26,316 nt of DNA, from positions 1-26,316 of IMG/VR virus record IMGVR_UViG_3300030376_005959, one strand, 5' to 3'. The notes beneath the pieces were generated by a model. That model was not told the DNA's origin. It worked only from the letters and a program-made list of their open reading frames with translations, and searched no databases. Position 1 is the stretch's first letter. Every line of letters begins with the position of its first letter. Positions 1-26,316 of the stretch are shown piece after piece. Source of the DNA: a virus. Its lineage: Duplodnaviria; Caudoviricetes. The position numbers and the translations under genes were made by a program.

Positions 1-1
1 A

Positions 2-349
2 CTAAAAGAGAAAGAGGATTTCAAAACTTTATACGAAAAAACAGCAGGTGAAATGGAAACATATAAATCTCAAGCTGATAAATGGACAAGTTATGAAGCA
101 GCAAAGCGTGATACTCTTTTAAATAGCGTGCCTGAAAACGAGAGAGAAGCTATGTCTAAGTTAGATTTAGAAACTCTTGAGTATGTAACTAATAAAATTA
201 ACGCAAGCAAAGCAAATGCTCCTGAAGTCGTAGGAAACACAAGGACTGTTAATAACATTCCTGATGATTGGACTACAATGGACAGAAAGGATGCAAAAGC
301 TAATTGGGCAGATATACTTGCCAATGCTGCGAAGAAAACTAAAAACTAA
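2..349 (+). CDS. Capsid scaffold protein, C-terminal part (5'-truncated by the window)
   Basis: The frame is open from base 2 (LKEKEDFKTLYEKTAGEMETYK...), so the ATG at 53 is internal. Charged coiled-coil character, directly upstream of the capsid gene. Confidence 0.7.
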   Translation, partial: LKEKEDFKTLYEKTAGEMETYKSQADKWTSYEAAKRDTLLNSVPENEREAMSKLDLETLEYVTNKINASKANAPEVVGNTRTVNNIPDDWTTMDRKDAKANWADILANAAKKTKN

Positions 350-405
350 CCCTACTTGAAAGCCCGATAGAGGGCTGATTGAGGGCAAAATGAAGAGGAA
401 TTACA

Positions 406-1314
406 ATGGCAGTTGGTGATTTAATGGATAAAACCTCCGGTGCAGGATTTATACCTGAGGTTTGGTCTGATTCAATATATAGCTTCTTTTTTAGAGCTAA
501 TGGTTTAAGAAGTAGTGTAGATGATTATAGTGCTTTAGTAAAAGGGAAAGGTGATAAGATTCACATTCCTGCAATCTTAATGCAAGCTGCACAAACAAAA
601 ACAGGTTCTGCTGCAGTAGCTTGGGACACGAACAAAGGTTCTACTCCACAGGCTCACGATGTAACAGCAGTTGAGTTGGATGTAAATACACATATCTATC
701 AAGCTGAAATATTTGAAGATATACTTACAATTCAAGCAGAATATGAGTTGATTAGCAAGTATGCAAAGATGTTTGGTGAGTCTTTGGCACGAAAAGTTGA
801 AACTGATTTATGGGCAGAGCTTGATGGTTTCCAAACAACAGTTACATTAACTGCAGATGATGCAGTTGCTAATGCTGACTTGGAAAGCATTTTGGCAAGT
901 CTATATGATTTAGATATAGACCCTAATCAATGTTCAATGGCTGTAAATCACTTGATTTTAGCTGACCTGTTGAATCCTGCAAATGGGATGGGTTCTTACT
1001 TTACAAGAGCTGATGCTATTCCAAGCAATGGAAATGCAGCAATGGGGACTCATGTTACTTCAGGTGCTAAAGGTCTTATCTATGGAATGGATGTGTACTT
1101 TTCACAAGCTATTTCTGATGGTGGTACTAATAGAAGTGGTGCTGTTTATGTACCCGGAGCTTGTGCTTTTGCAGCATCTCAAGATGTTAGAGTGCAATCA
1201 GAGTACAGCGTTGATTATTTAGGTACTAAAGTCATAGCGGATATGATTTATGGTGCTAAGTTGTTAGATAGTGCAACCAATAAATTAGGGTTGAACTTCG
1301 TAAACGCTTCGTAA
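406..1314 (+). CDS. Major capsid protein (HK97 fold)
   Basis: 302 aa with N-terminal FIPEVWS and GKGDKIHIP and C-terminal SEYSVDYLGTKVIADMIYG motifs typical of phage MCPs. GAGGA SD; follows the scaffold and is followed by a terminator. Confidence 0.9.
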   Translation: MAVGDLMDKTSGAGFIPEVWSDSIYSFFFRANGLRSSVDDYSALVKGKGDKIHIPAILMQAAQTKTGSAAVAWDTNKGSTPQAHDVTAVELDVNTHIYQAEIFEDILTIQAEYELISKYAKMFGESLARKVETDLWAELDGFQTTVTLTADDAVANADLESILASLYDLDIDPNQCSMAVNHLILADLLNPANGMGSYFTRADAIPSNGNAAMGTHVTSGAKGLIYGMDVYFSQAISDGGTNRSGAVYVPGACAFAASQDVRVQSEYSVDYLGTKVIADMIYGAKLLDSATNKLGLNFVNAS

Positions 1315-1333
1315 TCAATAAGTGTTAATCTAA

Positions 1334-1363
1334 AAAGGGGGTGGGCAACTGCCCCCTTTATTT
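1334..1363 (+). terminator. Intrinsic terminator after the capsid gene
   Basis: AAAGGGGGTGG-GCAA-CTGCCCCCTTT stem with a GNRA tetraloop, followed by a T-rich tail. Confidence 0.75.
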
Positions 1364-1373
1364 AAGGGGATTT

Positions 1374-1544
1374 ATGATTTATTTAAAGAGTAAGCAAGGT
1401 GGAAATATATTAGCTTTTAAAGAGCATGATAAAATATCAAATTTATTAGATTCAGGGCAATGGGTGAGAATAAAAAGCAGAAAAGATGAGTCTGAATATG
1501 TTGCTAAAAAGGGCGTGAAAAAGAAGGCAAAAAATGTCAAATAA
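1374..1544 (+). CDS. Small basic hypothetical protein (56 aa)
   Basis: ATG at 1374 preceded by AAGGGGA SD. Lys-rich C-terminus; typical small post-capsid gene. Confidence 0.6.
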   Translation: MIYLKSKQGGNILAFKEHDKISNLLDSGQWVRIKSRKDESEYVAKKGVKKKAKNVK

Positions 1545-1698
1545 ACCTGCTTGCAATCCAAATACAGTAACAGGTCAAAATAGGGTTATTCGTAAGAAGG
1601 GTGATTTAAATGGTGCAGGTAAAGGGGATTGGATGAGAATCCCTAATAACGATGAAGTTTATAAAAAGAATTACGATAAAATAGATTGGTCTAAATGA
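1534..1698 (+). CDS. Small hypothetical phage protein (54 aa; not in ORF track)
   Basis: MSNKPACNPNTVTGQNRVIRKKGDLNGAGKGDWMRIPNNDEVYKKNYDKIDWSK. The GKGD..R....Y..NYDKI.W pattern resembles small phage proteins; ATGA overlap with the lysozyme start. Confidence 0.7.
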   Translation: MSNKPACNPNTVTGQNRVIRKKGDLNGAGKGDWMRIPNNDEVYKKNYDKIDWSK

Positions 1699-2117
1699 AA
1701 GATTTATTAGAGAAGATTAAAGAGCATGAAGGGTTTGTTGAGCATGTCTATGATGACTCTCTTGGCATACCAACTATAGGATATGGATTTGCAATTAAAG
1801 ACCTTGTTTTAGATGAGGATATTGCAGAGGAAATCCTTATTAGAAAATTAGAAAAATTAAAACGCAACGCAATTAGTCGCTTTAAGTGGCTTGAAGATAT
1901 GCCACAAGAGGTGCAAGAAGTTGTAATCAATATGTGTTATCAGCTTGGCGTTACAGGCGTTTCAAAGTTTAGAAAAGCAATATCAGCATTACAAGAAGGT
2001 GAATGGAATGAGGCTGCTGATGAAATGCTTGACAGTTTATGGGCGAAGCAAACGCCTAATAGAGCTACAGAATTATCAAACATAGTAAGGAATCAGGTTG
2101 AGAAAATCGGCTCTTAG
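1695..2117 (+). CDS. Endolysin, T4-type lysozyme (GH24)
   Basis: HEG..VYDDSLGIPTIGYG contains the E/D/T catalytic triad. C-terminal AADEMLDSLWAKQTPNRA matches the T4 lysozyme pattern. Confidence 0.92.
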   Translation: MKDLLEKIKEHEGFVEHVYDDSLGIPTIGYGFAIKDLVLDEDIAEEILIRKLEKLKRNAISRFKWLEDMPQEVQEVVINMCYQLGVTGVSKFRKAISALQEGEWNEAADEMLDSLWAKQTPNRATELSNIVRNQVEKIGS

Positions 2118-2874
2118 AAGAGCAGTAGTAACACCTGATAAACATTTCCCATATGCTGATATGCCTGCTATCAATGTTGTGTGCAGAGCTATTGAAATCG
2201 TCAAACCCGATATTTATATTGATTTAGGCGATACAGGGGAGTGGGAGAACTTTTCGCATTGGAAGTGGAAACGAAAACGAAAGCCTCCTCTTGAGCATAT
2301 GATACCACAGCTTGAAACAGATGTGATTGATGTCAATGCAGGAATGGATATTATTGACGAATCACTTGATAAAGTTAATTGTCAGGAAAAGCATTTTTGT
2401 GAAGGTAATCACGAGCAATGGTTAGAGATGTTTGTTGAAGAGCATCCATATTTACCTAAATATATGCCTGCTACTGCACTTAAATTAAAAGAACGAGGCT
2501 ATGAGTTCCACGATTGTGGGAAGCTCCTTAAAATAGGCAAAATGAACTTCTATCACGGTCATCACTATGGTGGTCAGTATCACGCTGCTAATCACCTTCG
2601 TAAACTTGGTGGGAATATAATGTACGGGCATTGGCACGACTTACAGTATATGAGTGCTACCCATATGGATGGTGCTAAAGGGGCTTGGTCAATAGGATGC
2701 CTTAAAGACATGAGTGCAGAGAAAAATGCTTGGCTTGGTAATAGAAAGATTAATTGGGGACACGCTTTCGCTATAATTGATTTTTATGACAGAGGAAGAT
2801 TTACAGTAGATGTTGTTCAAATAATTGACGGTAAGGCAACTGTGTGGGGTGAGTTGATTGATGGGAACAAGTAA
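2098..2874 (+). CDS. Calcineurin-like metallophosphoesterase
   Basis: DKH, LGD, EGNHE, HGH and GHWH metal-binding motifs in canonical order. TTG start with AAGGA SD. Confidence 0.88.
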   Translation: MRKSALRRAVVTPDKHFPYADMPAINVVCRAIEIVKPDIYIDLGDTGEWENFSHWKWKRKRKPPLEHMIPQLETDVIDVNAGMDIIDESLDKVNCQEKHFCEGNHEQWLEMFVEEHPYLPKYMPATALKLKERGYEFHDCGKLLKIGKMNFYHGHHYGGQYHAANHLRKLGGNIMYGHWHDLQYMSATHMDGAKGAWSIGCLKDMSAEKNAWLGNRKINWGHAFAIIDFYDRGRFTVDVVQIIDGKATVWGELIDGNK

Positions 2875-3137
2875 TGGATTTAAATATAATAGACCAATAT
2901 GGATTGCCCATAGCAATAACAATCGCTTTCGGTTACTTTATTTGGAAACAACAAACTTGGATTCAAAAAGAATTAGTAGATGATTTAGAGAATCAGTTTC
3001 GTAGGCTTGAAGGCATTATAATTAAACTGATTGACCAACAAAAGATTACGCAAATGGATTTAAAACAAGTAAAGGGCTATATTGAGGGTATTGAAGATAT
3101 ACTTTCAAGGCTTATGAATGGAGAACCAAAAGAATGA
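2874..3137 (+). CDS. Holin-like single-TM membrane protein
   Basis: N-terminal hydrophobic helix (YGLPIAITIAFGYFIW) followed by a coiled coil; located in the lysis cassette; TAATG coupling. Confidence 0.55.
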   Translation: MDLNIIDQYGLPIAITIAFGYFIWKQQTWIQKELVDDLENQFRRLEGIIIKLIDQQKITQMDLKQVKGYIEGIEDILSRLMNGEPKE

Positions 3138-3277
3138 CTGATTCTTTAAAAACTATAGGAACAAGCGTAGGAACTATTGCTGTAAATATTTGGGAGTTAG
3201 TTCCTGAAGCGTTAGGGGTTTTACTAATCATATTAAACATAATTTATGTGTTTTTAAAAATAAAGAAGGAGTATTAG
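3134..3277 (+). CDS. Small membrane protein, holin-like (47 aa; not in ORF track)
   Basis: MTDSLKTIGTSVGTIAVNIWELVPEALGVLLIILNIIYVFLKIKKEY. ATGA overlap, GGAG SD, hydrophobic helices with a basic tail; exactly fills the gap between neighbours. Confidence 0.7.
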   Translation: MTDSLKTIGTSVGTIAVNIWELVPEALGVLLIILNIIYVFLKIKKEY

Positions 3278-3278
3278 A

Positions 3279-3578
3279 ATGTTAGCATCTTTGACAGCAT
3301 TAGCAACAAAAAAGGTAGCAGTTTATGCAGGTATGGGAGTAGCAGGATGTGTGGCTGCTTGGGTATTGAAAAAGATACCTAATGCAACAATTAAGGCTAA
3401 ATTTGGCTCTTGGATGTATAGTCTCGGAGTTGTATGTACTTTAGGGCTTGGTAAATGGAAATGGACTAAATCAATTTGGAATAAGACTCTTGAGCCATAT
3501 TGTATTGATGCCATAGATAATATTTTAGTTACAGGTATTTCTAAATTCGTAGAGGGTCTTCGTTCAGACAATGCCTAA
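3279..3578 (+). CDS. Membrane protein, possible holin or lysis accessory
   Basis: Two hydrophobic segments; AAGGAG SD; located in the lysis cassette. Confidence 0.55.
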   Translation: MLASLTALATKKVAVYAGMGVAGCVAAWVLKKIPNATIKAKFGSWMYSLGVVCTLGLGKWKWTKSIWNKTLEPYCIDAIDNILVTGISKFVEGLRSDNA

Positions 3579-4458
3579 AGATTTAAACATAGAAAACCCT
3601 CTTGATAATCATCTAAAGCCTGTTAAGGATTCAGATGGTACTGATAGTGCATTAGAGATTTCTACTGAAGATGTAAGAGTTAAGAATTTAACAGTATCAG
3701 GTACAACTACAGGAATTTCAGGTTCTGATGATACTAAATTACCTCTTGCAGGTGGTACTGTTACAGGTGATATTACTATGAGTGATGCAGGGTTAGCCAA
3801 TGTAAAAGAAATTATTATGGCAGCAGGAGAAGATGGTATTTCACTTGATGGTGGCAGTAACTATATTATGGCATTTAAAGATGAAGATAATATGGCTTCT
3901 AATAGTGATAGTGCAATTTGTTCACAACAATCTATCAAAGCTTATGTAGATGCAAGCTCAGGTGGTGGAGGTGGTGGTGGAACATCAAGATGGAGTCATG
4001 TGTTTGGAGGGTATAAAACAGCAAATGGAAGTGATACACTTTATTACTTTCAATATTATCCTAATAGAAGAGATTGGAGTAATTCAGAGAGTTCTCCTAC
4101 AAGCATAACTGACCTTGATATGTCATCTGCTGAATGGATTGCACCTGCTAATGGTACAATAACAAGGCTTGATGTTATATTAAAAATGTCAGGAACTGCT
4201 GATGATTTAAAGTTTTATGTATATAAAGGCTCTCCTTCAGAAGCTACAGCTTATGACAACCTTTCTTTAACATTACTCGCTACAAGTGATGCAGTTGGAG
4301 CAACTACAACTAATAAAGGGTACTTTAGTTCTACAACATTTTCAAGTAGCAATACATTTAGTGCAGGAGATTGTTTATTTATTTTTTTAAAAAAAGAAAC
4401 AGATAGTGGTTCTACACATCATTATTTTAGTGGTACTATTAGTGGGGAGTTTAGTTAA
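3571..4458 (+). CDS. Virion fibre-like protein
   Basis: KLPLAGGTVTG and DEDNMASNSDSAICSQQSIKAYVD fibre-type motifs, a Gly7 linker and a beta-rich C-terminal domain. Confidence 0.65.
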   Translation: MPKDLNIENPLDNHLKPVKDSDGTDSALEISTEDVRVKNLTVSGTTTGISGSDDTKLPLAGGTVTGDITMSDAGLANVKEIIMAAGEDGISLDGGSNYIMAFKDEDNMASNSDSAICSQQSIKAYVDASSGGGGGGGTSRWSHVFGGYKTANGSDTLYYFQYYPNRRDWSNSESSPTSITDLDMSSAEWIAPANGTITRLDVILKMSGTADDLKFYVYKGSPSEATAYDNLSLTLLATSDAVGATTTNKGYFSSTTFSSSNTFSAGDCLFIFLKKETDSGSTHHYFSGTISGEFS

Positions 4459-4595
4459 TGGAAAAAATTGATAAAACATCTTTAGAGTATCAAGATATAG
4501 ATATAAATGTAGATGAAAATACATCATCTGAACTATTGATAAAAAATTTGATAGATAAAATTAATGAAATAGTAGATTGGATTAATTCACAATGA
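4458..4595 (+). CDS. Small acidic protein (45 aa; not in ORF track)
   Basis: MEKIDKTSLEYQDIDINVDENTSSELLIKNLIDKINEIVDWINSQ. TAATG and ATGA overlaps with both neighbours; GGGGAG SD. Confidence 0.7.
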   Translation: MEKIDKTSLEYQDIDINVDENTSSELLIKNLIDKINEIVDWINSQ

Positions 4596-5386
4596 GTTTA
4601 ACAAGTAAAACAAAAAAAGATAGTTATAAAGACATATTACAAATGGATAACTCCAATAGTGGTATTGATGCTACTACAAGGGTTGTTAAGGATGGAGAAG
4701 GAACTGAAAGTGCATTATCCCTTTCTGATGACCAAGTTTCAATAACTCCAAAAGATTCTGATGGTACTGCAATATTAAAAGTAACAAATAAAAGTGGAAC
4801 TGCTTTTTTAACAGCAGATTCAAGTAACAGTTTAGTAAGTGCAAGTGGTCATAAGGTAAACACTCAATATGCTTATTTTGGGGCAAATGCTGCTGCAATA
4901 GATACATTTGCAGCCAATACACACTATCCATTAGCATTTTCATCAGCAAGTGGAGGAAATCCAAGTGTTAATGATACTGATTTTGGAACAGGAACAGACC
5001 CTGATACTACTTTTACTACTGCTAATACTGATACACAGTATGCTTCTCAATTAGTGCCTATGTTATGGTATGTGAATGATAATATAACTATTGATGAGAT
5101 AAAGCATTTTGAAGGTGCTGATGCTGCATCAGGTGATACTACAAGGATGCATTTAATGAGCTACACCTTTACTTCAGGAAGTACAAGTTGTTTAACATCA
5201 GGGGCAGTAGTTGCAAATACTTCAGCAGACAATACTAATGCAGGCAATGAGCAGCCATATTTGAAAGATTGGAGCATAGGAACAGCAGATATTGATGCAG
5301 GTAAAGTTTTATTATGTATGTTTAGGTCAGATTCAGTTAATTCAGACTACTCACTATCAGTAACAATTAAATATCATTTAAGGTAA
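4592..5386 (+). CDS. Virion fibre-like/structural protein
   Basis: 264 aa, Ser/Thr/Asp-rich and beta-rich; shares an N-terminal motif with 3571..4458. Confidence 0.55.
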   Translation: MSLTSKTKKDSYKDILQMDNSNSGIDATTRVVKDGEGTESALSLSDDQVSITPKDSDGTAILKVTNKSGTAFLTADSSNSLVSASGHKVNTQYAYFGANAAAIDTFAANTHYPLAFSSASGGNPSVNDTDFGTGTDPDTTFTTANTDTQYASQLVPMLWYVNDNITIDEIKHFEGADAASGDTTRMHLMSYTFTSGSTSCLTSGAVVANTSADNTNAGNEQPYLKDWSIGTADIDAGKVLLCMFRSDSVNSDYSLSVTIKYHLR

Positions 5387-5396
5387 GGAAAGAAAA

Positions 5397-7055
5397 ATGG
5401 CAAAATATACAAAGAAAGCAGGAGATAGTTTAAAAGTAGATTTAAATGTTACTTATGGTGATAAGTCTTTATCTAAATCTATTGAAAAATCATTTTCTGA
5501 AGAAATTATACAAAGAAAAGAAGTTGATTCAACAGATGAGGGTGTTCAGGTAGTTGCATTTAATGATGCAAGTTTTTTAGCAAGTTCTCTTAAAAATGCT
5601 AAAGGTTTACTAATTTGTAATGAGGGTGATGTTGGCGCAGAGATATCTATGAATATAGCAACTTGGACACATGGCACTCCTGATGCTAATGCAAGTGGTG
5701 GTGGCACAGACTTAAAAAGAGTATTAAATTCAGGTGAGTTTTTTTATATGCCAAACTTATCCATGCTTCAATTTAGTGCAGCAAATTCAGCTGCTTCAGG
5801 TGCAGTTTTAGGTAATGCAGATACTCCAACAGATATGTATGTAGATTCAGGAGTTAATCTTGATGCTAATTTTGAAGATAGTGAAGTAGGGTTACAGGTT
5901 GCAGATATTGCTCCATTTGAAGTTGGTGATTTGATTCAGATAGGAATAAATGATACTACTGCAACAAGAATTGAGGTTATGGAGATTTTAGCTATTACAG
6001 ATGATAGTGGAACAGATGATGATGGAGCAGGAATATTAAGAGTAAACAGAGCATTGTATGGAACAAGTAAAGCTGATAAAGATGCACAAACAGATTCTAC
6101 TAATGGTGCTGTTAGTGGTGCTAATGTTTACTTTCCAATTTTTAATGCGTATTATGATTATGATACTGCTTTATCAGGTTCATCACAATTAATAATGACA
6201 GATGGGCAAGGTAGGTATAAAATAAATAACTTTTTTGGTTATGCAAGAAGTGCAGTAGCAAGGGATGAAGGGCAAGGTGTAGTGGCAGGAAGTATTGCAA
6301 TTAAGTTTTATGAAAGTGCCTACCATGAAATTAATTTTAAAAAACCTATTACAGCCTCTACTGATAGTAAATTGACTGCAAACACAGCTTATGCCTTTGA
6401 CTTAACTTTAGATGATTCTTTACCTCCTACTCTAACATTTACAGCTTCAAGCAACACAAAGTTTGGTGGTAGTGATGGTATAATAAGATTGATGCAAGAT
6501 GCTATTGATACTGCATCACAAACAGCAGGTAATAGGCTCTTTGGATATTCTGCTACAGTAAGTATTGTTAATGGTAAGTTAAGAATTACATCTAATTCAC
6601 ACATGGCTCCACATGATGGCACAAATGGTTCTAAAGTATTAATAGCAGATGCTTCTTCAGGTACAGATTTATTTACAGGTAGTGTTGGAATATTCCCTGA
6701 TGATGCTGATTTTCCTGCTCCTGTAGAGCCTGTTTTACCTGATGATATTGTTATAAATAGAGCTGACAATACAACATATCCTAATGTTGATGCTTTTATG
6801 TATGATGATGGGCATGGAAATCTTATTTATCAAGGCAATATTGTTGGGTCTGTATCATATAAAACAGGTGCTATGGATTGGGCTATTGCAAGTTTACCTT
6901 ATGCTCAATTTGTTTTAAATGTTGCCTATAATTCAGCATTTAGTGGTGGTGTGAAAGTATTAGCAGGTAATGCAGACACAGGTATTTCATCAATATTTGC
7001 AAGAAGTGTAAACAATAAGATAAATACAACTATTGGTGTATACGCTTTTAATTAA
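5397..7055 (+). CDS. Large multidomain virion structural protein
   Basis: 552 aa, acidic, Ala/Gly/Ser/Thr-rich, within the structural operon; AAGGA SD. Function not assignable. Confidence 0.55.
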   Translation: MAKYTKKAGDSLKVDLNVTYGDKSLSKSIEKSFSEEIIQRKEVDSTDEGVQVVAFNDASFLASSLKNAKGLLICNEGDVGAEISMNIATWTHGTPDANASGGGTDLKRVLNSGEFFYMPNLSMLQFSAANSAASGAVLGNADTPTDMYVDSGVNLDANFEDSEVGLQVADIAPFEVGDLIQIGINDTTATRIEVMEILAITDDSGTDDDGAGILRVNRALYGTSKADKDAQTDSTNGAVSGANVYFPIFNAYYDYDTALSGSSQLIMTDGQGRYKINNFFGYARSAVARDEGQGVVAGSIAIKFYESAYHEINFKKPITASTDSKLTANTAYAFDLTLDDSLPPTLTFTASSNTKFGGSDGIIRLMQDAIDTASQTAGNRLFGYSATVSIVNGKLRITSNSHMAPHDGTNGSKVLIADASSGTDLFTGSVGIFPDDADFPAPVEPVLPDDIVINRADNTTYPNVDAFMYDDGHGNLIYQGNIVGSVSYKTGAMDWAIASLPYAQFVLNVAYNSAFSGGVKVLAGNADTGISSIFARSVNNKINTTIGVYAFN

Positions 7056-7064
7056 GGAGAAATT

Positions 7065-7136
7065 ATGGCATATGGTAAAGGTTCTTATGGGAAAAAGGCA
7101 AAAGCCCCCAAAAAGAAAAAGAAGCGAGGCAAGTAG
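7065..7136 (+). CDS. Very small basic peptide (23 aa; not in ORF track)
   Basis: MAYGKGSYGKKAKAPKKKKKRGK with a strong TAAGGAG SD at canonical spacing. Confidence 0.65.
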   Translation: MAYGKGSYGKKAKAPKKKKKRGK

Positions 7137-7204
7137 CCTTGTTTAAGAGGAGAGATTAGTTGTATATTACAAGTATAATTTTATATAAGATTTAAGGGGG
7201 TTGC

Positions 7205-8161
7205 ATGGCAACTGCACCAATTTATTGTACCCATAAGGAATTAAAGCGTGTATTCCCACAATTAGATGAGTTTGACACTAAAGTTCAAGTATTTGGTTGG
7301 ACAACAGTATCAACTAACAAGTACGCTTCTCATAATAGTGGTTTAGTTACGCAACTTTTTGCAGATGGTGAAGATTTAGGAGCAGCACAATCTGCTCATA
7401 CTGATTTAAATGTTGAAGGGGAATGGTTTTATAATTCAGCAGAAGATGTGCTTTATTATTATTCAGCAAGTTCGCCTGCCGATAAACTGATGGAAGCAGG
7501 GGAAGAGTTTACTGCTATGGTAACTCAATTTAGAACTGATGCAAGTAGATATTTAGATTCAAAGTTAGACCCTAATTTACCTTCTAATCAACTTAAAGAT
7601 AAGTCAGGTAATTTTGATTATATGATTATAAGAAGTGCTGCTTTGTTGGCTGCTGTTTTTATGATTAGGGCTACTGACCCAACAAGCGAAATGGCTACTG
7701 CTATGATGGAAGAGGCAGAAGGCAATATAGATGCTCTAAATAATGGTAGGGCTGCTTTATCACATCAAAATACTGCTGATTCATCTAAAGGTGTAATTAG
7801 AGATGTAGGGACAGTTAGTGGAACAGTTAGACCTGTAGATACTCGTGGGCATTATAGTGGCACATACGATTTAATTAAGATTAAGATTATAGCAGGGGAT
7901 GTAATTGGAACTGCTACATACTCTGTATGGACAAAGGATGGCGATAAACTTGGTATGAACGAAGGCAATCAAGTCGTTACAGCAGAAACTATAAATGGTG
8001 ATTATCAAGCTTTGGCAGGAGGACTGCAAGTAAGATTTGCAGGTACAGACTTTGATTCTACTGCTGTTGTAAATGATACATGGGAAGTGGAAGTGCAGGG
8101 TTGGTCAGAGGAAGTAGATTCCAACACATTGAAGCCTATTAGAATGACTCGTAGGTATTAA
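7205..8161 (+). CDS. Head-tail adaptor (neck) protein with extra domains
   Basis: N-terminal YCT..EL and helical ASRYLDSKL core typical of adaptors; precedes the terminator and tube genes. Confidence 0.6.
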   Translation: MATAPIYCTHKELKRVFPQLDEFDTKVQVFGWTTVSTNKYASHNSGLVTQLFADGEDLGAAQSAHTDLNVEGEWFYNSAEDVLYYYSASSPADKLMEAGEEFTAMVTQFRTDASRYLDSKLDPNLPSNQLKDKSGNFDYMIIRSAALLAAVFMIRATDPTSEMATAMMEEAEGNIDALNNGRAALSHQNTADSSKGVIRDVGTVSGTVRPVDTRGHYSGTYDLIKIKIIAGDVIGTATYSVWTKDGDKLGMNEGNQVVTAETINGDYQALAGGLQVRFAGTDFDSTAVVNDTWEVEVQGWSEEVDSNTLKPIRMTRRY

Positions 8162-8164
8162 TAG

Positions 8165-8614
8165 ATGCCTACTTTATCATCAGGTGGAACATTTGAGAAT
8201 AATTGGAAGAATATTCTTGATAAGTTAAGGAGTGTTCTTCGTACTGAATATGGGAACACTTTACCTGTATTTATAGGTGATGAGGATTCATCAACAAGTA
8301 GTCAGTATATTCGCCTTGACCCACAGAGTAGCGAGCTTATTGAGCAAAATGTAGGCTATGAAACAAGAGAATTTACTGTAAATGTTTTTTATGTTTTTTC
8401 AGGGGTTAATGTTAAGAAGACTGCCCTTGACCATATTTTAAGATTTGTATCAAGAACTGAAGCGTTGATTCACGATAATGGTTCAATGAATTTAGCTTCA
8501 GGTACTGCACATGATTGTAGGTTTCAATCTACTGAACTTGGGACAGATGAAGAGGAAAATGTTTATATAGTTAGTTGGGTATGGCAATGCTCACTAATGG
8601 GCAATATTAGTTAG
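8165..8614 (+). CDS. Tail terminator/completion protein
   Basis: 149 aa alpha/beta pattern (helix, YIRLDP, TREFTVNVFY strand, helix, two strands); located upstream of the tail tube gene. Confidence 0.6.
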   Translation: MPTLSSGGTFENNWKNILDKLRSVLRTEYGNTLPVFIGDEDSSTSSQYIRLDPQSSELIEQNVGYETREFTVNVFYVFSGVNVKKTALDHILRFVSRTEALIHDNGSMNLASGTAHDCRFQSTELGTDEEENVYIVSWVWQCSLMGNIS

Positions 8615-8621
8615 GAGCGTT

Positions 8622-8801
8622 ATGAAATACAAATTACATAAAATAGATTCTATTTCTGCTATAAATGATTGGCATGGTCTTGGCAAGGATAATGCAAAAA
8701 AATTAGAAGCAGGGAAAGAAGTTGAATTGAAAGACCCACCTGAATCACTTGTTAATGGTGGATATTTAAAAGAAGTTAAATCAAAGAAAGAGAGTAAATA
8801 A
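8622..8801 (+). CDS. Small hypothetical tail-module protein (59 aa; not in ORF track)
   Basis: MKYKLHKIDSISAINDWHGLGKDNAKKLEAGKEVELKDPPESLVNGGYLKEVKSKKESK. AGGAG SD; TAATG overlap with the tube gene. Confidence 0.7.
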   Translation: MKYKLHKIDSISAINDWHGLGKDNAKKLEAGKEVELKDPPESLVNGGYLKEVKSKKESK

Positions 8802-9793
8802 TGGCTGCATTAGATAACACAGTTTACTCAGGGAAGCAATATGAGGCTTATATATCTTTACAGTCTGATGCTTTAGGTACAAATGATGTATCAGGAACAT
8901 TGTATAAGATTAGAATCCCTGAAGTTAATGACATTGATTTTTCAGCAGGGTTTCAGACTGCTGATGTAGAGAGAGCAGGGCAAAGAGTTTTAAGACCTAC
9001 AGACCACATTAAGATATATAAAGGTGGAACTTTTACATGGTCTTTTGATAATTATGTAGTTGAGAATGAGGCTGCATTACAACTTTTACTTCAATTAGTA
9101 AGCGAAGATGCTTCACCTGAAGGTACAGCACAGATATTAGGGAATCAGCCTACTGTCGCTTATGAGCAAGGGGCAACAACAGGAGAGTACGCTTGTGTTG
9201 TATTGTCATCCCCTGATGCAGATAAAGATAGATTAATGCATAGTGCAATACTGCAAGAGCTTACTTTAAGTATGAGTCCTGAAAATAATGGTGGTAGACT
9301 AACTGCAAGTGGAACTTTTTTTAGTGGTTATCAACCTGTAATTGGTGCAGAAGGTACATCTCCTGATGCTACTGCTGTTGATTTCACTAAAGGATTTTTT
9401 GATTGTACTACTTCCCAATTAGGTGGGGATGATGTTGTTATGAATAATTTTGAATTAACAATATCTAACCCTGCGACAAGAGTTGGCTATGAAACAGTAA
9501 ATAGTATTGCAGGTGAGCCTTGTGCTTATAATAGAGGTGGTCAAATTTCAGTTACAGGTAGTGTTAGTGTGAAATTAGATGATAACACAGCTCAAATTAT
9601 TACTGAAGATTTCCTTGTTGGAACTTCTGCTAATATTAGCATAGGTGATGGCTCTTCAATAGACTTTGATATTCCTACAGCTAAATATACAGGTCATACA
9701 CAGGCAGATACAGAAAATGGCGTATTTGTTGAATTACCTTTTGCTGCTACAGCAGATGGTTCAAATGCATTGGTAACAATAACTGCAACTTAA
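8801..9793 (+). CDS. Major tail (tube) protein
   Basis: 330 aa, acidic and beta-rich, with NNFELTISNP, ISVTGSVSVK and ELPFAA motifs; upstream of the chaperone and tape measure genes. Confidence 0.8.
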   Translation: MAALDNTVYSGKQYEAYISLQSDALGTNDVSGTLYKIRIPEVNDIDFSAGFQTADVERAGQRVLRPTDHIKIYKGGTFTWSFDNYVVENEAALQLLLQLVSEDASPEGTAQILGNQPTVAYEQGATTGEYACVVLSSPDADKDRLMHSAILQELTLSMSPENNGGRLTASGTFFSGYQPVIGAEGTSPDATAVDFTKGFFDCTTSQLGGDDVVMNNFELTISNPATRVGYETVNSIAGEPCAYNRGGQISVTGSVSVKLDDNTAQIITEDFLVGTSANISIGDGSSIDFDIPTAKYTGHTQADTENGVFVELPFAATADGSNALVTITAT

Positions 9794-9804
9794 TAAGAGG
9801 TAAA

Positions 9805-10092
9805 ATGAAGTTAAAACTTGACTCAGGCAGAGAAGTTAAACTCAAAGATGTGTCCTTAGATGATAGGGACGAAATGTTAGATAAGGTGGAGTACCAATTT
9901 GATAAAAAGGGTAATCCACAAGGTGTAAAAATGATGCACTCAACCATTACATTTTGGTTGCGTAAAGGACTTGATGGAGATGCTTCTGATAAATTCATCA
10001 GAGGCTTATCCTTTGAGGAAAGGACTGAAATCTTCCTCAAGATGCAAGAAGGATTGCTCTTGGGGGAAGGGAAGCCCTCCAACTTGAAATAA
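9805..10092 (+). CDS. Tail assembly chaperone (gpG-like)
   Basis: 95 aa between tube and tape measure; ends shortly after the slippery sequence TTG GGG GAA. Confidence 0.75.
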   Translation: MKLKLDSGREVKLKDVSLDDRDEMLDKVEYQFDKKGNPQGVKMMHSTITFWLRKGLDGDASDKFIRGLSFEERTEIFLKMQEGLLLGEGKPSNLK

Positions 10093-10520
10093 ATGTAATT
10101 GCTGATAGTTGTGAGGGTTGTCAGTATCACGACTACCCATATAAGGCTCAAGTTCCTATTTTAATTGAAGGAAAGCGACCTGTTAGGGAGTTTACCTGCA
10201 ATGAGGATGTTTGGGATGTAATTGACCTACTTATAGAGGAAACTAAGCAAATGAATAGTAAGGGTAATGAGTTTGATGTAGCTAAGTCAGTCAATTCTCA
10301 ATTACCCTTTTTTGCTTGTAGAAACAGAATTTTGAAGAATCAGCATCAGAAAGATATACAAAGATATATTTATTGTAAGGAATTTGGCGTTCCTGCATAT
10401 AATGGAGCATATGGTGAACAACCATCTAAATGGGTTGAGAAGTCTTTTGTAATTAAAAATGCTCTTGCAAAGAAAGAAAAGGATTTAATAGATGGCTCAA
10501 GACAAAACGATAACAATTAA
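10062..10520 (+). CDS. Tail assembly chaperone frameshift extension (gpT-like, -1 frame)
   Basis: The -1 frame is open from 10029 to 10520 (…GGREALQLEINVIADSCEGCQYHDYPY…MNSKG…). GGGGGAA lies at 10062-10068, inside the overlap. Confidence 0.75.
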   Translation, partial: GGREALQLEINVIADSCEGCQYHDYPYKAQVPILIEGKRPVREFTCNEDVWDVIDLLIEETKQMNSKGNEFDVAKSVNSQLPFFACRNRILKNQHQKDIQRYIYCKEFGVPAYNGAYGEQPSKWVEKSFVIKNALAKKEKDLIDGSRQNDNN

Positions 10521-12435
10521 TTTTGTCCCCAAAGGGGATGATAAGTTAATTAAAGCCTTTCAAGGGCTTTCAGCAGGGCAAAAAAGGTTTAATAAGGATG
10601 TTCAGAAAGGCTCTAAACAGTTAGGTATTTTTGACACACAAAGCAAGAGAAATGCAAAAAGTTTATCTTCAATGGGTAATGCTTTTTCTGTCGTTCGTTC
10701 TAAATTGTTATTATTTAACTTTGCTGTAGGGACTTTAGGTGTAAAGGCTTTAGCAGCTTTTGCAAAAGAGGCTGCGAAAGTTGAGTCTATGGGCAGGGCT
10801 TTTAACACTCTGTCAGGTGGAGTATCAAATGCAAATATTGCTATTGGAAAACTGCAAGTAGCAACAAACAATACAATGTCTGAATTTGATTTGTTTCAAC
10901 AGGCAAACAATGCTATGATACTTGGTGTTAGTAAGAACTCTGATGAGATGGCTGAAATGTTTGACATAGCACAAAGGCTTGGTCGTGCATTGGGAAGAGA
11001 TACTGCATCTTCTGTTGAATCACTTATTACAGGTATTGGTCGTCAATCTCGCCTCATGCTTGATAATATTGGTATTATAGTCAAAGCAGATGAAGCATAT
11101 GAAAAATATGCTGAAAAATTAGGCACTACTGCTGATAAACTGTCTGATGCAGATAAGAAAACAGCCTTCTTGGAAGCTACGATGGAATCTGCAAGAACAA
11201 AAGTAGCAAGTTTAGGGGCAGAAGTTTTTTCCTCTCAAGACTCATTTGATGCATTTTCATCTACTGTAAGTGACTTGAGGGTTCTTGTGGGTGAAAAACT
11301 TAAAGGAGCTTTCACAGGAGCTATGAACGCTTTTGTAGATTTTGTAAATGTTAATAAGGATGCAGATGTTGAATCTGCTTTGGCTTCAAGAAGTGTAGAT
11401 GTTTTAAACCTTTCCATAAAACGATTAAAAAATGAACTTGAACCATTAGAAAAGCTACTTGAGGGTAATTTTGGTCCTGAAACATTTGTTCCTACGGGGA
11501 CTGAAGAACGAGTTAGGGTTATAAAAGAGCAAATTGGAGATTTAGAAGTAGAACTGTCCTCTGTAGAGGCTTCTTTGTTTACAATGACTCATGCTTTTAT
11601 AGAAGCAAGCAATGTAATGGGAACTTTTGCTAAAAATGAAGCAGCTTTAGAAACTTTAGGTTTAATAAGGAGTGAGGTTGATTTTTTGTCTAAATCATCT
11701 CTTGTGGAATTTAAAGAGAATTACAGCTCTGTTTTTGATACTATAAATAATTCTACAGGAGAATTTTACGCAAACCTTGCTATGCTGTCAGCAGATAATT
11801 TATCAAGAGAGCAAATTTCTATAAATATGCAAGAAGCAAGAATGATAGAAAGTCTTAAAAATATTGACGAATCAAGTATGAGTTTTGAAGAAAAAAAGAA
11901 GCAAAGAAAAATCATTATAGATGAGTTTGATAAAAAAAGAGATGCTTCAAAAATTAAAGATTTTGCTTCTAACTTAAAACAAACTGAAGGCATTATGAAG
12001 GCTTTTGGGGCGACTGAAAAAGAAATTGCCATAGGCAAGGCTACTATAGATGGGATTGTAGCTATACAGAAAGCATGGACTTCTGCTCCATTTCCTGCAA
12101 ATTTACCTGCTGTAGCCATAACTACTGCAAATACAGTTGCCAATGTTCAGGCTATAAAGGCTCAACAGTATGAAACAGGTGGGCTTGTTGGTGGTCGCAG
12201 GCACTCACAGGGTGGCACTATGATTGAAGCAGAGCAAGGTGAATTTGTAATGTCAAGAAATGCTGTAAACGCTGTAGGTATAGAAGCAATGAATCGTATT
12301 AATCAAGGTGGTGGTGCAGGTAGCGTAGTAATAAATGTATCAGGAAATGTTATGAGTCAAGATTATGTAGAAGGTGAGTTGGCTGACCAATTAAAAACAG
12401 CAATCAGGCGTGGTGCTGATATAGGAGTATCTTAA
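10492..12435 (+). CDS. Tape measure protein
   Basis: 647 aa, Ala-rich and helical, with GIGRQSRLMLDNIGI and C-terminal YETGGLVGG…EAEQGEFV motifs; follows the chaperones. Confidence 0.9.
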   Translation: MAQDKTITINFVPKGDDKLIKAFQGLSAGQKRFNKDVQKGSKQLGIFDTQSKRNAKSLSSMGNAFSVVRSKLLLFNFAVGTLGVKALAAFAKEAAKVESMGRAFNTLSGGVSNANIAIGKLQVATNNTMSEFDLFQQANNAMILGVSKNSDEMAEMFDIAQRLGRALGRDTASSVESLITGIGRQSRLMLDNIGIIVKADEAYEKYAEKLGTTADKLSDADKKTAFLEATMESARTKVASLGAEVFSSQDSFDAFSSTVSDLRVLVGEKLKGAFTGAMNAFVDFVNVNKDADVESALASRSVDVLNLSIKRLKNELEPLEKLLEGNFGPETFVPTGTEERVRVIKEQIGDLEVELSSVEASLFTMTHAFIEASNVMGTFAKNEAALETLGLIRSEVDFLSKSSLVEFKENYSSVFDTINNSTGEFYANLAMLSADNLSREQISINMQEARMIESLKNIDESSMSFEEKKKQRKIIIDEFDKKRDASKIKDFASNLKQTEGIMKAFGATEKEIAIGKATIDGIVAIQKAWTSAPFPANLPAVAITTANTVANVQAIKAQQYETGGLVGGRRHSQGGTMIEAEQGEFVMSRNAVNAVGIEAMNRINQGGGAGSVVINVSGNVMSQDYVEGELADQLKTAIRRGADIGVS

Positions 12436-15302
12436 TGTCGTTTGAGAATGATATAAAAGGTCAGAATACACAGCTTTACCCTGTTGTACAGATTAATAAT
12501 AATTGGTACTCAACCAACAATGTAACTGTTGGAGATAATTATTGTAAACCTATTCTTATGAATATTCCATCTATAAAGGAGTCTATAGACATAGAGTCAA
12601 GGAAGTTTAAGATTTCTAATGTATCTCTTGATTTTAATAACTTTCCTTTTGAGGGTTCAAGATTCTCTGACCAATTAGCTGAAACATCTCTAATTAACGC
12701 TGAAGCAGTTGTATACTTTAAAAGTCATACTGAACTAAAAGAAGTGTACAAAGGAATAGTAAGAACTTTAACTCACGATGATGAGAAAGTAATAGTTAAT
12801 CTTGAAGATTTAACAGAGCAAAAAGCACACGCAGACCTGCCATTGTCTGAATATCCTGATGGTACTAAAGGATATTTGGAAGATACAGAAAGCGTGCCTG
12901 ATAAATACAAGAATAAACCTATTCCTATGGTTTATGGTCATGTAGATAGAAGTCCTGTTGTTATTAGTGAAAATTTTAGAAAATATCAAGCAGATACAAA
13001 GCAAGTTGATTTTATAGAAGCGTTGTCAGGATATACTAATAAATCAGATGTAAATGTTTATCTTGATTCCTTACAAGTAGATATAGATGGTGAGGTTCAT
13101 CACATTGTAAGAGGTAATCAATATGAATATGGTGAAACATCAATAAATTTATCAGGTGGGGTATTGAGTGGTATTGTTGTGGGTAGTGAAAATACTGCTG
13201 ATAGTTTTGAAGAAGTATCCTTGCTTTGTAGAAAGATAGCAAAACCAAAATTTTCAATAAGTAACCCTAAATATAACCCTGATGATGTAAATGAAGATTT
13301 TTTATCAGAAGAATATAGCATTGATAATATTAATGCAATTACAGATGGCAGTTTAGAAGAAAATAATATAGGGTTATCAGGACAAAGACCATCAGAGAGT
13401 CTTAATATTGAAGAAGGTAGGGTTTCATCAAACAATGAAAGGCTACTACTATCCTTAAATATGGATGTTACACCACAACATGATACTAACTATGGCAATG
13501 ATATAATTGGATTTAAAATCAATGGCTACAACATACCAAACTATCTTGGTGATACAGTTTTAAAAGTAAACCACTTTAATGATAAATTTGGTGGAAGTGG
13601 TGATATAACATCTGTTAGTTCATCTTATAGTGTTTCATATAATAGAATATGGGACACAAACATACCACACTACTCTGAAATAAATAGTATATTTGGATTT
13701 TTAAGCAACACTACAGATAGCGATATGCCATCAAGTTATGATGGTAGTACAGCAGATATTAAGCTAAACTTTTATGAAGAAAGCAATCTTGTTGGAGGTG
13801 GTTTAGAAATGCCTTTAGTTTTATTTTCAGGAGGCTTAAACAACACTTTTAACATACAATTCAGAGTTGTAGGTGATTTAGCCTATCCACAGGGATATTC
13901 CTATTATTATCCATATTTAGAACTTACAGGTAAAATAAATGAAATTGGTTTATTAGTAGAAAATAAATCTTTAAAGTTATTTAACAATGATTTTTATGCA
14001 AATGTTGAAGGTAGGTCAGATGATAATGGGTTAATTACTAATCCTATTGCAATCATAAGGCATTTAGTAGAACAAGAGCTTGGGTTTGATGCTATTAACG
14101 AGATTGATTATACTGTAGCACTAAATAATCATTCAGATTGGAAGTTTGGATTTACTGTAAGCAAGAAAATAAATTCAAAGAAATTAATTGAGGATATAGC
14201 AAAGTCTACCAAGTGCTTTCCTAAATTTAAGAATGATGGTACTTTTGGATTCAATGTAATTAAGGATGAGTATAGCGATGAAGAAGCGACTACTATTGTA
14301 GAGTCTGATGTAATATCGTATTCGTTTAAAAAGACTAAACCTGAACAGGTTTATAATGAAGTAGATGTGCAATACAAAAAAGATTATGTACAGGATTCAT
14401 ACTCAAAGAGAACTACACTTATAAAAATAGAAGGTGATTATTATGGTGGGGACAAGTCTTATTTAGAGTTTGAGTCTGACTATATTAGAGATGAGGCTAC
14501 TGCTGATAAACTTGCATCATTTTTAGCACAAAACTATAAGAATGACCACCTGATGTTTAATATAAAACTTCCTCTTCAATACATCAATTTGCAGGTAGGA
14601 GATTTAGTTAAATTTGATACCTTATTTAATGATATGAAGGCTTATGGTATTGACTATACAGTATCTTCAGAAGTAAATGGTCAGGAGCGATACCCATTCT
14701 TTATGGTTACATCAACACAAAAGAATTTAGATTCATTGTCTATTGAGTGTATGCAGTTGCACAACCTTACAGAAGATGAAGCAGATGATGTTATAATAGG
14801 TGATGATGGAGAACAGGCTGTTATACCTGCTTACTATTTTTCACTTACACAAGATTTTAACAACTTACAATTAGTATTTGAGAAAGATGATAATGGTACT
14901 CTTTTATTTAACTTCACAGACTTATCTGAAATATTTACAGCAAACAATTACATACATCTTTCAAACGATGGTGCAACAAAGTATTTATTTAAGATAGAAT
15001 CTATTGTAGATAATGTGCTTGTATTAGACCAAATACCTGCAGAAGGCTTTGCTAATGATTTTGAAAGTTTAATTACAGAGCAAGACCTCACAATAACCAA
15101 TTATGATGTAGCTACACCAACGCTTTTAGGTGATGTTAATAATGATGGCGTACTTAATGTATTAGATATTGTTTTAATAACAGGTGCAATATTAGGAACA
15201 AACGAATTAACTCCAAATCAATTTGCAAGAGCAGACCTGAATGAAGATGGGGGTCTTAATGTTCTTGATATAGTGGACTTGGTATATAGGATATTAAACT
15301 AA
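12435..15302 (+). CDS. Tail tip/hub protein with C-terminal dockerin type I domain
   Basis: 955 aa after the tape measure. KPIPMVYG and LQVGDLVKF tail-hub motifs; C-terminal duplicated Ca-binding loops GDVNNDGVLNVLDIV / ADLNEDGGLNVLDIV. Confidence 0.8.
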   Translation: MSFENDIKGQNTQLYPVVQINNNWYSTNNVTVGDNYCKPILMNIPSIKESIDIESRKFKISNVSLDFNNFPFEGSRFSDQLAETSLINAEAVVYFKSHTELKEVYKGIVRTLTHDDEKVIVNLEDLTEQKAHADLPLSEYPDGTKGYLEDTESVPDKYKNKPIPMVYGHVDRSPVVISENFRKYQADTKQVDFIEALSGYTNKSDVNVYLDSLQVDIDGEVHHIVRGNQYEYGETSINLSGGVLSGIVVGSENTADSFEEVSLLCRKIAKPKFSISNPKYNPDDVNEDFLSEEYSIDNINAITDGSLEENNIGLSGQRPSESLNIEEGRVSSNNERLLLSLNMDVTPQHDTNYGNDIIGFKINGYNIPNYLGDTVLKVNHFNDKFGGSGDITSVSSSYSVSYNRIWDTNIPHYSEINSIFGFLSNTTDSDMPSSYDGSTADIKLNFYEESNLVGGGLEMPLVLFSGGLNNTFNIQFRVVGDLAYPQGYSYYYPYLELTGKINEIGLLVENKSLKLFNNDFYANVEGRSDDNGLITNPIAIIRHLVEQELGFDAINEIDYTVALNNHSDWKFGFTVSKKINSKKLIEDIAKSTKCFPKFKNDGTFGFNVIKDEYSDEEATTIVESDVISYSFKKTKPEQVYNEVDVQYKKDYVQDSYSKRTTLIKIEGDYYGGDKSYLEFESDYIRDEATADKLASFLAQNYKNDHLMFNIKLPLQYINLQVGDLVKFDTLFNDMKAYGIDYTVSSEVNGQERYPFFMVTSTQKNLDSLSIECMQLHNLTEDEADDVIIGDDGEQAVIPAYYFSLTQDFNNLQLVFEKDDNGTLLFNFTDLSEIFTANNYIHLSNDGATKYLFKIESIVDNVLVLDQIPAEGFANDFESLITEQDLTITNYDVATPTLLGDVNNDGVLNVLDIVLITGAILGTNELTPNQFARADLNEDGGLNVLDIVDLVYRILN

Positions 15303-15775
15303 TGATAACTTATGGTAATGGAGAAGTCTTATTTGATGGTTCTGCAAAGGGCTTTGAAATGAGATATAAGGGCAAAATGACAATAACAAGCAATACTGAA
15401 GGCTTGTTGATAGATACAAACAAAAACAGAATTATAGGTATTATGATTGGTGGTGGCAATTTACCTGTTAATTTATTTACCTATGAGGGTGAATTAAGGA
15501 TATTGTCTTGCAGGACTTCTGAAGGCAGTTATTTAGAAAGACAACAAATTACATTACAAGGTGTTGATTATTGGGAATTGGACAATCAATGGTGGGGAAA
15601 AGACCTTTCATTATGGGGAGAAGGTGGTGGCACATATTTAACAGGAGAAAAACCTAAAAAAACCATTATTGTAGATGATAAGTTTGCTGAAGAAAAAGCT
15701 GTCCCAAAAGTAAGAAATAAAAAATTAGACATAATTATAGAAGCAGTTAAGTCTGCAAGTAAAGGATTATATTAA
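15302..15775 (+). CDS. Hypothetical beta-rich tail-module protein, possibly cohesin-like
   Basis: The first ~85 aa are alternating beta-strands (GSAKGFEMRYKG…IIGIM…LFTYEGELRILSC). TAATG-coupled to the dockerin gene. The fold is an inference. Confidence 0.45.
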   Translation: MITYGNGEVLFDGSAKGFEMRYKGKMTITSNTEGLLIDTNKNRIIGIMIGGGNLPVNLFTYEGELRILSCRTSEGSYLERQQITLQGVDYWELDNQWWGKDLSLWGEGGGTYLTGEKPKKTIIVDDKFAEEKAVPKVRNKKLDIIIEAVKSASKGLY

Positions 15776-16722
15776 TGGCAAGAATGAATGTAGGTACACC
15801 AAGATTTTATATAGATACAGGACTATATCAACAGGCTTGTGGTAAGTGGACACCAAGTGAAGAACATTTGCCATTTGTACAATTAAATCCAACCAATGTG
15901 CAAGACACTCCAAGTATGATTAAAGTCCCAAGACTCACACCTATAAAATATATGGCAGTATTAGGACACGATGGAGGAACTATTTACCCTGAATGGATTA
16001 CAGGAGATGTAGATGACCCTGACACTACTACAGATGAGGCTAAACAATCTGTAGCAAGCTTAAATGCAGAGGTAAATGGACAATCTCTTTCTGCAGATGA
16101 TTCAGTTATGCATAGTGGCTTTACTGTTTATACATTTGATGATGACGAAGAAATGGACAAGTTAAGAGTCGTATTGTTTGGTACAAGTGAGTTAGGAGCA
16201 GCATCTGTTGGTAACTATTATGATATGCCTCACTCACCTGATTTATCCCTTAAACTTTCCTATGAATATGATGGGGTAAAAACAGTTCAAACTAAAGGTG
16301 GTAGCACTCTTTCTAATGCTTCTTATACTAAACCTGCTGATTGGGGTAGTAGAGGTGCATGGCAATTAGGTGATAATCCAAGCTATCGTGGTGGTCGTAG
16401 AGTATGGGATTTATCATTCAGCTATATATCAGATTCAGACTTGATGCCATTGGTTGCAGCAAGCACTAATTTAGGAGCAGGGGATGATAGGGAGAATATT
16501 CAAAATCCTACAGACGATACTCTATTAGAAGGTACAGATTTTTTTAGTGTAGTTTGGAATCAGACTATGGGTGGACATTTACAATTTATTTTTCAGCCTG
16601 ACAACAGTAATAATAATCCTGATAATTTTGCAATCGCAAGATTTGATATGAACACACTTACTTATAATCAGGTAGCAAACAATGTATATAATATTAAACT
16701 AAAGATAAGAGAGGTTTGGTAA
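15775..16722 (+). CDS. Virion tail protein (distal-tail-like)
   Basis: PDLSLKLSYEYDGV, GRRVWDLSFSYI, FIFQPD, ARF and IKLKIREVW pattern resembles Dit-like proteins; last gene of the tail module. Confidence 0.55.
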   Translation: MARMNVGTPRFYIDTGLYQQACGKWTPSEEHLPFVQLNPTNVQDTPSMIKVPRLTPIKYMAVLGHDGGTIYPEWITGDVDDPDTTTDEAKQSVASLNAEVNGQSLSADDSVMHSGFTVYTFDDDEEMDKLRVVLFGTSELGAASVGNYYDMPHSPDLSLKLSYEYDGVKTVQTKGGSTLSNASYTKPADWGSRGAWQLGDNPSYRGGRRVWDLSFSYISDSDLMPLVAASTNLGAGDDRENIQNPTDDTLLEGTDFFSVVWNQTMGGHLQFIFQPDNSNNNPDNFAIARFDMNTLTYNQVANNVYNIKLKIREVW

Positions 16723-16844
16723 TGGGGACGACTTTTGGTTCGGGTTCGTTTTTGTATTCATCGGATGGTGGGGGGAACATTTGGATAAGCACCCTATGGG
16801 AGGATACGATTGTCCTATATACTGCTCCGTAGAACATACACATT

Positions 16845-17186
16845 TTAACGACCACGAGGGTCTTGAACAGGATACCCTAATTTTGAAAAATGAATTATTA
16901 TCTTGTCAAGATATTCAGAAAATTCAGGAACAGTTAAATCCTTAGTTGATTCAATTCCAAACATTTTCTTAACAGTTTCATGTAATTCATGTTCAGTATA
17001 ACCTAATTCATTTCCAATCTCTTTTATAATAGACCTGTAGTATGCGTTTTGTTTAGGAGAGCGGGTCTTTTCGGCTCTTTTTACCTCAAGCCATACTTCA
17101 CCCTCATATTCGTATAAACTACGCTTAAACCCCTCCCTATCATAGAGTTTTAACTTACCTTTTGTAACCTTACCTGTAAATTTCAT
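16845..17186 (-). CDS. NinB/Orf-like recombination protein
   Basis: RSPKQNAYY, GYTEHELHE and STKDLTVPEFSEYLDKI motifs of the lambda NinB-like family. Confidence 0.75.
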   Translation of the reverse strand: MKFTGKVTKGKLKLYDREGFKRSLYEYEGEVWLEVKRAEKTRSPKQNAYYRSIIKEIGNELGYTEHELHETVKKMFGIESTKDLTVPEFSEYLDKIIIHFSKLGYPVQDPRGR

Positions 17187-17683
17187 AGTTTTATTACAGT
17201 AAATTGTTCTACAGGAATATATGCATTTCTTTTCTTAACCTTTGCATCTGTGTTTTTGTTCTTTTTAGCCCAAGTTTTCATAACATCGTACTTTATCAAC
17301 ACATTGCCATTAGCATCAGTAACTCTTAAATAGGTGTAAATATTCTCATTTGGAAAGTACCCACAAAAAATAAATGGTATTTGTAAAGTTTTGGATAGCT
17401 CTATATTTGCTAATAGTTTAGCTTCAGTTAGTAGCCAAGTCTTTTTAGATTTCACATAGTCCCATGTAACATCATACCTACCCCTGTTCTCAACTGCTGA
17501 AACCATATATCCATCTTTCACGAGAATACCATCTGTTCTTGCATATTGTGATTTTATTTTATGTGTTTCTATAAATTGCCATTGTGCCTTTTTATCACTT
17601 GACTTACACATATTCAACATAATTTGAATCATTTTAGATTCTACTTCAAGGGTGTCGTCAAAAGACATATTATTTATATTCAT
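17183..17683 (-). CDS. Putative PD-(D/E)XK-fold nuclease-like protein
   Basis: YARTDGIL…AVENRGR resembles the D…ExKxR motif, with the catalytic Lys apparently substituted. Confidence 0.5.
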   Translation of the reverse strand: MNINNMSFDDTLEVESKMIQIMLNMCKSSDKKAQWQFIETHKIKSQYARTDGILVKDGYMVSAVENRGRYDVTWDYVKSKKTWLLTEAKLLANIELSKTLQIPFIFCGYFPNENIYTYLRVTDANGNVLIKYDVMKTWAKKNKNTDAKVKKRNAYIPVEQFTVIKL

Positions 17684-17705
17684 GTATTAACAATCCTCCT
17701 TCATA

Positions 17706-18011
17706 CTACAGCATCTCTATAGGAAACTTTTTCCAATTTGAATTTTTCATTTTAAAAACCCATTTATTTTTAAACCACTCGTATGCCCAATAATCAAACA
17801 TTTCCTGACCATCAGTAATAGTTTTGTTGAATTTTATACAAATATCGTAGTAATCTGTTATGGCATTTGAAATTTCATCTTTATGCTCTTCTGCCCACTC
17901 AAGTTGAGCTGACTTCAACCCACAGTTATCCATATCGTAAAACTTGTCATACAATTCACCAAGCTGTTTATAATCCATATGTTTTGCTTTTATTTTTCTT
18001 TTCATTTTCAT
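17706..18011 (-). CDS. Hypothetical protein
   Basis: 101 aa ORF with AAGGA SD, flanked by intergenic gaps. Confidence 0.6.
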   Translation of the reverse strand: MKMKRKIKAKHMDYKQLGELYDKFYDMDNCGLKSAQLEWAEEHKDEISNAITDYYDICIKFNKTITDGQEMFDYWAYEWFKNKWVFKMKNSNWKKFPIEML

Positions 18012-18084
18012 TCCTTTAATTAATGGTGAATTATACTTTAGGTTATTGGTATTTCCACAACATTATTTTAAAAAAAATGAACTT

Positions 18085-18360
18085 TTATGCCTGTTCTCGT
18101 CTGAAAAGTTTGTTCATTTGGTAATTAATCTTCCAAAGATTTATATTTGTAATCTTTGAAAATTCAGTATCTCCAACTTGATGCCATTGTTGGTGATGTT
18201 GTCGGCAAAGGGGAACACAAGAAAAATCCTCCTCCAAGTCTTTTTTCCTATTGCTCCCCATGCCTATCGTATCCAAGTGGTGTGCATCAACAGGAGAATC
18301 ACCACACACGCTACAACCAAAAGTTTTAACAAGATTTATAAAGTCCTTATTTAAGCTCAC
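18085..18360 (-). CDS. DUF968/HNH-like zinc-binding putative nuclease
   Basis: CSVCG..DAHHL…VPLCRQHHQQWH motif. Confidence 0.78.
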   Translation of the reverse strand: MSLNKDFINLVKTFGCSVCGDSPVDAHHLDTIGMGSNRKKDLEEDFSCVPLCRQHHQQWHQVGDTEFSKITNINLWKINYQMNKLFRREQA

Positions 18361-18727
18361 GATACAAGGTGTCTTTTAGGTCTTTGTTTTCTGCTTCTAA
18401 ACATTCATTGTGATTGTATAACTCATTCATTCTAACAATCATTTCACCAAGTGTCTTTACTGTCATCGTAGCGTAAGAACCTGTCCGATTGCCTTTAAAG
18501 ATTTGAAAATCAACTTCTTCATTTGGGATATAAAACGGTGATATTTGTGCTTTACATTTAGCCTGCCATTTATACTCTTCATTGAGCGTACCATCAACTC
18601 CTTCAGTAAGACCCATAGAACGACCATCACTCCCCCAAGCACGCCTACAAGGTAAGCCAACAGCCTCAAAAAAATTAACAATCCATCTTTCAAATGTATT
18701 CCCCTTTATTTTACTTTTGTTGGGCAT
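18347..18727 (-). CDS. Holliday junction resolvase, Hjc-like PD-(D/E)XK
   Basis: MPNKSKIKGNTFER…RAWGSDG…VDG…QAK. The likely start is MPNK at 18727 rather than 18772. Confidence 0.75.
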   Translation of the reverse strand: MPNKSKIKGNTFERWIVNFFEAVGLPCRRAWGSDGRSMGLTEGVDGTLNEEYKWQAKCKAQISPFYIPNEEVDFQIFKGNRTGSYATMTVKTLGEMIVRMNELYNHNECLEAENKDLKDTLYRELK

Positions 18728-18938
18728 CTTCCCACTCCTTATATCTTCTGTTTTGCCTGTATTTAGTTCCAAATTCTTCTCTTACTGCACACGCCTTGCA
18801 TACTGTTTTGTTTTCAGGATTAGGCAATAGTTTTATAATCGCAGCGTGTGGCTTTAAAATATAAAATATAGCGTTCTTTTTATAATTCCCACAACTCTCA
18901 CACTTCCTCGTCTGTTTTGTCGTTGGTGTAATCCTCAA
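18711..18938 (-). CDS. Small zinc-finger protein
   Basis: CESC…CKAC pair; overlaps its neighbours in the operon. Confidence 0.6.
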   Translation of the reverse strand: MRITPTTKQTRKCESCGNYKKNAIFYILKPHAAIIKLLPNPENKTVCKACAVREEFGTKYRQNRRYKEWEDAQQK

Positions 18939-19161
18939 TAAACTTCACTCCTCTTTTGTTTAAATTCATATTAACCAACTCGTGTAATCTTTTTTGGGTT
19001 ATTTTTATTAAACTCTCTGTAACTTTAGTCCCAAACTCTGTAGTCTTTCCAAATAAGAAGTTCCCGTCATCGTCATACACAGATAGCCTTTTAAACTTTG
19101 CTAACTGACCCCTATACATAGCCATTATACTATCTCTTGCCCTTTGACTTGCTGTTCTCAT
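18898..19161 (-). CDS. Hypothetical protein
   Basis: 87 aa, GAGGA SD, within the operon. Confidence 0.6.
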   Translation of the reverse strand: MRTASQRARDSIMAMYRGQLAKFKRLSVYDDDGNFLFGKTTEFGTKVTESLIKITQKRLHELVNMNLNKRGVKFIEDYTNDKTDEEV

Positions 19162-19335
19162 TTAGTTCCTCTCTGTGTTGTGTCCAACTTTAAATTTTAA
19201 ATCTTCCATATATTCATCATATAATTGTTTAGATTTTTCCTGTAAAATTATGTTAGCTATCAAAACTTTTAACTTGAAAATTTGCCACCATAAATATAAG
19301 GCTACAACAAAGAGAAATGCTAACCCTATAATCAC
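19162..19335 (-). CDS. Small membrane protein (57 aa, GTG start; not in ORF track)
   Basis: MIIGLAFLFVVALYLWWQIFKLKVLIANIILQEKSKQLYDEYMEDLKFKVGHNTERN. GTGA overlap, GAGGT SD; exactly fills the gap. Confidence 0.65.
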   Translation of the reverse strand: MIIGLAFLFVVALYLWWQIFKLKVLIANIILQEKSKQLYDEYMEDLKFKVGHNTERN

Positions 19336-19508
19336 TTTTTGACCTCACAAAATAACTTGCATTTCGTACACATAGGCTTATCGTAATACATTTTTATTTC
19401 CTCACTATGACACGCACTCAAGGGTTGCCTATTTAATCTGTTTATATCCCAATAAATAACAGACAATGCAAATACAAACCAAAAAGATAATACTAACTTA
19501 TAATCCAT
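19332..19508 (-). CDS. Small membrane-anchored Cys-rich protein
   Basis: Start MDYKL at 19508 with AAGGAG SD. TM helix followed by SACH…CTKCKLFC. Confidence 0.6.
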   Translation of the reverse strand: MDYKLVLSFWFVFALSVIYWDINRLNRQPLSACHSEEIKMYYDKPMCTKCKLFCEVKK

Positions 19509-19670
19509 AACTCTCCTTTGTATCCACAGCCACAAGTTTGTTCTTTCGTGGTTTTGCTCCTACACGCAACTGAAAATCACTCGCCTGTGGCTCTATTGGA
19601 TAATGGGGAAGGCATAGATGAGGAGAAAACAAACGGAAAACTCCTCATAGGGTGAAAGGGTAACCCTTGA

Positions 19671-19874
19671 CTATGCCTCTAAAATTTCTTTTTCTGTTTC
19701 CCTTGCAATAGGATTATCAATGTGCTTTAACCCCTCTAAAGCCACATTTAACTGCTTAACCACCCTGTTAAGACAATCAACAGCTTCAGTTAGCTCTTGT
19801 TCAAGCTCCCTAATCCTTTGCTCCTTGCTCCATAAATCCTTCATTATTTCCTTGTCTTGATATTCTTCGTCCAT
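19671..19874 (-). CDS. Hypothetical coiled-coil protein
   Basis: 67 aa with AGGAGG SD. Confidence 0.65.
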   Translation of the reverse strand: MDEEYQDKEIMKDLWSKEQRIRELEQELTEAVDCLNRVVKQLNVALEGLKHIDNPIARETEKEILEA

Positions 19875-19900
19875 AAATCCCTCCTATAAACTTTGAATAA

Positions 19901-20299
19901 CTATTTTCTACGAGATACATCTAAACTTTTCCCACAGCACAGGCTTTGCTCTAAATGTATTTTAAACTTATCATAAAAATCATTTTTACCACAAGCAGAG
20001 CAATAACCTTGCCTAAAATTCCCTGTAGTATCTGTTTTATAATCTATTGCTTTTAGTTTTTGAGTTTCAACTACCTCAATCTCAAACTCATCTTCCCAAT
20101 TCTCACCATTAATAAAAGTTGAGGGATGTTTTATAAATTGCTTCTCTGTGCCTTGAGCATCAATTTGTTTTATATACATCTTTACACCCTCAATACATTC
20201 TAATTGTGTTTTTTTAGCAAGTTTGTTAAAATAATTTTTTGCCCTTTTTTTCTCTTTTTTTCTTGGGTATATTGCCCAAAAATCATCAAAATTACCCAT
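19901..20299 (-). CDS. Replication initiator-like protein (C-terminal-type domain plus Zn ribbon)
   Basis: FDDFWAIYPRKKEKKRA…HPSTFINGENWEDE is the conserved C-terminal domain of phage replisome organizers, followed by CSAC…CC. Start MGNF is preceded by AAGGGG. Confidence 0.65.
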   Translation of the reverse strand: MGNFDDFWAIYPRKKEKKRAKNYFNKLAKKTQLECIEGVKMYIKQIDAQGTEKQFIKHPSTFINGENWEDEFEIEVVETQKLKAIDYKTDTTGNFRQGYCSACGKNDFYDKFKIHLEQSLCCGKSLDVSRRK

Positions 20300-20310
20300 A
20301 ATAGCCCCTT

Positions 20311-20517
20311 CTACCATAATTTAGTAACCTTTCTTTTGTTTCTTTCGTTTTGATTCTTCCTTAAACAAGGTAAGCACCAAGATTTATTTGCCCCATATTC
20401 AGATAAAGGTACATCTTTTTTACACTTATTGCATATCATCCCATTTTCAGTAATACGCAATTTGAACTTTCGGGAGGCGATTTTATTACCACCCCCCATT
20501 TGATTGCCTTGAGCCAT
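20311..20517 (-). CDS. Small zinc-finger protein
   Basis: CNKCKKDVPLSEY…SWCLPC plus a basic tail; the start codon is uncertain. Confidence 0.6.
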   Translation of the reverse strand: MAQGNQMGGGNKIASRKFKLRITENGMICNKCKKDVPLSEYGANKSWCLPCLRKNQNERNKRKVTKLW

Positions 20518-20808
20518 TTAGAATGGTATGTCTTTATCTACTGTTTCTGCAGTCATAGCCTTTTCTTTTTTAGGTGCTACATCAACATTGTTACCATTTG
20601 TCCAAACACACCTCACATTCCCGATAAAGTTTTTCTCTTTCTTGCCTTCTCTTTCTTCTTGTGTTTGGTTTTCTGCGATATAACCTGAATCGCCATAATT
20701 GCTCACCTCATCATTAAGGACAACAGTTACTTGAAGATACTTACCTTTTTGCAATCTGTCCTTGCTTATCTTGGTTACATCTATACTACCTGTTAATATA
20801 CTCGCCAT
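20518..20808 (-). CDS. Putative single-stranded DNA-binding protein
   Basis: Beta-rich core SIDVTKI…GKYL…FIGN and an acidic C-terminal DKDIPF SSB-type tail; adjacent to the SSAP gene. Confidence 0.65.
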   Translation of the reverse strand: MASILTGSIDVTKISKDRLQKGKYLQVTVVLNDEVSNYGDSGYIAENQTQEEREGKKEKNFIGNVRCVWTNGNNVDVAPKKEKAMTAETVDKDIPF

Positions 20809-21361
20809 CTTTATTCTCCTTTATTATGTTGTTTAGTTTGTTAATATATTCATCTGCCTGACTTGTGGTTAATCCTTTAAAGTCAATAGGATTCTTTGTG
20901 TTTGCCTGTAACTCTAATTGCATTATGAAATTCTTCTGCTTTTGTGTAGCAGATTTTGGTGCAGTTTCAACTTTTTTCTCAAAGGAGTCTGCCTCAATTT
21001 CAGAATATATCTGATACTCATAAGCATTTATAAGTTTTAAGGTCAGTCTATCTTTTAATCGCTTTTCAGCCATAGCGTTCATATAAGGCATTTTGCAATT
21101 AGTTGGATTGGCTTCACCATTAGACCATTCAGTTCTATCTCCAAGTGTAGCAGAACCATACAAAACTATATTAGGAGGTTGAGTACAACTTAAATCTTTA
21201 TCAGGCATATCAAATATTATACCCTCTTTATAAGCTATCTTCTCACAGGCATCGTGTGTTAAAATCCACATAGATTTATTGCCCCTTCTCATCTCCCAAA
21301 AATCATCTTTTGTAAGATTGTACTTCTCCTTGATTTCCTTCAGCCTATCTGTATTAGACAT
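20786..21361 (-). CDS. Putative single-strand annealing protein (Rad52/Sak-like superfamily)
   Basis: GEA…N…Y..AMAEKR..DR..LK…YSE.EAD core and ATQKQ…LTTSQADEYI tail; located upstream of the SSB gene. Confidence 0.55.
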   Translation of the reverse strand: MSNTDRLKEIKEKYNLTKDDFWEMRRGNKSMWILTHDACEKIAYKEGIIFDMPDKDLSCTQPPNIVLYGSATLGDRTEWSNGEANPTNCKMPYMNAMAEKRLKDRLTLKLINAYEYQIYSEIEADSFEKKVETAPKSATQKQKNFIMQLELQANTKNPIDFKGLTTSQADEYINKLNNIIKENKDGEYINR

Positions 21362-21542
21362 TGTAAATCTCCTCTGCTTTGCAACCTAATTCTTTACATA
21401 GTCTTGCTACATAAATACCACTTGGTTGCCTGTGATTGTTTACCCAATATGAAAAAGCAGTATCAGAAACTCCCACAATCCTTGCAAGGAAGCTATGCTT
21501 TATCCCTTTCTCGTTCACTATCTTTTTTAAGTTATTTTCCAT
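21354..21542 (-). CDS. XRE-family HTH transcriptional regulator (Cro-like)
   Basis: NNLKKI…LARIVGVSDTAFSYWVNNHRQPS…LCKELG classic HTH_3 pattern. Confidence 0.88.
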   Translation of the reverse strand: MENNLKKIVNEKGIKHSFLARIVGVSDTAFSYWVNNHRQPSGIYVARLCKELGCKAEEIYNV

Positions 21543-21660
21543 AACTACTCCATTTCTGAATTACAAAGTCAATCGCTTCCATACTTACAAAAATAATAAG
21601 CATAAATATAAACCACGATACAAATATAATTCCTGTGTATATTAATATATTGTTAATCAT
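21532..21660 (-). CDS. Small membrane protein (42 aa; not in ORF track)
   Basis: MINNILIYTGIIFVSWFIFMLIIFVSMEAIDFVIQKWSSYGK with AAGGA SD. Confidence 0.6.
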   Translation of the reverse strand: MINNILIYTGIIFVSWFIFMLIIFVSMEAIDFVIQKWSSYGK

Positions 21661-21678
21661 CTTTATTCCTTGTTAGTT

Positions 21679-21708
21679 AATTTACAAACATTAGTTTTAA
21701 AAATACAA
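21679..21708 (-). promoter_or_regulatory. Sigma70-like promoter for the HTH/SSAP/SSB operon, with an operator-like site in the spacer
   Basis: TTGTAT-N18-TAAATT on the - strand; the spacer contains AACTAATGTTT. Confidence 0.55.
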
Positions 21709-21742
21709 ACATAATTTATAATTTATATTTTTCTTTTTTTAT

Positions 21743-22156
21743 TTATTGATTGGAAAAGTGCATTGACAACGCTCTTTCAAGGGTATGATTTTTGAAATCT
21801 TTTTTCTTGATTCTCAACCCTGTCCTGTATGTTTCGTTAAAATGTAGCCACGCTATTGATTTATTATCTGCATCAATAAAGGAAAACAAGTCTACCTCGT
21901 CTTTATTGTAGCTATGCTTAACCTTACATCCCTTATATGCTCTAAATCTTATAGTATCTTTTACAATCTTGTTTTTTCTCCAATCTTTTGGAAGATGTCC
22001 TACTTTTACCTGTATTTTAATCAGACTATTGTTAATATCAATTATAATATCGTATGACGCATTAGATACTTTATGACACAATATTTGATTCATATTTAGT
22101 TCTGACAAAGCAAGATGCTCTCCAAATTCCCCCTTAAACATATTGTTGTTAATCAT
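21743..22156 (-). CDS. PD-(D/E)XK endonuclease (group I intron-associated-like family), free-standing
   Basis: KGEFGEHLA…YDIIID…KIQVK…Y.KDEVDLF motif pattern. Confidence 0.75.
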   Translation of the reverse strand: MINNNMFKGEFGEHLALSELNMNQILCHKVSNASYDIIIDINNSLIKIQVKVGHLPKDWRKNKIVKDTIRFRAYKGCKVKHSYNKDEVDLFSFIDADNKSIAWLHFNETYRTGLRIKKKDFKNHTLERALSMHFSNQ

Positions 22157-22383
22157 ATCAAGTCCTCACTTCTGCGATATGGGTCTTGATTTTCTCTTTC
22201 TAAATAAAGTTCGTTAAATATAGTTTCTTTGGTTTTATTATTACCGAACTCTAAATCTTTATACAGGTTCTCGGCATCCTCATCAAAGTATTGTATATAG
22301 TCGTATTCGCTGAAATATATACAGATTTCTTTTTTTTGATGGTTATACTCCCAAGATGGATAATCGCCATTATAATCACTCAT
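22153..22383 (-). CDS. Hypothetical acidic protein
   Basis: 76 aa, AAGGA SD, ATGA overlap. Confidence 0.6.
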   Translation of the reverse strand: MSDYNGDYPSWEYNHQKKEICIYFSEYDYIQYFDEDAENLYKDLEFGNNKTKETIFNELYLERENQDPYRRSEDLI

Positions 22384-22384
22384 T

Positions 22385-22498
22385 TTAGCATCCTTTCAAA
22401 AATTTAGCGACTAAATATAATAACCCCATAAAGCCACCGATTGAAGCGAAGAACTTAAACATCTTCCAATAGTCTTGTAATATTTGCTTAATATTCAT
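22385..22498 (-). CDS. Small membrane peptide (37 aa; not in ORF track)
   Basis: MNIKQILQDYWKMFKFFASIGGFMGLLYLVAKFLKGC with TAAAATG junctions on both sides. Confidence 0.6.
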   Translation of the reverse strand: MNIKQILQDYWKMFKFFASIGGFMGLLYLVAKFLKGC

Positions 22499-22499
22499 T

Positions 22500-22658
22500 T
22501 TATAATTTCCCATCATAAGGTTCTGCTGAACACATAACGACACAATTTGTCAGTTCGTTTAACTTGTTTTCAAAAGCATTAGCCATTTCTTCTACATCAA
22601 TGACTTTGTTACCCTTATCATCAGTATAATAATATATAGGTATTTCTATTTTTTTCAT
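22500..22658 (-). CDS. Hypothetical protein (52 aa; not in ORF track)
   Basis: MKKIEIPIYYYTDDKGNKVIDVEEMANAFENKLNELTNCVVMCSAEPYDGKL with AAGGGGG SD. Confidence 0.7.
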   Translation of the reverse strand: MKKIEIPIYYYTDDKGNKVIDVEEMANAFENKLNELTNCVVMCSAEPYDGKL

Positions 22659-22659
22659 T

Positions 22660-22857
22660 TTATAATTCCCCTTTTAATTGGTGTTGCATCATTTCTAAAC
22701 ATTCAACCCACCCACTTATATTCGCCCACTCTGTTTCAATCATAGGCTTGTGTTTAAGGTTGCTTTTTTCTTGTTTTAGTACGCCTTCTATTTCAGACAT
22801 TAATTTTATTCTTAAATGATTAACGCCATCTGTATAACCTTGTTTATATTCGTTCAT
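22660..22857 (-). CDS. Hypothetical protein
   Basis: 65 aa; YKQGYTDG and GWVECL motifs; tightly packed with neighbours. Confidence 0.65.
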   Translation of the reverse strand: MNEYKQGYTDGVNHLRIKLMSEIEGVLKQEKSNLKHKPMIETEWANISGWVECLEMMQHQLKGEL

Positions 22858-22858
22858 T

Positions 22859-23057
22859 TTAGTTCATCCTCAATCATTCTTGTTGTTTTAAATAACTCTT
22901 TATCAAAACCATTTATAATACTCTTAAGCCCATCAAGTATGTCCTTTTCTCTTTTATCCTCATAATCAAGAATCCCATTCAGGTCATACCATACATCTTT
23001 TAGGTCTGATATTATATCGTCATAACTATGTATATTGTTTAGTATTTTATCGTTCAT
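22859..23057 (-). CDS. Hypothetical acidic helical protein (ORF track 22854..23057)
   Basis: 67 aa with GAGGA SD; the stop overlaps the next start (ATGA at 22854-22857). Confidence 0.6.
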
Positions 23058-23058
23058 T

Positions 23059-23307
23059 TTATACTTCCTCTCTTATTATTCTCTTTAACCATACATTAGC
23101 TACATCTATTGACTCTATCTGCCTATACCTTTCTTCAGCAATCTCTCTATCATCTTCATCAAGTCCTTCATAAATAGGCTCACCACAATCATCAAACCTA
23201 ATTTCATTTTTCCATATTTCACATAGATACCCACTTAAATCAAATAATATATCGCTTACTTGCTCAATATCTCTTTTATCTTGTTCTGTTATTTTTTTAC
23301 TAGCCAT
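23059..23307 (-). CDS. Hypothetical acidic protein
   Basis: 82 aa with AAGGA SD. Confidence 0.65.
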   Translation of the reverse strand: MASKKITEQDKRDIEQVSDILFDLSGYLCEIWKNEIRFDDCGEPIYEGLDEDDREIAEERYRQIESIDVANVWLKRIIREEV

Positions 23308-23308
23308 C

Positions 23309-23464
23309 CTATATTTCCTTTCGTATTTGGTTTATATCGTCCTTTAAATTATTAGTGGTGTTTATAATACCATCTAATATTTTAGATTGTTTTTTTTGTT
23401 TTTCTATTAAATCCCTTAATATTTCCTCATTGTGTGTTAATATCTTGAATATTGTCTGTTCCAT
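23309..23464 (-). CDS. Hypothetical coiled-coil protein (51 aa; not in ORF track)
   Basis: MEQTIFKILTHNEEILRDLIEKQKKQSKILDGIINTTNNLKDDINQIRKEI. AAGGGGA SD, TAATG overlap. Confidence 0.65.
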   Translation of the reverse strand: MEQTIFKILTHNEEILRDLIEKQKKQSKILDGIINTTNNLKDDINQIRKEI

Positions 23465-23613
23465 TAAATTATCCCCTTTGCAATTTTTCTAAATTCTTCT
23501 TTTGTTAGGCTGATTTCATCAATATCATTAAAAATATTCCTTTTTCTAATTCTAATGCTGTCCTCACATTGTCTAACATCAATTTTTTTATCTGAAAATA
23601 TTATCTGCTCCAT
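23464..23613 (-). CDS. Hypothetical protein (49 aa; not in ORF track)
   Basis: MEQIIFSDKKIDVRQCEDSIRIRKRNIFNDIDEISLTKEEFRKIAKGII. GAGGA SD, TAATG overlaps. Confidence 0.65.
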   Translation of the reverse strand: MEQIIFSDKKIDVRQCEDSIRIRKRNIFNDIDEISLTKEEFRKIAKGII

Positions 23614-23795
23614 TACGCTAATTCCTCTTTCCATTTTAAAAACAATTTATAATTATCGTCTTGCATCATAAATTCAGTTTTGTCATAAGGGTTAAGAAAT
23701 ACATTATTTCTAATCTCCCAATCCTTACAAGTTTCAAACCATTCTTCTTGCTGAACTTTGACAAGTCTATTATCAACTGATATGTTTACTTTCAC
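23613..23795 (-). CDS. Hypothetical protein, first gene of the leftward operon
   Basis: GTG start with AAGGGGA SD, just downstream of the leftward promoter. Confidence 0.6.
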   Translation of the reverse strand: MKVNISVDNRLVKVQQEEWFETCKDWEIRNNVFLNPYDKTEFMMQDDNYKLFLKWKEELA

Positions 23796-23822
23796 TTTAT
23801 ATTCCCCTTTCTTAACTACTAT

Positions 23823-23852
23823 AACTTATTAACAAATGTTTATATGATGCAA
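23823..23852 (-). promoter_or_regulatory. Leftward sigma70-like promoter with an operator in the spacer
   Basis: TTGCAT-N18-TAAGTT; overlaps TATTAACAAATGTTTA (23827-23842). Confidence 0.6.
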
Positions 23853-23914
23853 GTATTATTTTAACAAAAGTTAAAGTTTTTTAGTTTATAGAGGAGAAAA
23901 AGTTTATTTCAAAG

Positions 23915-23944
23915 TTGTCCGATTATTATTTAAAGATATATCTT
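23915..23944 (+). promoter_or_regulatory. Candidate promoter for the structured RNA
   Basis: TTGTCC-N18-TATCTT, ending 8 nt before the first paired base of the predicted RNA; same spacing as the three other promoters. Confidence 0.4.
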
Positions 23945-23952
23945 GTATAGTC

Positions 23953-24107
23953 TTTGTAGATGTTTTAGATTACTCGCCCTGTGGATTGGTATGCAACACT
24001 TGTAGCACAGGGATTTAAGACTCCATACTACAAGGGGTTTGCAACATATGGAGAAGGCATAGCCTAAAGTAACCAATGCCTGTTGCTTGAGATTTACATC
24101 TGACAAA
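23953..24107 (+). ncRNA. Putative structured non-coding RNA (four-helix junction with loop-loop pairings), family unknown
   Basis: Closing stem plus three perfect 6-7 bp stems and three loop complementarities, in non-coding DNA that is more GC-rich than its flanks. Confidence 0.6.
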
Positions 24108-24177
24108 TAGCTTACTGCTCTAATTAGTGTAAAATGATTAGGGTATCCATTTTTTCGGCTCGGCTCGGAGGAATTAA

Positions 24178-24226
24178 GGATAAGGTCAAACCTTCGTTAA
24201 GGCGAGGGGTTGGCGAAGCCTTATCC
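24178..24226 (+). other. Long GC-rich hairpin
   Basis: GGATAAGG/CCTTATCC outer stem and CCTTCG/CGAGGG inner stem with G-U pairs on the + strand. Confidence 0.6.
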
Positions 24227-24266
24227 GATTTTCAACTCTCTCAAAGGAATTAAGTAAGAACTAAAA

Positions 24267-24360
24267 GTATAAGAGTAAATTATAAAGTAAAATTATAAGT
24301 ACGATTTATAAAATATAGGTCAAAATTATAAAGCAAAATTATAATATAGATTTATAATAT
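24267..24360. repeat. AT-rich 13-bp-phased repeats (iteron/DUE-like; candidate origin)
   Basis: TTATAA at 24280, 24293, 24306 and at 24326, 24339, 24352, plus GTATAA at 24267; the triplet is duplicated with a 46-bp period. Confidence 0.7.
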
Positions 24361-24535
24361 AAAAATACATCAAAAATCTTGCCTCATTATTAGATTAATT
24401 GCATAATACAAGTAATTACAAATTATGTAAAATTACCCGAAATTAGACTAATTTTTAAATGTAATACAATTACCACCACAAAAACAACAAAAAACTTTTT
24501 TCTCCTCGTGAAAACATCTTTTTTATCTTTTTTAC

Positions 24536-24565
24536 TTGCTTTATATATTAACAAATGTTTAATAT
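24536..24565 (+). promoter_or_regulatory. Rightward sigma70-like promoter with an operator in the spacer
   Basis: TTGCTT-N18-TAATAT; overlaps TATTAACAAATGTTTA (24546-24561). Confidence 0.6.
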
Positions 24566-24608
24566 TAGGGCGTTGTTAGAAATCAAATAATAAAAAAGGG
24601 AATTGAAA

Positions 24609-24779
24609 ATGAAACAAGAAAATTGCAAAACATGTAACGGCAAGGGGTTTAAGTTTTTTACATCCACAGAGATTGATAAATGGTGTGAAATGGGCGGAGA
24701 TTATTTTAATATATCTAATAAGTGTCCCGATTGTGAGAACGATTCATACGATTGTGGCGGAGTGTTTCCAAGAATATAA
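24609..24779 (+). CDS. Small DnaJ-type zinc-finger protein (56 aa; not in ORF track)
   Basis: MKQENCKTCNGKG…KCPDC…; CxxCxGxG motif; AAGGGA SD; first gene after the rightward promoter. Confidence 0.75.
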   Translation: MKQENCKTCNGKGFKFFTSTEIDKWCEMGGDYFNISNKCPDCENDSYDCGGVFPRI

Positions 24780-24788
24780 AACGATTTT

Positions 24789-24813
24789 GGGGGGGCGTAA
24801 AAACCCCCCCTTT
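24789..24813 (+). terminator. G7/C7 hairpin (weak terminator or translational switch)
   Basis: GGGGGGG-CGTAAAAA-CCCCCCC followed by TTT. Confidence 0.45.
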
Positions 24814-24829
24814 AAAAAAGGGGTAAAAA

Positions 24830-24958
24830 ATGAATTACGACACACTACAAACTATACAAATTATATGCACTTGCTTAATAGTGTTTTCAATTCCAATAGT
24901 TGGAATATTGACAATAATAGCTAAAATATTAGAACAAAATCAAAATAAAAAGGGATAA
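24830..24958 (+). CDS. Small membrane peptide (42 aa; not in ORF track)
   Basis: MNYDTLQTIQIICTCLIVFSIPIVGILTIIAKILEQNQNKKG with AAGGGGT SD. Confidence 0.65.
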   Translation: MNYDTLQTIQIICTCLIVFSIPIVGILTIIAKILEQNQNKKG

Positions 24959-24961
24959 AAA

Positions 24962-25330
24962 ATGCAAGTAAAAAAAGATAATAAATTAAATTGGAACGGA
25001 TTAACAGAAGACGAACAGAAATTCGTTGAACATATTGTAAATAAAGAGGTTTTAACAGGTTGCAATCAATTAATAAGTAAAATTAATGAATTGGGCGATT
25101 ATATAGAGTTTGTCAATGATTACAATGAAGAAGAAGACAAATTTACAGAAGTTTTTGTTTACTTTATTGTATCGGATTGGCTATATAGAGAGCTTAATAA
25201 AATCGGAGCTGTAACGGCTGAATATGAGGGTTTATATATTTGGGGACGAACTGACTTCGGGCAAGGCTTGGACATGAATCACGAATTGAAAGAAATAGCA
25301 CAAAATGTAGTTAAAAGAAGGGGCTTTTAA
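24962..25330 (+). CDS. Conserved-looking early phage protein of unknown function
   Basis: EVFVYFIVSDWLY.EL…YIWGRTDFGQ motif; AAGGGA SD. Confidence 0.75.
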   Translation: MQVKKDNKLNWNGLTEDEQKFVEHIVNKEVLTGCNQLISKINELGDYIEFVNDYNEEEDKFTEVFVYFIVSDWLYRELNKIGAVTAEYEGLYIWGRTDFGQGLDMNHELKEIAQNVVKRRGF

Positions 25331-25501
25331 ATGATAAAAAAATGGTTTTTTATTCAAGCTAAAACGAATAATATATCTAAAAATAATTTATATATCTTTA
25401 ATCCATATTTAAAAGATGCTAAACATTGTTTAGATACTATTAATGTTATAAATAATACTAACTATAAACTAAAAGATGTAAAATATTATTTTACAGATTG
25501 A
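25331..25501 (+). CDS. Hypothetical protein (56 aa; not in ORF track)
   Basis: MIKKWFFIQAKTNN…KYYFTD. AAGGGG SD; abuts the upstream stop. Confidence 0.6.
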   Translation: MIKKWFFIQAKTNNISKNNLYIFNPYLKDAKHCLDTINVINNTNYKLKDVKYYFTD

Positions 25502-25513
25502 GAAGGGGTTTAA

Positions 25514-25663
25514 ATGATATTAGAAATAGTAATAATTCAATTAATAACAATGATCTGTATTAGTCCATTAATATGGGATGCATACAAAGCAAGACCAATA
25601 AAAAGGCGGTCTAAATTGTTATATAGTAAACACTTAAAAACATGGATAATAAAAGGGGTATAA
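25514..25663 (+). CDS. Small membrane-anchored basic protein (49 aa; not in ORF track)
   Basis: MILEIVIIQLITMICISPLIWDAYKARPIKRRSKLLYSKHLKTWIIKGV with AAGGGGT SD. Confidence 0.6.
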   Translation: MILEIVIIQLITMICISPLIWDAYKARPIKRRSKLLYSKHLKTWIIKGV

Positions 25664-25664
25664 A

Positions 25665-25850
25665 ATGAGTCATTTAGGTATTATAAAAGAAACTTACTAC
25701 GGGGATTATTGTGTAACATATTACAGGGGTTTAAAATGTATTTCAATAATAAAAGATGGTCAATATAGAAAATTTAGATATTCATCTGACACCACAACCA
25801 AAAACGCTTTAAGGCATTTTAAGGCATATTTAAAAGGCGATACAAAATAA
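25665..25850 (+). CDS. Hypothetical basic protein
   Basis: 61 aa with AAGGGGT SD; last gene before the terminator. Confidence 0.65.
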   Translation: MSHLGIIKETYYGDYCVTYYRGLKCISIIKDGQYRKFRYSSDTTTKNALRHFKAYLKGDTK

Positions 25851-25882
25851 CATATAACAACACCCTATAACAACAACACACG

Positions 25883-25909
25883 AAACCCACTTTAATCGGT
25901 GGGTTTTTT
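25883..25909 (+). terminator. Intrinsic terminator ending the rightward early operon
   Basis: AAACCCACT-TTAATC-GGTGGGTTT followed by a T-run. Confidence 0.85.
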
Positions 25910-26316
25910 GTATTCAGTATACATTACTCGTAAGTATTTAGTAAGTCTTAATAATAGCCATTTTAAGAACACTTTTTTATTAAGTTATACATCTACACCA
26001 TTTAAGCTAAATCTAATTAAATAAGCATATTTAAACGCCTTAAAATGATATTCTAAATATTGGATTAACATACCATAATCAAGGGTAATAATAAATCTTA
26101 TTACAAACTAATCTATGAAAGTATATGAAATAGGGTCAAGCCGTCGCTTATAATACCCAAATAACTCCCAAAATTACCCCTATTTAAAGAGATTATTCTA
26201 ATTTGGGGTCAATATATGCCTGAATAATTTAAGAGGTTTAAAAGGGTCTTATATACCCCCCTATAGGGGATAGGTCTCACGATTTCTCTTGGGCTACCGT
26301 TCCTCAAAAAATATGA

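Follow-up and report, generated by a model that had tools for sequence, protein, structure and literature searches.

We found that the gap between the leftward and the rightward small open reading frames (ORFs) of the window, by which we mean the whole 26,316-nt stretch of DNA analyzed here, holds a real, conserved, triple-pseudoknotted RNA-like gene with a predicted transcript. The family that it represents is, judged by sequence, a variant of a catalogued orphan family, Betaproteobacteria-1 (RF02932), and it carries a guide-target pair that is newly noted here. That the locus also serves as an RNA-guided replication origin is, in our estimate, an evenly balanced proposition.

The window, a virus record of 26.3 kb and 76% completeness, occurs in marine metagenome runs. 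By protein family searches its plus strand encodes a capsid protein, an endolysin and a tape measure protein, and its minus strand the early genes for replication and recombination; relatives encode both a large and a small terminase subunit. Contigs of close strains from two runs are identical across 23863–24320, yet differ on both flanks. Beside the tape measure gene lies a 955-aa protein (12435–15302) with a C-terminal Dockerin_1 match (E 1e-8) and similar domains in relatives, and a bidirectional terminator-like hairpin (25882–25907) follows the small rightward ORFs. In G002, G013, G020 and other relatives the small terminase gene faces an opposite-strand large terminase gene and an unannotated gene of ~430 aa, which is an unusual layout.

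The elements of the locus are as follows.
23943–23971, plus strand: predicted sigma70-type promoter (−35 at 23943–48, 17-nt spacer, −10 at 23966–71)
23977–24012, plus strand: P1 hairpin (arms 23977–83/24006–12; 9 of 9 pairs change on both sides)
23999–24034, plus strand: PK1, a 7-bp kissing helix (23999–24005/24028–34)
24021–24053, plus strand: P2 hairpin (arms 24021–27/24047–53; supported by homologues)
24041–24086, plus strand: PK2 (24041–45/24082–86; swap test 13.6 own versus 9.0 swapped)
24055–24081, plus strand: P3 hairpin (arms 24055–60/24076–81; 5 of 5 counted pairs change on both sides)
24068–24116, plus strand: PK3 (24068–72/24112–16; swap test 13.5 versus 10.8)
24090–24101, plus strand: P4, a small hairpin between the PK3 strands, read by eye
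24117–24144, plus strand: P5 hairpin (folds in the window; weak family support, 11.3 versus 10.2)
24144–24178, plus strand: repeat copy 1, the proposed guide (pentamer 24144–48, core 24164–78 ending at the P6 base)
24178–24226, plus strand: P6, a long hairpin with a conserved G run (swap test 19.9 versus 13.2)
24222–24254, plus strand: repeat copy 2, the proposed DNA target (core 24240–54; A where copy 1 has G)

A sequence-only reading had placed a structured RNA at 23953–24107 and listed eight complementarities within it, all of which are present, the closing stem with a one-base bulge. It had called this density of helices non-random, and the count agrees: the 155 nt hold 9 Watson–Crick helices of at least 6 bp compared to 2.3 in shuffled sequences (1 of 2000 shuffles reached 9), and the segment ranks top of 524 such segments for GC-containing helices. 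Its nested minimum free energy is ordinary (z −1.25). Rfam and ARAGORN gave no match in the window, in line with the earlier reading, which did not recognize the element as a tRNA, tmRNA, known riboswitch or small ribozyme.

A blastn search for phage matches with the window found none. Through the capsid protein 20 related phage loci were reached, and blastn against ten of those records recovered no copy of the RNA. A first exact pattern gave one match inside a tail gene, which was judged to be chance. A structure descriptor for flush kissing hairpins recovered copies with different stems and compensated kissing loops. The viral pattern left three kissing positions free and yielded 41 viral loci, of which 35 are Watson–Crick at all three free positions of PK1, where chance would give about 1 in 64. 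Taking as members those loci that pass the kissing and stem filters, we counted, among the matches listed, 35 of 41, 19 of 120 and 13 of 91 loci in the viral scans and 99 of 120 in the metagenome scan; a GTDB pattern scan covering 48 of 64 parts gave no member among 120 loci listed. The family therefore comprises at least 167 members including the window, with at least 120 distinct marine phage and metagenome sequences. The 106 full-length members form 43 clusters at 75% identity, and with a covariance model exactly one strong copy was found in each of 26 genomes.

In the alignment of 43 rows 90.6% of the cells pair compared to 62.5% after shuffling, and covariation is 0.712 versus 0.183. Because P1, P2 and PK1 served to select the members, P3 alone is independent in this pair count, with 74% of its cells paired. 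Swap tests covered the pairs outside the selection (PK2, PK3, P5 and P6); for PK2 27 of the 43 clusters beat 90% of the swaps and for PK3 12 of the 43. On these sequence comparisons all three pseudoknots covary across the family, which supports the earlier proposal of a conserved, multiply pseudoknotted phage RNA that reaches no Rfam cut-off. Homologues uphold five of the eight listed pairs, namely P1, P2, P3, the 7-bp kissing pair and GCAAC 24041–45 with GTTGC 24082–86, and speak against the other three. The closing stem (11.2 own versus 11.2 swapped), the ATTGGT/ACCAAT pair (9.6 versus 10.2) and the alternative GCAACA at 23993 (8.6 versus 8.9) are chance pairings as far as the swap test on 43 clusters indicates. 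The boundaries 23953–24107 were also wrong, as the gene extends over ~280 nt (about 23977–24254), and the third pseudoknot (24068–72/24112–16) and the entire 3′ half to about 24254 had been overlooked.

The candidate promoter noted just upstream held up as a prediction, since a sigma70-like site (TTG and TAnnnT-like elements 16–18 nt apart) lies a few bases before P1 in most of the 43 clusters; the supposed 5′ arm of the closing stem lies within the spacer of this promoter. The transcript is predicted to start at about 23977, and the wobble pairs of the stems are consistent with an RNA of plus-strand sequence. In the one RNA run compared, no reads mapped to the window or to L059, which speaks neither for nor against expression. 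Across the family the 5′ domain has 20 invariant positions. The P1 loop contains invariant TTGG (23986–89) and ACTT (23998–24001), and the P2 loop an invariant AAGGG run and TT. The variable L1 loop segment of many members (for example L059:1184–1200) often resembles a tRNA T-loop motif. P6 was considered as a terminator and rejected for most members, a U-tract following it in just 2 of the 43 clusters.

The 3′ half of the gene contains a repeat: a segment of 12–16 nt before the last hairpin (P6) is repeated just after P6, and both copies change together between phages. The segment ending at the P6 base recurs 65–86 nt downstream in 40 of the 43 clusters (one of which, L058, was aligned on another short repeat), and in 35 of the 43 the own target is better than 95% of swapped targets. 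Among the internal mismatches between the two copies in these 40 clusters we counted 26 G-to-A changes from copy 1 to copy 2 and no A-to-G change, while over 107 sequences the ratio is 120 to 1. No complement of the repeat beyond chance was found inside the RNA (14.15 own versus 14.67 swapped), so that an intramolecular partner was rejected. Given this lack of a complement and the one-way G/A mismatches, we infer that copy 1 pairs with the opposite strand at copy 2, which would be either the template DNA or a convergent transcript. The wobbles cluster 7–15 nt from the 3′ end of the guide (the end itself being set by the alignment), and many members have a guide in two parts with a small bulge. 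The pentamer that opens each copy can pair with the 5′ strand of P6 (13.1 versus 10.8), a geometry that would permit strand exchange as P6 forms. Mutagenesis of the diversity-generating retroelement (DGR) type was set aside, since almost all changes are G versus A and no reverse transcriptase was found, and a Shine–Dalgarno explanation because several guides have no GG and the tails co-change. The literature searches turned up no mention of the guide-target repeat. Just past copy 2 the window carries an AT-rich tandem 46-nt repeat with inverted symmetry (24264–24361), which is variable among close strains.

Among the protein clusters of the 26 RNA-bearing genomes the most widely shared one is an initiator-related protein, present in 22. 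In the window two genes of the early region belong to the context of the RNA.
19901–20317, minus strand: 138-aa initiator-like protein, corresponding to the C-terminal part of phage replication initiators, with no N-terminal HTH domain
21354–21542, minus strand: small HTH regulator, which heads the divergent early operon in relatives
The 138-aa protein matches positions 179–259 of the 383 of phrog_270 (E 1e-19). Twenty of the 22 proteins are short (129–177 aa) and fall into two sequence types, A and B, and two are full-length; of 13 full-length relatives tested, 7 have HTH_36 or Phage_rep_org_N above cut-off, and one further weak match was obtained. In L056/G015 the RNA and the early module are nearly identical to those of the window, yet the major capsid protein is 33% identical, which suggests that the module moves between virion types.

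We analyzed the association between RNA and short initiators at loci fetched by protein, not by RNA. For type B, 58 of 73 loci have an uncut short ORF and 35 have at least 3 kb upstream; 34 of these 35 (14 clusters at 70%) carry the RNA at E <0.01, and the remaining one contains a diverged but recognizable copy that includes the repeat. As just one long type-B locus had that much flank, this type lacks a real control. For type A, where the 80 loci were the best of 552 and counts were limited to loci with at least 2 kb upstream, the RNA was found beside 27 of 36 short and 0 of 17 long initiators (two or three of the ‘short’ ORFs being cut or mis-framed). The other 9 short type-A loci carry neither the marine RNA nor RF02932. 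The p-value of this association is overstated because the long loci come from other clades and the type-A set is the best 80 of 552, and the association is not phylogenetically independent. Two podovirus-type genomes (G023 and G025) combine the RNA with a full-length HTH_36 initiator, and G019 carries its own DnaB.

The structure of the short proteins was considered as well. For the type-B protein no PHROG or Pfam name was matched, Foldseek with its model gave no match at E 0.001, and an Atlas search led to unnamed viral clusters. The comparison of this model with DnaT (Z 4.1–4.3, rmsd 4.0, 65–66 aligned) and its best fold row, sigma region 2 (Z 5.9, rmsd 3.2, 69 aligned), are both within background, and the type-A structure model is of low confidence. 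Neither the podovirus initiator genes nor the short ones showed an iteron array. The type-B short initiators (L550:8838–9338 and relatives) open with a beta-hairpin plus helix of ~35 aa, predicted with high confidence, and two type-A short initiators share this start; judged from the models it is a candidate RNA-binding part. At short-initiator loci with neither RNA (L659, L672, L674, L681, L686, L692 and L706) we noticed, in the position where the RNA would be expected, promoter-led, structured-looking tracts, which have no Rfam match. Those of L659 and L672 lie about 330–860 nt upstream of the initiator, with a short imperfect repeat flanking the last hairpin. By their sequence such tracts may be further origin-RNA families.

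The claim that the family is unrecognised was borne out as far as Rfam cut-offs go, but the RNA has a distant relative in the orphan motif RF02932. This motif was reportedly catalogued in a 2017 survey of 224 motifs and described as having three pseudoknots. Weak matches of the marine model beside freshwater-type short initiators turned out to be RF02932 RNAs (85–94 bits, 8 of 8 loci). With the unfiltered marine model on 12 such loci (65 kb) the six best matches lie exactly on RF02932 RNAs, end to end (E 0.009–0.16). In the other direction the RF02932 cut-off of 49.4 bits was not reached: the window gave no match to E 10 and L059 none to E 5, and the RF02932 model matched in 0 of 5 marine genomes. 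From these reciprocal weak matches and the failed RF02932 score it follows that the window RNA is a distant relative and not a member by score. In both types P1, kissing P2, P3 and the pseudoknots follow one another in the same order (the RF02932 pairs being read by eye); both occur near short initiators and both have a guide-hairpin-target repeat. They differ in that marine members have other invariant loop bases and the extra arms P4 and P5. The Rfam model covers the first 120 nt alone and omits guide, P6 and target. The GGCGAAG-type motif of the third loop in the RF02932 consensus is found in many marine members and in their consensus, and is diverged in the window copy.

The repeat of RF02932 itself scores 15.6 own versus 10.4 swapped, and its G-to-A bias is weaker (8 versus 1). 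At freshwater RF02932 loci the initiator gene lies downstream of the RNA and in the same orientation. Searches of two samples (144 and 151) both led to one and the same bacterial genome with RF02932. This copy, in G100, shows three G-to-A changes in the repeat, and no short initiator was found within 8.4 kb of it. RF02932-type queries gave no cultured phage or plasmid match. The literature searches turned up no paper on this RNA and no functional study. The available part of the PMC5737381 main text does not name the Betaproteobacteria-1 motif, and six supplementary files of PMC10690425 gave no match in a motif search, a listing elsewhere in that source being possible.

We propose, with confidence about evenly divided, that the locus is a cis-acting replication origin that works by a ColE1-like R-loop, the RNA pairing with the template strand at copy 2 and the loop being held open for priming and helicase loading. 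Host RNA polymerase would read through P6 into copy 2, since no terminator follows P6. As P6 zips up, the template strand could then pass by strand exchange from the nascent RNA to copy 1, and G-T wobbles would be tolerated in this step. The hybrid would persist, and a 3′ end arising from RNase H or other processing would prime the host polymerase, as in ColE1. The short initiator, lacking the duplex-binding HTH, would bind the displaced strand or the RNA and load the host helicase, and the invariant knotted 5′ domain would bind either the short initiator or RNA polymerase. In this way the RNA would mark the replication start, the job that the short initiator-like protein is predicted to have lost. 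A primer had been among the functions suggested by the sequence-only reading, and it is the one that the evidence favors.

According to the available part of PMC5043065, ColE1 RNA II is a promoter-driven RNA that forms a persistent hybrid and primes Pol I, the displaced strand leading to helicase loading. The phage element would share with it a promoter-driven non-coding RNA, a proposed persistent template hybrid and a helicase on the displaced strand (PMC5043065), and differs from RNA II, as far as described there, in being about half as long and in having three pseudoknots and a variable guide of 12–16 nt. The two are likened by proposed mechanism, not by sequence or fold. Moreover, ColE1 has no initiator of its own, whereas 22 of the 26 RNA-bearing genomes encode the short or full-length initiator-related protein. 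ColE1 is also under the control of an antisense RNA I, and no Rfam family matched in the window. The ARRPOF motif, described in the accessible part of PMC5737381, is a structured RNA located in a region that is required for Rep-independent replication; relative to that description the phage RNA has no Rfam match and comes from other hosts and another type of element. Unlike retron, DGR and DRT non-coding RNAs, the phage RNA has no reverse transcriptase family among the scanned proteins, which were those of the window and selected ones of relatives. The suggestion that it might be pRNA-like or form a cage multimer found no support, because packaging in these phages relies on terminases and the covariation of the loops is within a single molecule; the relatives encode large and small subunits and not a phi29-type packaging motor, and the window has a tape measure gene. 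Intermolecular kissing would still be compatible with the sequence.

The genomic context bears on what else the guide might do. Downstream of the RNA the nearest gene is convergent in 27 of 32 clusters and often ends some tens of bases or less from copy 2; upstream the nearest gene is divergent in 32 of 33. This indicates a self-contained unit and not a leader; a leader role in most members was rejected as no same-strand gene follows. This arrangement favors an explanation that we regard as unlikely, although it is the best placed of the rivals: the guide could pair with RNA, the complement of copy 2 lying in the 3′ region of a convergent early transcript that is cut, terminated or let through, which would time the replication genes. 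G-U pairing with such a transcript explains the G/A asymmetry equally well. However, the downstream gene is co-directional in 5 of the 32 clusters, in the window and at the freshwater RF02932 loci, the RNA as it stands is antisense over its whole length to any read-through transcript, and the link to shortened initiators would be left unexplained.

Somewhat less probable is a non-priming role in which the RNA brings a protein to the DNA site, for example for a nick, the start of packaging or promoter control. IS110 bridge RNA and other guide RNAs carry an internal segment, in some cases bipartite, that is identical to a site in the nearby DNA and changes together with it. The internal segment of the phage RNA likewise matches and co-changes with a nearby DNA site, and the bipartite, bulged guide of many members and the distance of about 0.9 kb between the RNA and the start of the terminase-portal operon in three podovirus-type genomes would fit this explanation. 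In siphoviruses, however, the small terminase gene is mostly 3–6 kb away, and 69 downstream contig ends are spread evenly over 2 kb with no pile-up at copy 2, so that copy 2 was rejected as the genome end. The scanned proteins (window ORFs and selections from relatives) include no recombinase (such as the DEDD recombinase of the bridge RNA system), nuclease partner, Cas-like or TnpB-like family and no reverse transcriptase, integrase, polymerase or primase, and, in contrast to bridge RNA, the target is a single fixed, adjoining one.

A nascent RNA can also modify RNA polymerase, as HK022 put does, and we give a smaller chance again to such a role, in which pairing of guide and template would set a pause or release point. 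The RNA starts at a promoter and leads the initiator operon in freshwater phages, as would be expected, but in most marine members no same-strand gene follows, and the absence of the RNA beside full-length type-A initiators would be unexplained. The least probable explanation, that the copies are twin binding sites for a phage protein and that the RNA acts free in the cell as a decoy, scaffold or multimer, would be compatible with co-changing, operator-like sites and with the 20 invariant positions of the 5′ domain, but predicts neither the one-way G/A bias (26 versus 0) nor the flush abutment of copy 1 to P6.

An R-loop origin would explain why there is a guide, which way its wobbles run, why the RNA occurs once per genome in a self-contained unit and why the initiators are short. 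Opposing evidence comes from the full-length initiators of G023 and G025, the DnaB of G019, the nine RNA-less short type-A loci, the RF02932 copy of G100 with no nearby short initiator and the weaker G-to-A bias of RF02932. More tentatively, and with less confidence than in the origin itself, RF02932 and its marine relatives could be widespread RNA-guided phage origins, a programmable guide having taken the place of the iteron-binding domain of lambda-O-like initiators in at least two lineages.

Taken together, RF02932, which was catalogued without a function, now has a model extended from 120 to about 280 nt, and the RF02932-type family has gained a guide-target pair marked by wobbles and a link to initiators whose DNA-binding domain has been lost. 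If the replication role is wrong, the guide-target pair still requires a mechanism. If an RNA-guided origin is the correct reading, changing guide and target together would move the origin and a compact guide-RNA scaffold would be on offer, and the choice of origins by RNA–DNA pairing would be common in marine and freshwater phages and no peculiarity of ColE1.
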